Source of the DNA: Nannocystales bacterium
GTDB taxonomy: Bacteria; Myxococcota_A; Polyangia; Nannocystales; Nannocystaceae
Assembly: GCA_050633305.1 (NCBI GenBank)
Contig: JBOEGF010000010.1
Span: 800,001-864,000 of the forward strand
Length of the DNA stretch: 64,000 nucleotides
Reading direction: 5' to 3'
In this document: piece after piece, positions 1-64,000 of the stretch
How positions within the stretch are numbered: the first letter of the stretch is position 1
Layout of the letters: each line of letters opens with the position of its first letter
Made by a program: the position numbers and the translations under genes
Notes under the pieces: model-generated
Told to the model about the DNA's origin: nothing
What the model saw: the letters and a program-made list of their open reading frames with translations, nothing else
Databases searched by the model: none

Positions 1-1005
1 CTGCGGTCCCCCGTTGCGCTGATGCGGCGGGAGGTCGTTCTTCCCGAGCGAGCCATCGAGCGCCTCACGCCGGCACAGCAGCATGGGATGATCGCGCACG
101 AGCTCGCACACCTTCAGCGCCGAGACCCCCAGTGGGCTCTGGTCACCGCGGTGTTCGAGGCGGCCTTCGTGTTTCAGCCCCTCAACCACCTCGCGCGTCG
201 AAAGCTGCAGGAGCTCGCCGAGTTCCAGTGCGATGATTGGGCGGCGAAGTCGACCGGTGGCGGCACGCATCTGGCCAAGTGCTTGGCCGAGGTTGCGTCG
301 TGGCTCGACGACAGCCGCACCTCCGCATTGTCGGTCGCGATGGCGGACCGGGATTCGCCCGTCGTTCGGCGGATCACACGTCTGCTCCACGGTCGGAGGA
401 AGGGTGGCGTGGGCTCGGTCAGCCCGGTGGTCCGAGTGGGATGCGGCACGCTGATGCTCGGCAGCGCGATCTGGCTGGCTCCCAGTGTTGCACCCGCGGC
501 CGAGGTCGATCGTCATCGAATTGCGGTCGCCCCGCCCTCGGATGTCTCCGAGTCCACCGTGACGGTGCGAGAGCTTGGGGGCGAGTTCGGGCAGCGGAGA
601 TCGGCCGTCGTCATCGAGCGCGAAGACGAGCGCGTCGCGGTCCACGTCGACCGGAAGCAGGCGCCACCCCCGATCCCGGAGCCGGTCGATTCCGGCGACC
701 GGATCATCATTCAGGGCTTCTACAGCGACTCGTTTCCGTTCGGGTCCGGATGTGGCTCGGTCGATGTCGAGGTCGATCTCGACGGTCTCGAGGCGGAGAT
801 CGAAGGGGCGATCGGGCTCGGGTTTCCGTTCAGTTCCAGCTGCGACCGGCGTCGCGAGAAACTCGAGCGGAAGCGCGAAAAGCTACACCGCAAGCACCGG
901 AGGCTGGAGCGCAAGCACAGGAACTGGGAGCGTCGACACGAGCGGCACCTGCGGCGCGAAAACCCACGCGAAGTCGAGGCTGAGCCTGGGGTGTTCCACC
1001 TGTAG
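1..1005 (+). CDS. M56 (BlaR1/MecR1-like) metallopeptidase domain protein, 5'-truncated by the window edge
   Basis: IAHELAHLQRRD zinc motif and EFQCDDWA motif, then a hydrophobic segment and a highly charged C-tail; frame is open from base 1. Confidence 0.85.
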   Translation: MRSPVALMRREVVLPERAIERLTPAQQHGMIAHELAHLQRRDPQWALVTAVFEAAFVFQPLNHLARRKLQELAEFQCDDWAAKSTGGGTHLAKCLAEVASWLDDSRTSALSVAMADRDSPVVRRITRLLHGRRKGGVGSVSPVVRVGCGTLMLGSAIWLAPSVAPAAEVDRHRIAVAPPSDVSESTVTVRELGGEFGQRRSAVVIEREDERVAVHVDRKQAPPPIPEPVDSGDRIIIQGFYSDSFPFGSGCGSVDVEVDLDGLEAEIEGAIGLGFPFSSSCDRRREKLERKREKLHRKHRRLERKHRNWERRHERHLRRENPREVEAEPGVFHL

Positions 1006-1159
1006 CGACACTCACGGCAACGACGGATCCGAGGCCACATCGCACCCCGAGCGTTGTGGCCTCGACTCGTTTCGGAAGCCGCTGCGGCGCAGTCAGCGGC
1101 ACGCACGCGGTCGTTTCGTGGCGTTCGGCCGCGCGGTGACGTAGCGTGGGACGCAGCGC

Positions 1160-4100
1160 ATGGGGGCCGCCGAACAGCCCGCGGATTCTGCTTCGACCGC
1201 CGAGCGGTTGATCGGGTCGCGGTATCGGATCCTGGGCACCCTGGGCGAGGGGGGCATGGGCGCGGTCCATCGCGTGCAGGACATCACGACCGGCCGCATC
1301 GTTGCGCTCAAGACCATGAGTCGCGACCACGACGGCCGCGGTCTGCTGCGATTCCGGCGGGAGTTCCACTCGCTGGCCCACCTCGTGCATCCCCGGATCA
1401 TCGAGGCCTACAACTTCGGCATCGACGACTCGGGCCCGTTCTACACGATGGAGCTGCTCGAGGGCGCAGACCTCAAGGACATGGGCCGGCAGCCGTGGTC
1501 TCGGGCGTGCAGCATCCTGCGAGACGTTGCGGCCGCGCTCGCGCTCTTGCACGCGCGCGGGATGATTCATCGCGACATCGCGCCGAGAAACGTCCGCTGC
1601 ACCCCGGACGGTCACGCGAAGCTGTTCGACTTTGGTCTGCTCGCCACGGTGGGGTTGGCGGGCGATGTCGCGGGCACGCCAGCGTGCATCGCTCCAGAGA
1701 ACCTCCGGGGGCTTCCGCTCGACGACCGGACCGACTTGTATGGCTTGGGCACGTTGGCCTACTGGATGTTGACCGGGCGGTATCCGTACCAGCCGCGTAG
1801 CCTCGCCGACCTGGAAACGATGTGGCGTCGGCCTCCGCCCGCACTCGAGGCGTTCGACCCGGACATTCCCGAACAGCTGCGTGATCTCGTCGGGCGGATG
1901 TTGTGCCTGGATCCGCTGGGACGTCCGGCCAACGCTGCAGAGGTCATCGATCGGCTACAAGCGGTGGCCGAGCTTCCCGAGGAACCCGGCCTCTTGATTC
2001 GCGAGGGCTACCTCGCCAGCGCTGCCATGGTTGGGCGGCGGCGCGAGATGGAGCTGTTCGAGGGATGCACCAAGCAAGCGCGACAAGGGCACGGTCGGGC
2101 GGTGTTCGTCGAGGCCCCGACCGGGACCGGAAAGAGCCGGTTGCTCGCAGAGTTCGGACTGACTGCGCAGCTGGCGGGCATGACTGCGCTCTCAGCCAGC
2201 GCTGAGTCTGCCCGGTGGGATTCGTATGGCGTGATCCGAGGCTTGGTCGAGGCCGCCATCGCGGCTCGTCCCGACGACATCCCGCAACTGCCGCGGCCGG
2301 CTGCATCGGTACTGGCCCGCGTCTTCGAGGACCTTGCGGACAAGCTTGGAGAGGTCCATCCCACCGAAGCCGTCGCGGAGCCGGCCGAAGAGCGCCTCCG
2401 AATCCAGGGAGCGATGACCCAGTGGTTGGTGGCGCTGGCGACGGTCCATCCGGTGGCGTTGTTCGTCGACGATGTACAGCGATGCGACGAGGCTTCGGCG
2501 GCCGTGTTGGCGGCGCTCGCTCGCGGAGCCGAGGCGCATGCCCTCCTGGTGGTGGCGGCCCTGCGGACCCAAGAAGACATCCGTGCTCCAGCTGCGGTAG
2601 ACGCTCTACGTGAGGCGGATGTGTGTCTTCGGCTGCAGGGGCTCCAGGCGGTTGAGGTCTCGGAGCTTGCGCGCTCCTTGTTCGGAGATGCGCCGCATGT
2701 CGAGCGTCTTGCAGAGTGGCTCCTTCGCAGTGGAGGGGGTTCACCGCTTCACTGCACAGAGTTGGCCCGCATGTTGGTCGACGAAGAGCGAGCCCGGTTG
2801 GTTGACGGCGAGTGGATTCTCCCGACGAACTACGACGACCGCTCCATTCCACCGGGCCTCGTTCAGGCGATGGACCGAAGAGTGGCCCGTCTCAGTTCCG
2901 ACGCACGGAGGGTCGCAGAGATCCTGGCCGTGACAGGGCGCGACTTCGACCTTTCTTGGATCCGCGGTCTGCTCGAAGACGCCGAGCACGACGACCTCTT
3001 TGCCGCGATCGACGAACTCGTCCAGGAGTCCGTCCTGGTCGGGGATGGTGAGCATTACGCGTTTCGCCACGATGGGCTCCGGGAGGCGGTGTTGCGTGGG
3101 GTCACGGAACCGCGCGCTGCCGAGCTGCACGGTCGGGTTGGCGAAGCTCTGCAGGCTGCGATGGGGCGCGGAGAGGCTCCAGACCGAGAGGCCGAGGTGG
3201 GCTTTCACTTGCTGCGCAGCGGGCATGGCGACGCCGCCGCGGAGTACCTGGCCAAGGCTGGGACCCGCCTGTTTGAGGTCCAAGCGCTCAGTGACTGCAT
3301 TGCGCCGCTCGAGGCCGCGGTGGGTGTGTACGAACGCACCGACCCCGAGCGTCCCGAGCTCCTGCAGCTCCGCTTCATGTTGGTCGCGGCTGGGTGGATC
3401 AGCGACCGTGCTGCAGGGCAGCGACACATGCTCGCCGCGGTCACGAGCCTACGCGATCACGCCGGCATCACGCACGCCGACCGCGTTGGCCGGGTGCTTG
3501 GAAGGCATCTTGGACTCATCATCGGGTTCGGCTGGGCGTCGGTGGCATGGCTCTTTCGTGCAAGAGCGCGCCGCGGTCCTCCGCCATGGTCCGCGGTCTC
3601 GACGTTCGCCGTGACGATCGGCTACGCGTGCGCGATGGAGTACGCCAACCACTCGCTTGGCGGCCTGCAACGCTTGATCGACCTGGTTCGCCCTCTGTCG
3701 GTGTTCAAGAAGAGTCTGGGCTATGCGGTGCACCTTGGCCTCGCGGCGTTTCCCGACCTCCTTCTGGGGCGACTGGCGGACGCGCACGCGAAGCTCAACG
3801 ATGCCCTCGAGCTGGTGGAGAACGACACCTTTGGCGTGCTCTCCGACTTCGAGCGGCGGTTTTCGATCGGGGGGATTCGCTCCCTGATCGCACAGATCCA
3901 GGTCACCAATCTCGATCCAAAACTCGAGGAGAACCTCCAGGGGATGCGCGATGTGAACCTCCTGTACCACTCGCTTGTCGCCGACACGTTTTCGATGGCG
4001 GCGATGCGATTCCGCGGACGAGAGCGCGAGGCCAAGGCTCTGGGGGACTCCCTCGAAGCCGTTTCGGTTCAGCTCGGTTCGTGGTCGACCGACGTCCAGC

Positions 4101-4855
4101 ATGTACTGTTTAGCCATCCTGGATACGGGCTTTGCGGCGATGTTCTGGGACTCAAGCGGATGGCCGACAAGCTCGAGCGCTTGTGCGGGCAGGGCTTCGA
4201 CTTTCGAGCACGGTTGTCGCTGACACGTGGCGAGTACCACCGCTGTCGCGGCGAGCTGGGCGAGGCGAAGGGGTTGCTGGAGCAGGCTCTGACGCAACTG
4301 CACGACGATGAGATGCTCACCCGCGTGTGGATCGAGGCGGCGCTGGCCGAGGTTCTCCTTGGGCAAGGGGAGCCCGTCGCGGCTCAGGACGTCGCCGAGC
4401 GAGTGGTTGAACGCGCGGAATCGGGGGTGTTGTGCCAGCGCTCGGTCGAGATCCGCGCAAACCGAGCCCTTGCGCTTGCCGAAGCGGAGCAGGGCCTCAT
4501 CGCCGATGCGGTGGTGCGGTTGGACCGCGTGATCGAATGGGCGCGCGACGCAGAAGCGGTGGCCCTGGTCGGGCTGTGCCACGAAACGAGAGCCCGTGTG
4601 TCTCTGATGGCCGACGACTACGCCGGGTTCCTGTTTCACAGCGCCGAGACGAGTCGTTGGCTTCGGCCCACCGGAAACACAGCCTTGATTGCCGTCGCCG
4701 AGAAACTGGTCGAACTCGCGGCTGGACCCGACAGCGATACGTCTGTCGATGCCGCGGTCTCCGATTCTACGACCGCGGTGACGACGAGCGGCGGGCCGAG
4801 CGGTGGCTCGGTGTCCGGGGTCTCGCTCGCCGACCAACGGGGTACGGTCCAGTGA
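1160..4855 (+). CDS. Ser/Thr protein kinase fused to an AAA/STAND-like ATPase and helical repeat region
   Basis: LGEGGMGAV, VALK, HRDIAPRN, DFG and APE kinase motifs; Walker A APTGTGKS; Walker B LFVDD; GGSPL motif. Confidence 0.9.
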   Translation: MGAAEQPADSASTAERLIGSRYRILGTLGEGGMGAVHRVQDITTGRIVALKTMSRDHDGRGLLRFRREFHSLAHLVHPRIIEAYNFGIDDSGPFYTMELLEGADLKDMGRQPWSRACSILRDVAAALALLHARGMIHRDIAPRNVRCTPDGHAKLFDFGLLATVGLAGDVAGTPACIAPENLRGLPLDDRTDLYGLGTLAYWMLTGRYPYQPRSLADLETMWRRPPPALEAFDPDIPEQLRDLVGRMLCLDPLGRPANAAEVIDRLQAVAELPEEPGLLIREGYLASAAMVGRRREMELFEGCTKQARQGHGRAVFVEAPTGTGKSRLLAEFGLTAQLAGMTALSASAESARWDSYGVIRGLVEAAIAARPDDIPQLPRPAASVLARVFEDLADKLGEVHPTEAVAEPAEERLRIQGAMTQWLVALATVHPVALFVDDVQRCDEASAAVLAALARGAEAHALLVVAALRTQEDIRAPAAVDALREADVCLRLQGLQAVEVSELARSLFGDAPHVERLAEWLLRSGGGSPLHCTELARMLVDEERARLVDGEWILPTNYDDRSIPPGLVQAMDRRVARLSSDARRVAEILAVTGRDFDLSWIRGLLEDAEHDDLFAAIDELVQESVLVGDGEHYAFRHDGLREAVLRGVTEPRAAELHGRVGEALQAAMGRGEAPDREAEVGFHLLRSGHGDAAAEYLAKAGTRLFEVQALSDCIAPLEAAVGVYERTDPERPELLQLRFMLVAAGWISDRAAGQRHMLAAVTSLRDHAGITHADRVGRVLGRHLGLIIGFGWASVAWLFRARARRGPPPWSAVSTFAVTIGYACAMEYANHSLGGLQRLIDLVRPLSVFKKSLGYAVHLGLAAFPDLLLGRLADAHAKLNDALELVENDTFGVLSDFERRFSIGGIRSLIAQIQVTNLDPKLEENLQGMRDVNLLYHSLVADTFSMAAMRFRGREREAKALGDSLEAVSVQLGSWSTDVQHVLFSHPGYGLCGDVLGLKRMADKLERLCGQGFDFRARLSLTRGEYHRCRGELGEAKGLLEQALTQLHDDEMLTRVWIEAALAEVLLGQGEPVAAQDVAERVVERAESGVLCQRSVEIRANRALALAEAEQGLIADAVVRLDRVIEWARDAEAVALVGLCHETRARVSLMADDYAGFLFHSAETSRWLRPTGNTALIAVAEKLVELAAGPDSDTSVDAAVSDSTTAVTTSGGPSGGSVSGVSLADQRGTVQ

Positions 4856-5862
4856 TCCGCGCGTTAGGGCGACGGGTGCGAGCGGCCGCGCACGGGGTCG
4901 CTGACGAGTTGCTCACCCGCGCGGTGGGTGGTCCCAAACTCTACTCCGAGGGGTTCGGGTCTCTGGACGAGCTCGACGCCTTGGTCGAGACAATCCGAGA
5001 CTACGACGCGAGCGAGCCCCCGAGTGGCATCGCGATGCACTGGGGAGAGCGTTGGACCTCGTCCAGCGCGAGGGTCCGAGTCGGTACGTTCGAGAGTCCT
5101 GCGGCATCCATGCTGCCACCACGAACCCGTCGGGCATCGGTCGAGTTCCACGAGCCACTTCGCGGCGCGACCGGCCAGGTCTGCCTGCTGCTCGCCGCGA
5201 CCGGGGAGGAGGGCTACACGCTTCGACGACGCTTGGTCGGGGACCTCCTGGCCGAGGGCATTGCAGCGCTGTTGCTCGAGAACCCGTTTTATGGGAGCCG
5301 CCGACCGCAGGGGCAGCGCTTCTCCCTCCTACGAACGGTTCGCGACCAGTTTGCGATGAACACTGCGACCGTGGACGAGGCGCGTGCACTGCTGGGGTGG
5401 ATTCGAGATGAGGGCTACGTTCCCGGCGCTTCGGGGTACAGCCAAGGCGGCATGATGACCTCGTTCGGTGCTGCGCTGTGTAACTTCCCCGTGGCCGCGG
5501 TCCCGTGCGCCTCGGGGCTCCGTGCTGCGCCCGTCTTCACGGAGAACGCTCTGCAGCGACGCTTCGATTGGGGAGCGCTCGCAGACGCCTTCGGGAGCGA
5601 ATCCGCGGCTCGCCGCCACTTCGCCGAGTGCCTCGAGCCTGTGGACGTGGGGCGATTCCCTCCGCCCCTGCACCCGGCCGCGGCCATCGTGGTTGGAGCT
5701 CGGTACGACGGGTACATTCCCGAAGCCGAGGTCGAAGCGTTGCATCGGCATTGGCCTGGCTCGGAGTTGCGGTGGGTGGAGACGGGGCACCTGACCGGTG
5801 CGTTGCTCGGCAAGCGTGCCCATCTTCGGGCGATCGTCGATGCGTTCGGCCGCATGCCTTGA
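4852..5862 (+). CDS. alpha/beta hydrolase, ABHD18/DUF2048-like
   Basis: LENPFYGSRRP, nucleophile elbow GYSQGG, GARYDGYIP, HWPGSELRWVETGH; GTG start overlaps the kinase stop (GTGA). Confidence 0.8.
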   Translation: MIRALGRRVRAAAHGVADELLTRAVGGPKLYSEGFGSLDELDALVETIRDYDASEPPSGIAMHWGERWTSSSARVRVGTFESPAASMLPPRTRRASVEFHEPLRGATGQVCLLLAATGEEGYTLRRRLVGDLLAEGIAALLLENPFYGSRRPQGQRFSLLRTVRDQFAMNTATVDEARALLGWIRDEGYVPGASGYSQGGMMTSFGAALCNFPVAAVPCASGLRAAPVFTENALQRRFDWGALADAFGSESAARRHFAECLEPVDVGRFPPPLHPAAAIVVGARYDGYIPEAEVEALHRHWPGSELRWVETGHLTGALLGKRAHLRAIVDAFGRMP

Positions 5863-5883
5863 GTTGGCGGTAGGCTCGGGCCG

Positions 5884-6540
5884 ATGCCCACAGATCTCCC
5901 ACTCACGCTCGACTCGGGGACGGCACTGTGGGTCGACGCTGCGGGCACGTTGCTTCACCCCGCGAGGCCGGTCGCGGACGTCTATGCCGAGCACGCGGGG
6001 GCGTTGGGCCACCGGGTCGAGTCCGACGAGGTCGCAAGCCGGCTCGGTCCGGCGATGCGGACCCATCGTCCACTGCGAAGCGGGGACCGGACGTGGCGTC
6101 GCTACTGGGACGCCGTGGTTTCAACGTCGATTGGTGCGGACGACCCCGCTTGCTTTGAGCAGCTTTACGCCCACTACGAGCGACCCGAGGCCTGGCGTGT
6201 GGAGCCCGATGCTCGGGAGTGTCTGGGGCTCCTTCGCGCCCGCGGAGTCCGGCTAGCCTTGATCTCAAATTGGGACGACCGGCTGCGCTCGACGCTCGAA
6301 GGACTGGGCCTTGTTTCCGTCTTCGATGCGCTGCTGATCTCGGGAGAGGAGGGCGTCGAAAAGCCGGACGCAGAGATCTTCCTCCGTGCGGCTCACCGGC
6401 TTAGAATCGCCCCTGAGCGCAGTCTCATGGTGGGGGATGACCCCGATACCGACGCGGTTGGAGCCCGCTCTGTGGGGGCATTCGTGATTGAGTTTGGTAG
6501 TGAAATCAATGGTTTCCGGGACTTGCTGGCAGCTTCATGA
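5884..6540 (+). CDS. HAD-superfamily hydrolase (REG-2/HDHD3-like)
   Basis: DAAGTL, ISNWD, EKPD and MVGDD motifs. Confidence 0.88.
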   Translation: MPTDLPLTLDSGTALWVDAAGTLLHPARPVADVYAEHAGALGHRVESDEVASRLGPAMRTHRPLRSGDRTWRRYWDAVVSTSIGADDPACFEQLYAHYERPEAWRVEPDARECLGLLRARGVRLALISNWDDRLRSTLEGLGLVSVFDALLISGEEGVEKPDAEIFLRAAHRLRIAPERSLMVGDDPDTDAVGARSVGAFVIEFGSEINGFRDLLAAS

Positions 6541-6622
6541 CGATAAATTGTCGATCCGTGACGCCCAGCACCATGGGGTCGGCGCTACGGTTCGTTCACC
6601 TCGCAAGAGGAAGGTTCCACTC

Positions 6623-7051
6623 ATGTCCAAGATCAAGTTCATCCTCCCGCTCTTCATGCTCTTCGCTCCCGCTTGCGACGACGCTGCCAAGGACGCGAAA
6701 GACGGCGCCAAGAAAGCCGGCGCGGCTGCCAAAGACGGCGCCAAGGCTGCAGGCGACGCTGCGAAAGACGGAGCCAAGAAGGCCGGCGACGCTGCTGAAA
6801 AAGCTGGCGACGCCGCGAAAGAAGCTGGCGCTGCTGGTGCCGAGGCTGCCAAGGCCGGAGCCGCTGCTGCAGGTGACGCAGCCGCTGCTGCAGGCGACGC
6901 TGCCAAGGCTGCCGGCGCAGCTGGTGCTGAAGCCGCCAAGGACGGCGCAGCTGCTGCGGGCGACGCTGCCGCTGCTGCGGGCGACGCTGCCAAAGAAGGC
7001 GCCGAGAAGGCCGCCGACGCCGCTGCCGGCGAAGAGAAAAAGGCCGAGTAA
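6623..7051 (+). CDS. Ala/Lys/Asp-rich repetitive lipoprotein (LEA-like)
   Basis: AGGAAGG RBS; signal peptide with APAC lipobox; DAAKDGAKKAG-type repeats; followed by a terminator. Confidence 0.8.
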   Translation: MSKIKFILPLFMLFAPACDDAAKDAKDGAKKAGAAAKDGAKAAGDAAKDGAKKAGDAAEKAGDAAKEAGAAGAEAAKAGAAAAGDAAAAAGDAAKAAGAAGAEAAKDGAAAAGDAAAAAGDAAKEGAEKAADAAAGEEKKAE

Positions 7052-7071
7052 GTCGCCTTCGCAGGCACTCT

Positions 7072-7104
7072 AAAAGGGCGGGCCTTCCGGGGCTCGCCTT
7101 TTTT
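7072..7104 (+). terminator. intrinsic terminator, probably bidirectional
   Basis: aaaagggcgggcc-ttccg-gggctcgcctttttt: GC stem flanked by an A tract and a T tract. Confidence 0.8.
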
Positions 7105-7166
7105 GTGCGCGAGGGTTGAGATCGGATCGACAGCGGCACTCCACGTTTTTGAGATAGCCTCTCCGG

Positions 7167-8120
7167 ATGGACTGCCGTTGGCTGATTCTTGCTGCCGCGT
7201 TCTCGGGGTGCTTCTCAGAGCCGCCGAGTTCGGAGCCCGGAGATTCTTCGGAGACGAGCTCGGACTCCACGTCGACGTCCGGCTCGGACTCCGAAAACAA
7301 CTCGGGATCGAGCACGGGTATGGCGAGCGCAAGCGCCGAGGGCTCGAGTCTCGGACAGACGACCGGAGGTTCCTCGGCCGGTACGACGACGTCTGGGGAC
7401 GAGACGACCGGTGACCTCCCTCCGGGGTCCTTCTGCGAAGGTCTCGCCGCAGACAATCTTCTGGCGTGCCGCGACTTCGACGGCGGGGACCAGGTCGGCT
7501 GGGACCCGTATCCAGCGGCCGGGTTCATGCGCACGGAGGACGCCAGTTCCCCGCCTGCCCACAGCCCGCCAAACTTCGCCCATATCGCCCGGCAGGACAC
7601 CGACGGTCCTCTGGGCCCCGTGCAGGCTCTCTTCGGCTCCGAGTTCTCATTGACCGAATTCGCCGGGGCGTCGATCGGGATGGAGGTCCGCTTTCCCCCA
7701 GATTTCGAAGACCGGTGCGGACCGGACCCGATTCGGCTGTTCGAGATCCGCTATGGCGCGGAAGGAGCCTTCACCAACGTAATCCTGGAGGCGTCCCTTT
7801 CCGAGGTTCTGGTCTACGTGGTCTCCGACGGGACCGCCACGGTCCTCACCCAGACCGATGTGTTGAGTCCGCCGCCTCAGAACGGGTGGTACCGACTCGA
7901 CCTCTCGTTGGTGGTCGGCGATGGGGCCGGGGGAGCTTCGTTCTCGATGGCCGGAGAACTCGTTCCGCCAGCGATGTTGCCGGTGACATCCTTCACCCCG
8001 GAAGGCCAGCTCGTGAGCGTCAACGTGGGCCCCTGGTTCGAAGATGGCCACGCCCCGCCGGCTGGGTGCAACTACGACCTCGACGATCTTCGCCTCGAGG
8101 GCATTCCGCGGATGCCCTGA
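7167..8120 (+). CDS. hypothetical lipoprotein with Ser/Thr-rich spacer
   Basis: FSGC lipobox, S/T/G linker, beta-rich C-terminal domain. Confidence 0.7.
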   Translation: MDCRWLILAAAFSGCFSEPPSSEPGDSSETSSDSTSTSGSDSENNSGSSTGMASASAEGSSLGQTTGGSSAGTTTSGDETTGDLPPGSFCEGLAADNLLACRDFDGGDQVGWDPYPAAGFMRTEDASSPPAHSPPNFAHIARQDTDGPLGPVQALFGSEFSLTEFAGASIGMEVRFPPDFEDRCGPDPIRLFEIRYGAEGAFTNVILEASLSEVLVYVVSDGTATVLTQTDVLSPPPQNGWYRLDLSLVVGDGAGGASFSMAGELVPPAMLPVTSFTPEGQLVSVNVGPWFEDGHAPPAGCNYDLDDLRLEGIPRMP

Positions 8121-8134
8121 GCGTTGGGCTCGGC

Positions 8135-10171
8135 TTACGCGGGCGGTTCGAAGAACACCGTCACGGCGTCGGTCCCGGACTCCATGGGTCCGGGTGGAAC
8201 ATCCTGCATCACCGCGATACCGGTCCCCTGGGCCACGAGTCGGATGTCGGCACCGTCGGCTGCGTCGAGCGCTTCGACCAGGCTCAGTCCGGTGAAGTCC
8301 GGCAGACCGCCATCGACGGAGATGGGGCGTTGTCCGGGGAGCTCAGGCTCGACGTCTCCCAGGGGGGTGAAGCCGTCGACGAGCTTGGTGTTGTTGGTCA
8401 TCAACAGCAGGGGGTCGGGGCTGGGGCGTGAGCCGTCGTCGCGTGGCACACCCATGTGCAACATGACGCGCTTGCCAAGACGCGCGAACGTGGGAGCGGC
8501 GACCTCGTTTCCGTAGTGGCCTCCGACTGGGTTGTCGACGCTGACAAGAATGACGACGCGTGGATCTTTGGCCGGGACCGCACCGACGAATGATGCGAAG
8601 TACTCGTCCTCTGCGTACCCGCCCGACTTGGACGCTTTTTGTGCGGTCGAGGTCTTGCCCGCCACCCGGTAGCCGTCGATGAGCGCGTTCTTCCCGGTGC
8701 CCTTCTTCGAGTGCACGACGTTCTCCAGCATCTCCAAGACCGTGTCCGCGGTGGAGGTCCGGACAACTCGTTCGGGCTCCTTGCGGTCCAGCGGGGCCTC
8801 GTTGCCGTCGTGGTCGAGCACGGCGCGGATGATGGTGGGCGGGTGGTACGTGCCGCCGTTCGCAAGGACAGAGAAAGCCGCCGCCACCTGCAGCGGGCTT
8901 GCGCTCATCCCCTGGCCGAACGAGATGTTGGCGCCCTGGATGTCGGACCACTTGTTCCAATCGTCCAGCGTGCCCCGGGTGGCGCCCGGCAACTCGATGG
9001 CCGGTCGCTCGCCGAAGTGGAACCGTCGAACCCACTTGTCGAGGTTCTGCGCCCGGAGTCGGTCGTAGATCTTGGTCGTGCAGATGTTCGAGGAGACCGC
9101 GAGGATCTCGGAGATGCTCAGCCACTCGAGCTGCTTGGTGTCGCGGATGGCGTGGTCCTCGGTGTACTGCCATCGCCCGTTTTCGCAGAAGAAGCTCTCG
9201 TCGCGGCGGATGACGCCCTGCTCGAGTGCGGCGGCGACGGTGATCGCCTTCATCGTGGAGCCTGGCTCGAACGCTCGGTTCACCGCGTGGTTCACCGTCT
9301 GATCGATATCGTCGATGCCGTGGTTGGGGTCAAACGTGGGCCGGCTGGCCATGGCCAGAACCTCGCCGTTGCGCGGGTCGACCACCAGCACGCTCGCGCT
9401 CACCGGAGTCCAGTTCTCGACAAGCGTGTTGATCTCTTCCTCGACCATCGCTTGGAGCGCGGAGTCGAGGGTGAGCACGACGGTGTTTCCGCGCGAGACA
9501 CTCGGGTCAGGATGACCGTCCACCAGCAGTTTCTGGCCGCGGGCGAAGTACGCGGGGCTCATGGCGTCGCGTCCCTTGAGGAACTCGTCCATGCCGTACT
9601 CGATGCCGAGGTTTCCCGAGCCTTCGGCGCTCACGCGACCGAGCGCCTGCGAGGCGAGCAGCTTTCGCGGATACACGCGGTGCGGCATCGGTTCCAGTCG
9701 AACCCCGGGAAGTCGAGCTTCGCGGATCGCTTTCGCCTGGGCATCGTCGAGCTGCATACGAAGCTGTCGGTAGGCCTTGTCGCGTGAGAGTTCGTCTCGG
9801 AGGTAAGCAGCGTCCTCGAGCGGGAAGAGCTCCATGACCTTGGCGACCACGGCTTCGGTTGCGCCCTGTCCAGCGATGAGCCGGGGGTTGAGCACGATCT
9901 TGTGCACTCGGTCCGTGACCGCGAGTGCGATGTAGTTGCGATCGACGATGTCGCCTCGGCTCGCGCGGACCCGATACGAGCGAAGTTGTTGCCGGTTGCC
10001 GAGGTCAGCGTAGTGCTCGTGTTGGACCACGGACACCTGATAGGCGCGCCAGATCAGGCCCAGCATCGAAACGCCAAGGACCGCTGCGACGAGCAGCGAA
10101 CGCAAGCGCACCGACGCGAGGTCGGTCGCCATCGGCTTGACGATCTCCTTGTGGCGATGCAGGAGGTTCAT
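8135..10171 (-). CDS. ftsI: class B penicillin-binding protein (FtsI/PBP3) with C-terminal PASTA domain
   Basis: RGDIVDRN, EPGSTMK (SxxK), SSN and KTST motifs; downstream of ftsL and rsmH. Confidence 0.92.
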   Translation of the reverse strand: MNLLHRHKEIVKPMATDLASVRLRSLLVAAVLGVSMLGLIWRAYQVSVVQHEHYADLGNRQQLRSYRVRASRGDIVDRNYIALAVTDRVHKIVLNPRLIAGQGATEAVVAKVMELFPLEDAAYLRDELSRDKAYRQLRMQLDDAQAKAIREARLPGVRLEPMPHRVYPRKLLASQALGRVSAEGSGNLGIEYGMDEFLKGRDAMSPAYFARGQKLLVDGHPDPSVSRGNTVVLTLDSALQAMVEEEINTLVENWTPVSASVLVVDPRNGEVLAMASRPTFDPNHGIDDIDQTVNHAVNRAFEPGSTMKAITVAAALEQGVIRRDESFFCENGRWQYTEDHAIRDTKQLEWLSISEILAVSSNICTTKIYDRLRAQNLDKWVRRFHFGERPAIELPGATRGTLDDWNKWSDIQGANISFGQGMSASPLQVAAAFSVLANGGTYHPPTIIRAVLDHDGNEAPLDRKEPERVVRTSTADTVLEMLENVVHSKKGTGKNALIDGYRVAGKTSTAQKASKSGGYAEDEYFASFVGAVPAKDPRVVILVSVDNPVGGHYGNEVAAPTFARLGKRVMLHMGVPRDDGSRPSPDPLLLMTNNTKLVDGFTPLGDVEPELPGQRPISVDGGLPDFTGLSLVEALDAADGADIRLVAQGTGIAVMQDVPPGPMESGTDAVTVFFEPPA

Positions 10172-10578
10172 CGGCTTGGCGCCTCCCGCACGCGGATCTT
10201 CTGCACGAGTTCGGGGGAGACCGGCACCATGCCGAGTTCGTCACGCGCCACGGCTTGAACTTGCTGCGGGTTACGGAGGTAGGCCCGTTCTGCTGAGAGG
10301 CGGCGCTTCTCTTCGAGAAGCGAGGCTTGTTGCTCCGAGAGCCGGGTGATGTCGCCACCGGCCTCCAGCACCGCGGTGGTGGACTGAATCCGCACGATGC
10401 CCATCGCGACCGTCACGGCCACACACAAGAACAGCAAGAACGAGGTGCCCGCCGGGGCCCGCATTCGGTCGCGGACGCGTTCGACCGAGCCCGCGTTCGC
10501 CGCCCGGTCACCGCTACGTTTGTGGCCGTGGGGGAACTCGACGGGTTTCTGTTTTCGGCGGCGTACTCGTTCGGTCAT
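10168..10578 (-). CDS. ftsL: cell division protein FtsL
   Basis: single TM, coiled coil, ARDELGM motif; lies between rsmH and ftsI with 4-nt overlaps. Confidence 0.85.
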   Translation of the reverse strand: MTERVRRRKQKPVEFPHGHKRSGDRAANAGSVERVRDRMRAPAGTSFLLFLCVAVTVAMGIVRIQSTTAVLEAGGDITRLSEQQASLLEEKRRLSAERAYLRNPQQVQAVARDELGMVPVSPELVQKIRVREAPSR

Positions 10579-11531
10579 TCGACGCGCTCCAGCACCCGCA
10601 GTCGCGCGCTGCGGGCTCGAGGGTTGGTCTGTGTCTCGTCGGCGTCAGCGGTGACACCCTTGGAGAACGGTTTGGGAATTCTGAACGGAGCCTGACGTTC
10701 GGACTCCACGATGGGGAGGCCCGGGAGCGTCACTTCGGGGCTCGACAGCTTGCGGAACGCACGTTTGACGCGGCGGTCCTCTAGCGAGTGGAACGTGATG
10801 ATCTCGAGACGTCCGCCGACGGCCAGCGCGTCGGGTCCTTCGGCGAGCAACTTGTCGAGCTCGCCGAGCTCGTCGTTGAGGTGGATGCGCAAGGCCTGGA
10901 AGGTCCGGGTCGCGGGGTGGATACGCAGCCCCAGCTTGCGTCGTTGTCGATGGCTCATCGCGTCGGAGACCACCTGGGCCAGGGTGCCGGTGGTCTTGGG
11001 CTTGGCCTCGAGGATCGCCCGCGCGATGCGAGGCGCGTCGGGCTCCTCTCCGTATTCCCGGAGGATCCGGATGAGACCAGGAGCATCGAGTTCCTCGAGA
11101 AGTTGAGCCGCCGTCATGGGACCGCTCTGATCCATGCGCATGTCGAGCGGCGCGTCGGTGCGAAACGAGAAGCCACGCTCGCCCTGGTCGAGCTGCATGG
11201 AGGACACGCCGATGTCGGCGAGGATCCCGTCTGCCTTCACGTCGAGTTCCTCCAGCGTGCTTCCGAGTGCGGAGAACGGTGCGTGCACGAACAGGATGGG
11301 CGTTTGTGCGGAGGTGAGCCGTGCTCGGGCCCGATCCAAGGCGGTCTGGTCGCGGTCGAAGGCGATCACACGCTCGGGTGCGAACTGCTCCAAGACCGCC
11401 TCAATATGGCCTCCGGCCCCGCACGTCGCGTCGACGTAGATGCCGCGTGGGGTCTGGCCGGCCTTGGGGAGCGTGCCCTCGAGCGCAGCGCAGACCTCGC
11501 GCGCGAGCACTGAGATGTGGCCTTCGCCCAC
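10575..11531 (-). CDS. rsmH: 16S rRNA m4C1402 methyltransferase RsmH
   Basis: HISVL, DATCGAGGH, DIGVSSMQLD, RGFSF, HPATRTFQALRI, TFHSLEDR and NPRARSARLR motifs. Confidence 0.96.
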   Translation of the reverse strand: MGEGHISVLAREVCAALEGTLPKAGQTPRGIYVDATCGAGGHIEAVLEQFAPERVIAFDRDQTALDRARARLTSAQTPILFVHAPFSALGSTLEELDVKADGILADIGVSSMQLDQGERGFSFRTDAPLDMRMDQSGPMTAAQLLEELDAPGLIRILREYGEEPDAPRIARAILEAKPKTTGTLAQVVSDAMSHRQRRKLGLRIHPATRTFQALRIHLNDELGELDKLLAEGPDALAVGGRLEIITFHSLEDRRVKRAFRKLSSPEVTLPGLPIVESERQAPFRIPKPFSKGVTADADETQTNPRARSARLRVLERVE

Positions 11532-11619
11532 CCAAACACCCCTGCCAGCCCGGCACGAACAGGTCAAAAAAACGACGGATCGGACCCCGCCCCGCTGGCG
11601 CTTGGCCGGTTGGGGCTGT

Positions 11620-12456
11620 TCAGGGCGGAGGCCGGACCGGGCGGGCGGGCTTGAACGAGGACGGGGGCCGCCCAAACCTACGGCGGAAGGCGTCCGAGAA
11701 TGCGCTCGTGTTGTCGTAGCCGATCCGCTCGGCAACCTCGGCCACCGTGTATGCGCCGCCGCGCAAGAGATCGAGGGCAGCGTCCAGCTTGCGGTCGCGC
11801 CAGTAGGCTGCAGGCGTGGAGCCCAGCTCCTTCCGAAACGCCCGGAGCAACGAGCGCTCGCTCGTGCCCGCGAGCTTGGCCAGCGTCTTGACCGGGAGCG
11901 CATGCGTCACGTGGGTGTGCACATACTCGATGACAGCAGCGACCGGTTTGCTGTGGGCGCGGAGAATGGAGGCTCGGTCCGACCCCTCGTCCCGGTCGCG
12001 GAAGAGAAAGTAGATCTCCTTGAGGAGTTCCGTCTCCAGGAACCGCGCGGCTTCGCTTCCGTGCGCCTCGAGGGCGTCTCGTTCGAAGCGGTACCGATGG
12101 GCGAGCTCGTGCACCCAGACGGTGCGCGGGAGGACCGAGCATTCGGCCACCCATGCTTCGAGTCGCTGGGCATCGACCCCGATCGCGCCGTGGGTGGTCA
12201 GCATGCGGGCCCGGGCGGCGGGGGAGAAGGTCAACGCCGCAACGGAGGCGACGGAGGCGGAGGCTCGCACGAGGATGCTCGCGCCTGGGGGGGCGATCAC
12301 GAAACACGAGCGGTCGATCGTGTACAGCCGCTCGTCGACGCCGATCACGGCGATCGTCGACTCGGTCGGCATCAGCACCGTGAGTTGCGTGGCCTCCAGA
12401 CGCACGGTGTCGGGCGCGACCGCACCGAGCACCCGCAGTTCCACCATCTCCTGCAC
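11620..12456 (-). CDS. AraC-family transcriptional regulator
   Basis: C-terminal double HTH (LAKLAGTSERSLLRAF ... VAERIGYDNTSAFSDAFRRRFG). Confidence 0.9.
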   Translation of the reverse strand: MQEMVELRVLGAVAPDTVRLEATQLTVLMPTESTIAVIGVDERLYTIDRSCFVIAPPGASILVRASASVASVAALTFSPAARARMLTTHGAIGVDAQRLEAWVAECSVLPRTVWVHELAHRYRFERDALEAHGSEAARFLETELLKEIYFLFRDRDEGSDRASILRAHSKPVAAVIEYVHTHVTHALPVKTLAKLAGTSERSLLRAFRKELGSTPAAYWRDRKLDAALDLLRGGAYTVAEVAERIGYDNTSAFSDAFRRRFGRPPSSFKPARPVRPPP

Positions 12457-12493
12457 AGGCCCCGAGCTTAGCGCCCGGGGTGGTGAGGGGAAA

Positions 12494-14464
12494 TCACAGC
12501 CTGAACTCGGCAGTGACCAGGTTGAGATCTTCGGTGGCGACCAACTCGCGGTTGAAACCGGTCTCCCACACCACGTCGAGCCCGTCGTCGATCTTCGTGA
12601 ACTTGTACTCGTGTGTAGAGTTTGGCGGGACCGCGATGGTCGCCGACCAGCGGCATCGCGTCCCTTGGCAGTCGCTGGGAGTCATGGGGACCGCGTCGTT
12701 GAGGTCCCACGAGCCGAGCGCGGGGCTGCTGCCCGTCACGAAGATGTTCTGTCCAAACCACGTGTCTGCGTCGACATCGAACTCGATCTCGACGTGGTCG
12801 TCGGGGTCGGGGGTGTCGGCCGGGACGAGCACGACGGAGCTTCGAGCCGCGAGCGACAGCCACAGCGTGTCTCCTTGGACTGTGTAGGAGCTGCCGCCTC
12901 CGAGCGCGTCGACGAGCGTGTCGCCGTCCTCGAACCATGCGCCCACGTTCAGCGGAACCGCGCCGTCGGTCGGAAGCCCTCCATTGTTGAAGCCGACGAC
13001 GACCGGAGGTCCGCCGTCGGGGCCGACCCGGGCATAGCTCCAGACGTTGTTGTTCTGCGGGGCGCCTTGCCTCCACAGCTCGTGGTAGCTGCCGTCTTGG
13101 AGGGCCCGGTGGCTTCTGCGGATCGACAGCAGTCGGCGGACATGCTCGTAGACTCCACCCGGGTCGGGGAGGAATCCGCTGTGGGGCTGCGAGCGGCCGT
13201 CCTCGCTGAATGCCCACTCGGGCATGAACCGGCGGTTGTCGGGGTCGCCACCGCCGTACATGCCGACTTCGTTGCCGTAGTAGATCTGGGGAATCCCGGG
13301 CATGGTCAACAAGGCCGTCATCGCGAGGGCGTAGCGTTGTTGGGCCTCGGGTCCGGGGACGTGACCGGGGATCTCGGAGAGGAATCGGGGCACGTCGTGG
13401 TTGTCGAGCAGGTTGACCTGTCGCGAGACCCCCTCCGCGCCGAAGTACGCCAAGGTGTGCTGCATTCGGTCAGCGATTGCGTTGGTGGAGTGGCCCCACG
13501 CGAATGTCTCGATCAGACCGCGCCGCAGCGGGAAGTTGAACAGCCCGTCGAATCCGGCGTCGAGGTACGGGCCGAACCTGTCGTGGCTGTGTTCGTCGAG
13601 TAGTTCGCCCACCATGAACAAGTCGGGGCGCACGCTGTGCATGGCATCGAGCCACTCTGCGAAGACCTCGGGGCGAACGTGCTTGACGGTGTCCATCCTG
13701 ATCGCGTCGACGTCGAACCGGTCGACCCACTGTTGGTGCAGGTCGATGAGGTACGCGCGAACCTCTGGGTTGGCGTGGATGAAGTCGGGGAGGCCGGCGA
13801 GTGAGCAGTCGATGTCCGGGTCTCCGGACTGGCACGTGGCATCGGTCGCAAACCATCCGGGGTGCTGTTCGACGATATGGGCGTCGTAGCCGGCGTGGTT
13901 GATGACCATGTCCAGCATCACTCGGAAACCACGTTCGTGGGCATCAAGCAGCAGCTCGTCGAAGTCTTCCGCGTCCCCGAACCGGGAGTCGAGGTCGAGC
14001 GTGTAGGGGTCGGTGAAGTCCGCCCAGTATCCGGGGAAGCCACAGTTGGCGCCCTGCCGCTGCTCGACGCCGCGATACAGGGGGGTGATCCACAAGGCAT
14101 CTGCCCCGAGTGCCTGGATGTGGTCCAGCCGGCCGCGGAGCCCTTGAAGGTCGCCCCCTTGGTACGCGTGCGCATCGTTCGCGTTGTTGCAGTCCGCGTC
14201 ACCGTGCGCGACGTCGATGCTCGGGTCGCCGTTCGCGAACCGGTCGAGCACCGCGAAATACAGGACCCGGCGAGACCACGCCCGGGTTTCGGGCGACACC
14301 CGAAGCTGTTGCGAGCGGATGTGTTCGGCGTGCTCGAGGTCGGCGAGCGTGTCGGTGTCGACGTCCGCGTCCGCGGCCTGTTCGGCTGTCGACGGTTCGC
14401 AGCCGGAGAGCAGCACGACCGCGGCTAGAGCAGAGTCTCGGAGTCCTCGAACGAGCGCTGACAT
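12494..14464 (-). CDS. GH13 alpha-amylase lipoprotein with C-terminal CBM20 starch-binding domain
   Basis: LSGC lipobox; DRFANGD, DMVINH, RMDTVKHV and LDNHD motifs; CBM20 motifs GSSPALGSW, EYKF, WETGFNR. Confidence 0.92.
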   Translation of the reverse strand: MSALVRGLRDSALAAVVLLSGCEPSTAEQAADADVDTDTLADLEHAEHIRSQQLRVSPETRAWSRRVLYFAVLDRFANGDPSIDVAHGDADCNNANDAHAYQGGDLQGLRGRLDHIQALGADALWITPLYRGVEQRQGANCGFPGYWADFTDPYTLDLDSRFGDAEDFDELLLDAHERGFRVMLDMVINHAGYDAHIVEQHPGWFATDATCQSGDPDIDCSLAGLPDFIHANPEVRAYLIDLHQQWVDRFDVDAIRMDTVKHVRPEVFAEWLDAMHSVRPDLFMVGELLDEHSHDRFGPYLDAGFDGLFNFPLRRGLIETFAWGHSTNAIADRMQHTLAYFGAEGVSRQVNLLDNHDVPRFLSEIPGHVPGPEAQQRYALAMTALLTMPGIPQIYYGNEVGMYGGGDPDNRRFMPEWAFSEDGRSQPHSGFLPDPGGVYEHVRRLLSIRRSHRALQDGSYHELWRQGAPQNNNVWSYARVGPDGGPPVVVGFNNGGLPTDGAVPLNVGAWFEDGDTLVDALGGGSSYTVQGDTLWLSLAARSSVVLVPADTPDPDDHVEIEFDVDADTWFGQNIFVTGSSPALGSWDLNDAVPMTPSDCQGTRCRWSATIAVPPNSTHEYKFTKIDDGLDVVWETGFNRELVATEDLNLVTAEFRL

Positions 14465-14651
14465 GGTCGGAAGGACTACCGATGTGTCCGCGGTGCTCCC
14501 AGACTCGGCGCCGCCAACGATCCCTGCGAAACCGCCATTCTGAGCGGACGCGGGCGGGTGAACGACGCGCGCGTTGCGCTCCACCCCCGGTGGCATCGGG
14601 GGCCGGATGCCCAATTTGTTCCGAGAAACCGAAGACTTAGATCGTGGTGGG

Positions 14652-14680
14652 TTGACCCCGGCGCGCTCGATCAGTAGGTT
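14652..14680 (+). promoter_or_regulatory. sigma70-type promoter for fic-ribA
   Basis: TTGACC-17 nt-TAGGTT just upstream of the ATG at 14694. Confidence 0.55.
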
Positions 14681-14693
14681 CCGCCGTCAGTCG

Positions 14694-15458
14694 ATGCGGA
14701 CCGTGTCCAGGAATTACCGTCAGCTTCACGAATCCTCGGAGCTGCTGTGGGAAAAGCTCGGGATGCTCTCCGCGACGCAGCGGGCGAGCTTCAACGAACG
14801 CTTCACGATGTCGTGGATTTACCACGACTTCGCGCTCGAAGGCACGGTCCTCAGCATCGCTGAGATCAAGGCCGCCATCGATGCGGAGATTATCTCAGCG
14901 CCGAGCCTGATCCCTGCCTACAACCACATCATGGCGGTGCGCGATGGCATCGACTACGTGGTGGCGTCGCGTGGGCAGCCGCTCACGCTCAACCTGGACT
15001 GGCTCAAGAAGCTGCATCAGGTGCTGCTGCCGACGAACAAAAAGGATCAGGTTCAGTACCGCAAGGACAACCCGATCCACCGGATGTACTTCCACGACCT
15101 CGCGCAGGCCGACAAGATCAGCTACCGCATGCGGAAGCTGACCGACTGGTTCCGTACCGAGGAGTGCAAGCGTGCGCATCCGATCGAGCTCGCCGTCGAG
15201 GTGCATCGAGAAGTCATTCGCGTGTTCCCGTGGCCCGAGATCAGCGGCCGTGTCGCCCGCATCGCGATGAACCACATCCTGATCAACGAGGGCTATTGGC
15301 CCTCGACGATCCATGCCATCGACCGCCAGCGCTACTACGACGTGCTGCGCTTGGATCAGGATCAGTTGCTTGATTTGGTCCTGGAGAGCGTCCGACAGGG
15401 CATTGCCTCGTCAAGCAAGCTCTACCAGGGCATCGTTGATTCGATGCGTGTCTACTGA
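14694..15458 (+). CDS. Fic/Doc-fold protein with degenerate active-site loop
   Basis: WIYHDFALEG N-terminal motif, HPIELA, and FPWPEISGRVAR in place of HPFxDGNGRxxR. Confidence 0.8.
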   Translation: MRTVSRNYRQLHESSELLWEKLGMLSATQRASFNERFTMSWIYHDFALEGTVLSIAEIKAAIDAEIISAPSLIPAYNHIMAVRDGIDYVVASRGQPLTLNLDWLKKLHQVLLPTNKKDQVQYRKDNPIHRMYFHDLAQADKISYRMRKLTDWFRTEECKRAHPIELAVEVHREVIRVFPWPEISGRVARIAMNHILINEGYWPSTIHAIDRQRYYDVLRLDQDQLLDLVLESVRQGIASSSKLYQGIVDSMRVY

Positions 15459-15496
15459 GACACGAACCTTCGACGCAGAGAGCTGACGCGAATCCC

Positions 15497-16099
15497 ATGG
15501 TTTCCGTTCGAGAGCTGGCTCGAGGCCGCCTTCCGACCTCGCATGGGGAGTTCATGATCGTCTCGTTCGAGGGGCCCGATGGACCGCTCGACGATGTCGC
15601 TCTCGTTCGTGGTGACGTCGGCGTCAACGCGATCATTCCCGTCCGATTGCACAGCGAGTGTGTCACCGGGGATGCATTCGGATCGCGGCGCTGCGATTGC
15701 GGCGAACAGCTTCACGAAGCCATGGGTCGTCTCGCCGACGCGGAGCGCGGCGTCTTGCTGTACATGCGCCAGGAGGGACGCGGCATCGGCATCGCCCACA
15801 AGGTCCGCGCGTACGAGCTGCAAGACGGAGGCATGGACACGGTCGAGGCCAACTTGCACCTTGGCTTCGACGACGACATGCGCAGCTACGACGTCGCTGC
15901 AGCGATGCTGCAAGCCCTCGGCGCCCGGCGGGTCGAGCTGCACACCAACAACCCGCACAAGGTCGAAGGCCTCGAGGGCGCGGGCATCACCGTCGTGAAG
16001 CGGACCGCTCTCGAGATCGCTGCGCGCGAGGAGAATCGCTTCTACCTCGACACCAAGCGGACGCGGTCCGGTCACCTGATCGCCGCCGACGACACCTGA
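15497..16099 (+). CDS. ribA: GTP cyclohydrolase II
   Basis: VRLHSECVTGD, CDCGEQL, QEGRGIG and TNNP motifs. Confidence 0.96.
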   Translation: MVSVRELARGRLPTSHGEFMIVSFEGPDGPLDDVALVRGDVGVNAIIPVRLHSECVTGDAFGSRRCDCGEQLHEAMGRLADAERGVLLYMRQEGRGIGIAHKVRAYELQDGGMDTVEANLHLGFDDDMRSYDVAAAMLQALGARRVELHTNNPHKVEGLEGAGITVVKRTALEIAAREENRFYLDTKRTRSGHLIAADDT

Positions 16100-17015
16100 G
16101 CTGATCGGTCGCCCCGCTTTCCCTCGACGGTCCGTGACCGCCCCGGGTCGTGCGCTCGGAGCGGACTCGGAGAGAAAGGATCTGCGTCTGTCGCGCTGCG
16201 CGATCGTGATGCGGGAGACGAGGGGGCGGAGCTCGAAGCGGCCCGTTGGCTGGCATGGAAGCAGACGACATCCACCGTGGCAACTACGGCAGCGGCGACG
16301 TCGCCGGCACTGTGTTCGTTTTCGCGGCTCGCCCTGGCTCGACAACGATGGGCAATACGGCGGCTGATGCGGCGACGGAAGGACCCCGAACCGACGAGGG
16401 CTGCTGCGAGCTCTGGGATGCGCAGCAGCTCCCCTCGGAAGAACTGTGGTGCTCGAACCCGGAGCGACAGACGCCCCGTTGGCGCGGCGTTTTTGTCGTG
16501 CCCACGAGAAGCGGCGGAGTCGTGGGTTACTCCGCCGCGGGTCACTCCGGGTAGGTCCGGTTCTGCTGGTTGCGGCCACTGTCCACTCGAGGTGGGCGAC
16601 CGTCAGGGGGTGCGTTTTTGCTCAGGAAAAGAGCCGGCGGCTCGTGAGGCGGATCGATGAGCGTCGATGATCCTGACGTTGGCGGGAATCCCACGGAATA
16701 CCCAAAACGTCGTCGTACAAGGGCGAGTGCTGGCACTCGCAGTCGAAGAGGCGTGTGGGGGGGCGATGTCGTCTCCCTCACTCCGATGACTTCATCTCAC
16801 CGGGTGCCTCGAACGTACGTCGCTAGGACGTTCCTCCTGGCCAAAACGCTGGCCCGTGCAGATGGTTGAGCTCGGTCGAAAATTCCTGCTGTTTCATAGG
16901 CATTGGTCTCCCTTGCCGGCTCCTGAAGTGACTCCCAGATCGTAGCACCGCGTCGCGGCGTGCCCAGTGATGCTCACGATTGATTTTCGTATCGGGACGT
17001 GGCACTGGCGTTTTC

Positions 17016-18329
17016 ATGACGTCGCAGGGCCGCCCCGACCACGTGTGGGTTCAAGAAGTACCCGATCGGTTTGCGTTCCGGTACGAAGGTGGAAAGGCGT
17101 TCGTCGAGGGCGTCGCGCTCGAAGACATCGCCGCCTCGGTCGGCACGCCGACGTACGTCTACAGCGCGGCTCACATCGCGGACCGGTACCGGGCGCTCGA
17201 GGCATCGGTCTCGGGTCACCCCACAAAGATCTGCTACGCCGTGAAGTCGAACGGGTCGCTCGCGGTCCTTCGTCACCTTCAGCGGCTTGGCTCCGGTGCC
17301 GACATCGTGAGCGTCGGCGAGATGAAGCGGGCGATGGCCGCCGGCATTACGCCGGACAAGATCGTGTTCAGCGGCGTGGGCAAGACCGACGACGAACTCG
17401 ACGCCGCGATCGAGGCGGGGCTTCGATCGATCAATGCCGAGAGCGCCGAAGAGGTGGCTCGTCTCGAAGCCCGGGCTCGGGCGACGGGCAAGACCGCGAA
17501 CGTGACGTTGCGAGTCAATCCCGACGTCGACCCCAAGACGCATCCGTACTTGGCCACCGGGTTGCGCGAGGCCAAGTTCGGCATCTCGATGGAAGAGGCC
17601 GCAACGCTCGCCCGCCACGTTCACGGGACGCCGGGGCTGCATATGGAGGGCATTGGCTGCCACATCGGATCGCAAATCGCCGACGTCACGCCCTTCCTCG
17701 ACAGCTTCGACCGCCTTCGCACCCTGGCCCATGGACTGCGTGAGGACGGCGTCTCCTTGGGGCACATCGATCTCGGCGGTGGCTTCGGCATCGCGTACAG
17801 CGAGTCCGAGGCCGAGCTGGACATCGCCGCGTGGGGCAAGGCGGTTGTCGATGCGAGTGCGGACCTGGGCGTCGAGCTGATGATCGAACCCGGGCGCTAT
17901 CTCACCGGGCAGGCCGGCGTTTTGCTTACGCGCGTCGTCGGCAACAAGCGCTCACCGACCAAGGGCTTCGTCATCATCGACGCGGCGATGAACGATCTGC
18001 TTCGGCCCGCCCTGTACCAGGCCTATCACGCGATCGTCCCCGTGAATCAAACCGCTCCAGACGCGGAGGTCTCCAACGTCGATGTCGTGGGACCCGTCTG
18101 CGAGTCCGGAGACTTCCTGGGCCTCGAGCGCGCGATGCCGGCCTGCGACACTGGATCCTTGCTCGGGGTCTTGAGTGCGGGTGCCTACGGCATGTCGATG
18201 GCGAGCAACTACAACTCGCGCCCTCTTCCCGCGGAGGTCTGGGTCGACGGGGATCGATTTGCCGTGACCCGGCCGCGCCAAACCGTCGAAGAGCTGCTCA
18301 GCGTCGAGCAGGTTCCGGAGTGGGCATGA
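17016..18329 (+). CDS. lysA: diaminopimelate decarboxylase
   Basis: YAVKSN (PLP Lys), HIGSQ, DLGGG, EPGR, GPVCESGD and GAYGMSMASNYN motifs. Confidence 0.96.
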   Translation: MTSQGRPDHVWVQEVPDRFAFRYEGGKAFVEGVALEDIAASVGTPTYVYSAAHIADRYRALEASVSGHPTKICYAVKSNGSLAVLRHLQRLGSGADIVSVGEMKRAMAAGITPDKIVFSGVGKTDDELDAAIEAGLRSINAESAEEVARLEARARATGKTANVTLRVNPDVDPKTHPYLATGLREAKFGISMEEAATLARHVHGTPGLHMEGIGCHIGSQIADVTPFLDSFDRLRTLAHGLREDGVSLGHIDLGGGFGIAYSESEAELDIAAWGKAVVDASADLGVELMIEPGRYLTGQAGVLLTRVVGNKRSPTKGFVIIDAAMNDLLRPALYQAYHAIVPVNQTAPDAEVSNVDVVGPVCESGDFLGLERAMPACDTGSLLGVLSAGAYGMSMASNYNSRPLPAEVWVDGDRFAVTRPRQTVEELLSVEQVPEWA

Positions 18330-18694
18330 GCAAGGCACGTCGAATGACTCCCTACATCATCGCAGCAGTCGCCCTGGGTCTCGTCGGAGTCCTCATCCTC
18401 AAACGCGGGATGGCGTCCTCGTTCATCGAGTCCGAGCAGGCACACGCTCTCGTGACGGATGGCGCAGCTCTGATCGATGTGCGGTCCCCCGAGGAGTTCG
18501 CGTCCGGGCACATTGAAGGTGCGCGCAACATCCCGGTGGGCGAGATCGGAGCGCGGTCGTCGGAGGTTGGCGACAAAGAAGCGCCCGTCGTCGTGTATTG
18601 CCGCAGCGGAATGCGGAGTGCGCAGGCCAAGGCAACGCTGGACTCGGCCGGATTCACTCAGGTTCACAACCTGGGCGGCATGTCGCGCTGGTAG
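18326..18694 (+). CDS. membrane-anchored rhodanese-domain protein
   Basis: IDVRSPEEFASGHIEGA, active-site loop YCRSGMRS, N-terminal TM; ATGA overlap with lysA. Confidence 0.92.
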   Translation: MSKARRMTPYIIAAVALGLVGVLILKRGMASSFIESEQAHALVTDGAALIDVRSPEEFASGHIEGARNIPVGEIGARSSEVGDKEAPVVVYCRSGMRSAQAKATLDSAGFTQVHNLGGMSRW

Positions 18695-18772
18695 GCGGCG
18701 AGGTGTTGCAGGGCGTCGCGCCCCGAGTGGGCGCCCCGCGTGCTCGCTGGTTCTGAACCACGAACATGCCCG

Positions 18773-18946
18773 ATGGATCGGGTTGCCAACACGGGACCGC
18801 CCGTCGAATCCGGGGGATGTGTCGCCTGCGAAGGCTGCGGTGCCCAGACGCCTGTCATGTTTTGCAGTCACCCCGCAGGCCACGGATGGCCCGACCTCGG
18901 CACCGACGCCAGCAGAGCGTCCTTCCACCCGCTCTACGCCGGTTGA
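18773..18946 (+). pseudogene. probable remnant of the C-terminus of a PHB-depolymerase/esterase-type hydrolase
   Basis: GGCVACEGCGAQTPVMFCSHPAGHGWPDLG resembles the CVxYxGC...PVxxCxHxGGHxWP end of such hydrolases; no N-terminal part present. Confidence 0.4.
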
Positions 18947-18981
18947 CGAGCCCTGGGGTTTAGCGACACCCTGGGGCGGCG

Positions 18982-19980
18982 ATGAGCCGCGCTACCCTCG
19001 CCAGTTCGCGCCATGACCGATTGCTGGGACTCGCTCTGGCAACGACCGTTCTGTCGGGGTGCACCGCCGCGTGGGGGCTGATCGAAGCCGTCGTGCTGGA
19101 CGAATCTGACGACGAGCAGCCGCCCGCGCCGAGGGAACTTCGTGACCTCGAGTTGCGTTGGGAGGGCTCCGACGGCGTGGGGCGGCCGATTGCGAAGGTG
19201 TCCTCCCCTGAAGCGAGCGAGCGAGAGGCCTCAGATCTGGATGGCGAGTGCACGTTCGAGATCGATGTCGACCCCGACGGCGAGCCTCCTTACCTCGAGG
19301 TGTCGTGCGAGGGCATAAGCGGCCTCTACGAGGTCTCCATCGAGGGGCTCGACGACGGACGCACCGAGCTGCAGCGGCGCAACGCCTTGTCCTTCTTTGG
19401 CATTAAGTACCGCGGCGAGGGGTTGGTGAAGGACGCCGGCAAGCTGCGGATCGCCGACTGTTTGAAACCTCAGCCGATGCTGAAGATCGATCGCACGCTG
19501 ACGATTCGCGCGGGAGGGTTCGATGCCGCCACGGGGGTGCTCGATTCGGTGCCTGTCGGAAAACCGGTCGACCAGTGGCTCCGGGAAGCGAATGGGCCGC
19601 CGCGGAGCGCGGACTGGAACGCGGGGAACGGGAAGACGGCCCTGTTGACACACTGGGGACGGCGGGTCGTGCTCGGCGACGGCGAGACGCTCGACGACCT
19701 GGACTGGCTCATCAACACGACCCCCGTCGACACCGATCGCAAAAAGAAGTGTCGGGTGTCGGGACTGGGGAAGTTCTCACTGGTCGCCAAGGATGCCGCC
19801 GTCAAGATCCTGGATTTCCGGACCGGGGAGACCGTCGCCGAGGAGGTCCTCGAGAATAAGGGCGCCCTTCGCTGCTCCTCGATCCTCTCTCGCAACGTCG
19901 GAGATGACGTGATCCCGGAGCCGGTCAGCATGAAGGTGGTCGAGAAGTGGGCCAAGCGCCACCTCAAAGCCTCGAAGTGA
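18982..19980 (+). CDS. hypothetical lipoprotein
   Basis: LSGC lipobox, long ORF with GC-rich third codon positions. Confidence 0.7.
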   Translation: MSRATLASSRHDRLLGLALATTVLSGCTAAWGLIEAVVLDESDDEQPPAPRELRDLELRWEGSDGVGRPIAKVSSPEASEREASDLDGECTFEIDVDPDGEPPYLEVSCEGISGLYEVSIEGLDDGRTELQRRNALSFFGIKYRGEGLVKDAGKLRIADCLKPQPMLKIDRTLTIRAGGFDAATGVLDSVPVGKPVDQWLREANGPPRSADWNAGNGKTALLTHWGRRVVLGDGETLDDLDWLINTTPVDTDRKKKCRVSGLGKFSLVAKDAAVKILDFRTGETVAEEVLENKGALRCSSILSRNVGDDVIPEPVSMKVVEKWAKRHLKASK

Positions 19981-20081
19981 GCGGACTGGGGGACGCCCTG
20001 CTAGGCCCTTCGATACGCAATCTCCGTCCGCGAGGCGGCGGGTCACGTGATCGGGTCCGCGCCGAGAGTTGTGCTCGTCGC

Positions 20082-21608
20082 CTACTGCGGGAGGATCTGC
20101 TTGAGCGCGAAGCCGGTCATGTCGGAGTACGTGTACGGGTACTGCAGCCCCGAAACTACCTCGTGGTTCTCGGGGGTGACCGGGTCGATCTTGAACGCCT
20201 GATCTCCGAGCGTGTCGACGAGCCAGACGAAGCCGTCAACATCGATGGAGGTGCCGGCGGCATGCTCGATGCCCGTGAGGGTGTCGGGGCCGAACCATTG
20301 GATGTCCAGAGGGTCGAGGTTGGGGTCGACGCGGACCATGCCTGGGTTGTCCCCGCCGCCGAACGAGGGGACGGCGGCGATCCAAAGCACGCCCTCGTCA
20401 TCCGCCATGAGCCCGCGCAGGATGTTGGTCGCGTTGGCGTCCGCGGGCCCGGTCGAGAAGAACGCGTCGAGGTCTGCCTGATACGACGTGTACGTTTCCG
20501 TGGCGGTGTCGAACGCGTAGAGGCTGTTGCCGCTGCCGGCGGTCCAGATTCGCCCCGAAGCGTCGATGGTGATGCCGTACGCGTCTTCGCCTGCGGGTTG
20601 GGGAAACTCCGCCCAGCAGTCGGTGCCCTTGGCTTGGGCGCAGTCGTACTCAACGCGGTACAGCGATTGCCCCGAGCTGCGGTCCACGAAGTAGAGGTTG
20701 TTGTCGCTGTCGACCGCTCCGCCGTAGGGGCCATAGGTGTTGCAGTCGTATCCGGGGATCGCGGTCTCTTGGACCACGCTCCCATCGGCGCCGTCGAGCA
20801 GCCACACGGTCACGTCGTCATCCTCCGCGTTGCAGAACGCGACCCAGACGCGGGGATCCGCGTATTCGCAATTGCCAAGCGCTTCGGGAGCGGTCCACTG
20901 CACGGTACGAGGTCCGTCGCACCCGCTCCCTGAGTGCGGAATCTCGATGTGCCAGTCGATACACTCGTCTTCGGTCCACGACAGAGGGGTGGCGTCGACG
21001 GCCGTCTCGATGGATCCGCTGCCGTCGAGGTCGGGGCATTCGGCCGGGTTGGCGATGACCGTGGTCAACCCGCCACCTCGGTCTAGGACGGCGACGTTGC
21101 CGGCGAGGTTCACCGAGGTTCGGGACGGGCCCTGGCAGGTCGAGATGCTCACACCTTCGTAGTCGTCGATGTAGTAGCGACCGACTTCGGTGGCGGACTG
21201 GGTGTCGATCTTGCTGACGGTGCCCTGGGTGCTGTTCGCGATCCAGATGTACGAGAAGTCGACGACCGCGGTGCCCTCATCGACACAACCGGTCTCGCCC
21301 GCGGAGGTCTCACTCTCGCCGGCGCCCGTGCTGGTGGTGCCTGTGGTGGGGCCTGCCGAGGTGTCTCCCGACATCGAGTCCGTACCGCCTGGACCCCGGC
21401 TTGTTGGAGCTTCGGTGGTCACGGCGTTCGTTGTTACGTCGTCGGTGCCCGCCGTGGGATCGGAGCCGCTGGAGTCACCTCGAGACTCGGTGACGTTGAT
21501 CCCGCCCGAGTTGTCCGCCTCGGCGCCCCCAGGGCCTCCGGCTTCACAGCCAACAAGCGCGGACGCGGTGAAACTCAGAGCGAGAGGGAGCAGCGTTCGA
21601 GTGTCCAT
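20082..21608 (-). CDS. myxobacterial lipoprotein with Vgb-like beta-propeller
   Basis: LVGC lipobox, T/S spacer, YIWIANSTQGTVSKIDT, GPSRTSV, C-terminal PYTYSDMTG. Confidence 0.8.
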   Translation of the reverse strand: MDTRTLLPLALSFTASALVGCEAGGPGGAEADNSGGINVTESRGDSSGSDPTAGTDDVTTNAVTTEAPTSRGPGGTDSMSGDTSAGPTTGTTSTGAGESETSAGETGCVDEGTAVVDFSYIWIANSTQGTVSKIDTQSATEVGRYYIDDYEGVSISTCQGPSRTSVNLAGNVAVLDRGGGLTTVIANPAECPDLDGSGSIETAVDATPLSWTEDECIDWHIEIPHSGSGCDGPRTVQWTAPEALGNCEYADPRVWVAFCNAEDDDVTVWLLDGADGSVVQETAIPGYDCNTYGPYGGAVDSDNNLYFVDRSSGQSLYRVEYDCAQAKGTDCWAEFPQPAGEDAYGITIDASGRIWTAGSGNSLYAFDTATETYTSYQADLDAFFSTGPADANATNILRGLMADDEGVLWIAAVPSFGGGDNPGMVRVDPNLDPLDIQWFGPDTLTGIEHAAGTSIDVDGFVWLVDTLGDQAFKIDPVTPENHEVVSGLQYPYTYSDMTGFALKQILPQ

Positions 21609-21761
21609 GGCGCAACTGGGCGAGGGGTCTATCGGCCGCATGCGCGGAAACCGTAGCCCTGCCGAGGATCCGGACATCGGGTCGATGATGTGGACCGAGG
21701 TGGGTCGGTGCTTCGGCGGGCGTGTTGACTTTCGTGGGCGCGCTGCTAATCCGCCGAGAGC

Positions 21762-22412
21762 ATGATTGAGGTTGCTGGCGGCACGATCGAACTTCGGGAC
21801 GAAGGCACCCGCCGCACGTGGTCGGTCGAGCTGTCTCCGTTCGCCTTGGACCCGTACGTGGTCACTCGGGCTCGGTACGCGGAGGTGCTCGGGGACCGAC
21901 CCGTCACTTCGTCACCGAGGACGCCCGTGACCGAGGTGTCCTGGTTCGACGCGCTGCGGTTCTGCAACCGTCTCTCCGAGCTCGAGGGGCGTGCGCCGGT
22001 GCTCGAACTCGGCAGCGACCCCGAGGGCAGCGACGCTCGGGTCCTGCCCGGCGAGGGGTATCGCCTGCCGACCGAAGCCGAGTGGGAGCACGCGTGCCGT
22101 GCAGGCTCGGATGATGTCCGGCCAGGCCCGCTCGATGACATCGCCTGGCACCGCGGCAATTCGGACGAACACATCCACGACGTGGGCACCCGGCAACCCA
22201 ACGCATGGGGCCTCTACGACATGATCGGCAACGCCTGGGAGTGGTGCTGGGACATCTTCGACGCCGACGTCTATGGCGCCTACCGTGTCTTCCGCGGCGG
22301 TGGGTGGTTGGACAAACCCCGAGGTTGCCGCGCATCCTGCCGCCGCAAAAGCCACCCCACCTTCAAGATCGACGACCTTGGGTTCCGGGTGGCTCGCTCC
22401 GCCGGGCCCTGA
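21762..22412 (+). CDS. formylglycine-generating enzyme (SUMF1)-family domain protein
   Basis: RLPTEAEWE, NAWGLYDMIGNAWEWC, RGGGW and GFRVAR motifs. Confidence 0.92.
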   Translation: MIEVAGGTIELRDEGTRRTWSVELSPFALDPYVVTRARYAEVLGDRPVTSSPRTPVTEVSWFDALRFCNRLSELEGRAPVLELGSDPEGSDARVLPGEGYRLPTEAEWEHACRAGSDDVRPGPLDDIAWHRGNSDEHIHDVGTRQPNAWGLYDMIGNAWEWCWDIFDADVYGAYRVFRGGGWLDKPRGCRASCRRKSHPTFKIDDLGFRVARSAGP

Positions 22413-22433
22413 ATCCTCAGACTCGGGACCCCC

Positions 22434-23492
22434 CTAGCCCGGCGGGATGAAGTTCTCGCAGGCTTGCTCGATCACGGCGGTGGCCTGCGTGAAGCTGGGG
22501 CCATAGTCGGGCTCGCAGATCCCGGCGACGAAGCCGTTCTCTCCGAACAGGCCCGCGAAGTTGACCAGGTTGACGCCATCGTCTGTGCCGAAGCCGCCCG
22601 GTGGGCAGGGGCCGTCGACGTAGTTGGTCAACACGAGCGCGGCGGCGTTCTCCGCGATGCCGCCCTTGGCATCGAGGACGCTCTGGTACCAGCTCGCGGG
22701 GTCTCCAGTGGAGGTGACGATGTCGGGATCGCCCGGTCCGTCGGCTTCATCGGTGATGACGACGACAACGAGCAATGCGTTGTCCCGAATGAAGCCCTCG
22801 TTGCACGCGCCCTCGGCATTGAGGACCGGGCCGATCGCAGCTTCGACGGCATTCATGGGGCGTTCGCCCGCGTCCCCTACGGTTCCAACCCGAGCCGCAC
22901 ATTGGAACGAGGTGCTCAGGTCGTCTTCTTCGGTGATGTAGGAGAAGCCCTCCGCATAGGGGCCGCACATCGAGTTGCTCGAGTCTCCGCCTGCGGTGGT
23001 CGTGACCAGGGCTCCGAGGTCGCGGCAGCCAAGCGGGTTGCCAGCGTACGTGTCGGAGGTCGCGATGCCGACGTGGTAGCTGTCGACGTCGACGAGGGTG
23101 GCCTGGATCCCGTCGATGAACGCGGGGAAGTTGGCGACCAGGTTGGTCTGCGCCCCAAACATGCTGCCCGAGTTGTCGATGACAAACAGGAAGTCGACCG
23201 CGTTGCAGCCATCGTCGAACTCACCAAAGTCCGGGGTCACGCCGATATCGAAGGTGATCGGTGGCTCGGGTGGGTCTTCGCCGTCGTCTTCGACTTGGGG
23301 CTCAGTCGTGACCGAATCGCTGCCCGAGAACGATCCTGTCTCTGGGTTTGCCGTGGTCGAACTCGTGGACGATGAGGTTCCCGGGCTCGAGGTCGTGGGC
23401 TGGATGCCTGTGCTGTCTCCTGCGTTCGTGGTGCCGTTGTCGCACGCGAGGAGAAGGCCGGAGAAGACGAGAAGGGGAGTCCAAGGTCGCAT
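22434..23492 (-). CDS. vWA-domain lipoprotein
   Basis: LLAC lipobox, MIDAS motif DFLFVIDNSGSM, VVITDE. Confidence 0.82.
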   Translation of the reverse strand: MRPWTPLLVFSGLLLACDNGTTNAGDSTGIQPTTSSPGTSSSTSSTTANPETGSFSGSDSVTTEPQVEDDGEDPPEPPITFDIGVTPDFGEFDDGCNAVDFLFVIDNSGSMFGAQTNLVANFPAFIDGIQATLVDVDSYHVGIATSDTYAGNPLGCRDLGALVTTTAGGDSSNSMCGPYAEGFSYITEEDDLSTSFQCAARVGTVGDAGERPMNAVEAAIGPVLNAEGACNEGFIRDNALLVVVVITDEADGPGDPDIVTSTGDPASWYQSVLDAKGGIAENAAALVLTNYVDGPCPPGGFGTDDGVNLVNFAGLFGENGFVAGICEPDYGPSFTQATAVIEQACENFIPPG

Positions 23493-23588
23493 AGCCGGAA
23501 CCGAGTGGAGTTATAGTCTACTCGCGCGAAAACGCCATATACGGGTCCTCACCCGTGCTTGTGACAATCGGCAAAAACGCTCGAAGCT

Positions 23589-24629
23589 TTAGCGCAGCGG
23601 GAGCTCGGCGGAATCACGGCGCTCGACGACGAGCTCCGTTCCTGCCCAGGCGCCGGCGTCGAACAGCGAGGTCCGAGTGCGGCTGGCTTCGATCCGGACT
23701 GCATCGGCGTCGCGCGCGAACCCGAGGGTGCGGAGTTCGGTGAGGTCGAGCCGTGTCTGCCCACGGTCGGCGACCAGGCAGACGATGTCGTCGCCCAGCG
23801 GTTCTCCGGTGAGCATGGGCGTGAGTCGAAGACCAACCGCCGGCTCCGGATCATGGCCGTCTCGGTTGTCGCTTGGGCGCGCGTCCCACCGGACGACCAG
23901 CGCCCCACCGTTCGGGCCCGCGACCGATGCCACGTCCTCCGCGGTGTACGTCAGCTCGAGCGCAGCGGGCAGAGGGCTCTCGACCGTGAAGGCCGGAAGT
24001 TCGTCGGTGAGCCCGCCCGCAGCGATCACCGTGACCGTCTCGGGGTCGTCCATGTCCGGGAGGACGGGGGAATCTGCGAAGTAGGCGTACTCGACCCCCG
24101 ACATGTACGGCAGCAAGTCGGGGACCAGCGTCAGCGGGACCTCGAGTCGCGCATTGCCGAGCTGGACCTCGAGTTCGCCGGCATCGACGAGGAGAAGTTC
24201 TCGGCTGAGCTCGGACGAGTCGACCGCGTCTGCGCTTTGGTCGGCGAGCTCGGATGGCCAAAGCGCACTTTCGGCGGCGCACTGGCCTGGGTTGAGGAGG
24301 TCCTCGAGAAGATCGGGCATGTCGGCGCGCGCGCGGACGAACTCTTCGTCGAGCCCGCGAACCATCGCGAACCGGGCTGTGAGTTCGAAGCCGTCGGGCT
24401 CGAGCTCCGAGCCGTCGTCGAACTTGCCGTCAGCCCTACCGTCGAATGCGGTCAGTCCGGGTTCGAGCTCGGGGGTGCTCAGGACCACGTGGACCCGCCC
24501 AAGACGCAGGTCTTCGGCGCCCTCGGCTGCATCGTTTCCGCCCTCTCCCGTGCCAGGCCCTGGGCCGGCGTCGGAACAAGCAGAGAGTCCCACGGCGAAG
24601 CCAAGGACGAGCAGGGCAGGGGCGCGCAC
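23589..24629 (-). CDS. hypothetical lipoprotein
   Basis: LSAC lipobox, acidic beta-rich body. Confidence 0.72.
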   Translation of the reverse strand: MRAPALLVLGFAVGLSACSDAGPGPGTGEGGNDAAEGAEDLRLGRVHVVLSTPELEPGLTAFDGRADGKFDDGSELEPDGFELTARFAMVRGLDEEFVRARADMPDLLEDLLNPGQCAAESALWPSELADQSADAVDSSELSRELLLVDAGELEVQLGNARLEVPLTLVPDLLPYMSGVEYAYFADSPVLPDMDDPETVTVIAAGGLTDELPAFTVESPLPAALELTYTAEDVASVAGPNGGALVVRWDARPSDNRDGHDPEPAVGLRLTPMLTGEPLGDDIVCLVADRGQTRLDLTELRTLGFARDADAVRIEASRTRTSLFDAGAWAGTELVVERRDSAELPLR

Positions 24630-24761
24630 TACTCACAAGGTACAAGACCGACGACAGCGTGTCACGGAACGCTCGGAGATCGGGCCAAGCCGTCGGGCTG
24701 CGGGAACGCCGCGAAGCGATGACCGTAAGGTCGGTGGCGGCGGCGGCGTATTTTCGGATCG

Positions 24762-25952
24762 GTGGCTGTGTTCCTCCCTCCCGCACCTTGGCTGCCGACG
24801 ATCGTTTATGCGGTCGTCGTCGCGCTGGCGATCCGCAAAAGCCGCACGTTTGGACTCTTTGCCGGAATCATCCTCGGGCTTCCGACCTACGTGACCGTGG
24901 CGTTGGGCCCGCACCTCCCCGGTGGGGAGCTCCTCAGCGTCCTCCACCTCCTGGCGGCCGTGCACTTCGCCGCGCTCGTCGCCCGTCCGCAGATGCGTCC
25001 CGCCTGGTTTCGGGTCGGGGTCAGCATTCCGGGGCTCTGGCTTGTTGCCGCATCGTTGCTCGCCCTGCCGTGGGCGGTGGCCGCCTCACTTGGTTTCGAG
25101 CCGTGGGGGGGTTGGATCCCCTTCGCCATCGCCGGTCTCGGGGTGGTGCAATCGGTTTGGACCCGGGAGGAGACCGTCTCCCTTCGGCTCGATGTTCCCG
25201 CGGGTCCTGAACTCGCGCCCCACCGCCAAGGCCTCGGCGAGGGTGCGGGTCGTCCGCTTCGGATCGTTCAGATCACCGACCCTCACCTTGGGCCGTTCAT
25301 GTCCGTCGAGCGCCTTCAGAAGATCTGCGAACGCGCCGTCGAGCGCGAGCCGGACCTCATCCTGCTGACGGGCGACCTGATGACGATGGAGTCCCACGAC
25401 GTGGACATCGTGACGCGGGCGCTCGCCCCACTCGCGGCGATGCGCGGACGTGTGTTCGCCTGTCACGGCAACCACGACCACGAGGCACGCCAGGTCGTGG
25501 AGCGAGCCTATGCTGCGCATGGCATCAAGTTGCTGGTCGACGAGCAGAGCGTCGTCGAGACGCCCGCGGGTCCGGTTCAGGTCGTTGGCCTCGACTTCGT
25601 GTGGCGGGGACGGGCGACGCACATTCCGACGACCTTGGCCGAGCGACCCCGTCAGCGGGACGCGTTACGGGTGGTGCTGCTGCATGACCCCGGTGGTTTC
25701 GCGCACATTCCCGATGGCGAGGCTGACCTCGTGCTGTCGGGGCACACCCATGGCGGGCAACTGGGGCTGCTCAGTCTCGGGCTTCAGACAACGGTGCTTC
25801 GCGGGATCACCAAGCTGCCCGATCATGGTCCTTGGGCCAAGGGCAGCAACCGCCTCTACGTGCATCGAGCGCAGGGTCACTACGGCTACCCCATTCGCCT
25901 CGGGGTCCCTGCGGAGCAGAGCCTGATGCAGGTGTATCGTCGCGGCGCATGA
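24762..25952 (+). CDS. membrane-bound metallophosphoesterase (YkuE/YaeI-like)
   Basis: N-terminal TMs; TDPH, TGD, GNHD and SGHTHGGQ motifs. Confidence 0.9.
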   Translation: MAVFLPPAPWLPTIVYAVVVALAIRKSRTFGLFAGIILGLPTYVTVALGPHLPGGELLSVLHLLAAVHFAALVARPQMRPAWFRVGVSIPGLWLVAASLLALPWAVAASLGFEPWGGWIPFAIAGLGVVQSVWTREETVSLRLDVPAGPELAPHRQGLGEGAGRPLRIVQITDPHLGPFMSVERLQKICERAVEREPDLILLTGDLMTMESHDVDIVTRALAPLAAMRGRVFACHGNHDHEARQVVERAYAAHGIKLLVDEQSVVETPAGPVQVVGLDFVWRGRATHIPTTLAERPRQRDALRVVLLHDPGGFAHIPDGEADLVLSGHTHGGQLGLLSLGLQTTVLRGITKLPDHGPWAKGSNRLYVHRAQGHYGYPIRLGVPAEQSLMQVYRRGA

Positions 25953-26500
25953 GCTTCGAGACCCCGTCCAAGGACGCGTTGGAGGCTGCGCGGGACGGGT
26001 TGCTGCCCGATGTGTTCGCTGATGACCTCGACGTCCTGTTCGTTGGCATCAACCCCAGCCTCTATAGCGCGGCGGTTGGGCACCACTATGCGCGCCCCGG
26101 CAACCGATTCTGGCCCGCGCTTCATCGCGCCGGGATGACACCGCGGCTTCTCCATGCATCCGAAGACCACTTGCTCCCGACCTGCGGTGGCGGGCTGACC
26201 AACCTCGCGGCCCGACCGACAGCGAAGGCATCGGAGCTTTCCGCCGCCGAGCTACGAGAGGGTGCGGCGATCCTCGAGGAGGTCGTAGTTCGTCGTCGCC
26301 CTCGGGCTGTGGCGATCGTCGGAGTCACGGCGTACCGTCAGGCCTTCGCGAGGCCACGAGCCTCGATCGGACGGCAGGAGGCGTCTGTGGGTGGAGCGGC
26401 GCTGTGGGTTCTACCCAACCCTAGCGGACTCAATGCGCACTTCCAGCTGCCCGCGCTCGCCGAACTGTACGGCCAGATGCTGTTGGACGTGCGGGGGTAG
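25949..26500 (+). CDS. mug: G/U mismatch-specific DNA glycosylase
   Basis: FVGINPS, PGNRFW, GLTNL and LPNPSGLNAH motifs; ATGA overlap with the upstream gene. Confidence 0.93.
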   Translation: MSFETPSKDALEAARDGLLPDVFADDLDVLFVGINPSLYSAAVGHHYARPGNRFWPALHRAGMTPRLLHASEDHLLPTCGGGLTNLAARPTAKASELSAAELREGAAILEEVVVRRRPRAVAIVGVTAYRQAFARPRASIGRQEASVGGAALWVLPNPSGLNAHFQLPALAELYGQMLLDVRG

Positions 26501-26532
26501 GCCTCGCTCGGCGCGTGTCAGGTTCCGCCCCG

Positions 26533-26772
26533 ATGACGTTCGCGTCGCCCTTGCTCGCGACGCGTGCCGCTGATCGCGACCGGCACCTCGGCGTGCTCGC
26601 AGCGTTCGCGACGACCGTGACGGAGAACTCGAAGCTGCGCGAGGAGCTGTACGCAGCCCCGTCTGCGGCACACGCCTACATGACTCTGCATGTAGAGGAA
26701 TCCACCGACCTGGAGGACTTCCTCGAGCCGGCGATTGCGGAATTGGGTACAGAAGTCGGCCCAACTCGGTGA
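26533..26772 (+). pseudogene. probable C-terminal remnant of a PTS EIIA-like domain, as in antiporter-EIIA fusions
   Basis: HLGVLAAFA...LREELYAAPSAAHAYMTLH resembles the HLxxLxxLA...LxxAxSxxE end of EIIA type-2 domains. Confidence 0.4.
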
Positions 26773-26827
26773 TGTGGTCCACACCACGGCCCTTGTGCAA
26801 CGCGGCTACGCGCCGCATGCTCCTTTG

Positions 26828-27826
26828 ATGCTGACGAGCATCGCTGCGGGTCTTGGCGTCGCGGCCGCCCTTGCCCAACCGGCCGAAGTCGACGCCGCAG
26901 CTCCGGCTCCGGTGCAACGACCTGCGCCGGTCGTGAGTCCTGCTCCGGCCGCCACCACGAGCCCGGCCCCAACGACTTCGGCTGCCCCCGCGGTGTCCGA
27001 CGCGGCCTGGGACGCGCTTGTCGGTCGCAACGTGGAGGTTCAGACCAACACCGGCCCACTCCGCGGCGAGTTGCTTCGAAGCGAAGGCGCCCAGGTCGTG
27101 ATCGTTCGTGCCGACGGGTCCGTGGTCACAACGCCGAAGTCCGCTGCCTCGTCCGTCAAGGTCGTCCAGCCGCCGGCGCCTGCGCCCGCGCCCGAACAAC
27201 AGATCGCAGCCCTCGACGCACCGTCGGATTCGCAACCTCCAGTCCAAGACGAGGACGAGGACGAGGGCGAGGATGAAGAACTCACCGAGGCTCAGAAGCG
27301 CCGCAAGGAGCGACGTGACAAACGGGAGCACGCCCTGCTGGGTGCGTTCTCCATGCACGGCGCGACCTATTCCCATTGGCGCGGCGACGGTGTGAACGGT
27401 GGACACGCGTCCTACGCCATGGACTGGGGCGTGGGCGTCAACTTCTCCAAGAACTTCGGCATCTACGCCATCGCCGGTGGGTTGTTCGGCGCCAAGATCC
27501 AGGAGCCGGACGACGAGATGGGCAACGAAACCTCGATCAAGGCCAACTACGGCCGGGTCGGAGGTCTCTTCGCGTTCGGTGGGCAGTGGTACTACACGAC
27601 CGTGGGAGCAGGCGCAGGGTTCTCCCGGTTGCGGTTTGCGGACGGTACGTTGCAGCGCGACAAGGGGCTGGCGATCCCCAGCAAGATCATGGCTCGCATC
27701 CCGCTGCCGAAGAAACTCAAGAAGTACTACCTCGGTGTCGGGCTCACCTACGAGCTCGCTTTGATTCGTAACTTTGGCCGATCGATCAACGCGATCGGCG
27801 GACAGATCGTCGTCGGCCGGTGGTAA
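26828..27826 (+). CDS. secreted/outer-membrane protein: Pro/Ala linker, small beta domain, C-terminal beta-barrel-like region
   Basis: signal peptide, alternating Gly/aromatic strands, terminal Trp. Confidence 0.65.
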   Translation: MLTSIAAGLGVAAALAQPAEVDAAAPAPVQRPAPVVSPAPAATTSPAPTTSAAPAVSDAAWDALVGRNVEVQTNTGPLRGELLRSEGAQVVIVRADGSVVTTPKSAASSVKVVQPPAPAPAPEQQIAALDAPSDSQPPVQDEDEDEGEDEELTEAQKRRKERRDKREHALLGAFSMHGATYSHWRGDGVNGGHASYAMDWGVGVNFSKNFGIYAIAGGLFGAKIQEPDDEMGNETSIKANYGRVGGLFAFGGQWYYTTVGAGAGFSRLRFADGTLQRDKGLAIPSKIMARIPLPKKLKKYYLGVGLTYELALIRNFGRSINAIGGQIVVGRW

Positions 27827-28488
27827 CGCGTCGCCTCGCAATCGGGCTGCTCTTCGCCGCAGCCTGTGCTCCCACTGCCAACCCCGAACCGCCGGCCTCG
27901 CCACAGCCGGTGCCCGTCGTTCAGGCTGAGCCAGCGCCCGCCGCCGCTCCGGCAGCCGAGCCCGAGCCGTCCCCCGCTGCGGAGCCCGAACCCGAGCCGA
28001 CCCCAGCGCCCGAGCCCGAGTTCGAGCCTCTGAAGCTCAACGCCGAGCAGCTCGCTCGAGCGCGCAAGGTTCAGCCTCTGGTGGTCCAGGCGTCCCAAGA
28101 CTTTGGTGTGGATGCCAATCTCATCAACGGCGTGATCTGGAGCGAGAGCAAGTTCAACCCGAAGGCTCGCAATCGTTCCGGTGCCAAGGGGCTGATGCAG
28201 CTCATGCCCGTCACCGCACGGGGCATGGGCAAGAAGCTGGACCGGCGGGTTCGGGTGTACGATCCCGAGTTCAGCATCCAGGCTGGGACCAAGCTCCTGT
28301 CGATCATGCTCGAGAGGTTTGACGGGGACGTCGAGCTCGCACTGTTCGCGTTCGGTCGAGGCGGCGGTCGGGTGCGTGGATGGCAGGCCAACGGGGAAAC
28401 CGAGATGCCCAAGGGCGTGCAGAGATTCATCGCGAAGGTGCGTCGCGGCCAGAAGACGTTCGAGATGCTGGGCTTTCCCCACGTCTGA
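27820..28488 (+). CDS. SLT-domain lytic transglycosylase lipoprotein
   Basis: AAAC lipobox, PE linker, ES catalytic motif, GAKGLMQLMP. Confidence 0.9.
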   Translation: MVTRRLAIGLLFAAACAPTANPEPPASPQPVPVVQAEPAPAAAPAAEPEPSPAAEPEPEPTPAPEPEFEPLKLNAEQLARARKVQPLVVQASQDFGVDANLINGVIWSESKFNPKARNRSGAKGLMQLMPVTARGMGKKLDRRVRVYDPEFSIQAGTKLLSIMLERFDGDVELALFAFGRGGGRVRGWQANGETEMPKGVQRFIAKVRRGQKTFEMLGFPHV

Positions 28489-28536
28489 GCGCCGATTTCA
28501 GCGACGCTTCGCCCCGCGATTTGCCACACTGTACAA

Positions 28537-29805
28537 ATGGGTCGATCGACCGGTCGCGCTGACCTTCCGTTGCATGGGGGTCGGGTCCCGCAGTGGCTCG
28601 CCACGCGGATGTCGAAACTCGGGCGGCTGATCACCGAGGCGATCGTGATCGACCAGGGGCGAGATGCGTTCATCCGCAAGCTCGCCCATCCCTTCTGGTT
28701 TCAGTCGTTCGGTGCCGTGATGGGGATGGATTGGCACAGCTCGGGCATCACGACCAGCGTGATGGGTGCGCTCAAGCGCGGGCTCGACCCGGTCAAACAC
28801 GAGTTGGGCATCTACGTGTGTGGGGGCCGTGGCAAGCAATCTCGGAAGACCCCCGGGGAGCTGCGCGCGGTGGGAGAGCGGGTCGGGCTCGACGGTGACG
28901 CGCTGGGTTCGGTGAGCCGGTTGGTCGCCAAGGTCGACAGTGCCGCGGTGCAGGATGGCTTCGCGTTGTACCTGCACAGCTTTGTGGTCGCCGCCGACGG
29001 TCAGTGGACCGTGGTGCAGCAAGGCATGAACGGCGCGCGTCGGCAGGCGCGTCGCTACCATTGGCTCTCCAGCGACCTCAAGAGCTTCGTCGACGATCCA
29101 CACGTCGGGGTTGCAGGAGAGTCTCGGGGGACGATCGTCAACCTCTCCGACCGCCGTTCGGACGCGAACCGTGCCGCCGCGCTGAAGGAGGTCGCGCGGG
29201 GTCCTGACCACGCGCTCGCTTCGATTTTGGACGCTCGGCGGTCTCGCGCACCACGGCCCCAGCCGGTGCCTGGGCTTCTCCCCAACCTCCAGCTACCCGC
29301 GCATCACGATGTCCGCTCCAGTGACGTTGTCATGCGCCGGTTGCATGCCGCCCTGACCGCTGCGGCGGAGCGTGGCCCCCGGGACTTCGAGACGTTGCTG
29401 CTCACGCCAGGCGTCGGTGCTCGCACCGTGGAGTCGCTGGCCCTCGTCGCTGAGGTGATCCACGGCGCGCCGTGTCGATTCAGCGACCCCGCGCGCTTCT
29501 CATACGCGCACGGCGGGAAGGATGGAGACCCTTTCCCGGTGCCGCTTCGGGTCTACGATCAGACCATCGGGACCCTACGGCGGGCGGTGGACGCCGCTCG
29601 AATCGGGAACGCTGACCGACTCGCGGCCATGAAGCGGCTCGACGAGCACGCCCGGCGAATCGAGGCGGTCGCAAAAGGGGCGTCGTGGGATGAACTCGTG
29701 GCTCGGGAGCGTCACCGTTCGCATTTGTACGGAGGGCAGACGGTCAAGGGGCCCGCAAAGCCACCGACGGGTCAGCGGGTCCTCCCCGGTACGGAGTCGT
29801 CCTGA
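28537..29805 (+). CDS. DUF763 family protein
   Basis: ADLPLHGGRVPQWL, MGMDWHSSGITTS, SYAHGGKDG motifs. Confidence 0.88.
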   Translation: MGRSTGRADLPLHGGRVPQWLATRMSKLGRLITEAIVIDQGRDAFIRKLAHPFWFQSFGAVMGMDWHSSGITTSVMGALKRGLDPVKHELGIYVCGGRGKQSRKTPGELRAVGERVGLDGDALGSVSRLVAKVDSAAVQDGFALYLHSFVVAADGQWTVVQQGMNGARRQARRYHWLSSDLKSFVDDPHVGVAGESRGTIVNLSDRRSDANRAAALKEVARGPDHALASILDARRSRAPRPQPVPGLLPNLQLPAHHDVRSSDVVMRRLHAALTAAAERGPRDFETLLLTPGVGARTVESLALVAEVIHGAPCRFSDPARFSYAHGGKDGDPFPVPLRVYDQTIGTLRRAVDAARIGNADRLAAMKRLDEHARRIEAVAKGASWDELVARERHRSHLYGGQTVKGPAKPPTGQRVLPGTESS

Positions 29806-29810
29806 GCGGA

Positions 29811-31475
29811 TCACTTGCGCCGTCGACGACGCACAAGACCCAGGCCAAACAACAAGACCCATGCCGGGTGCGGCGAGCCACCCACTGTGCATCCGCCCGA
29901 CGAGCCCGTCTGACCGCCCGTGTCGGTGTCGGTGTCGGAGGTGCTCGTGCCTCCGGCGCTGGCGGAGGTGTCGCTCCCGGAGGCGTTGGAGTCGTTGGGC
30001 CCGCTGCCAGATCCAGAGGCCGAGGTTGAGCCCGGTGTGGATGTCCCATCGCTTCCTTGGCCCGAGCCGCCGCCCGTCGACCCCTGGGCCCCGGAGGTGG
30101 TGTCGCCCGAGCTCGGGTTGCCCGAGGTGTCGCCCGAGGTTGTGCTGTCGCCCGCGCCCGAGGAGCTGCCGGTACTGCCACCGCCGACGACCTCGGGCTC
30201 GACCGTCACTTCCACGGTGTCCTCGTTCCACTGGTTGTCATCGTCGACGACGAGCAGTCGGAACGTATACGTCGCGTCGTATTCAAACTCGGTCAGCGCG
30301 AGCGTGCCGTCCACGCCTGGGGTGAGCGTGACCGCAGGACCGTCGAGTTGCTCCCAGGTTGCGGTCCAACCATCGTCGTCGATGATCGTGGGTTCGAGTG
30401 TCGCGGTGTCGACGTCGCCCGGGATGGTGATCGAGCCTCCCGCATCCACGCCCACCCGGTCGTGCGCGAGCAGCCAGGTGTAGACGCCGTCGGCGTACTC
30501 CATCGGATCGTATTGCACCCAATTCGTCTCGAAGCCGCACATCTCGTCTTCTGTCCATGCTGCCGTTCCGAACCCCTGCGACACGTTCTCGAACCCCGGC
30601 GTCCATGCGTTGTGGGCCGTGTTCTGGAACATGGTGATCCGCGAGACGGGGAAGGGGGTCTCTGTTCGGTCAGCGCAGGTCTCGAAGTTGTCCTCGTACA
30701 GCTCGGGCTCATTCGCGCGGCTCACGTTGCGGGCGACGAAGCAAGGGTCGAATGCGCCGGGCGCGACGTTGCTGTCGACGTCGTTCTCCCCGTGAAAGGC
30801 CCACAGCGCGGTGTCTTCGAGGCGGCACCCGAAGTCGTTCTCGTTGATGACGCCCCCGGGCCCGGCCGTGGCGGCGGTCATGCGTCGTGCGTATTGGGCC
30901 AGGTATTGGTAGGTCGCACGCCCCCCCTGGCTGTTGCCAAGCAGATACAACCGGCGCGGGTCGACGGGGTAGTTGTCCAAGACGAACTGCACGAGCGCAT
31001 CGAGTTCGTCGCGATCGTAGTCGTTGGCTGAGTTCGTCGGTTCTCGGTTCTGGGGCTGGATGACGATGAAGGGACGTTCCATGTCGTCCCACACGCCTTG
31101 CTGAATCTCGACCGCTGGTCCCCGCCGATAGACCCGGCAGATGCCGTCGACCGACGGCGCCGCCTCACAGTCTGCCACCGTGCAGGTGTCCGCGAGGTCG
31201 GGGCAGACCGAGATCGTGTCCATCGTACCGATCCCCCCGAGTGTCATCAGCATCGGGTAGAGCGTGTCGCCCTTGGCGTCGAAGTCGGCGGGAAGATACT
31301 CCCAGTAGCTCGCGGGCCACGGGGAATCCTCGGTGAGGGCGATGCCCCGCAACTCGCCGGGGGTGATGCCATCTTCGTACGGAATCTCCGCGTGGGCCGG
31401 CGTCGCGATCGCCAGTAGCGAGACGGCCATGACGCCGCCCCCAAACTTCCCCCAAGCCGATGGCGCTCGATGCAT
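29811..31475 (-). CDS. secreted alpha/beta hydrolase + PKD-like domain + MYXO-CTERM anchor
   Basis: VDPRRLYLLGNSQGG, WAFHGEND, WEQLDGP, S/T/G spacer, GGCTV-hydrophobic-RRRRRK tail; start uncertain (31430 is an alternative). Confidence 0.8.
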   Translation of the reverse strand: MHRAPSAWGKFGGGVMAVSLLAIATPAHAEIPYEDGITPGELRGIALTEDSPWPASYWEYLPADFDAKGDTLYPMLMTLGGIGTMDTISVCPDLADTCTVADCEAAPSVDGICRVYRRGPAVEIQQGVWDDMERPFIVIQPQNREPTNSANDYDRDELDALVQFVLDNYPVDPRRLYLLGNSQGGRATYQYLAQYARRMTAATAGPGGVINENDFGCRLEDTALWAFHGENDVDSNVAPGAFDPCFVARNVSRANEPELYEDNFETCADRTETPFPVSRITMFQNTAHNAWTPGFENVSQGFGTAAWTEDEMCGFETNWVQYDPMEYADGVYTWLLAHDRVGVDAGGSITIPGDVDTATLEPTIIDDDGWTATWEQLDGPAVTLTPGVDGTLALTEFEYDATYTFRLLVVDDDNQWNEDTVEVTVEPEVVGGGSTGSSSGAGDSTTSGDTSGNPSSGDTTSGAQGSTGGGSGQGSDGTSTPGSTSASGSGSGPNDSNASGSDTSASAGGTSTSDTDTDTGGQTGSSGGCTVGGSPHPAWVLLFGLGLVRRRRRK

Positions 31476-31664
31476 GCGGTGAGGATATCAAGTTCGGGTC
31501 TGAATCACGTCGCGCCCGGGCGGCCGAGTCCCACGCGCTTCGTTGTCGGTCGCAGCCGAATTCGCGGCGAGGGGGCGGCTCGGAGCCTCCGGGTCCCGCT
31601 CCTCGATCGATGGGCGAAGATGCCCGGCAGTGATCGTTCTCCCTCCCCGGTGCACTCCCATCCC

Positions 31665-32456
31665 GTGAACGACCGAGGACTCCTGCTCTCCCTTCTCGCC
31701 CTACCGGCCTGTGGCCCGTCGGTGGCAGACGTGGATGACCCGCGCAAGCCTGATGGTGGCGAGCCCGAAAACATCGAGAGCAGCTGCAAAGCGGCCTACG
31801 CGGCGAGCTACGCCTGCTATGACGACCTTGGGTATGGCTCCTCGGGGGGCGGGTATGGCGGGTACGGGTCGTCAGGTTCGTACGACCCAAGCGAGTACAT
31901 CGACGAGATCTGCGAGAGTTTCGGTCAGTATGCAGACGCGTACGGGCCGGGTTGCGCTGGCGCATTCGAGGAGGTGTTCGCCTGTTTGGCTTCCCTTGAC
32001 TGCAGTGTTCTTCTTGCTCGGCAGGAGAGCGAGGCCTCCGTTCCCGACCCGTGCCAGGCTGTGTTTCTCGACGCCAACGCGCGTTGCCCTGACGGGATCC
32101 CGTTGTGCGGAGAGCGGACCATCTCCTTCGCTGCGGCATGTGAGGTCTCCGCGTCCCTGTGCGCCGACGGACACAGCTACTCAGCGCGGTGCTCAGAGCC
32201 TGGTGCCACACAGAGCTGCGAGTGCGACCGCAACGGCGAGGTCGTGCAGACGGTCACGCTCCCCGGGGAGCTCGCCTGCGGAACGCCGGAGCTGTTTGAC
32301 GAACTCAGCGACGCCTGCGGGTTCCCGCCGGGGGTCTTCTTGGCCCAGGACTCATCGCAACCCGAGACGACGTCATCGACAGAGTCTGCTCACGGTCCGG
32401 CCCCTCGAGGCCCCGACCTCGAACAATTGTCGGACGCGGACTATCATCGCGCTTAG
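31665..32456 (+). CDS. Cys-rich lipoprotein
   Basis: LPAC lipobox, many paired Cys. Confidence 0.68.
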   Translation: MNDRGLLLSLLALPACGPSVADVDDPRKPDGGEPENIESSCKAAYAASYACYDDLGYGSSGGGYGGYGSSGSYDPSEYIDEICESFGQYADAYGPGCAGAFEEVFACLASLDCSVLLARQESEASVPDPCQAVFLDANARCPDGIPLCGERTISFAAACEVSASLCADGHSYSARCSEPGATQSCECDRNGEVVQTVTLPGELACGTPELFDELSDACGFPPGVFLAQDSSQPETTSSTESAHGPAPRGPDLEQLSDADYHRA

Positions 32457-32498
32457 ACCGTGGCCTTCAATGCGTCCCGGTCGCCTCAGGCATCTGCA

Positions 32499-34352
32499 AT
32501 GAGCCACCGACGCATCCCGATGCTTGTACTCGCCGGCCTGGTCTCAATCGGGTGTGGTGATGACGGGGGCGCCCTCGCCACGGTCTCGAGTGGTGCTCCG
32601 ACGACGGCTGGGACGTCCTCCGGTGGAGATGCCGCGTCCACGATCACCTCGCCCACGGAGGCGGCATCCACGACGCCCTCGCCCACGGAGCCCACGTCGG
32701 CGACCGAGACAACCGGACCCAACACGAGTGGGTGCGGAACGCAGTGCGGGACCGACACTTCGGCCGAGCCTTGCGGCGATGGGGTTTGCGACCCGCGGAG
32801 GGAGACGGGGGAGACCTGTCCGGTCGACTGCACGTGTGGCGATGACGTTTGCGATGAGGCGGAAGACCGCGCCTCGTGTTCGTTGGACTGCGGCCCCACG
32901 GTCGAGAGCTTGGACTGGGTCTCGCAGGACTTCGTGCTCGATGACCCCGCCGCCGACCCGTACTGCGTCCCCCATGCTCATCGGGGCGAGCAAGACTGGT
33001 TCTCCCCCGTTCGCTACATCCGTCGGGACGCCGTGCCTCGTCAGCAGTTCGCCGCAGTCCGCGTCCGGGCAGTGCATGAGGAGGGAATGTGGACCGACCG
33101 TGTACTCAGCACATTCGATGCTCCGCCCTACTTCGAAATGCAGCGGCGCACCGGCGCGGCCGAAGGTGTGTCTTGGGGAGGCGATGTCTATGAGAATGTG
33201 CCGCCCTACGTCTCGATCGTCGGCACCGACGACGGCTCGGACACCACGGGATGGTTCAACAACGAAGGGCCGAATGCTTGCCAGTACGGTGACGCGTGGG
33301 TCTCGTACGACGTGGGCGGCGTCCCACAGAGCCCTGGGGACGGCACCGTGCAGTGGTCCGATGAAGCCCAGACTCCGATCCGGGGGGTCCGACCGCCCGC
33401 CGTCGACAACTGCCCGGTTGCGCGTGGAGTCTCGCGCACCCGGTGGACGCTGTATCCCGACTTCGAGTTTGCGTCGACGGCGGACTGCGAAGACGGGGCG
33501 CGCAAGCGCATCGACACAATCGTCTCCGATCACGGCCCGGGCAACCTGTCTCACCACGAGGTGTTCTATTTCACCGACGTGTATGGGTTCACGCGTTGGG
33601 AACGATGGAACTGCGGCCCCGAACGGCAACTCGCGCCGCCCGACCCCGACTACGCGGCGTTGCGGTGCGACTACGAAAACTCGCCCAGCATCATGCACAT
33701 GTCGTACGCGGACCCCGAGGACCCATCCCTGTTGTGGCAGATTCAGAATGCAGAGGGTCTGTACTGCCAACTGCTCGATTGCCGGGACACCTCGTTCATC
33801 ACCCCGGTCGACCCTCCCGGGTGGATGCCAGCGGCGTGGCGGCCAGGGGCCATGGTGTACTTCATGGGCAACATCCTTCTTGACCCGGATTTCGGGTGGA
33901 GCGATGCCGGCGTAGCACCCAGCAGCTTCTGGACTCATGAGGGAAGCATGAACTCGGTCGTTCAGACCGATGCAGACGACGGACATCACGCCGTACTATC
34001 CACCGACCTGTCTGGGCCCGGATGGTTCTCGCAGCTCGTCTCCCTGGATGCAGCGCGCGCTCGGTTGGGAAACAGTACCGATGGCCTCTTCGTGCACTTT
34101 GGTGCGCGGGTGCGGGCGAGCGCCGATGGCCAAGCAATCCAGCTCGCCGTGGTCCAGTGGGATCAAGAACTCACGGAGCCTCTCTCGGTCGACGTCGAGG
34201 GCGGCGTGGCCGGAGAGGCAGCTGCGCATGTCTCGGCCACCACCGCGTTTCAAGGCGACGCCCGTTGGATACAACTCCGTGTTCGGCTGGACGCGAACGT
34301 CCAGGGCGTGGAACTCGACGACCTGTTCGTGGTGATCTCGGATCAGGAGTGA
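32499..34352 (+). CDS. multidomain lipoprotein (Cys-rich repeats, unknown core, C-terminal CBM-like sandwich)
   Basis: SIGC lipobox, CGDGVCD...CPVDC repeats, C-terminal NILLDPDF...LDDLFV. Confidence 0.72.
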   Translation: MSHRRIPMLVLAGLVSIGCGDDGGALATVSSGAPTTAGTSSGGDAASTITSPTEAASTTPSPTEPTSATETTGPNTSGCGTQCGTDTSAEPCGDGVCDPRRETGETCPVDCTCGDDVCDEAEDRASCSLDCGPTVESLDWVSQDFVLDDPAADPYCVPHAHRGEQDWFSPVRYIRRDAVPRQQFAAVRVRAVHEEGMWTDRVLSTFDAPPYFEMQRRTGAAEGVSWGGDVYENVPPYVSIVGTDDGSDTTGWFNNEGPNACQYGDAWVSYDVGGVPQSPGDGTVQWSDEAQTPIRGVRPPAVDNCPVARGVSRTRWTLYPDFEFASTADCEDGARKRIDTIVSDHGPGNLSHHEVFYFTDVYGFTRWERWNCGPERQLAPPDPDYAALRCDYENSPSIMHMSYADPEDPSLLWQIQNAEGLYCQLLDCRDTSFITPVDPPGWMPAAWRPGAMVYFMGNILLDPDFGWSDAGVAPSSFWTHEGSMNSVVQTDADDGHHAVLSTDLSGPGWFSQLVSLDAARARLGNSTDGLFVHFGARVRASADGQAIQLAVVQWDQELTEPLSVDVEGGVAGEAAAHVSATTAFQGDARWIQLRVRLDANVQGVELDDLFVVISDQE

Positions 34353-34485
34353 CCGACCGCGCTTCGCTGGAGCGTGGAGCTTCGGAGCCCACGAGCGCCG
34401 TCGCTGGGAGTCCTGTCGCTCCCAGGTGCCACGGAAACCCTGCGGCTTCACTCCGAGCCGCTCTCGCCGCAGACCACCGATCCCA

Positions 34486-37206
34486 TCAGGGGAGCTGCAC
34501 CGTCAGCGTCGTGTGGAGCACATCGTCCTCATCGACCTTGTTCTTCAGGGCCTGCAGCCTCGAGTACTGAGCGTCGGAGTCATAGAACATCTTCTGCACG
34601 CGCTTCGCCTTCATGTTGGTGTCGCTCGGTTTTCCGAACGTTCCCCAGAATACGCGTCGCTCCTGGTCCGGGCTGAAGTACGTGTCGACGACCTCTTGCA
34701 TCCTCTGTTGGAAGTCGAGGGCGTCGTTCTCGTGGCCGCGCTCGTAGAACAGGTCGAAGACAAAGCAATACACGTAGTCACGCTGTGGAATCGAGGTGCT
34801 CGTGCGTCCCTTGGCCCGATACTCGCCCCCGCCAAACAACATCTGAAACACGAGCTTTACCCCCGAGGACCCGCTGACGACATCGTCGACCAACTCGACG
34901 AAGTGACGGACGAAGTCATCACTGAGCGGGCTCATGGTGCAGTTGATGCGCTTCTTGTACGGATACGAAAACTCGCGCCCGTCCCAGGTCGTCATCGGCC
35001 AGCGCCGGACGAACGAGTTCGAGATCTTGGAGAGCGGGAGCGGCCCCTCTTTTTCCCGCAGTCGCTCCCACCAGCTCATCCCGGACCGCGCGACGTTGAC
35101 CACCTCGTCGAACTCCTTCATTCCCGGGGCTTGAGGACTGGTCCGATTCTTGTGAACGAGCTCGGCCAGCAGAACCGGGAAGGGACTGCGCCCTTTGGAC
35201 TCCACGGTCATCATGAAGTCGATGTTGTCCGAAAGGGTGCCTGCGGCGACTTTCTGCGTCCACAGCTGCACCTGCACCATCAGCTTCTTGTAGAGGGACT
35301 TCTTGTACTTTCGGATCGCATCGTAGCGATACGACTTCTTGTGATCGGTATCCTTGATGAGCTCGAAGGTGTAGCGCGTCACGATGCCGAAGCTTCCCGC
35401 GTTGCCGCCCAACACCCCCCAGTAGAGCTCTTCGTCGGCCTTGCGCTTGGCGGTCGTCGCGGGCGTGTTCGGGTCGGGGCGCTGAACCGTGCGGACGGTC
35501 CCGTCTGCCAGTACGATCTCGAACGCCGCGACGTAGTCCAACGCGAGGCCGAAGCCCCGGACCAGGTGTCCGTAGCCTCCGGTCTGAGCGTGCCCACCGA
35601 TTGCGACCTTTGGACACTCACCATGCGGGAAGGTGACCCCGTGCTCTGCGTTGGCCTTTGCCAGTGTGTTCAGGCGCGCCGCCGGTCCGAGCTCGAGGAC
35701 CCCGCCGCGGTAAAGGACCTCATCGAAGCGGTCCATCGACAACACGATCGTATCGCGGCCGCCCGACGACTTGCCTGTGTACTGGTGGCCGCCGCTTCGG
35801 GCGACAACGCTCTTGCCCTTCTTCGTCGCGTGAGCCAGAGCAACCTGGATGTCCTTGATGCTCCGGGGATAGGCGACCATGAGCGGGCGCATCTTGGCCT
35901 TGGGGTACGAGGACGTCGCATATTGCCGTGCGTGCCTCGTGTAGCCCCAGCTCGACTGGGTGTAGATCTGTCCCTCGAATCCCGGAATGGGCCCGGACCG
36001 AGAGGTCAGGGAGAGTGGGGCCGGAAGGGCCGAGCGGGCCCTGTGAAGCGCCATGCGTTTCGACACCGATGTCGCCAGGGAACCGGCACGACGAGGCCGA
36101 GTCTCGTGGTGCACGACTTCGAGGTCGTCGTTGGTGTTCACGAACAGCCGAGAGGAGAGCTGGACTTCACCGTCGGGATGCGACGAAAGGTGCGCCACGA
36201 ACCCCCGGGTCACGCGCCCCACGAAGTCTCCCCACCCACCACGGTCGGTCTCGACCTCACCGTCCCGATCCGTCTCCACAGCGGCGTCCGAGAACACACC
36301 GAAGCGTGCGCTCGCAATCGAGTCGATGACCTCCGCACCGCTGCGTTCCTCGGTGTAGATATGGCTGTTGAACTTCTTGGGCAACCGTTGGAGCGCCGCT
36401 TCGATGATGGCCCGAAGCTTCTGTTGTTTCTTGGCGCCGCCTGTCCCAACGGCGTCAATCGTCACGAGCGGCAGCCCGTAGCTTCCCATATAACTGTCGA
36501 GGACCAGGTCGACCCCCTTGGGAATTCCACCGGACGAAACAAAGAGAGCTTCGGCAACCTCGGAGAGCTCTTCCCCAGGGTAGGGGAACGTCGAGCGCAT
36601 CATCCATAACGCTTTGGCCTTCTTGGCTTGGAACGTGACCTCGACGATGACGGCATCGGTCGTTCGTGCGCGTTCGAGGGCCGACGCTCCAGCTTTGGGC
36701 TTGAATGTCGTTTTTGTGCCATCGGATTTGACCGCGCGGATCGAAGTGATGTGTTGGGACCACGGGCCCAGCGTGCGGACGAGGCGGGATTCGTCCCGCA
36801 GTATGCTGGAGGCGATGCTCCTGCGGTTGCTGTCCGACAGGGGAAGCGCGAGCCCATTTTGAGATAGGATCTGCGCGAGTTCCTGGTTCGTGGCTGCGGC
36901 CTCGGCACGGACGAGGTTGCCGGTGACCTTGACGCCCGAGAGATCGGACATGTCGATCACGACCGCTCCTGTTCCGTCTTGAGTGTCCTGTTTGGCGACC
37001 TGGCGCCCGCTTCGATAAATTCGACGTCGACCCTGCGTCATTGCCATTGCGGTCTCAACGTCGGACTTGGACGCTGGGTACACGACATGGTGTGGCCCCT
37101 GGATGTCGAATGCGGGCATCCGAAAGTCATGTGCGGACTCTAATACTGTGCCCTCGAAGTTCCGTTTCTTCTTTGTTGCGGTTCCGGAACTCTTCGGAGA
37201 GGTCAT
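34486..37206 (-). CDS. FAD-linked oxidoreductase (BBE/VAO family) with duplicated FAD-binding module
   Basis: RSGGHQY, GECPKVAIGGHAQTGGYG, SFGIVT and RLQALKNKVD motifs; the N-terminal half is a degenerate second copy. Confidence 0.85.
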   Translation of the reverse strand: MTSPKSSGTATKKKRNFEGTVLESAHDFRMPAFDIQGPHHVVYPASKSDVETAMAMTQGRRRIYRSGRQVAKQDTQDGTGAVVIDMSDLSGVKVTGNLVRAEAAATNQELAQILSQNGLALPLSDSNRRSIASSILRDESRLVRTLGPWSQHITSIRAVKSDGTKTTFKPKAGASALERARTTDAVIVEVTFQAKKAKALWMMRSTFPYPGEELSEVAEALFVSSGGIPKGVDLVLDSYMGSYGLPLVTIDAVGTGGAKKQQKLRAIIEAALQRLPKKFNSHIYTEERSGAEVIDSIASARFGVFSDAAVETDRDGEVETDRGGWGDFVGRVTRGFVAHLSSHPDGEVQLSSRLFVNTNDDLEVVHHETRPRRAGSLATSVSKRMALHRARSALPAPLSLTSRSGPIPGFEGQIYTQSSWGYTRHARQYATSSYPKAKMRPLMVAYPRSIKDIQVALAHATKKGKSVVARSGGHQYTGKSSGGRDTIVLSMDRFDEVLYRGGVLELGPAARLNTLAKANAEHGVTFPHGECPKVAIGGHAQTGGYGHLVRGFGLALDYVAAFEIVLADGTVRTVQRPDPNTPATTAKRKADEELYWGVLGGNAGSFGIVTRYTFELIKDTDHKKSYRYDAIRKYKKSLYKKLMVQVQLWTQKVAAGTLSDNIDFMMTVESKGRSPFPVLLAELVHKNRTSPQAPGMKEFDEVVNVARSGMSWWERLREKEGPLPLSKISNSFVRRWPMTTWDGREFSYPYKKRINCTMSPLSDDFVRHFVELVDDVVSGSSGVKLVFQMLFGGGEYRAKGRTSTSIPQRDYVYCFVFDLFYERGHENDALDFQQRMQEVVDTYFSPDQERRVFWGTFGKPSDTNMKAKRVQKMFYDSDAQYSRLQALKNKVDEDDVLHTTLTVQLP

Positions 37207-37655
37207 GCGAAGGACGCTATCACGGGTGCATCACCGAACGACCTCCCACGCTGGTGTTCACCAGTGACTCGTCCGGCCGGCTCGCGTATCCGCGTTCGCG
37301 TGGCTTGGTCCTGGCTTCTCGGTACACCGTTCAGGCTTTGCGAGAGTTGCGAGTTGCGAGTTGCTCGTCGCTTGGGCGAGAGCCTCATCGGCATGTGTCT
37401 TTGCTGCGCTCGCTCCTTCTGGTCGCGACCTTCACGACCGTGGATGGATTCGACAGGGGGAGTGCTGCAGAACAATCCACCGCGGTCAAAGCGAAGTTGG
37501 AACCCTCGGCTGTGGTTCAGGCGTTGGCGGAGCTGGCCGTATCGTCGGGCGCTGCTCGACGTCGAGACGCCGACGAAGGGGCCGGCTCACCGGCAAAGGC
37601 TGCGCGGACGAGGTTGGACGTGGACGCGGCGGAGACGGGGGCGTACGTCTGTGGT

Positions 37656-38327
37656 GTGGATCAGATCGAGTTCGAGTACTGGAGTGACCCGCTGTGCATC
37701 TGGGCCTACGTCGCCCAGCCGAAACTGGATGCCGTGCTCGAGCGTTATGGCGATCGGCTCTCGCCGCGCTACCGAGTGGTCCCGGTGTTCGGATCCATTC
37801 CGCAGCGGTTCAGGACGGGCTCGTGGGCGGAGGCCGGTCCGGAGGGACGAGCGGAGGCGACCAGGCGCGTCGCGCATGAGCACGACCAGCACAACGTCGA
37901 CGGCGCGTGCTGGCTCGAGGACTGCCCGTCGTCGTCGTGGTCCGCCGGATCGGCGCTGGCCTTGGTCCACAGGATGGCCGACGGGGGCACAACCTCGCGG
38001 ACTCAGGCGGAGCGGTACCAGTGGCGGATGCGTGAGCGGTTCTTCGTCGAGAGACAGAACGTGGCTCGGCGCTCGGTACAACTCGAGATCGCGGAGGAGA
38101 CTGGTATCCCCCGAGTGGAGCTCGAGCGGGGGCTCGACGACGGGACTGGGGTTTCGGCGTTGTGGGAAGACCACGCGCGCAGAGAGCAACTCGGGCTGCG
38201 TGGTTCGCCGACGTTTGTGTTCGACGGCGGTCGGGCGATTCTGTACGGAAACTTCTCCGAGGCGGTACTCAACGCCACCGTCGAGGAGCTGGTCAAAGGT
38301 CTGGTTGCGGGCGGTTCGGAATGCTGA
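37656..38327 (+). CDS. DsbA/FrnE-like thioredoxin-fold protein
   Basis: EYWSDPLCIWAY and GLRGSPTFVF motifs. Confidence 0.8.
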   Translation: MDQIEFEYWSDPLCIWAYVAQPKLDAVLERYGDRLSPRYRVVPVFGSIPQRFRTGSWAEAGPEGRAEATRRVAHEHDQHNVDGACWLEDCPSSSWSAGSALALVHRMADGGTTSRTQAERYQWRMRERFFVERQNVARRSVQLEIAEETGIPRVELERGLDDGTGVSALWEDHARREQLGLRGSPTFVFDGGRAILYGNFSEAVLNATVEELVKGLVAGGSEC

Positions 38328-38394
38328 GGTGGTGAGTTCGGTCCATCGCCGCCGCGTTTGACAACAACGAACCTGTGAGACCCAATGGTGGCGG

Positions 38395-39756
38395 ATGCAC
38401 GGCGCGTGGAGGCTTTCGGTGTTGCTGCTCGCGTTGGGATGCGCGGAGCCTGCTCCGCTCGCGGAGCGCATGCCGTCTCCCGCGGGAACCCGACTGCGCC
38501 GAGCGGAGTCGGAACCCGAGCCGTGGTCGGAGCCGTGGATGCTTCGCGAGGGGCAGCGGTTCATCGAAGACACTGCGTATCGTCGGGCTGCGCTCGAGTA
38601 TTCGCTGGTCAATCCTGACAATCTCTACTCTCGGCAACGGCTCGCATCGTACGGACTCGGCGAGCGTCGCTGGGATCGGCTGCCCCAGTGGAACCCGCGA
38701 GCGAGCCCTGTGACGGGAGCGCTCGCCGCCCAGCTCGAGCGCGGAGAGGTCCCGGCAGCCCCAGCCGACCGCTTGTGGGACGGTATCCAGCCCTCGACGA
38801 TGGAAGGCTGGGTGGAGCTGGGACGGAAGGTCTTCTTCGGGTACCCGATGCGCGCGGAGGTCTACATGGAGTGGGGCCTGACCCAGCCATCCATCGCCGA
38901 GGCTGTGGGCGTGGAGCGGAGCGCCGAGGGCGACGTTCCTGGACTCGTGGTGTTCGTCGACGTGGACCGTGAGGTTCGGGTCGGCATCACCTGCGCCATC
39001 TGTCACACGTCGGTCGAGCAGGGAGGCGTGGTCGAAGGAGCGGCGCGGCGTAGCTTTGACTACGGACGGCTGCGATTGGAGTACTTCGCCGACACGGGTG
39101 CTTGGGTCGAGCCGAGCCTTGCAGCACGGATGGCTGGCTGGGGCCCCGGTCGTGCCGACGTCACGGAGGATGACGACGAGGACCCGGTGACCATCCCCGA
39201 CCTGTGGGGTCTTCGGCATCAACGCTGGCTGACGCAAGCGGGGACGATTCGTCACGATAGCCCGCTCGCCCTCGCGATCCGGCAAGAGACCCAGCTGACC
39301 GACTCGAATCACTCGATGGTCCGTCCGCCGCGAGCGCTGGCATGGGCGCTGGCAATGTACGTTTATTCGCTCGAGCCGGCGGAGCGCTCCGCGGTCGGCA
39401 GCCCCCGCGGGGAGGGGGTCTTTGATGAGCACTGTGGGTCGTGCCACTCGGGGCAGGGGTATGGCGGACGCATGATCGCCGCGGCCGCGATCGGCACCGA
39501 CCCTTCGCTCGCGACGGGCCGTGGTCGCGGCACGGGAAAGTACCGCGTCCCCTCGCTCGTCCGTGTCGCCGAGGGGGCCCCCTACCTGCACGACGGGTCG
39601 GTTTCGTCGCTTCGCGAGCTGTTGTCGCCCATGAGGCTGCGACCGGACTACGCGGACGGACGCTTTGGGCCCGGGCCGATTCCCGGGCACACGGCGGGGA
39701 CCGATCTCTCGGGCGAGGAGACGGAGTCTCTGCTCGAGTTCCTCCGCTCGATCTAA
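38395..39756 (+). CDS. di-heme c-type cytochrome lipoprotein (CcP/MauG/RoxA-like C-terminus)
   Basis: ALGC lipobox; CAICH and CGSCH heme sites; YRVPSL...APYLHDGSV. Confidence 0.82.
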   Translation: MHGAWRLSVLLLALGCAEPAPLAERMPSPAGTRLRRAESEPEPWSEPWMLREGQRFIEDTAYRRAALEYSLVNPDNLYSRQRLASYGLGERRWDRLPQWNPRASPVTGALAAQLERGEVPAAPADRLWDGIQPSTMEGWVELGRKVFFGYPMRAEVYMEWGLTQPSIAEAVGVERSAEGDVPGLVVFVDVDREVRVGITCAICHTSVEQGGVVEGAARRSFDYGRLRLEYFADTGAWVEPSLAARMAGWGPGRADVTEDDDEDPVTIPDLWGLRHQRWLTQAGTIRHDSPLALAIRQETQLTDSNHSMVRPPRALAWALAMYVYSLEPAERSAVGSPRGEGVFDEHCGSCHSGQGYGGRMIAAAAIGTDPSLATGRGRGTGKYRVPSLVRVAEGAPYLHDGSVSSLRELLSPMRLRPDYADGRFGPGPIPGHTAGTDLSGEETESLLEFLRSI

Positions 39757-39765
39757 CGGGCGAGG

Positions 39766-40470
39766 TCAGGTCTTGACGTTGGGTGGCAGGCTTGCCGGGA
39801 CGTCCACGACGACGTTCTGCTCCAAGGTCTGGTCCGAGCCCGCGATTGAGACCACGGCCTTGACGGTGTACGTCTGGCTGCGACGATCCTTGACCTTGTT
39901 CCACTCAGGCGAGGTCACCCCATAGCTCACCGAGAGGTCTTGCCCGGGCTCGATCTTCTCGTCCCAGGGCGCGTAGCCGTCGGCGTCCGACCACACGCTC
40001 GGGGACTGGGTCTCGAGCATCCCCACGGATTCGCCGGAGGCAAGCCGGAGCTCCACCGACTTCACCGTGATCTGGGTCGGCGCGGCACCTTCGGGGGCGG
40101 TGACGGCGAGCTGAATCGAGCTCTGCTTGCAGCGGCGTTTCGCTCGCTTGCGCTTTGCGCCCGGCGCTTGGTCTCCCTTGAGCGTGCTCTTGCTCTTGCG
40201 CTTGGCGACCGGGGCGGCGGGCTTGGTGTTGGGTACCCCGCCACAGTCGTCCGCGAGCGTCGCCGCGGTCATGAGCACGATGACGTCAGCGGCTCCGGCT
40301 TCTGGCGCCGGGTCCTTCCCGGGCTCGGGTTCCGGCGTCACTTCCGGGACCGGTTGAGGCTCGGACTCGGGTTGTGCCGGCGAGACGGGGGGTTGCTCGT
40401 CCGCCGAGCTGGGTCCGGTCGGACTACAGCCCAACAAACCGACGACGATGACCGCGAGTCCCTTGCGCAT
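39766..40470 (-). CDS. hypothetical lipoprotein
   Basis: LLGC lipobox, Pro/Glu linker, Lys-rich insert. Confidence 0.72.
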   Translation of the reverse strand: MRKGLAVIVVGLLGCSPTGPSSADEQPPVSPAQPESEPQPVPEVTPEPEPGKDPAPEAGAADVIVLMTAATLADDCGGVPNTKPAAPVAKRKSKSTLKGDQAPGAKRKRAKRRCKQSSIQLAVTAPEGAAPTQITVKSVELRLASGESVGMLETQSPSVWSDADGYAPWDEKIEPGQDLSVSYGVTSPEWNKVKDRRSQTYTVKAVVSIAGSDQTLEQNVVVDVPASLPPNVKT

Positions 40471-40545
40471 CCGTCACGATACCAACCCGGGCAGCCCTGG
40501 TGCCCTCTTGACGCACCGCGACGTCTTCTGCGCCCCGGACGGGCG

Positions 40546-41922
40546 TCAGGCGGACGTTTTGCCCTTGGGCTTGGCGTTCCAGACCCGGCGGGCGAGGAGC
40601 AGGCCAATGAGGGCGACGGGGACCATGGCGACAGGCCACGCGAGCCAGTTGCCCGGGTCGGCGGCGGCTTCACCATCGGGAAGGATCTTGCCGTAGGTGA
40701 ACGACATCACCGCGGTGCCCGCATACACGAAGCCGTCGATGATGCCGACGGCGACGCCGACGTTCTTGCGGCCGCCAAAGTCCATGCTGGCGGTGCCGCT
40801 GAGCATGCCGTGGACACCGATGATGCACATCGACATGAAGACGATCGTCCACGGCAGGGCGGGGGAGCCCACGAGGAAGACCATCACCGCAGCGCCGGCC
40901 AGCATGAAACCGTACAGGGTTGCGGCGACTGGACCACGTCGGGAGTTGAAGATGTGGTCGGAGATGGTGCCCGCGAAGACGCCCCCCATGATGCCCGCGC
41001 AGCACAGCAGCATGCCCCAGTTTTCGTACACGAAGCTGTCGGTCTGCCCGATGCCTTTCGCGTAGGCCCGGTACCACTGCATGATCGCCTGGCGGAGGAA
41101 CCCGCTGCAGAACTCGATCGCGGCGATGGTCATCACCACGCTGTTGGTGAGCATCATCTTGAACACCGCGACCGCAGGGAGCCGGGGTCCGTCGTCACCG
41201 GAGGACGCATCCTCGGTATCGAAGTCCCCCAGGCCCGCATCGCCCGGGGTGTTCTTCACGGCAAAGAGCACGACGACAGCGATGATCGCGAGCAGAACGG
41301 AGGGCGTGAAGAATACCCACTCCAAGCTGAACGCATCGACGATCATGCCGCCGACATCGAACGCAAAGTAGATGCCCAGCGAGATCAGAATGCCAAAGAT
41401 GGCTCCGAACACGCCGCGCTCTCGAACGTGGAACCACGGCGCGTTGATCTTGACGATCGATACAGCGCCGAAGCTCTGAAAGTACATGTTGATGCCGTAG
41501 AGCACCGAGAACGTCGTGACGAGGTTCTGCGTGTCTCCGCTGAGCGTGACCCAGCCCATCGCTGCGTTGGCGAGCAGCGAGCCCGAGGCCCCGATGAGGA
41601 CGGCTTTCTTGCCCCCGATGCGGTCCGTGAGGGGGCCGTTGACGACGAATGAGGCGCCGTAGACCGCTGTGCCGACGCCGAAGATCGTGGCGAAATCGGC
41701 GTTGGTCATCAGGTCGCCGAACGCACCCTTGGCGACCGTCAGGTTGTAGCGCCCCATGTACAGGAACGCGTAGAGCATGCCGACCGGCAACCAGTTGCGG
41801 ATCCTGCGGGCCCGAAACGCCGCCGTATGGCCGACCTCGATACGAGGCAGCCGGCTCACCGTCAGTGCGATGACGACGAGCAGGATCAGGATCGGAGCGA
41901 AGTCTTGGATCCACTGCGGCAT
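40546..41922 (-). CDS. MFS transporter, GlpT/UhpT (OPA)-like
   Basis: YMGRYNL, GPLTDRIGGK, WFHVRERG and SDHIFNSRR motifs; about 12 TM segments. Confidence 0.9.
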   Translation of the reverse strand: MPQWIQDFAPILILLVVIALTVSRLPRIEVGHTAAFRARRIRNWLPVGMLYAFLYMGRYNLTVAKGAFGDLMTNADFATIFGVGTAVYGASFVVNGPLTDRIGGKKAVLIGASGSLLANAAMGWVTLSGDTQNLVTTFSVLYGINMYFQSFGAVSIVKINAPWFHVRERGVFGAIFGILISLGIYFAFDVGGMIVDAFSLEWVFFTPSVLLAIIAVVVLFAVKNTPGDAGLGDFDTEDASSGDDGPRLPAVAVFKMMLTNSVVMTIAAIEFCSGFLRQAIMQWYRAYAKGIGQTDSFVYENWGMLLCCAGIMGGVFAGTISDHIFNSRRGPVAATLYGFMLAGAAVMVFLVGSPALPWTIVFMSMCIIGVHGMLSGTASMDFGGRKNVGVAVGIIDGFVYAGTAVMSFTYGKILPDGEAAADPGNWLAWPVAMVPVALIGLLLARRVWNAKPKGKTSA

Positions 41923-41937
41923 GACGGTGACTCGGGT

Positions 41938-42822
41938 CTACTTCACGAGACCAGCCACGATGGCCGGCAACTCACTCACACTCTCGACGATGTGATCGAT
42001 GGCTCCGCCTGCTTGGGTCTCGGTGACCCATTCGGGCGTATGGTCGTGTCGCCGAAGCACGATGGTGTCGGGCGCTTGCAGGATGCTACGGCCGCGCAGC
42101 GCGTGCGGGAGCGCCAGGTCCAGCGAGAAGACGTCGCCGATGATCACGTCGGGGCGCTCTGCGAGGATCGCAGCGCGATACTCTGGGCGGTCGAGATAGA
42201 TCTGTCGGCCGCTCACCTTCATGGCGTTTTGGGTCTCGCCCAGGAACCACTTCTTCGCCGAGCCACGGACGCGCAACGCGTGCCCCTCGTCCTCGCCCGC
42301 GTCGATGCCTGCGGACTGGAACCAGCTGACGATCTTCTCTGCGCCCGAGTTCGAGATGATCACGACCTCCGCACCGGCATCCTCGATCGCCTTGAGCAGC
42401 GCGGCAGCTTCGGGGACGATGCACGGAGGGTGGGCGTCAGCGAAGCTGGCCGTCGCGGTTCGGAAGCACCACTCGCCGAATACGGCCAGCGTTTCGTGGC
42501 CGGCGTCGGTGACCGCTTTCGCGTAGCGCTTGGCGGTGTCGCTCTCGCCCTCGTGCAGGACGCGGGTGAGCGCGCTCGCCTCGATCAGCGGGTCCTCGTC
42601 GATGTATGCAGAGATGCGTCCATCGGGCGCCCACCCGTGCTTTTCGGGGGCCTCCTTCATGGCAGCGCGGAGGACTCCGAGCTCATCGTGTGCTTGCGCC
42701 TGGGGCACGCCCGCGAACTCGGCGAGCTTGTTGATCATCCAGTCGATCAGGAGAGAAGCTTCGGGACCCTGGTTGGTCCAGACGCCATCGAAGTCTGAGA
42801 GGATTTTGAGCCGTTTTGACAT
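41938..42822 (-). CDS. HAD-like hydrolase
   Basis: SDFDGVWT, ISNS and IGDVFSLD motifs. Confidence 0.78.
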   Translation of the reverse strand: MSKRLKILSDFDGVWTNQGPEASLLIDWMINKLAEFAGVPQAQAHDELGVLRAAMKEAPEKHGWAPDGRISAYIDEDPLIEASALTRVLHEGESDTAKRYAKAVTDAGHETLAVFGEWCFRTATASFADAHPPCIVPEAAALLKAIEDAGAEVVIISNSGAEKIVSWFQSAGIDAGEDEGHALRVRGSAKKWFLGETQNAMKVSGRQIYLDRPEYRAAILAERPDVIIGDVFSLDLALPHALRGRSILQAPDTIVLRRHDHTPEWVTETQAGGAIDHIVESVSELPAIVAGLVK

Positions 42823-42966
42823 ACCAAGCGCGGAAGGTGCGGAGGGTATCAGCGCGGGCGACGACGCGCCTGACGCGGTCTGCGGCGGAAGCGGTCCCCT
42901 TGCCCCACAGCCCACTGGGGCCCTCTGAAACCATCGCAGAGTCAGCTCACATGGTAGGTACGGCGC

Positions 42967-44010
42967 GTGTTTGATGCGCAGTCCTACGTTCGCCCCTTCG
43001 TTCTCGACGAAGCGGGTCTCACGCTACGCGTGCTCGATCAGCGCAAACTCCCGGCGGCGGAGGTTTGGACCGAACCAAGGGAGGTCGAGGCGGTGGCGGT
43101 GGCGATCGAGGACCTCGTCGTTCGAGGAGCGCCCGCGATCGCGTGTGTCGCGGCGCTCGGCCTGGCCGTGTGCGTGCAGGACTTTGACGACGACCCGGGG
43201 CAGTTCAGAATCCAGGTGGAGGCGGCGTGCGTCCGGCTCTGGAACACCCGTCCCACCGCGGTGAACCTGTTCGTCGCGCTGCGGGAGATCCGGGAGGCGA
43301 TGGCGGGAGCGCCCGAGGATGCGGATGCGCCCACACTTCGGGCCCTGGTGCTTCAGACCGCCAAGGCGCATGCCGAAGGAGATTTGGCTTCGTGCCTGGC
43401 CATGGCTGGACACGGCGCCCCTCTGCTGCCGGACTCGGGAGCCGTGCTCACGCATTGCAACGCGGGCGCACTGGCGACCGCGGGCTACGGCACTGCGCTG
43501 GGCGTGCTGCGGCGCGGCCGGGAGATTGGGAAGCGCTACACGGTGCTCGCCGACGAGACCCGCCCAGTCCTTCAAGGTGCTCGGCTGACGGCCTGGGAGC
43601 TTCAGCATGACGGCGTCCCGGTGGAGGTCATCGCGGACAACATGGCTGGCGCCCTGATGGCATCGGGTGTGATCAAGGCGGCGGTGGTCGGTGCTGACCG
43701 GATCGCTCGCAATGGCGACGTCGCCAACAAAATCGGGACGTACACCGTGGCTGTGCTCTGCAAGCACCACGGGATTCCGTTCTACGTGGCTGCGCCGTGG
43801 ACCACGATCGATCGCAGTTTGGCCAGCGGTGCGGACATCCCGATCGAGGAGCGCAATCCGAGGGAGGTCAGGGTCCACGGCAGCACCCAGCTCACTCCGG
43901 AGGGCGTTGGGGTTCGCAACCCCGCCTTCGACGTGACGCCGGCCTCGCTCGTCACCAAGATCATCACCGAGACGGGGAACTTCGATCCCGGCCAGATCGC
44001 CGACGCTTGA
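42967..44010 (+). CDS. mtnA: methylthioribose-1-phosphate isomerase
   Basis: LDQRKLP, VRGAPAI, TRPTAVNL, THCNAGALAT, ETRP and NKIGTY motifs. Confidence 0.96.
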   Translation: MFDAQSYVRPFVLDEAGLTLRVLDQRKLPAAEVWTEPREVEAVAVAIEDLVVRGAPAIACVAALGLAVCVQDFDDDPGQFRIQVEAACVRLWNTRPTAVNLFVALREIREAMAGAPEDADAPTLRALVLQTAKAHAEGDLASCLAMAGHGAPLLPDSGAVLTHCNAGALATAGYGTALGVLRRGREIGKRYTVLADETRPVLQGARLTAWELQHDGVPVEVIADNMAGALMASGVIKAAVVGADRIARNGDVANKIGTYTVAVLCKHHGIPFYVAAPWTTIDRSLASGADIPIEERNPREVRVHGSTQLTPEGVGVRNPAFDVTPASLVTKIITETGNFDPGQIADA

Positions 44011-44665
44011 GTCGCTGCCGGGCGATACGCAGCGCGATTCGGCCGCCGTCGCGGAACGTTCGGAGGTGACTGTGTCCCGAGGCTCGGGCTCGTCGTGTGA
44101 CCGGGACCTCGACGATCTTTCCTCCGGTGCGGAGGAGCTCCAGCAGCAGGTCGACCTCGACGTCATACCCGTGCGCATCGAGGGCGCAGCGCAGGAACCG
44201 CTCACGCCGCAGGGCTCGAAAGCCAGCCTGGGTGTCGGTGAGCGCGGTGCTGAACAGCCCGTTGATCATGCCGGTCAGCGCGCGGTTGCCCCACGCGTGC
44301 AGCGGGCGAATCGCGTCGTCCTCGAAGTGACCCAGAAAACGAGAGCCGACGACCATGTCGACGTGGTCCCCGAGGGAGTCGAGCACGGTCGGGATGTCGG
44401 CGGGATCGTCCTGTCCGTCAGCATCCATGAACACCAGGATCTCGCCGTGGGCCTCGCGCGCACCTCGGCGGACGGCGACACCCTTGCCTCGATTCTGAGA
44501 CAGCTGAACGACCCGAGCTCCGGCCGCTGCCGCCACGATCGCCGTGTCATCCGACGAACCGTCATCGACGACGAGGACTTCATCGGCGTGCTCCAAGCAG
44601 CCGCGGATGACCGGTCCAATGTTGGGCGCCTCGTTCAGCGCGGCCAAGACGACGGTGACGTTCAT
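43964..44665 (-). CDS. GT2 glycosyltransferase (DPM1/GtrB-like)
   Basis: AALNEA, VVDDGSSD, NRGKG, MDADGQ, VVGSRF and DTQAGFR motifs. Confidence 0.9.
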   Translation of the reverse strand: MNVTVVLAALNEAPNIGPVIRGCLEHADEVLVVDDGSSDDTAIVAAAAGARVVQLSQNRGKGVAVRRGAREAHGEILVFMDADGQDDPADIPTVLDSLGDHVDMVVGSRFLGHFEDDAIRPLHAWGNRALTGMINGLFSTALTDTQAGFRALRRERFLRCALDAHGYDVEVDLLLELLRTGGKIVEVPVTRRARASGHSHLRTFRDGGRIALRIARQRLKRRRSGRDRSSPSR

Positions 44666-45792
44666 CCGCCCGACAGCTTGCGGAACAGCCACTCGGCGCC
44701 GAAGCGGTAGTTGACCCGCTCCCAGAACCAGGCGGCGACGAGCGCGAGGAAGAAGAATGCGAACACGAGCACCAGCGAGGCGTTCGCACCGAGGCCATGC
44801 CAGAGGTCGATCCCCTCGATCCGGCTGAGCCGGCGGAACAGCGGCACGTGGAGCAGCAGGAGCGTGAGAGAGATACGCCCCAGTGTGACCATGGGGTTGC
44901 GGCTGCTCATCGAGCGCCGGTTCTCGTAGGCGCTGACGCCCGCGATCAGCACAAGCGCGCCGCCCAGCAGAAGACCGGCGATCGCGATGCTGGCCGGGAA
45001 GAACCCCAAGTGCAACTCGAAGGCGCGGTGCAGGTAGACGTTGGACTTGGGGAGGACGCCAGCGTTGAGGAGCGCATGGCCGCCCCCGCCCAGTGCCATG
45101 AACGACAGGCCGAGCGCTGCAACTCGTCCGGTCTTGTCTTGCAGGAGCCACCGGCCCGAGGCGAACCCTGCCAGGTAGAAGGTCAGCCACGGAAGGATGG
45201 GGAACTGGCTCTCGGCGAGCGCGAGCCGGAACACGCCACCGGGGCGGGATGTGTCGCGCATGAACGGATTGTTCACCGCCATCGGCGTGTCGAGCCAGAC
45301 CCGCACGAGCACGGTCGTGACCAGCACGGCGCCGCAAACACCGAGGAGCGCCCGACTGGAGAGGCGTCGCCACAGCGGGGTGAGGGCCATCGCGAACCCC
45401 ATCATGTGGAGGACGAACCAGCTCCCCCAGGAAAACCACCCCGGGTCGCTGGCGTCGATGACCGAGCCCAAGCCCTGCATGACCAGGTTCAGTGCGAGTC
45501 CAAACAGCATCAGGACGAGGCCGCGGCGCACGAGGGTCTTGTCGGTCCCGGGGCGGCCAGCGGCGACGAACATCGCGCTGCCACACCCCGCCAACGTCAC
45601 GAACAACGGTGCAGCCATCCCGCCCAGCGCGTTGAACCCAACCAGCTGGGGGTAGTCCATCACGCTGCGGCCTGGTTCTGGCCCTTCCCAGACCCAGATG
45701 CCGACGTGCTGCTCGATCATGAGAAACACAGCAAGGCCTCGGAGCGCGTCGAGGGCGAGACGACGGCGCGGCTTGGGCGAAGCGTCGGTCAT
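44662..45792 (-). CDS. DUF1624/HGSNAT-like membrane acyltransferase
   Basis: LDALRGLAVFLMIEQH, APLFVTLAG, FPILPW; multiple TMs. Confidence 0.8.
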   Translation of the reverse strand: MTDASPKPRRRLALDALRGLAVFLMIEQHVGIWVWEGPEPGRSVMDYPQLVGFNALGGMAAPLFVTLAGCGSAMFVAAGRPGTDKTLVRRGLVLMLFGLALNLVMQGLGSVIDASDPGWFSWGSWFVLHMMGFAMALTPLWRRLSSRALLGVCGAVLVTTVLVRVWLDTPMAVNNPFMRDTSRPGGVFRLALAESQFPILPWLTFYLAGFASGRWLLQDKTGRVAALGLSFMALGGGGHALLNAGVLPKSNVYLHRAFELHLGFFPASIAIAGLLLGGALVLIAGVSAYENRRSMSSRNPMVTLGRISLTLLLLHVPLFRRLSRIEGIDLWHGLGANASLVLVFAFFFLALVAAWFWERVNYRFGAEWLFRKLSGG

Positions 45793-45841
45793 CGGTTCGC
45801 GGAGCGTACCTCGGCTGTGCTTGGTACAACCACATACGGTC

Positions 45842-47062
45842 ATGATTTTTCATGTCGACATGGACGCGTTCTACGCGTCGGTCGAGGTCCGAGACGACCC
45901 ATCTCTCCGGGGCAAACCCGTGCTTGTCGGAGGAGAAGGCAATCGCGGAGTCGTATGCGCTGCGAGCTACGAGGCTCGAGAGTTTGGCTGTCGCTCTGCA
46001 CAACCGATGGCGGTCGCGGTCCGGCGCTGTCCGCATGCCGTGGTCTTGCCCCCCCGGTTCGAGGTCTACTCCGAAGCCTCAGCCCAGGTGTTCGACGTGT
46101 TCGACCGCTACTCCCCGGTGGTCGAGGGTCTGAGTATCGACGAGGCGTTTCTCGACATGACCGGGTCTCAGCGATTGCTTGGGACGCCTCGAATCGCCGC
46201 CGAGGCGCTGCGGGGCGAAGTGGTCGAGGCGACTGGCGGTCTGACCTGCACGGTGGGTATTTCGGCGGTGAAGTTCATCTCCAAGATCGCCTCGGCGATG
46301 AACAAACCCAACGGTCTGACGGAGGTGCCCGTGGGGGCCGAACTCGACTTCCTGGCGCCGCTTCCGATCAGCAAGCTGTGGGGCGTAGGGCCGAAGACCC
46401 AGGAGCGGCTGCATGAGCTGGGCGTGAAGGTTGTCGGGGACCTGAGGCGATTCGACCTCGAGATGTTCGTCCGACGCTTCGGCGAGCACGGAGCTCATCT
46501 GCACGCGCTGGCCCACGCCCGGGACCCGCGACGCGTGGAGTCCGGTCGAGAACGCAAGAGCATCAGTCACGAAGACACCTATCACCAGGACGTGATGGGA
46601 CGTGAGGCGTTACGGGCCAAGTTGCTCTCTCAAGCGACTCGGGTCGCGGACCGGCTCGTTCGCAAGAACCTGGTCGGCGGCAAGGTTCAGCTAAAGATCC
46701 GAGATACGGACTTCAAGACACAGACGCGGCAGTGCACGTTGTCGGTGCCGACCAACCAGGCGAAGACGATCTACGCGGAGGCGTGCCGCTTGCTCGATGG
46801 ACTCGACCTCGACCGTCGGCGCTTTCGGCTGACAGGGGTTGGCATCGGGGAGCTTCGAGGGGAGGGCACAGGGGCACCGCAGCAACTCGACCTCCTCTCG
46901 GCGGTGGCCGAGCCCGAGGAGGACAAGAACGCCCAGCTTCAGGCCGTGCTGACTGCCGTTCGTGGCCGTTTCGGACACGAGGCGCTCTTTCCCGCGGCGG
47001 CGGGCCGAGTGGAGCGGGCGGGTGCGACCGGCGCGACGAGCAAGACGCTCGATGAGGAGTGA
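45842..47062 (+). CDS. dinB: DNA polymerase IV
   Basis: HVDMDAFYASVE, ASYEAREFG, SIDEAFLD, KPNG and LWGVGPKT motifs. Confidence 0.96.
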   Translation: MIFHVDMDAFYASVEVRDDPSLRGKPVLVGGEGNRGVVCAASYEAREFGCRSAQPMAVAVRRCPHAVVLPPRFEVYSEASAQVFDVFDRYSPVVEGLSIDEAFLDMTGSQRLLGTPRIAAEALRGEVVEATGGLTCTVGISAVKFISKIASAMNKPNGLTEVPVGAELDFLAPLPISKLWGVGPKTQERLHELGVKVVGDLRRFDLEMFVRRFGEHGAHLHALAHARDPRRVESGRERKSISHEDTYHQDVMGREALRAKLLSQATRVADRLVRKNLVGGKVQLKIRDTDFKTQTRQCTLSVPTNQAKTIYAEACRLLDGLDLDRRRFRLTGVGIGELRGEGTGAPQQLDLLSAVAEPEEDKNAQLQAVLTAVRGRFGHEALFPAAAGRVERAGATGATSKTLDEE

Positions 47063-47068
47063 CGCCGC

Positions 47069-48099
<1,031 letters not shown>

Positions 48100-48103
<4 letters not shown>

Positions 48104-48705
48104 GCGACGAAAACAGGACACGGAATCGTGCTCAGTTCGCCAATGAGGGGGGCGTGGACGATCCCGACTCCCAGCCCAGCGAGCCGTTGGCCGACCTCGC
48201 GGGCGTATTTCGGGACCACCACGGGTTCGTTTGGCGCAGTTTGGTGCATCTCGGTCTGCCCACGGCCACCGTCGACGATGCCCTGCAGGACGTGTTCTTG
48301 GTCGTTCACCGCCGCATCGGTCACTTCGACGGGCGAACCTCGATTCGGAACTGGCTGTACGGAATCACGCGCCGGGTGGCCAGCGAGTACCGTCGCGGAA
48401 CCCGGCGCGCGATTCGTCGACTCGAAGTTGTTCGCGATCCCGACACTCATGCGGACCCGGAGGGCCTCGCGAACCGAATCTCGGCGGCCGACGCGGTCGC
48501 GAAGGTGTTGGACACGCTCGATGAGGACAAACGAGAGGTTTTCGTGTTGGCCGAAGTCGAGGGGATGACGTCGGTTGAGATCGCCGAAGCGCTGCAAACG
48601 AACGTCAACACGATCTATGGGCGTCTACGTGCCGCTCGCCTGCATTTTGCTCGGGCCCTCAAGCGCGAGCAGGCGCGCGCGGGTCGCCAGGAGAGACAAC
48701 GATGA
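48100..48705 (+). CDS. ECF RNA polymerase sigma factor
   Basis: [27 protein letters not shown]...EIA...NVNTIYGRL; start may lie slightly downstream. Confidence 0.92.
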
Positions 48706-49475
48706 ACGAGAACGAACGCGCTGCACTCGCGGAGTACCGTGGCTCGCTGGGGAGGAAGCAGCCCGAACAGGACCGGGACTGGGCTCGTCTCGTGAGCAAG
48801 ATCGAGGCCGGTGCGCAGCCGCTTTCGGTGGAGCTTGAGGCGCGCCCGCGACGTCGATGGCTTCCGTGGGGACTTGGCGCGGCGGTTGCGGTCCTGAGCG
48901 CCGTGTGGGCGTGGCCGGAGCCCGAGCCGGCCGACGCCGCTCATCGACCCGGCGGAGCCCAGGCGGCATATGGGGCCGGGGAACAGACGTCTTCGGCCTC
49001 GGTCCGCTCACAGTCCCTGCCTGTTCGTAGCGTGGACCCCGGACGACAACCTTCGACATCGGGCGCACCCTCGGTCGAGCCGGACCTCCCGCCGGCTCCC
49101 GTTCCGGCTCTCGCCCCCGAGGCGAGGCGGGGTATCGTGGACCGTCGCAGTCGAGCGCCGGCCTCCGGTCGCGAGGTCGAGCCCGCGGCGGAGGTTCCCA
49201 AGACCCACAATGTGGTCGCAGAGGCGAAGGCGCTGCGAGAGATTCGAGCCGCGTTGCGAGACCAGGACGGACGGCATGCGCTCGGGTTGCTCCGACGCTA
49301 CCGCTCCCGGTTTCCAACCGGGGTGCTTCGGGATGAGGCGACGGTGCTGCACGCAGACGCGTTGTGCTTGGATGGGCAACGGGAGAGGGCTCGAACCATC
49401 GCGGCTCGCTTCGCTCGTTCGCATCCCCGCTCGCCGCTTGCCGGGAGAGCCCGGGGCCTATGCGAGGACTCGTGA
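48702..49475 (+). CDS. putative single-pass anti-sigma factor with C-terminal TPR-like helices
   Basis: ATGA overlap with the ECF gene; one TM; ALGLLRRYRSRFPTGVLRDE...FARSHPRSP. Confidence 0.7.
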   Translation: MNENERAALAEYRGSLGRKQPEQDRDWARLVSKIEAGAQPLSVELEARPRRRWLPWGLGAAVAVLSAVWAWPEPEPADAAHRPGGAQAAYGAGEQTSSASVRSQSLPVRSVDPGRQPSTSGAPSVEPDLPPAPVPALAPEARRGIVDRRSRAPASGREVEPAAEVPKTHNVVAEAKALREIRAALRDQDGRHALGLLRRYRSRFPTGVLRDEATVLHADALCLDGQRERARTIAARFARSHPRSPLAGRARGLCEDS

Positions 49476-49981
49476 GCCGAGCCTCGTTGTTCATGCTGGT
49501 CGTTCTCGGCGGTTGTACGTTGACCGCGTCGTTGGGCGGAGACGCCGAGCAAGGAACCAGCGGAACCGGCGGCTCTTCCAGCACGACGTCGAGTTCATCG
49601 GGGCAAGCCGTCTCGGGCGTAGAGACTGGCCCGGGTCCCGGGGTGAGTACCACCGGGGACCCCGGGGCCTCCTCGACGGGGGGGAGTACGAACTCGGCCA
49701 GCTCGAGCTCCACCGGGGCGGTGGAAAACACGAGCGGAGGGCAGCCCATGGTGTGCGAGGGACCCAGTGACGAGAGCTGTCTAGCCTGTCTTCGGGAGAG
49801 CTGTTGCAGCGTGTTGGAGCAGTGTCTGAGCACGCCGTTGTGTGCCTGCATCCTGGGTTGTCTCGAGTTCGCGCCCGACTTCGTGAGCTGCGTGGACCTC
49901 CCAGCCTGTGCCGGGGGTCCAACTGCCGATGTGCTCCAGCTGTGTGCTGTGGGCGACTGCGGGCCCGCCTGCGGCTTCTAA
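49472..49981 (+). CDS. Cys-rich lipoprotein
   Basis: LGGC lipobox, S/T spacer, Cys-rich tail; GTGA overlap. Confidence 0.72.
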   Translation: MSRASLFMLVVLGGCTLTASLGGDAEQGTSGTGGSSSTTSSSSGQAVSGVETGPGPGVSTTGDPGASSTGGSTNSASSSSTGAVENTSGGQPMVCEGPSDESCLACLRESCCSVLEQCLSTPLCACILGCLEFAPDFVSCVDLPACAGGPTADVLQLCAVGDCGPACGF

Positions 49982-50074
49982 AAGAAACCTGGAAATCGCT
50001 TCACGGATCGGTGTGGCTGGCCCCCAATACCTCGTGTGACCGGTTGCGCACGAGCGCAGCGCGGAAGGGACAAC

Positions 50075-50671
50075 ATGAACAAACACCTACTGACTTCACT
50101 TGGTGCGATCTTGACCGCGGGCATGCTGACGCTCGCGGGTTGCGACGGTGGTTCGGACGCCGCCGACACGGACAGCGGCACCGGTACCGACACGGAGGCC
50201 TCGGGGACCGACGCATCTGCCTCCGCGTCCGACTCCGATTCCAACTCGGCGTCCGACTCCAACTCGGCGTCCGACTCCAACTCCGGGGTCGACAGCGACA
50301 GTGACGGAACATCTTCGACGACATCCGCTGGTACCAGCGGGGCCACGACCGGTGGTGCAGAGTCGGGGTCGAGTAGCGCCGGGACCACCGGCGGCGAGGA
50401 CTCGGGATCCACAACGGGGGGCGAGGATGGCTCGACCGGAAGTGATGCAGGGTCAACCGGGGAAGAAGTCGACGCCTGCATGGGACTTGAGCTTCAGCAG
50501 TGCTTCATGACCGAGGGCTGCACCTGGGAGGCGGCGGGCCCTGGCACGGGGGAGTGTGTCACCGGTGGCGGCGCTGGTGAGGGCGGCGGGGTGTGTGAAT
50601 TCATCCCCGTCGCGTTCTGCGAGAGCACACCTGGGTGCACGGTCGACGGAATGGATTGCGTCGAGGAGTAA
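50075..50671 (+). CDS. Ser/Asp/Gly-rich lipoprotein with Cys-rich tail
   Basis: GGAAGGGA RBS, LAGC lipobox. Confidence 0.78.
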   Translation: MNKHLLTSLGAILTAGMLTLAGCDGGSDAADTDSGTGTDTEASGTDASASASDSDSNSASDSNSASDSNSGVDSDSDGTSSTTSAGTSGATTGGAESGSSSAGTTGGEDSGSTTGGEDGSTGSDAGSTGEEVDACMGLELQQCFMTEGCTWEAAGPGTGECVTGGGAGEGGGVCEFIPVAFCESTPGCTVDGMDCVEE

Positions 50672-50677
50672 CGCGGG

Positions 50678-51214
50678 CTACTTGAAGACGTTCTCGCGAT
50701 AGAACTTGAGTTCCGAGATCGACTCTCGGATATCGTCGAGGGCCCGATGGCTCTGCCCTTTGGGTGGGGCCTTCGTGTCCGGGTACCAGCGCCGCGTCAG
50801 CTCCTTGACCGTGCTGACGTCGATCATCCTGTAGTGCAGGAACGCGTCGAGCTTGGGCATGTAGCGCGAGATGAAGCGGCGGTCCTGCCAGATCGAGTTG
50901 CCACACAAGGGCGACGCGCCGGCTTTGCACAGCGGCTCCAAGAACGCGAGGGTCTGTGCCTCGGCCTGCGCGAGTGAGGTCGTTGATGCCTTCACTCCTG
51001 CGGTGAGACCCGACTCCCCGTGGTGGTTGGTGCACCACTCGTCCATCGCATCGAGCACCTCGTCGGGCTGGTGGACGATGATCTCGGGGCCTTCGGCGAC
51101 CAGCTCAAGGTCCGCATCGGTGACCAGCGTTGCGATCTCCAAGATCCTGCAGGTCTCGGGATCCAGGCCCGACATCTCCAGATCGATCCACACGAGGGGC
51201 GCGGGCGTCGTCAC
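50678..51214 (-). CDS. orn: oligoribonuclease
   Basis: WIDLEMSGL, LCGNS, HYRMIDVST and HRALDDIRES motifs. Confidence 0.96.
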   Translation of the reverse strand: MTTPAPLVWIDLEMSGLDPETCRILEIATLVTDADLELVAEGPEIIVHQPDEVLDAMDEWCTNHHGESGLTAGVKASTTSLAQAEAQTLAFLEPLCKAGASPLCGNSIWQDRRFISRYMPKLDAFLHYRMIDVSTVKELTRRWYPDTKAPPKGQSHRALDDIRESISELKFYRENVFK

Positions 51215-51575
51215 GGCCGCAGGCTAACACGGCGTAGATCCTCCGCCGGGAGCGGAGGCCGCGGCGGCGAGCTGTGAGAACGGCGTCGAAACGGAGTCTG
51301 GACGCGCCCCATGTGCACGACCCGGAGACCCCGGAGTCGACCGGGCCACCTTCCGACTCGTCGTCCTCGCGATCGCTGAACCTTGGGTCAGCGCCATCGA
51401 CGCGACCGACCGCGGAGCATCTGAGGACAGTCGTGCGTCCCAGTCCGGTACCCCGGCCGCTCGACGGACGGTAGGTGTCCATCTGGGCCCGCGAATCGGG
51501 AGTTCTCGATTTTTCTTGGCGGGTACCGACACGAACTGACGACTCCGGTGTTGTTAGGCTCGCGACTGGGTTCTT

Positions 51576-52055
51576 TTGGCCGTCGACGTCGACAACCTCT
51601 ACCGCCGGTACGGACCGTTCGTGTTGCGGCGTTGTCGAAGGATGCTGCGCGATGAGCAGCAAGCGTATGAGGCGATGCAAGACGTTTTCTTACAAGTGCT
51701 GCGGCGCCGCGAAGCCATCGAGCCTCGAGGGCTGGGTGGGCTTCTGTTTCGGATCGCAACCAACGTCTGTCTCAACCGAATCCGGTCGACCACCCGAAAA
51801 CCACAGTTCTCCGCGAGTGACATGCTTCATCGAGTCCCAGCAGCCGAACGTTACAGCAGCCAAGCCGAAGCGCGTGATCTGCTTCGGAGTGCGTTCGCCG
51901 ATGAACCAGAGAGCTCCGCGACCATCGTAGCCTTGCATCTGCACGACGGGCTGACGCTCGAGCAGACTGCACGCTTTGTCGGCATGTCGGTGTCTGGTGT
52001 CCGCCACCGCCTTCGGGTCCTCAAAGCCAAGCTCCAGGAGCTCCGTGATGCCTGA
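51576..52055 (+). CDS. ECF RNA polymerase sigma factor
   Basis: YEAMQDVF, LFRIATNVCLN, DGLTLEQTA...GMSVSGVRHRL. Confidence 0.88.
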   Translation: MAVDVDNLYRRYGPFVLRRCRRMLRDEQQAYEAMQDVFLQVLRRREAIEPRGLGGLLFRIATNVCLNRIRSTTRKPQFSASDMLHRVPAAERYSSQAEARDLLRSAFADEPESSATIVALHLHDGLTLEQTARFVGMSVSGVRHRLRVLKAKLQELRDA

Positions 52056-52893
52056 GACCGTTCCCGACATCCTCGTAGAACTTCTCGCCCTGGGCGAACT
52101 CGACGACGCGGAAGCGAGTGCCGTGCGGGCGCAGCTCGAGGCCGAGGGCGACCCCCGACTCGACGAACTCGCAACGAGCGACGTGGAGGTGTTCGCGCGG
52201 TACCCCGCGGAGCAGGTCGTCGCCGAACTACGCGAGGCTGGGTTTCCGCCGCAACCGGTTGCCGAGGAGCTGCCCTCCAACGTCACGCCCTTGACTCGGG
52301 CGCAGGCGGCACCCCGGGCCCGAGTCCGACCGTGGGTCGCCGCAGCCGTCTCCGTGGCTGCTGCCGCTGTCTTGGTGTGGGCGCTGGCCTCGGGCGACGA
52401 GCTGCCGCCCGAGGAGCCGCCGAGGGTTGCGATGGTCGACCCTCCGACGACCTCCGGCGATCCGGCGGGGATCCGTACGAAGGGGGTTCCTCGCATCCTC
52501 GTTCATCGGCAGGGCGAGTCCGATCCGCTGGAAGCGGGTGCGGCAGTCCACGCCGGCGACATGCTTCAGCTGTCGTACTCGGGGGCGGGTGGCCGACACG
52601 GTGTGATCGTGTCGCTCGATGGGGCCGGTGTTGCGTCGCTGCACTTCCCGGCTCAAGCCGACGCATCGACAGAACTCTCGCGGGGGCTCGTACGACTCGA
52701 GTACGCGTACGAACTCGACGATGCACCCGTGTTCGAACGGTTCTTCCTGGTCACCGCTCCCACACCGCTCGACCCCGATGCAGTCCTGTCAGCCGCGCGT
52801 CGGTTGGGGCAGAGCGAGGCGCCTGGTGCTGGGGAGTTGGAGTTGGCGGAGAGTTGGTCGGCTGTTTCGCTCGCGGTCAAAAAGTCAGACTGA
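52048..52893 (+). CDS. ActD-like anti-sigma/membrane protein with DUF4384-like C-terminal domain
   Basis: VPDILVELLALGEL, one TM, IRTKG, GDMLQLSY, AYELDDAPVFERFF. Confidence 0.72.
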   Translation: MPETVPDILVELLALGELDDAEASAVRAQLEAEGDPRLDELATSDVEVFARYPAEQVVAELREAGFPPQPVAEELPSNVTPLTRAQAAPRARVRPWVAAAVSVAAAAVLVWALASGDELPPEEPPRVAMVDPPTTSGDPAGIRTKGVPRILVHRQGESDPLEAGAAVHAGDMLQLSYSGAGGRHGVIVSLDGAGVASLHFPAQADASTELSRGLVRLEYAYELDDAPVFERFFLVTAPTPLDPDAVLSAARRLGQSEAPGAGELELAESWSAVSLAVKKSD

Positions 52894-52954
52894 TTTCCGG
52901 GGCGACGTCTTTCGTGCCCACCGAACAAGTCTCGTTTTTCTTCGTTCGATCGCC

Positions 52955-52983
52955 TTGACCCGGTGGGGTTCGTCCCCTACACC
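52955..52983 (+). promoter_or_regulatory. sigma70-type promoter for the leader-tRNA transcript
   Basis: TTGACC-17 nt-TACACC; same -35 and spacing as the tRNA-Val and fic promoters. Confidence 0.5.
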
Positions 52984-52989
52984 GATGCG

Positions 52990-53261
52990 GTCCGCCCCTG
53001 GCGACGACGCGAGAACTCGCCATGGAACGCTTCACGACCCAAAAACGCACAGCGGCCAAACCGGCTCTTGTGCGGATGGTTGCGCCCACGAAGGGCCGCA
53101 ATATGGGCGCGTGTTGAGCGTTCCCGGGCGTTGTTGCTGACGTTGCACTTCGGTGTACAGGCGGCCTGCCCGGGCGCTGGGACATGCGAACTTCAACCCG
53201 CCCTGCAGGCGGCCGACGTCGTCGTGACGTCATCGTCGTGGGGTCGATTCCCACGGCTCTT
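52990..53261 (+). ncRNA. candidate structured RNA/leader preceding the tRNA pair
   Basis: nested complementary segments with G-U pairs, a C(UUCG)G hairpin, and a T-arm-like terminal hairpin. Confidence 0.4.
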
Positions 53262-53266
53262 GTCTC

Positions 53267-53340
53267 GGTCTGGTAGCTCAGTTGGTTAGAGCGGCGGATT
53301 CTTAACCCGCAGGTCGAGGGTTCGATTCCCTCCCGGATCA
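53267..53340 (+). tRNA. tRNA-Lys (CTT), CCA not encoded
   Basis: acceptor GGTCTGG/CCGGATC, D arm GCTC-AGTTGGTTA-GAGC, anticodon loop TT-CTT-AA, T arm GAGGG-TTCGATT-CCCTC. Confidence 0.9.
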
Positions 53341-53346
53341 CTGCGT

Positions 53347-53417
53347 GGGTCTGTAGCTGATTGGATAGCACTCGTCTGTTAAGCGAGCGCATGCGGGTTC
53401 GAATCCCGCCGGGCCCT
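53347..53417 (+). tRNA. tRNA-Asn (GTT), atypical
   Basis: acceptor GGGTCTG/CGGGCCC, anticodon arm CTCGT-CT-GTT-AA-GCGAG, T arm GCGGG-TTCGAAT-CCCGC; short D arm. Confidence 0.82.
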
Positions 53418-53459
53418 TCACATCATCGCGCCTCGGGATCGCTCCGGCTCCGGCTCTGG

Positions 53460-54647
53460 CTATTTCGGGGGCCCGAACACTTCGCGAAGGACCTCTTGCA
53501 CCCACGCTGCGTGCTTGTAGTCCACAGAGTCCGAACGCTCCCTCGGTGCGACCACGCGAACGACGACGTGGTCTTCGGGGTCGTGGGGCTCGGCGGGTCG
53601 CTCGACCAAATGGACTTCGGCCTCGCCCACACAGTCCTCTCCGCACTCGGGCACGTGAGAACCATCGGCATACGCCCGGACCACGTCGTCGACACTGATC
53701 TCGACCCGCTGCCCCAGCTCGACGGCGTACCCCGTGGAATCGAACTCTCCCAGCTGAACCATCAGAGCTGCGAGCCCGTTGAGCAGGTCTGTGGCGCGCT
53801 GGAGCACCTTGGGATCGCGAGGCAGGCCGTCGAGTTCGAGGTCAGGGCTTCCGAACCGACGCATCCCTCTGGTGCTCAGTCGCACGCCGTCGGGGTTCAT
53901 CTTGTCGATGAACGGGACGACGGCGATCTGCTCGGCGATGTTGCCCAACGACGACTTGAGCCGACGCTTGGTGAAGGTGTCGGTGCCCACCGTCTCGCCG
54001 GTGTCCGGATCGTGGATGAGCGCATCGCGCTCAAGCGCGACGATGCGGGTGAGTGTTTGCAGGAGGCGGAGTCCTCGGACCGCGTACTGGTTGCGGTACT
54101 CGGCTCGCAGCAGGAGGGCTTGGGTGCGGCCCGGCAAGCTCGAACGCTGCTCGGCGGTCAACGCTCGCGTGAGGATGGGGTCCGCAAGCGACGCGGAACC
54201 GACGGCGCCCTTCGAACCACCGACCGGGAGCATGTCGATGTTGATGCCGAGCAGGTCGCGAGTCGCTCGAGGTGAGCCGTCGCCGGGGCCAGCGGCCACG
54301 GGTGCGGGCTCGGTGGCGATGAATTCCAACAGCAACGCAAGCTCGGGCTCGTCGGTGGCGGTGGCGAGCTTGGCCTTGACCAACGCCTGGAGCGCTTCGC
54401 GGGTGGGAGCCTGATGTTTGCCCGGGGGGAGCAGCAGCAAGTATGCCTGCGACGTCCGGTCGGCAAACACGATCAAGTGCGGGTCGCCGGACTCCGGAGG
54501 CTCCGTGCTGGGGGATTCGTCGCCCGAGGCCACAGCGGGTGCGGCGGTCTCTCCCGTTCGCTGTCCGGCGGTTTGAGTCTCGTCCTGAGCGGGCTGCTTG
54601 GCACAGGACGCGCTCAGGGCGGTGAGGAGCAGGAGCGAGCGTTTCAT
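53460..54647 (-). CDS. hypothetical lipoprotein
   Basis: SASC lipobox, [14 protein letters not shown] motif; ATGA overlap with the upstream dehydratase. Confidence 0.72.
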
Positions 54648-55624
54648 GCTTCGGCGTGTTCGGTGAGAAGGCGGGCCACGATGGCGGGGTCGACGTTGCC
54701 GCCCGAGAGGAGTACCCCGACGTGCGTCGGCGATCCGGGAAGGACCTCACGCATGGCAACCGCCAGCGCGGCGGCGCCCGAAGGCTCCAGCAGCATTTTG
54801 TGGCGGGTCAGTACGTGCACAAGTCCGCGTCCCATCTCGGAATCGTTGACGAGATGACTCCCGCGGACCACGTGTTTGGCGATCTCGAAGTTGAGCGCGC
54901 CCACTTGCACCGGCTTGAGTCCATCGCCCAGCGTAGGTGCGGGTTGCACGGAGACCCGCGTGCCCTCGGCCAGACTCTGCGCCATCGCGTCGCAACCCTT
55001 CGGCTCGGCCGTGTAGACACGGACGCCGGCCGCGGCACAGACCACGCATGCCCCGGCCAACAACCCGCCGCCGCCCACCGGGACAACCAGCGCATCCAGT
55101 CCTGCCCCATCGGTACGACTTCGAACCTCTTCGAGCAGTTCGAGGGTGGCGGTCCCTGCTCCGGCGACGATGTGCGGGTGGTCGAACGGCTCGATGATAC
55201 TCGCGCCGCTGTCCTGCGCGATCGCGAGTGCTCGCTCTTTGCGCTCGCTCGACGTTGTGCCCGCGAAGACGATCGTCGCCCCCAGCGCACGGACCGAGGC
55301 GACCTTGACCTTCGGAGCGTCGGTGGGCATTGCGATGGTTGCCGGGACGCCGAACCGTTGGGCTGCGAGGGCCACGGCTTGGGCGTGGTTGCCCGAGCTG
55401 TAGGTCACCAAGCCGCGCTCGCGAACCGCGGGCGGCAGGCGCCCAACCGCGTGGAGTGCTCCGCGAGCCTTGAACGCCCCGATGTGCTGGAGGTTCTCGG
55501 CCTTGAGCCAAAGCGTCACCCCGCGCTCCGAAAGCGTGTCGTCGCGAACCACCGGGGTCCGGCGAACCTGCCCCTGCAGCCGATCTGCGGCCGCCTGTAC
55601 GTCTTCGAGCTGGACCGGGAGCAT
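54644..55624 (-). CDS. threonine/serine dehydratase (PLP fold type II)
   Basis: [36 protein letters not shown] and LSGGN motifs. Confidence 0.92.
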
Positions 55625-55665
55625 CCGTGCAAGGCTACCCGGTTTTGCGGTAGCGTTCCCGCCGC

Positions 55666-57699
55666 TTGGCTTCGTCGCTCGATAGATGGCTGAAGACCGC
55701 CCGGGCATGGGCGCTGCTCGCAAGTCTCGTCGTGGTGGTCATCTACTGCCTCGAGATGTCCGCCTCGGGCCCGTGGGATCCGTGGGAGACGCACTACGGA
55801 GAGGTGGCTCGGAACATCCTCGTGCGCTCCGACCCTGTCGACCTTTGGTGGCAGGGAGGCAACGGGGGTCCGCACGCCACGGCCGAGAAGAGCTTCGCGT
55901 CCAAGCCGGCCCTGCCGTTTTGGTGCATGGCGCTGTCCATGAAGCTCATGGGGGTCGGCGTGGGTCGAAACCCCGCCGAAATGGTCCAGCCGTTCTGGCC
56001 CGAGTTCGCCATCCGTCTGCCGAGCATGATGACGGGCTTGGGGGCGACGTTCTTTCTCGGCATGGTCGCTTGGCGGCTCAAGAAGCCGCGCGCCGGGATT
56101 CTCGTGGGACTCGTTCTTGCGACGATGCCGCAATGGGCGATGGCCTCTCGTCAGGCGCTCACGGACATTTACTTCGTCGGCCCGGTTGTTGTCGCCGCAG
56201 GGTGCTGGGCGATGGCTTGGTTGCAACCCGACCGCGCGCTGAAGCGTCGAGGGGCGGGCGTCAAGTCGGTCCCGTGGGATCGGGCCTACCTTGCCTTTCT
56301 GGTCGCATTCATCGTCGCCGCGGTCGTGCCGCTGGCGGTCGTGCATCAGCATGCCTTTGATCCGCTGACCTGGAAGTACTTCGGCGGCGATGCCGGGTTT
56401 GCCAAGGGTCTCAAGGACATCCAGAAGCACATGTTCGGCTACTGGGCGATTGCCGTCGTGGTGCTGCTGCGGAGCCTTCGCTGGAAGCACCGGTCGCAGG
56501 CATGGATGGGGATCCTCTACCTTGCCGCGGGCCTGTCGCTCATCGGCAAGGGGTTGATCGGCCCTGGCATCGTCGGCGCGATCGTCCTCGCCCACATCGC
56601 CGTGTCGTGGCGCTGGGGGCTGTTGCGCCGCTGCGGATTGGTCATCGGCACGATGTTGTTCGTGCTGCCGGGATTCCCCTGGCATCACGCGATGGTGCTG
56701 TATCGCGGTGACCGCTGGGTCAGCGAGCTCATCATCCAAAACAACCTGCAACGCTTCTCGACGGGTGAGCAGAAGCAAGCCGTTGGCGGGTTCGCGTTCT
56801 ATGTGGAGACGCTTGGGCTTGCGGCGCTGCCTTGGTCGATGCTCGTTCCCGCTGGGGTATGGCGCGCCGTCGAGGCGTTCAAGCGTGCCCCGGAGGACAC
56901 AGAGGACCACGGCGGGAAGGCGCTGCACCGCTTCGCATTCCTATGGTTTGCCGTGGCGCTGCTGACGATCAGCTACAGCACCACGAAGTACTATCACTAC
57001 CTCATCCCGGTGCTTCCGCCGCTTGCGCTGATGTTGGGCCTTTGGCTCGATGACCTGCTCGACCGAACGAAGCCTTCGTACGGTGTGACGGTGTGCGCGC
57101 TCGGGGGATTGGTCATCGGCGTCGCGGTTGTGCGGGATGCGATGCTCACACCCACCTGGCTCGCGCACCTGACCACCTACCTCTACACGGGCATGTGGAC
57201 CAAGGGGGCTCCGGAGGTGGACCGCCTGGCGATCACGGTGCTTCCGTTTGCGGTCGGACTTCTCCTGTGGATGTTCGCCCGTACCCGCAGGGCCCGGCGT
57301 TTCACCGTTGGCGCCTGGTTGCTCTCGGGTTTGCTCACGACGGGGTGGTTGATCGCCGACTACATCCCGGCATCCTCCGAGAACTGGTCGCAGCGCACCG
57401 CCATGCGGATGTACTTCGACGAGCGCGGGCCCGAGGACCGACTCGTCAGCTGGTGGTTCTACTATCGGGGCGAGACGTTCTTCACCAAGGCCGACATCTG
57501 GATGATGAAGAACCCCGACCGGAGTCGCCTTGCCGATCTTGTCGCCGAGCGAGAGGGCAAGGATGCCGCGTTGTGGTTCATCACCATCGAGCCGCACGCC
57601 AAGCGCTTGGCCCCGCAGCTCCCCACGAAGTACCGCGACGATCTCGAGGAGAAGTACCGCAGCTTTCACTACGTGATGATGCGGTTGCCGCTCGACTAG
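55666..57699 (+). CDS. ArnT/PMT-family (GT-C) membrane glycosyltransferase
   Basis: [27 protein letters not shown] and TKYYHY motifs; many TMs. Confidence 0.85.
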
Positions 57700-57808
57700 G
57701 TGGCGCGCCGGGCTCCGAGAGCGGAGGCGGAGGTCACATCGGCGTGAGGATGGCCTGGGCCGGCATGGGACGAATGACCGATGTCGACTCTGGGCATCGA
57801 GTCCATCC

Positions 57809-58300
57809 ATGGAGGGCGTGTTCTGTGTTCTCCAAATCCGGGAGGTGCTCTTGGGCGCCTCCATTCGTGTAGCGTTCACGTCGCTGCTCCTGTCTCCGAG
57901 CGCTTGTGATGACGACGGTGGTGGGTGCACGCCCGGCTACGAGACATGCGCATGTACGGCGGAGTCGGTTTGCCTCGAGGGACTGCAATGCCTCTCGAGC
58001 CGATGCGTGGACCCGAAGTCCATGCCCGAAGAGGACGACGGTGACGACACGGAAGCGGGGGGCGGCATGCCCGAAACCGACACTGGCCATGACAACGAGT
58101 CGGCCTGCGAGATGCTCCTGGATTCCCTCGAGTGCGCGCCTCCGGCCGGCGTGGCCCTGATCGACTGCGCGAGCTTCGGGTCCTCCCCGTGTGACCTCGC
58201 TGATTATTTCGAGTGCCTTGCCGACAACACGATGTGCAGCGGCGAGCAGCTCGACGCAAGCGGATGGACACAGTGCATGGATCTCGCGGTGTGCTCATGA
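57809..58300 (+). CDS. Cys-rich lipoprotein
   Basis: PSAC lipobox, CTPGYETCAC...CLEGLQC; start uncertain. Confidence 0.68.
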   Translation: MEGVFCVLQIREVLLGASIRVAFTSLLLSPSACDDDGGGCTPGYETCACTAESVCLEGLQCLSSRCVDPKSMPEEDDGDDTEAGGGMPETDTGHDNESACEMLLDSLECAPPAGVALIDCASFGSSPCDLADYFECLADNTMCSGEQLDASGWTQCMDLAVCS

Positions 58301-59424
58301 CCGGCGCAAGGCGTGGCCTACTCGGCATGGTGCTCTTGGTCGCCTGCGGCTCTGCTGGAGAAACGGGGGCAGAGACGCAAGGCTGCGAACAGGGACAATG
58401 TCTGGGCGAGCTGGTCTGCCTCTCGGACCTCTGCGTGGACCCGCAGTGGGAACCCGAAGCGTCGACCGGGGCATCGGGGCCCGAGCCCTCCGGCTCGTCG
58501 GGGCCAGCCACGTCGCAGAGCTCGACGTCCGGTCCAAGCGGAGGCACAGAGACAGGGGACGGCCAGACGGGCTCGGCGAGCTCTGGTGAGAGCGTGAGCT
58601 GTGGAGCGGTCGACGTCTTGGTGTTGATCGACAACTCGATTTCGATGGCTGCGAAGCAACAGCGGGTCGAGGCCGCGCTGGGTCCGTTCTTCGACGCGCT
58701 CGAGGTGGCGACGGGGGACAACGCGCACCACGTGATGATCATCGACAGTGATGCGTGGCCCTTCGCGGAATGCGAGCTGACGCTGTGCCCGGTGGTCGGC
58801 GGGTGTTGGCCGGTGTGGCCGGAGTACGTTTGCGGAGAAACGACACCGATGGTCTGCGAGGACGTCCTCGGGGCAGGGGTCACGCATCCCCGCGGCGTCG
58901 ATGCGGCGAACACCGACTGCGCTCTTGGGGGGCAGCGTTTCACGCGTCTGTCCGAAGATGGAGCGCGCGACCGGGTGGCGTGCGCGGCTCGGGTGGGGAC
59001 GTCCGGAGGAGCGGAACGCCCAATGGATGCGCTTGTCGCAGCCGTTGACCCGCGGACCGAGGCCGGCGTGTGCAACGAAGGGTTTGCTCGCTCGGAGCGT
59101 CCGCTGGCCATCGTCTTGGTCACGGACGAAGAAGATGACCCCGAGGATTCGATGGGGACGCCCGCGGTCTGGCACGAGAGGCTGACCGAGAGCCGGGTTG
59201 GGCCTGTCTTCGTGCTCGGCCTCGTAGGCGATCATATTCGGGCCGAGACCGCCTGCACGACCACCAGTACCGAGAGCCCGTCTGGAGCCGAGCCGAGTCC
59301 GCGGCTGTGGCAGTTCATCGAGCTCTTCGGTTCCGCCGGGGTCCTCGCGAGTGTCTGTGCCGAAGACTATGCCCCCGCGCTCGAAGCCTTCGCCCACACG
59401 GTCGGTGACAGCTGCGGCGGATGA
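58297..59424 (+). CDS. vWA-domain lipoprotein (paralogue of 22434-23492)
   Basis: LVAC lipobox, DVLVLIDNSISM, CAARVGT, ERPM, CNEGF and VTDE motifs. Confidence 0.8.
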   Translation: MTGARRGLLGMVLLVACGSAGETGAETQGCEQGQCLGELVCLSDLCVDPQWEPEASTGASGPEPSGSSGPATSQSSTSGPSGGTETGDGQTGSASSGESVSCGAVDVLVLIDNSISMAAKQQRVEAALGPFFDALEVATGDNAHHVMIIDSDAWPFAECELTLCPVVGGCWPVWPEYVCGETTPMVCEDVLGAGVTHPRGVDAANTDCALGGQRFTRLSEDGARDRVACAARVGTSGGAERPMDALVAAVDPRTEAGVCNEGFARSERPLAIVLVTDEEDDPEDSMGTPAVWHERLTESRVGPVFVLGLVGDHIRAETACTTTSTESPSGAEPSPRLWQFIELFGSAGVLASVCAEDYAPALEAFAHTVGDSCGG

Positions 59425-59433
59425 CCGCGCCAC

Positions 59434-59470
59434 AAAAGAAGAGGCCGGCGGAGCGAACTCCGTCGGCCTC
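59434..59470 (-). terminator. intrinsic terminator after tRNA-Val
   Basis: long stem gaggccggcggag/ctccgtcggcctc with a T-rich tail on the minus strand. Confidence 0.8.
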
Positions 59471-59473
59471 GAG

Positions 59474-59547
59474 TAGGCGGAACTGGACTTGAACCAGCGA
59501 CCACCGCGATGTAAACACGGTGCTCTAACCAACTGAGCTACCCGCCT
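59474..59547 (-). tRNA. tRNA-Val (TAC), CCA not encoded
   Basis: acceptor AGGCGGG/TCCGCCT, anticodon arm CCGTG-TT-TAC-AT-CGCGG, T arm GCTGG-TTCAAGT-CCAGT. Confidence 0.95.
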
Positions 59548-59560
59548 ATGTGGGGCGTGG

Positions 59561-59589
59561 AGGCTAGCTGGAGGCGGGCGGTGGGTCAA
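59561..59589 (-). promoter_or_regulatory. sigma70-type promoter of tRNA-Val
   Basis: TTGACC-17 nt-TAGCCT on the minus strand. Confidence 0.6.
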
Positions 59590-59605
59590 CCCGCAGGGGC
59601 CAGAT

Positions 59606-60118
59606 TCACAACTCGCCAACGCAGCGCAGAACGGTGCGTTGGGCGTCCGGGAGGGCGCTCAGGTGCGACGACAGGCTGGCTCCGGCGAGGACCAGGTTCG
59701 GTCGCAGGTCCACCATGGGGGTGAGCACGAAGTCTCGCTCGAGCATGGACGGGTGCGGAAGGCGGCACCGCGGATCCTCGCTGAGAGCGGGCGTCTCCTC
59801 CCCGGGTGCGAAGAACAGCAGCAGGTCCAAGTCCAAGGTTCGAGCGTCCCAGCGAACGCGTCGTTCGCGTCCATGTGCGCGTTCGATGTCGTGAAGAACC
59901 TCGAGAAGCGTGAGTGAATCGAGTCCGGTCTGGACCCGGAGTGCGGCGTTCAAGAACGGTCGCTCCGAGGGGCCGACCGGGGTCGTTTCGTACACCTTCG
60001 AGCGAGGACCGACGTCGATGGCCGGGCGCGCCTGTAGTTGGGTCACCGCGCTGCGCAGGGTCGCGAGCCGGTCACCAAGGTTTCCGCCGAGGGCGACGAA
60101 CGCTGTCGCCGAGGTCAC
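59606..60118 (-). CDS. folK: 2-amino-4-hydroxy-6-hydroxymethyldihydropteridine diphosphokinase
   Basis: ALGGNLGD, FLNA, RTLDLDLL and LPHP motifs. Confidence 0.94.
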   Translation of the reverse strand: MTSATAFVALGGNLGDRLATLRSAVTQLQARPAIDVGPRSKVYETTPVGPSERPFLNAALRVQTGLDSLTLLEVLHDIERAHGRERRVRWDARTLDLDLLLFFAPGEETPALSEDPRCRLPHPSMLERDFVLTPMVDLRPNLVLAGASLSSHLSALPDAQRTVLRCVGEL

Positions 60119-61068
60119 GGAGATGCGCTCGGCCGCGGGGGGCCAGGGGAACGAAGCTCTGCGGAGCCGCTTCGCTCGCGTGCGCTAGGGCTGGAGAGCG
60201 GCGCGACAACGGTGAACGTGGCCTCGAGCTCCCCCACGCGCACGGTGGCGGTTGCCTCGACGTCCAAAGGCGGCGGCTGGGGGGCGAGGGCCTCGGGGAC
60301 CTCAGCTTGGGGTTCGTCGGGGACGGCGGAGGTCGGAGACTCGGTCTCGGTCTCGGTCTCGGTCTCGGGCGGGACCGCGGGTGGAGGTTCGGGGAGGGGG
60401 ATCCCCAGCGCGGCCTCCCCGGGGAGGCCAAAGTGCGCGACGCCTTCGAGGTTCGTTTTGGCCGTTGAGGTCCACGACCCGATGGACAGCTCGACCTCGA
60501 CGCCCGTCCGGGGACCGCTCGGAGAGGTACACGGTGTCCTCTCTCCGGTGGTGAGCTGATACGCACGGGTTGTGGCGACGCTGTCGCGGCTGCGCACTGT
60601 GTCGTACGCACCCACGCCGATGAGCCCGGCACCGAGCGCGGTGAAGATGCCGCCCAATCGATAACCCGTCGTCGTGTCTCGAGTTGGGGTGCCGCTGGCG
60701 GTCACGGCTCGGGGAGAGAACGCGTCGGGCTTGATCAAGGCCGCCAAGCCCACCGCGAGAATCGCCGCGCCGGCGCCGTACTCCCAGTACAGCGCGCCAT
60801 GCTTCACCGTGTTGTCGACCGCCTCCACCCGGTCGACGGGCGCGTGCAACACAGCACGACAGGTGCGGGCCTCGTCGAGCTGAATCTCGACCGTGCTCAG
60901 AGACTGCGACCACGCGAGGTTGAGTTCCCGGCTGACGACGCTCTTGGCCTCGCCGAGCCACTTGGGCTCGAGCTCCGGTCGGGGGGTGACGGTGATGGTG
61001 CTGCGGCTGTCGATCTGGGCGCAGCCGCTGCAGACGATCACGGCGGCGGCAAGGAGCGAGCGCCTCAC
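60115..61068 (-). CDS. hypothetical lipoprotein with two internal hydrophobic segments
   Basis: CSGC lipobox; GTGA overlaps with cyaY and folK. Confidence 0.7.
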   Translation of the reverse strand: MRRSLLAAAVIVCSGCAQIDSRSTITVTPRPELEPKWLGEAKSVVSRELNLAWSQSLSTVEIQLDEARTCRAVLHAPVDRVEAVDNTVKHGALYWEYGAGAAILAVGLAALIKPDAFSPRAVTASGTPTRDTTTGYRLGGIFTALGAGLIGVGAYDTVRSRDSVATTRAYQLTTGERTPCTSPSGPRTGVEVELSIGSWTSTAKTNLEGVAHFGLPGEAALGIPLPEPPPAVPPETETETETESPTSAVPDEPQAEVPEALAPQPPPLDVEATATVRVGELEATFTVVAPLSSPSARERSGSAELRSPGPPRPSASP

Positions 61069-61385
61069 AACGACACGGACATCCCAAGCTTCTCGCCGAC
61101 GTACTTGCACACCGTTGCCATCAGCTCGTCGCCCGTTTTCGCGGCGACCCAAGTTTCGGTCGCGGCGTTGTAGTCGAAGTGCCAGGCGTTGCGGTTGGCG
61201 GCCATCCAAACCTGAGTCGCCGCGCTGTGTGCATTGATGACGAACTGAACCCGGTCTTCGAACTCGAGCGTCAACACGTCTCCGGCGAGGTCGACGTCGA
61301 GCGTGTCGTGGTCGAGGTTGACGAGGCCGTCCTCGATGCGCTCGAGGGCAGCAGTGGCGACCTTGACGAACTGGGCACGTTCCAT
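61065..61385 (-). CDS. cyaY: frataxin-family iron donor CyaY
   Basis: GDVLTLEF, VIN, QVWMAA and AWHFDY motifs. Confidence 0.9.
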   Translation of the reverse strand: MERAQFVKVATAALERIEDGLVNLDHDTLDVDLAGDVLTLEFEDRVQFVINAHSAATQVWMAANRNAWHFDYNAATETWVAAKTGDELMATVCKYVGEKLGMSVSL

Positions 61386-61402
61386 CGGGGTCGGACCTTA
61401 GC

Positions 61403-61681
61403 CTACTGCGGGTCCTTCGGCGCTTCGGCGGCGTCGGCGGCTGGCTTGTCCAGGTCCTCGGGGATCTCGACGCCCATCGCTCTCGCTTCGTCGGGGGTTA
61501 CTTCGATCACCTTGAACTCCTTACCGTCGGGTCCCGAGAACGAGCGCACGTTGCCCTTGGGGGCTTCCTGTGGCTGTGGCTGCGGCTCCTTCTTCGCGAA
61601 GAACGCTTGCCACGCGAGGACGCCGATGATGGGCAGGTAGATCCCGAGTCGGATCAAGATGCCCTTACGAGGCAGCTTCAT
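61403..61681 (-). CDS. small membrane protein
   Basis: one N-terminal TM, typical codon usage. Confidence 0.65.
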   Translation of the reverse strand: MKLPRKGILIRLGIYLPIIGVLAWQAFFAKKEPQPQPQEAPKGNVRSFSGPDGKEFKVIEVTPDEARAMGVEIPEDLDKPAADAAEAPKDPQ

Positions 61682-61842
61682 GCCGCGGAGGTTGGCAGCC
61701 TGGCGCGGTGTGGGCAAGGTATGGAACGCGGTACGACCGACCCCTCGGTCCATGTGAGCGTGGTCCGGTCTGCTGGGAGGAGAAAAGGAGCGGGACGCGC
61801 AGCATCGCCCGCCGCCTCACGCACGGTGCGTGTACTGTTGGC

Positions 61843-63654
61843 GTGGTGTCCGCACGGTCTCTTGTGATGCTCGCGCTCCTGGCTGGATGCGCACTTCCTG
61901 CGGTGGATGCGGGGACCGACGGCGGTGGGGTGAACACGGCCGGGCCGGGTACCTCAACAGCGGCGACGTGGACATCCGCAGGGTCTACGGGGGCGGGGGA
62001 CGCCGGCCGTGCAACGACGGGAGGAGGTGTTGCCACCTCCACTTCCAGCTCCACCTCGGGCGTCGAGGAATCGGGGAGCACGAGCGGACCCGCTGCGACG
62101 TCGACGGGCGGTGGGAATGGTGAGGGCGGCAGCACGGGGGAAACCACTCTCGCCGGCGGTGACTCGAGCAGCGGGAGCAGCACTGGAGATGGGCCCGTCG
62201 TCCCCCTCGTGACGGTCTTCGAGTCGTTTACGGAGGCGTCAGGCTTGGACATGCCCCACGACTGCGTCTACGAAGCGCAATACCCACCGGGTATTGGTGC
62301 TCGAGATTTCGACGGCGACGGGCACCAAGACCTGTTGCTGACCAGCTGGGAGAGCCCGAGCCGGCTATGGCTTGGCAATGGGGCCGGTGGCTTCGCCGAG
62401 TCGGCGGGCGGCCCGTTGCTCGTCGAACACACGAGCACGGGCGTTGCCGTCGGCGACTACGACAACGATGGGCAGGCCGATGTGTTCGTCGCGGGGACAA
62501 GCGCGGGGGTTCTTCTGCAAGGCGGTGGCGGTCTGGTCGACGTCACAGACGCTGCGGGTGTGACCTCGAGTATCGACGGGACGGTGGGCGCGTGGGGGGA
62601 CTACGACTCCGATGGCGACCTCGATCTCTTCACGGGGGCCTGGAACGCCGAGACGTTGGTGGGCTCCCAGGAGTTGTTCCGAAACGAAGGCGATGGGACG
62701 TTCACGGACATGAGCGCGACTCTCGAGGTCGCGGCCGCCGGGAGGCCCGTGCTCGCGGCGAGTTTTCTCGACTACGACAACGACGGGGACCCGGACCTCT
62801 ACGTCGTGGTCGACAAGTCGCATGGCAACGTGTTGTGGCGCAACGATGGCCCCGGTTGCGGGGGCTGGTGCTTCACCGACGTGGCCGAAGAAACTGGGTC
62901 TGCGCTCCAGATCAACGGCATGGGGTTGGCGGTCGCCGACTACGACAACGATGGCGACCTCGACCTGTACATGACGGATATTACCGCGGCGTATCTGCTG
63001 CAGAATCAGACCGTGCAGGGCGAACCGGTGTTCGTGGATGTCACCGGAGAGGCCGGGGTTCACATCCCTGGCGTCGGATGGGGCGCGTTCTTCTTCGACT
63101 ACGACAACGACGGGCTGCAGGACCTCTACGTTGCTCAGGGGCAGTACGGGGGCGGGCCTTTCTCCGCGAACATCTTGTTCCACAACCTCGGAGACGGGTC
63201 GTTCGACGGTCTGGGGAGCGTGAGCGGTGCGGTGGACGTCGGGTTCTCGCAAGCGGTGGCGTACGGAGACTTCGACGAGGACGGGTTTTTGGATCTGGTG
63301 GTCGGAAACCGGCAGGACGCCTATGCGCTGTATCGCAACAAGGCCGACTTTGGGACCGACAACAACTGGGTCGAGGTCGAGCTCCTCGGTGCTGCGCCGA
63401 TCACGTCCGATGCTGCGGGCACTCGCGCCTGGGTCTCGACCGAGGACGGTGTGACGCAACTTCAAGAGGTGAAGCTCGGTTCCAGCATGTCCTCGACGAA
63501 CATGCTTCCGCTGCACTTCGGCCTGGGCGGCAACGACGGCGCCGAGCTTTCGGTGCGTTGGCCCAACGGTGAGACCGCAGCGTTCACCCTCCAGGACACG
63601 GACATCAACCAGCGCATCGTGGTGACCTACCCCGGCGCACTCGCACCCAAGTAG
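61843..63654 (+). CDS. CRTAC1/ASPIC-UnbV family FG-GAP repeat lipoprotein
   Basis: LAGC lipobox, repeated DYDNDGDxD motifs, C-terminal LHFGLG...VRWP. Confidence 0.9.
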   Translation: MVSARSLVMLALLAGCALPAVDAGTDGGGVNTAGPGTSTAATWTSAGSTGAGDAGRATTGGGVATSTSSSTSGVEESGSTSGPAATSTGGGNGEGGSTGETTLAGGDSSSGSSTGDGPVVPLVTVFESFTEASGLDMPHDCVYEAQYPPGIGARDFDGDGHQDLLLTSWESPSRLWLGNGAGGFAESAGGPLLVEHTSTGVAVGDYDNDGQADVFVAGTSAGVLLQGGGGLVDVTDAAGVTSSIDGTVGAWGDYDSDGDLDLFTGAWNAETLVGSQELFRNEGDGTFTDMSATLEVAAAGRPVLAASFLDYDNDGDPDLYVVVDKSHGNVLWRNDGPGCGGWCFTDVAEETGSALQINGMGLAVADYDNDGDLDLYMTDITAAYLLQNQTVQGEPVFVDVTGEAGVHIPGVGWGAFFFDYDNDGLQDLYVAQGQYGGGPFSANILFHNLGDGSFDGLGSVSGAVDVGFSQAVAYGDFDEDGFLDLVVGNRQDAYALYRNKADFGTDNNWVEVELLGAAPITSDAAGTRAWVSTEDGVTQLQEVKLGSSMSSTNMLPLHFGLGGNDGAELSVRWPNGETAAFTLQDTDINQRIVVTYPGALAPK

Positions 63655-63666
63655 GGGGCCGCGCAC

Positions 63667-63698
63667 AAAAAAGCGCGGAAGCTCGAGGCTTCCACGCT
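63667..63698 (-). terminator. intrinsic terminator
   Basis: agcgcggaagc/gcttccacgct stem with a T6 tail on the minus strand. Confidence 0.65.
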
Positions 63699-63751
63699 CG
63701 TCGGCTGGATTCCGCTGCCTGGAGGCGCCGGAATCCGAGACCGCTACTCGA

Positions 63752-64000
63752 CTACGGAGCCGGGCATGCGCTCGTTGCCGGGATCATGCAGGCTGTGCCG
63801 TCGGTCGTGGTCGTGAACGCGCCGTCGTTGCAGCCCGCCGTGAAGGCCGTGTTGCCGTCGATGCTCGAGATTCCCATCGTCGCGCTTCCCAAACCAGGGG
63901 CGTTCGGGCCGAATACCGAGACTGCCTCGCCGGTCGTCGGGTAGAGGACCAGGTTCAAGTCGAACACGTTCGCCGTGTTCCACTGGTTGATTCCGTTCCA
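63752..64000 (-). CDS. C-terminal part of a probable secreted protein (truncated by the window edge)
   Basis: frame open from 64000 to the stop at 63752, followed by a terminator. Confidence 0.6.
   Translation of the reverse strand, partial: WNGINQWNTANVFDLNLVLYPTTGEAVSVFGPNAPGLGSATMGISSIDGNTAFTAGCNDGAFTTTTDGTACMIPATSACPAP

Follow-up and report, generated by a model that had tools for sequence, protein, structure and literature searches.

In the window, the whole 64,000-nucleotide stretch of DNA that was analysed, the region ahead of an accessory tRNA pair is best explained as the 5' leader of an accessory tRNA operon with an attenuator-like leader peptide tuned to the operon's own tRNAs (probability about 0.72). 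When ribosomes stall at matching codons, the leader would probably allow production of spare tRNAs. Comparison with relatives brings out a promoter, a short upstream open reading frame (uORF), a match in amino acids between this ORF and the tRNAs behind it, and two helices predicted to exclude each other. The host genome is an assembly of 11.0 Mb in 90 contigs, 92% complete and with 66% GC. The features of the operon are as follows.

52955..52983, + strand: putative sigma-70-type promoter (TTGACC, 17 nt, TACACC), called from its conservation in homologs
53018..53036, + strand: segment 1, the start-codon region; with segment 2 it would form P1, which closes the uORF and hides its start
53022..53117, + strand: leader uORF of 31 codons, MERFTTQKRTAAKPALVRMVAPTKGRNMGAC then TGA, with 3 Lys codons and 1 Asn codon
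53108..53138, + strand: segment 2 (Cys codon, stop, and GCGTTCCCGGGCG), common to P1 and P2
53144..53157, + strand: C(UUCG)G hairpin inside the variable P2 loop, not conserved
53160..53188, + strand: segments 3/4; with segment 2 they would form P2, a long stop-spanning hairpin, or else fold locally as P3
53235..53265, + strand: T-arm-like, terminator-like hairpin with a weak T-rich tail, not common to homologs
53267..53341, + strand: accessory tRNA-Lys(CTT), found by ARAGORN and Rfam
53347..53417, + strand: accessory tRNA-Asn(GTT) with G1-C72 and U73, in which it differs from the housekeeping copy on contig C7

A conserved reading frame in the leader

The leader contains a small gene that had been overlooked. 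The sequence-only reading of this DNA saw a stretch without a convincing gene and proposed an unannotated ncRNA or a regulatory leader. An ATG at 53022 instead opens a conserved 31-codon frame that ends in TGT-TGA at 53112-17. A leader co-transcribed with the tRNAs is supported, while a stand-alone ncRNA of ~270 nt is not; the uORF and a competing fold were missed, and a real feature was misread as a free ncRNA. The tRNA pair had been recognized correctly, with tRNA-Lys(CTT) at 53267-53341 and tRNA-Asn(GTT) at 53347-53417 both confirmed by ARAGORN and Rfam.

The frame is kept from an M-x-R start to a Cys-TGA end in 27 distinct homologs, and its product has no match in Pfam. Used alone as a DNA query against 72 genomes of the host family, the leader gave weak matches covering its first half only. 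The three matched loci examined (G020, G063, and G067) all have a TTGAC promoter on one side and a block of tRNA genes on the other. An alignment was made of these three, the window, and a further locus (G017) found through its tRNA-Lys. The promoter and the ATG are common to the aligned loci, as are a TGY-TGA-GC stop and, beyond it, a CGG-T/G-G stretch. Conservation in relatives, a point raised by the sequence-only reading, spans the promoter, the uORF, and ~70 nt past the stop, but not the 3' half (53140-53262); for 53190-53266 no homolog was found among the leader loci except for T-arm matches. The proposed promoter is supported by conservation, with TTGAC and the greater part of the -10 hexamer unchanged in all five aligned homologs, and TTGAC promoters of similar form precede housekeeping tRNA genes of the host genome, but a strict sigma-70 consensus scan of the leader found 0 promoters.

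The window's uORF shows a modest amino acid match of its own (4 of 30 codons, p about 0.01), and two of its three Lys codons are AAA, which the CTT anticodon does not read. It also has four Thr, two internal Met, and one Phe codons. tRNAs for Thr, Met, and Phe follow the same leader in relatives and are missing behind the window leader.

Leader ORFs match the tRNAs behind them

Across the host family, long leaders ahead of tRNA blocks carry ORFs that match the amino acids of those tRNAs. Accessory and housekeeping tRNA clusters were gathered from relatives, and one rule was applied to 85 loci, taking the nearest promoter-like site, its distance to the first tRNA, and ORFs of 9-60 codons. By this rule 52 units have a leader of at least 100 nt and 21 have a shorter one; no promoter was called for 15 clusters. 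An ORF is present in 51 of the 52 long-leader units, which come from 17 genomes of the host family. The short-leader and promoter-less groups are mostly housekeeping pairs (Gln-Glu, Pro-Arg, Glu-Lys, Ile-Ala, and Ser-Ser), and they include accessory clusters that the rule missed or that are leaderless (L262, L271, L280, L281, and L295). Housekeeping-type clusters have their promoter 10-81 nt ahead of the tRNA, which leaves little or no space for such an ORF.

The own tRNA amino acid set is scored above every disjoint set by 48 of the 51 ORFs. For these units, which are relatives and not independent samples, the mean -log10P is 3.51, compared to 0.65 (maximum 1.38) in 20,000 permutations, with the best frame taken for real and permuted ORF-tRNA pairings alike. 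When one random unit is drawn from each of the 7 homology classes, the exact permutation p is 0.0002-0.0006. For example, MERFTTTTPMNTERMFGMGFMFGTC is encoded upstream of Met and Phe tRNAs (L266), MNRSTTDSHHHMRDHVVFVHSMHDICPC upstream of Asp, Asp, and His tRNAs (L251), and MFFSRQEQQQI upstream of two Gln tRNAs (L288). Cognate codons sit later in the ORF on average (0.60 vs 0.47). Matching at the level of the anticodon was rejected, as the arrays read 214 of 301 codons vs 212 expected; the match is one of amino acids. Three units fail (L227, which is an Arg block, L252, and L256), and one has no ORF.

All four of the host genome's other accessory blocks with a promoter call were tested, and three of them match (Pro/Gln/His, Ser/Tyr, and Leu). 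The ORF upstream of the Pro/Gln/His block has a run of Gln, His, and Pro; that of the Ser/Ser/Ser/Tyr block is rich in Ser with one Tyr; and that of the Leu/Leu block has six Leu codons. The Arg/Arg block (L227, G000:C47:19107-19300, minus strand) has an Arg-rich frame that lacks ATG or GTG and was counted as a failure; its leader has possibly decayed or uses an unusual start. A class-wide search with the Pro/Gln/His block found it in the host genome only (1 of 251).

Within the subfamily of the window, defined as 16 genomic leaders with an M-x-R start and a Cys-TGA end, the codons of the ORF change with the tRNAs. Lys codons are found in the ORF body of six of the nine leaders with tRNA-Lys and none of the seven without it. 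Phe codons are present in 8/8 leaders with tRNA-Phe vs 1/8 without, and Asn codons in 8/8 with tRNA-Asn vs 3/8 without. The same holds for Asp (4/4 with the cognate tRNA vs 2/12 without) and Ile (5/5 vs 2/11), and for Thr, Met, Ala, Val, Gly, and Ser the difference is in codon number only. The p-values of these subfamily comparisons overstate the case because the leaders are kin.

An independent set points the same way. When metagenomes were scanned for the stop motif alone, 18 of the 29 matches had a promoter, an in-frame leader, and downstream tRNAs, while the remaining 11 had neither promoter nor tRNAs. Two of four viral matches were positive. One viral record of 497 kb with 49 tRNA matches (G637, C1:310300-376800, L345-L351) has matched leaders ahead of six tRNA blocks, for example MRRQQDQT upstream of a Gln tRNA; its other tRNAs (Met/Val/Arg, Ala/Met, and Ile to Phe) have no leader of their own by the rule. 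Two of the six leaders are clearly related to chromosomal leaders of the host family, and it is possible that this virus was a donor or recipient of tRNA-leader modules. A two-mismatch search for the stop motif in the host family stayed at background level. An exact pattern, which missed the window itself, was found in 0 of 401 genomes across the phylum, among which only four others of the host family were sampled, so it tells little of the range. A scan of a genome collection with a pattern for the 3' hairpin gave at least 120 matches scattered over many phyla.

The uORF could also be a general sensor of translation stress, of the whiB7/wblC kind, that switches on with any stall, the match being an unselected relic of a phage ancestor. 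The window keeps its Thr, internal Met, and Phe codons with those tRNAs gone, no match is seen at the anticodon level, the same modules occur on a large viral record, and the response of the whiB7 uORF depends on its amino acid content (10.1101/2023.06.02.543512). However, the content of the subfamily leaders follows reshuffled arrays (Met/Phe, Asp/His, Met/Asn, and Thr/Val/Ile), which points to continued selection and makes this explanation unlikely. Its mechanism is that of the tuned leader; specificity alone differs.

Two predicted exclusive helices share the stop-codon segment

The leader is predicted to fold in two ways. P1 and P2 are mutually exclusive in the structural models, both using the stop-codon segment. 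All of the sequences pointed out by the sequence-only reading are where it placed them: TTGACC/TACACC (52955-83), 53001-10 with 53128-37, 53024-31 with 53117-24, the hairpins at 53046-74 and 53082-110, C(UUCG)G at 53144-57, and the stem at 53164-53210. Its pairings are all present in the minimum-energy fold of 52985-53262, and this region is more stable than dinucleotide-shuffled controls (z -3.12, 0/200 shuffles equally stable); a second count gave z -3.77 for 52990-53262 and -3.82 for 52990-53140. The uORF explains the helix noted earlier, in which the start-codon region is paired with the stop-codon region. In the helix GGAACGCT/AGCGTTCC, codons 1-4 are paired with bases at and after the uORF stop.

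Comparison with homologs supports both helices. P1 has 12 core pairs that are 90% paired across 16 homologs, a level reached by 0 of 500 shuffles and well above slid controls (21-56%), and three of its pairs have changed on both sides, so that covariation in relatives is borne out for this start-stop helix. The P2 duplex of the window has an energy of -35.5 kcal/mol, and 0 of 300 shuffles are as strong. Of 27 distinct homologs, 22 have a P2 duplex significantly stronger than with shuffled partners (p<=0.01), and for P1 the number is 20. The stop-spanning fold is significant in 13 of the 16 subfamily leaders vs 10 of 33 other leaders. In the window P3 is part of a stem at 53160-53213. The spacer from the stop to the first tRNA varies from 94 to 331 nt among the subfamily members inspected.

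The position of the ribosome decides between the helices in constrained folding, which placed a 30-nt ribosome mask on 16 homologous leaders in equilibrium models. A ribosome sitting on the stop covers the 5' part of segment 2, and P2 then forms in 0 of the 16 leaders while segments 3/4 fold alone. P2 is formed by 15 of 16 leaders when the ribosome stalls early or queues, by 12 when it stalls midway, and by 14 when it stalls late. In the full-length fold of the window leader, P1 persists when a single ribosome stalls at codon 13, 18, or 27. Since P2 already wins without a ribosome in 9 of the 16 homologs at equilibrium, the part of the model in which an untranslated leader is off needs co-transcriptional folding.

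Possible output of the proposed switch

Neither of the two known routes of transcription termination appears to serve as the general output of these leaders. A hairpin with a T-tail occurs in 2 of 51 leaders, compared to 24 of 38 ends of non-accessory clusters, a set with some uncertain tRNA calls in it. The ends of housekeeping tRNA clusters thus show that the organism uses hairpin and U-tract terminators, and 49 of the 51 leaders lack one. In four leaders (L218, L221, L230, and L278) the stop is 6-23 nt from the first tRNA, too little distance for a terminator. A classical U-tract terminator was rejected as a general output. Accessory cluster 3' ends have no hairpin plus U-tract terminator either (0 of 6). 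The one terminator-like match of the window leader is the unconserved hairpin at 53235-65. This hairpin scores only 5-6 bits where it matches accessory tRNA profiles (model positions 46-66), beats 200/200 shuffles for the Lys, Asn, and Gly tRNA profiles, and may be a relic of a lost tRNA gene; no full pseudo-tRNA was found in the spacer, where relaxed ARAGORN settings gave low-score calls only.

Output through Rho was also rejected, as Rho (TIGR00767, E<=1e-60) was found in 0 of 72 host-family genomes and 0 of the 42 near-complete ones; the same search was positive in 8 of 14 reference genomes used as a control. An RNase J-like gene is present in the host genome. PMC12642595 reports that cyanobacteria without Rho end many transcripts without known terminators, mentions the RNase J1 torpedo of Bacillus, and describes for cyanobacteria no global role of RNase J and a limited role of Mfd in ending. 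The lack of a general U-tract terminator and of Rho favours premature ending or decay under ribosome control. Our guess is that the output is premature factor-dependent termination or 5'-to-3' decay, blocked by a stalled ribosome together with P2.

The proposed mechanism joins these parts. A ribosome on the stop would block P2 and leave segments 3/4 to fold as P3, and P1, when formed, would likewise block P2. If a ribosome stalled or waited in a queue at an earlier point of the ORF, segment 2 would be free and P2 could form. Stalling would come from a lack of working Lys- or Asn-tRNA; shortage of Thr, Met, or Phe would presumably have the same effect, and relatives keep those tRNAs behind the leader. 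In the stalled state the downstream tRNAs would be made. The leader transcript would otherwise be subject to premature ending or decay controlled by the ribosome and relieved by stalling, and the molecular agent is a guess. The sign of the switch, on when stalled, is taken from the logic of attenuators and from the stress induction of the tRNA arrays of Anabaena, as described in PMC8421152.

The opposite sign is quite unlikely. Smooth translation of the ORF would then melt P2, and the tRNAs would be made when amino acids are plentiful and turned off in starvation. P2 is indeed a long stable hairpin and the one removed by a finishing ribosome, there is no terminator to fix the sign, and in the equilibrium fold of the window leader the weak terminator-like hairpin at 53235-57 is also lost once a ribosome occupies the stop. 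However, that hairpin is not conserved, and P1 and complete translation yield the same 3/4 fold, which makes P2 specific to the stall, as are the antiterminators of known attenuators. The long tRNA arrays of Anabaena are silent and are induced by translation stress (PMC8421152).

It is very unlikely that the region is a stand-alone structured ncRNA of ~270 nt, like GOLLD, ROOL, or Y RNA, with an incidental ORF. Folding z-scores of about -3 to -3.8, the T-arm-like 3' hairpin, and a weak YrlA match would suit such an RNA. The YrlA match is the sole near match to Rfam in the leader; it scores 26.4 bits where the cut-off is 69, and the D arm of tRNA-Lys makes up half of it. No Rfam family reaches the cut-off in the window leader or in nine related loci, where only tRNAs were found. 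The sequence-only reading was right to see no T-box, tmRNA, RNase P, or SRP motif, as an Rfam search of 52700-53700 gave no match to these, or to 6S RNA, up to E=10; the host genome's tmRNA is on contig C7. A free ncRNA is also at odds with the unconserved 3' half and the variable spacer from stop to tRNA, and it leaves the open frame and the amino acid match unexplained. That the peptide itself is the product, or that it arrests ribosomes through the nascent chain, is suggested by its fixed ends (M-x-R-x-T at the start, Cys ahead of TGA) and can be dismissed as highly improbable, since those ends are exactly the bases paired in P1 and P2 and the middle is not conserved as sequence but follows the tRNA set.

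A broader extension of the tuned-leader reading is speculative. A family without Rho would control modular spare tRNAs by amino acid group, using modules shared with phages and an output that is neither Rho-dependent nor intrinsic. Every block would have a test ORF to itself, on which the decoding of its amino acids is gauged. The output could be, for instance, a chase by RNase J that a stalled ribosome and the stop-spanning hairpin block. Where anticodon nucleases or toxins had depleted tRNA pools by cleavage, the modules, common to very large phages, would replenish them.

Accessory tRNA genes and their surroundings

The accessory tRNA genes of the window are unevenly distributed. tRNA-Lys(CTT) at 53267-53341 is the sole intron-free tRNA with a CTT anticodon found by ARAGORN in the 92%-complete assembly, and in a sample of the host genome's long ORFs ~82% of Lys codons are AAG. 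Other members of the host family have a stand-alone CTT gene (L006, L018, and L027). The accessory tRNA-Asn type is patchy, occurring in 12 of 72 host-family genomes and 0 of 6 genomes of the same genus. The acceptor stem of this accessory tRNA(GTT) type (window, L212-L221) resembles those of accessory tRNA-Lys genes and not that of housekeeping tRNA-Asn. A gene for AsnRS lies just outside the window at C10:868311-869648.

The module looks like an insertion in the host or a loss in a relative. In G004, a genome of the same genus, the gene to the right of the tRNAs adjoins a gene that starts like the oligoribonuclease of the window, so that the ECF sigma gene and the gene next to it, with the intervening tRNA module, look like an insertion here or a loss there. 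Three other genomes of the genus have different neighbours and no tRNA at that place. Two ORFs for ECF-type sigma factors are found in window positions 47069-52893, at 48100-48705 (by eye) and 51576-52055 (Pfam). A possible anti-sigma ORF comes after each of them, and long (ES)n/(PE)n repeats occur in an ORF at about 47400-47600.

Several other observations concern tRNA genes in the collection. Misfolding of the first tRNA by the leader through acceptor-strand pairing was considered and rejected as an explanation, as it holds weakly (14 of 89 first tRNAs vs 3 of 42 housekeeping ones). tRNA-Thr accounts for most of these cases, with 7 of its 19 genes at p<=0.05. A short copy of an ACCGGC-type acceptor 3' strand lies within 35 nt upstream of the first tRNA-Thr in L313, L325, L329, L338, L212, L253, and L278, and could pair with the 5' strand of tRNA-Thr. 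In L272 (G044:C16, position 1508, minus reading; compare L220), ARAGORN calls a tRNA with anticodon TTA inside an Arg/Pro block. This anticodon would read the TAA stop; elsewhere in that genome Glu and Asn tRNAs are repeated in a block. At G000:C32:152651-152730 an ARAGORN 'tRNA-Asn(att)' heads a Glu-Lys cluster and resembles a Glu-type tRNA with a longer anticodon loop.

Comparison with known systems

The logic of the window leader matches that of the trp and thr attenuators, with their scheme of 1:2, 2:3, and 3:4 helices. As in enterobacterial attenuators, there is a short leader ORF rich in the relevant amino acids, often several together, and the models give alternative 1:2, 2:3, and 3:4 helices with the stop at segment 2. 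The leader ORF lies between promoter and genes, cognate codons are enriched, and the modelled helices are exclusive, but 3:4 is not an intrinsic terminator with hairpin and U-tract, and for this reason the window leader is not classed as a classical leader-peptide attenuator. It further differs in that helix 1:2 encloses the whole ORF, no U-tract follows 3:4, and the target is tRNA genes rather than enzymes, with a separate matched leader for each tRNA block. The enterobacterial leader-peptide attenuators (trpL, thrL, hisL, ilvL, pheL, and pheM-pheST) are summarised in 10.1101/2023.06.02.543512. The whiB7/wblC uORF attenuator of actinobacteria, also described there, resembles the window leader in that stalling favours an alternative helix and the amino acid content of the uORF sets the response; it differs in having a Rho-independent terminator, a transcription factor as target, and a broad response that is not matched to tRNAs.

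Other systems share parts of this arrangement. GOLLD, ROOL, and YrlA/YrlB are likewise structured RNAs beside tRNAs, whereas the window leader has no Rfam match at the cut-off, a conserved ORF inside, and an unconserved 3' half. In the mgtA/mgtL and mgtCBR leaders of Salmonella, uORF codons reportedly steer alternative stem-loops as in the window leader, and control of mgtA is said to need no intrinsic terminator and to depend on Rho. This dependence sets the mgtA/mgtL type apart from the host family, which appears to lack Rho. Long tRNA arrays (L-arrays) and the trn operon of Anabaena are also accessory, patchy sets of extra tRNA genes, and L-arrays have been proposed as a backup under translation stress (PMC8421152 and PMC10272220). 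The Anabaena trn operon differs in being one long operon with a DNA-binding repressor, TrcR, at promoter repeats (PMC8421152; PMC10272220). The words 'leader', 'attenuat', and 'uORF' are absent from the text of PMC8421152.

A full-text search of mostly open-access literature turned up no paper that describes tRNA genes controlled by a leader peptide. The usual view is that bacteria regulate their tRNA genes in bulk, through growth rate and the stringent response, or, for one cryptic array, with a repressor. A leader that gauges the decoding of its tRNAs' own amino acids would be a direct feedback of tRNA supply on tRNA genes. Since these leaders have neither of the known stop signals and their family appears to lack Rho, they provide a compact handle on non-canonical termination, a question that cyanobacteria without Rho pose as well (PMC12642595). 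To the known systems this case adds the absence of both known termination routes, a covarying start-stop switch, and a reshuffling test within one leader family. It would also give the accessory tRNA arrays of bacteria and large phages, a long-standing question, a testable job.
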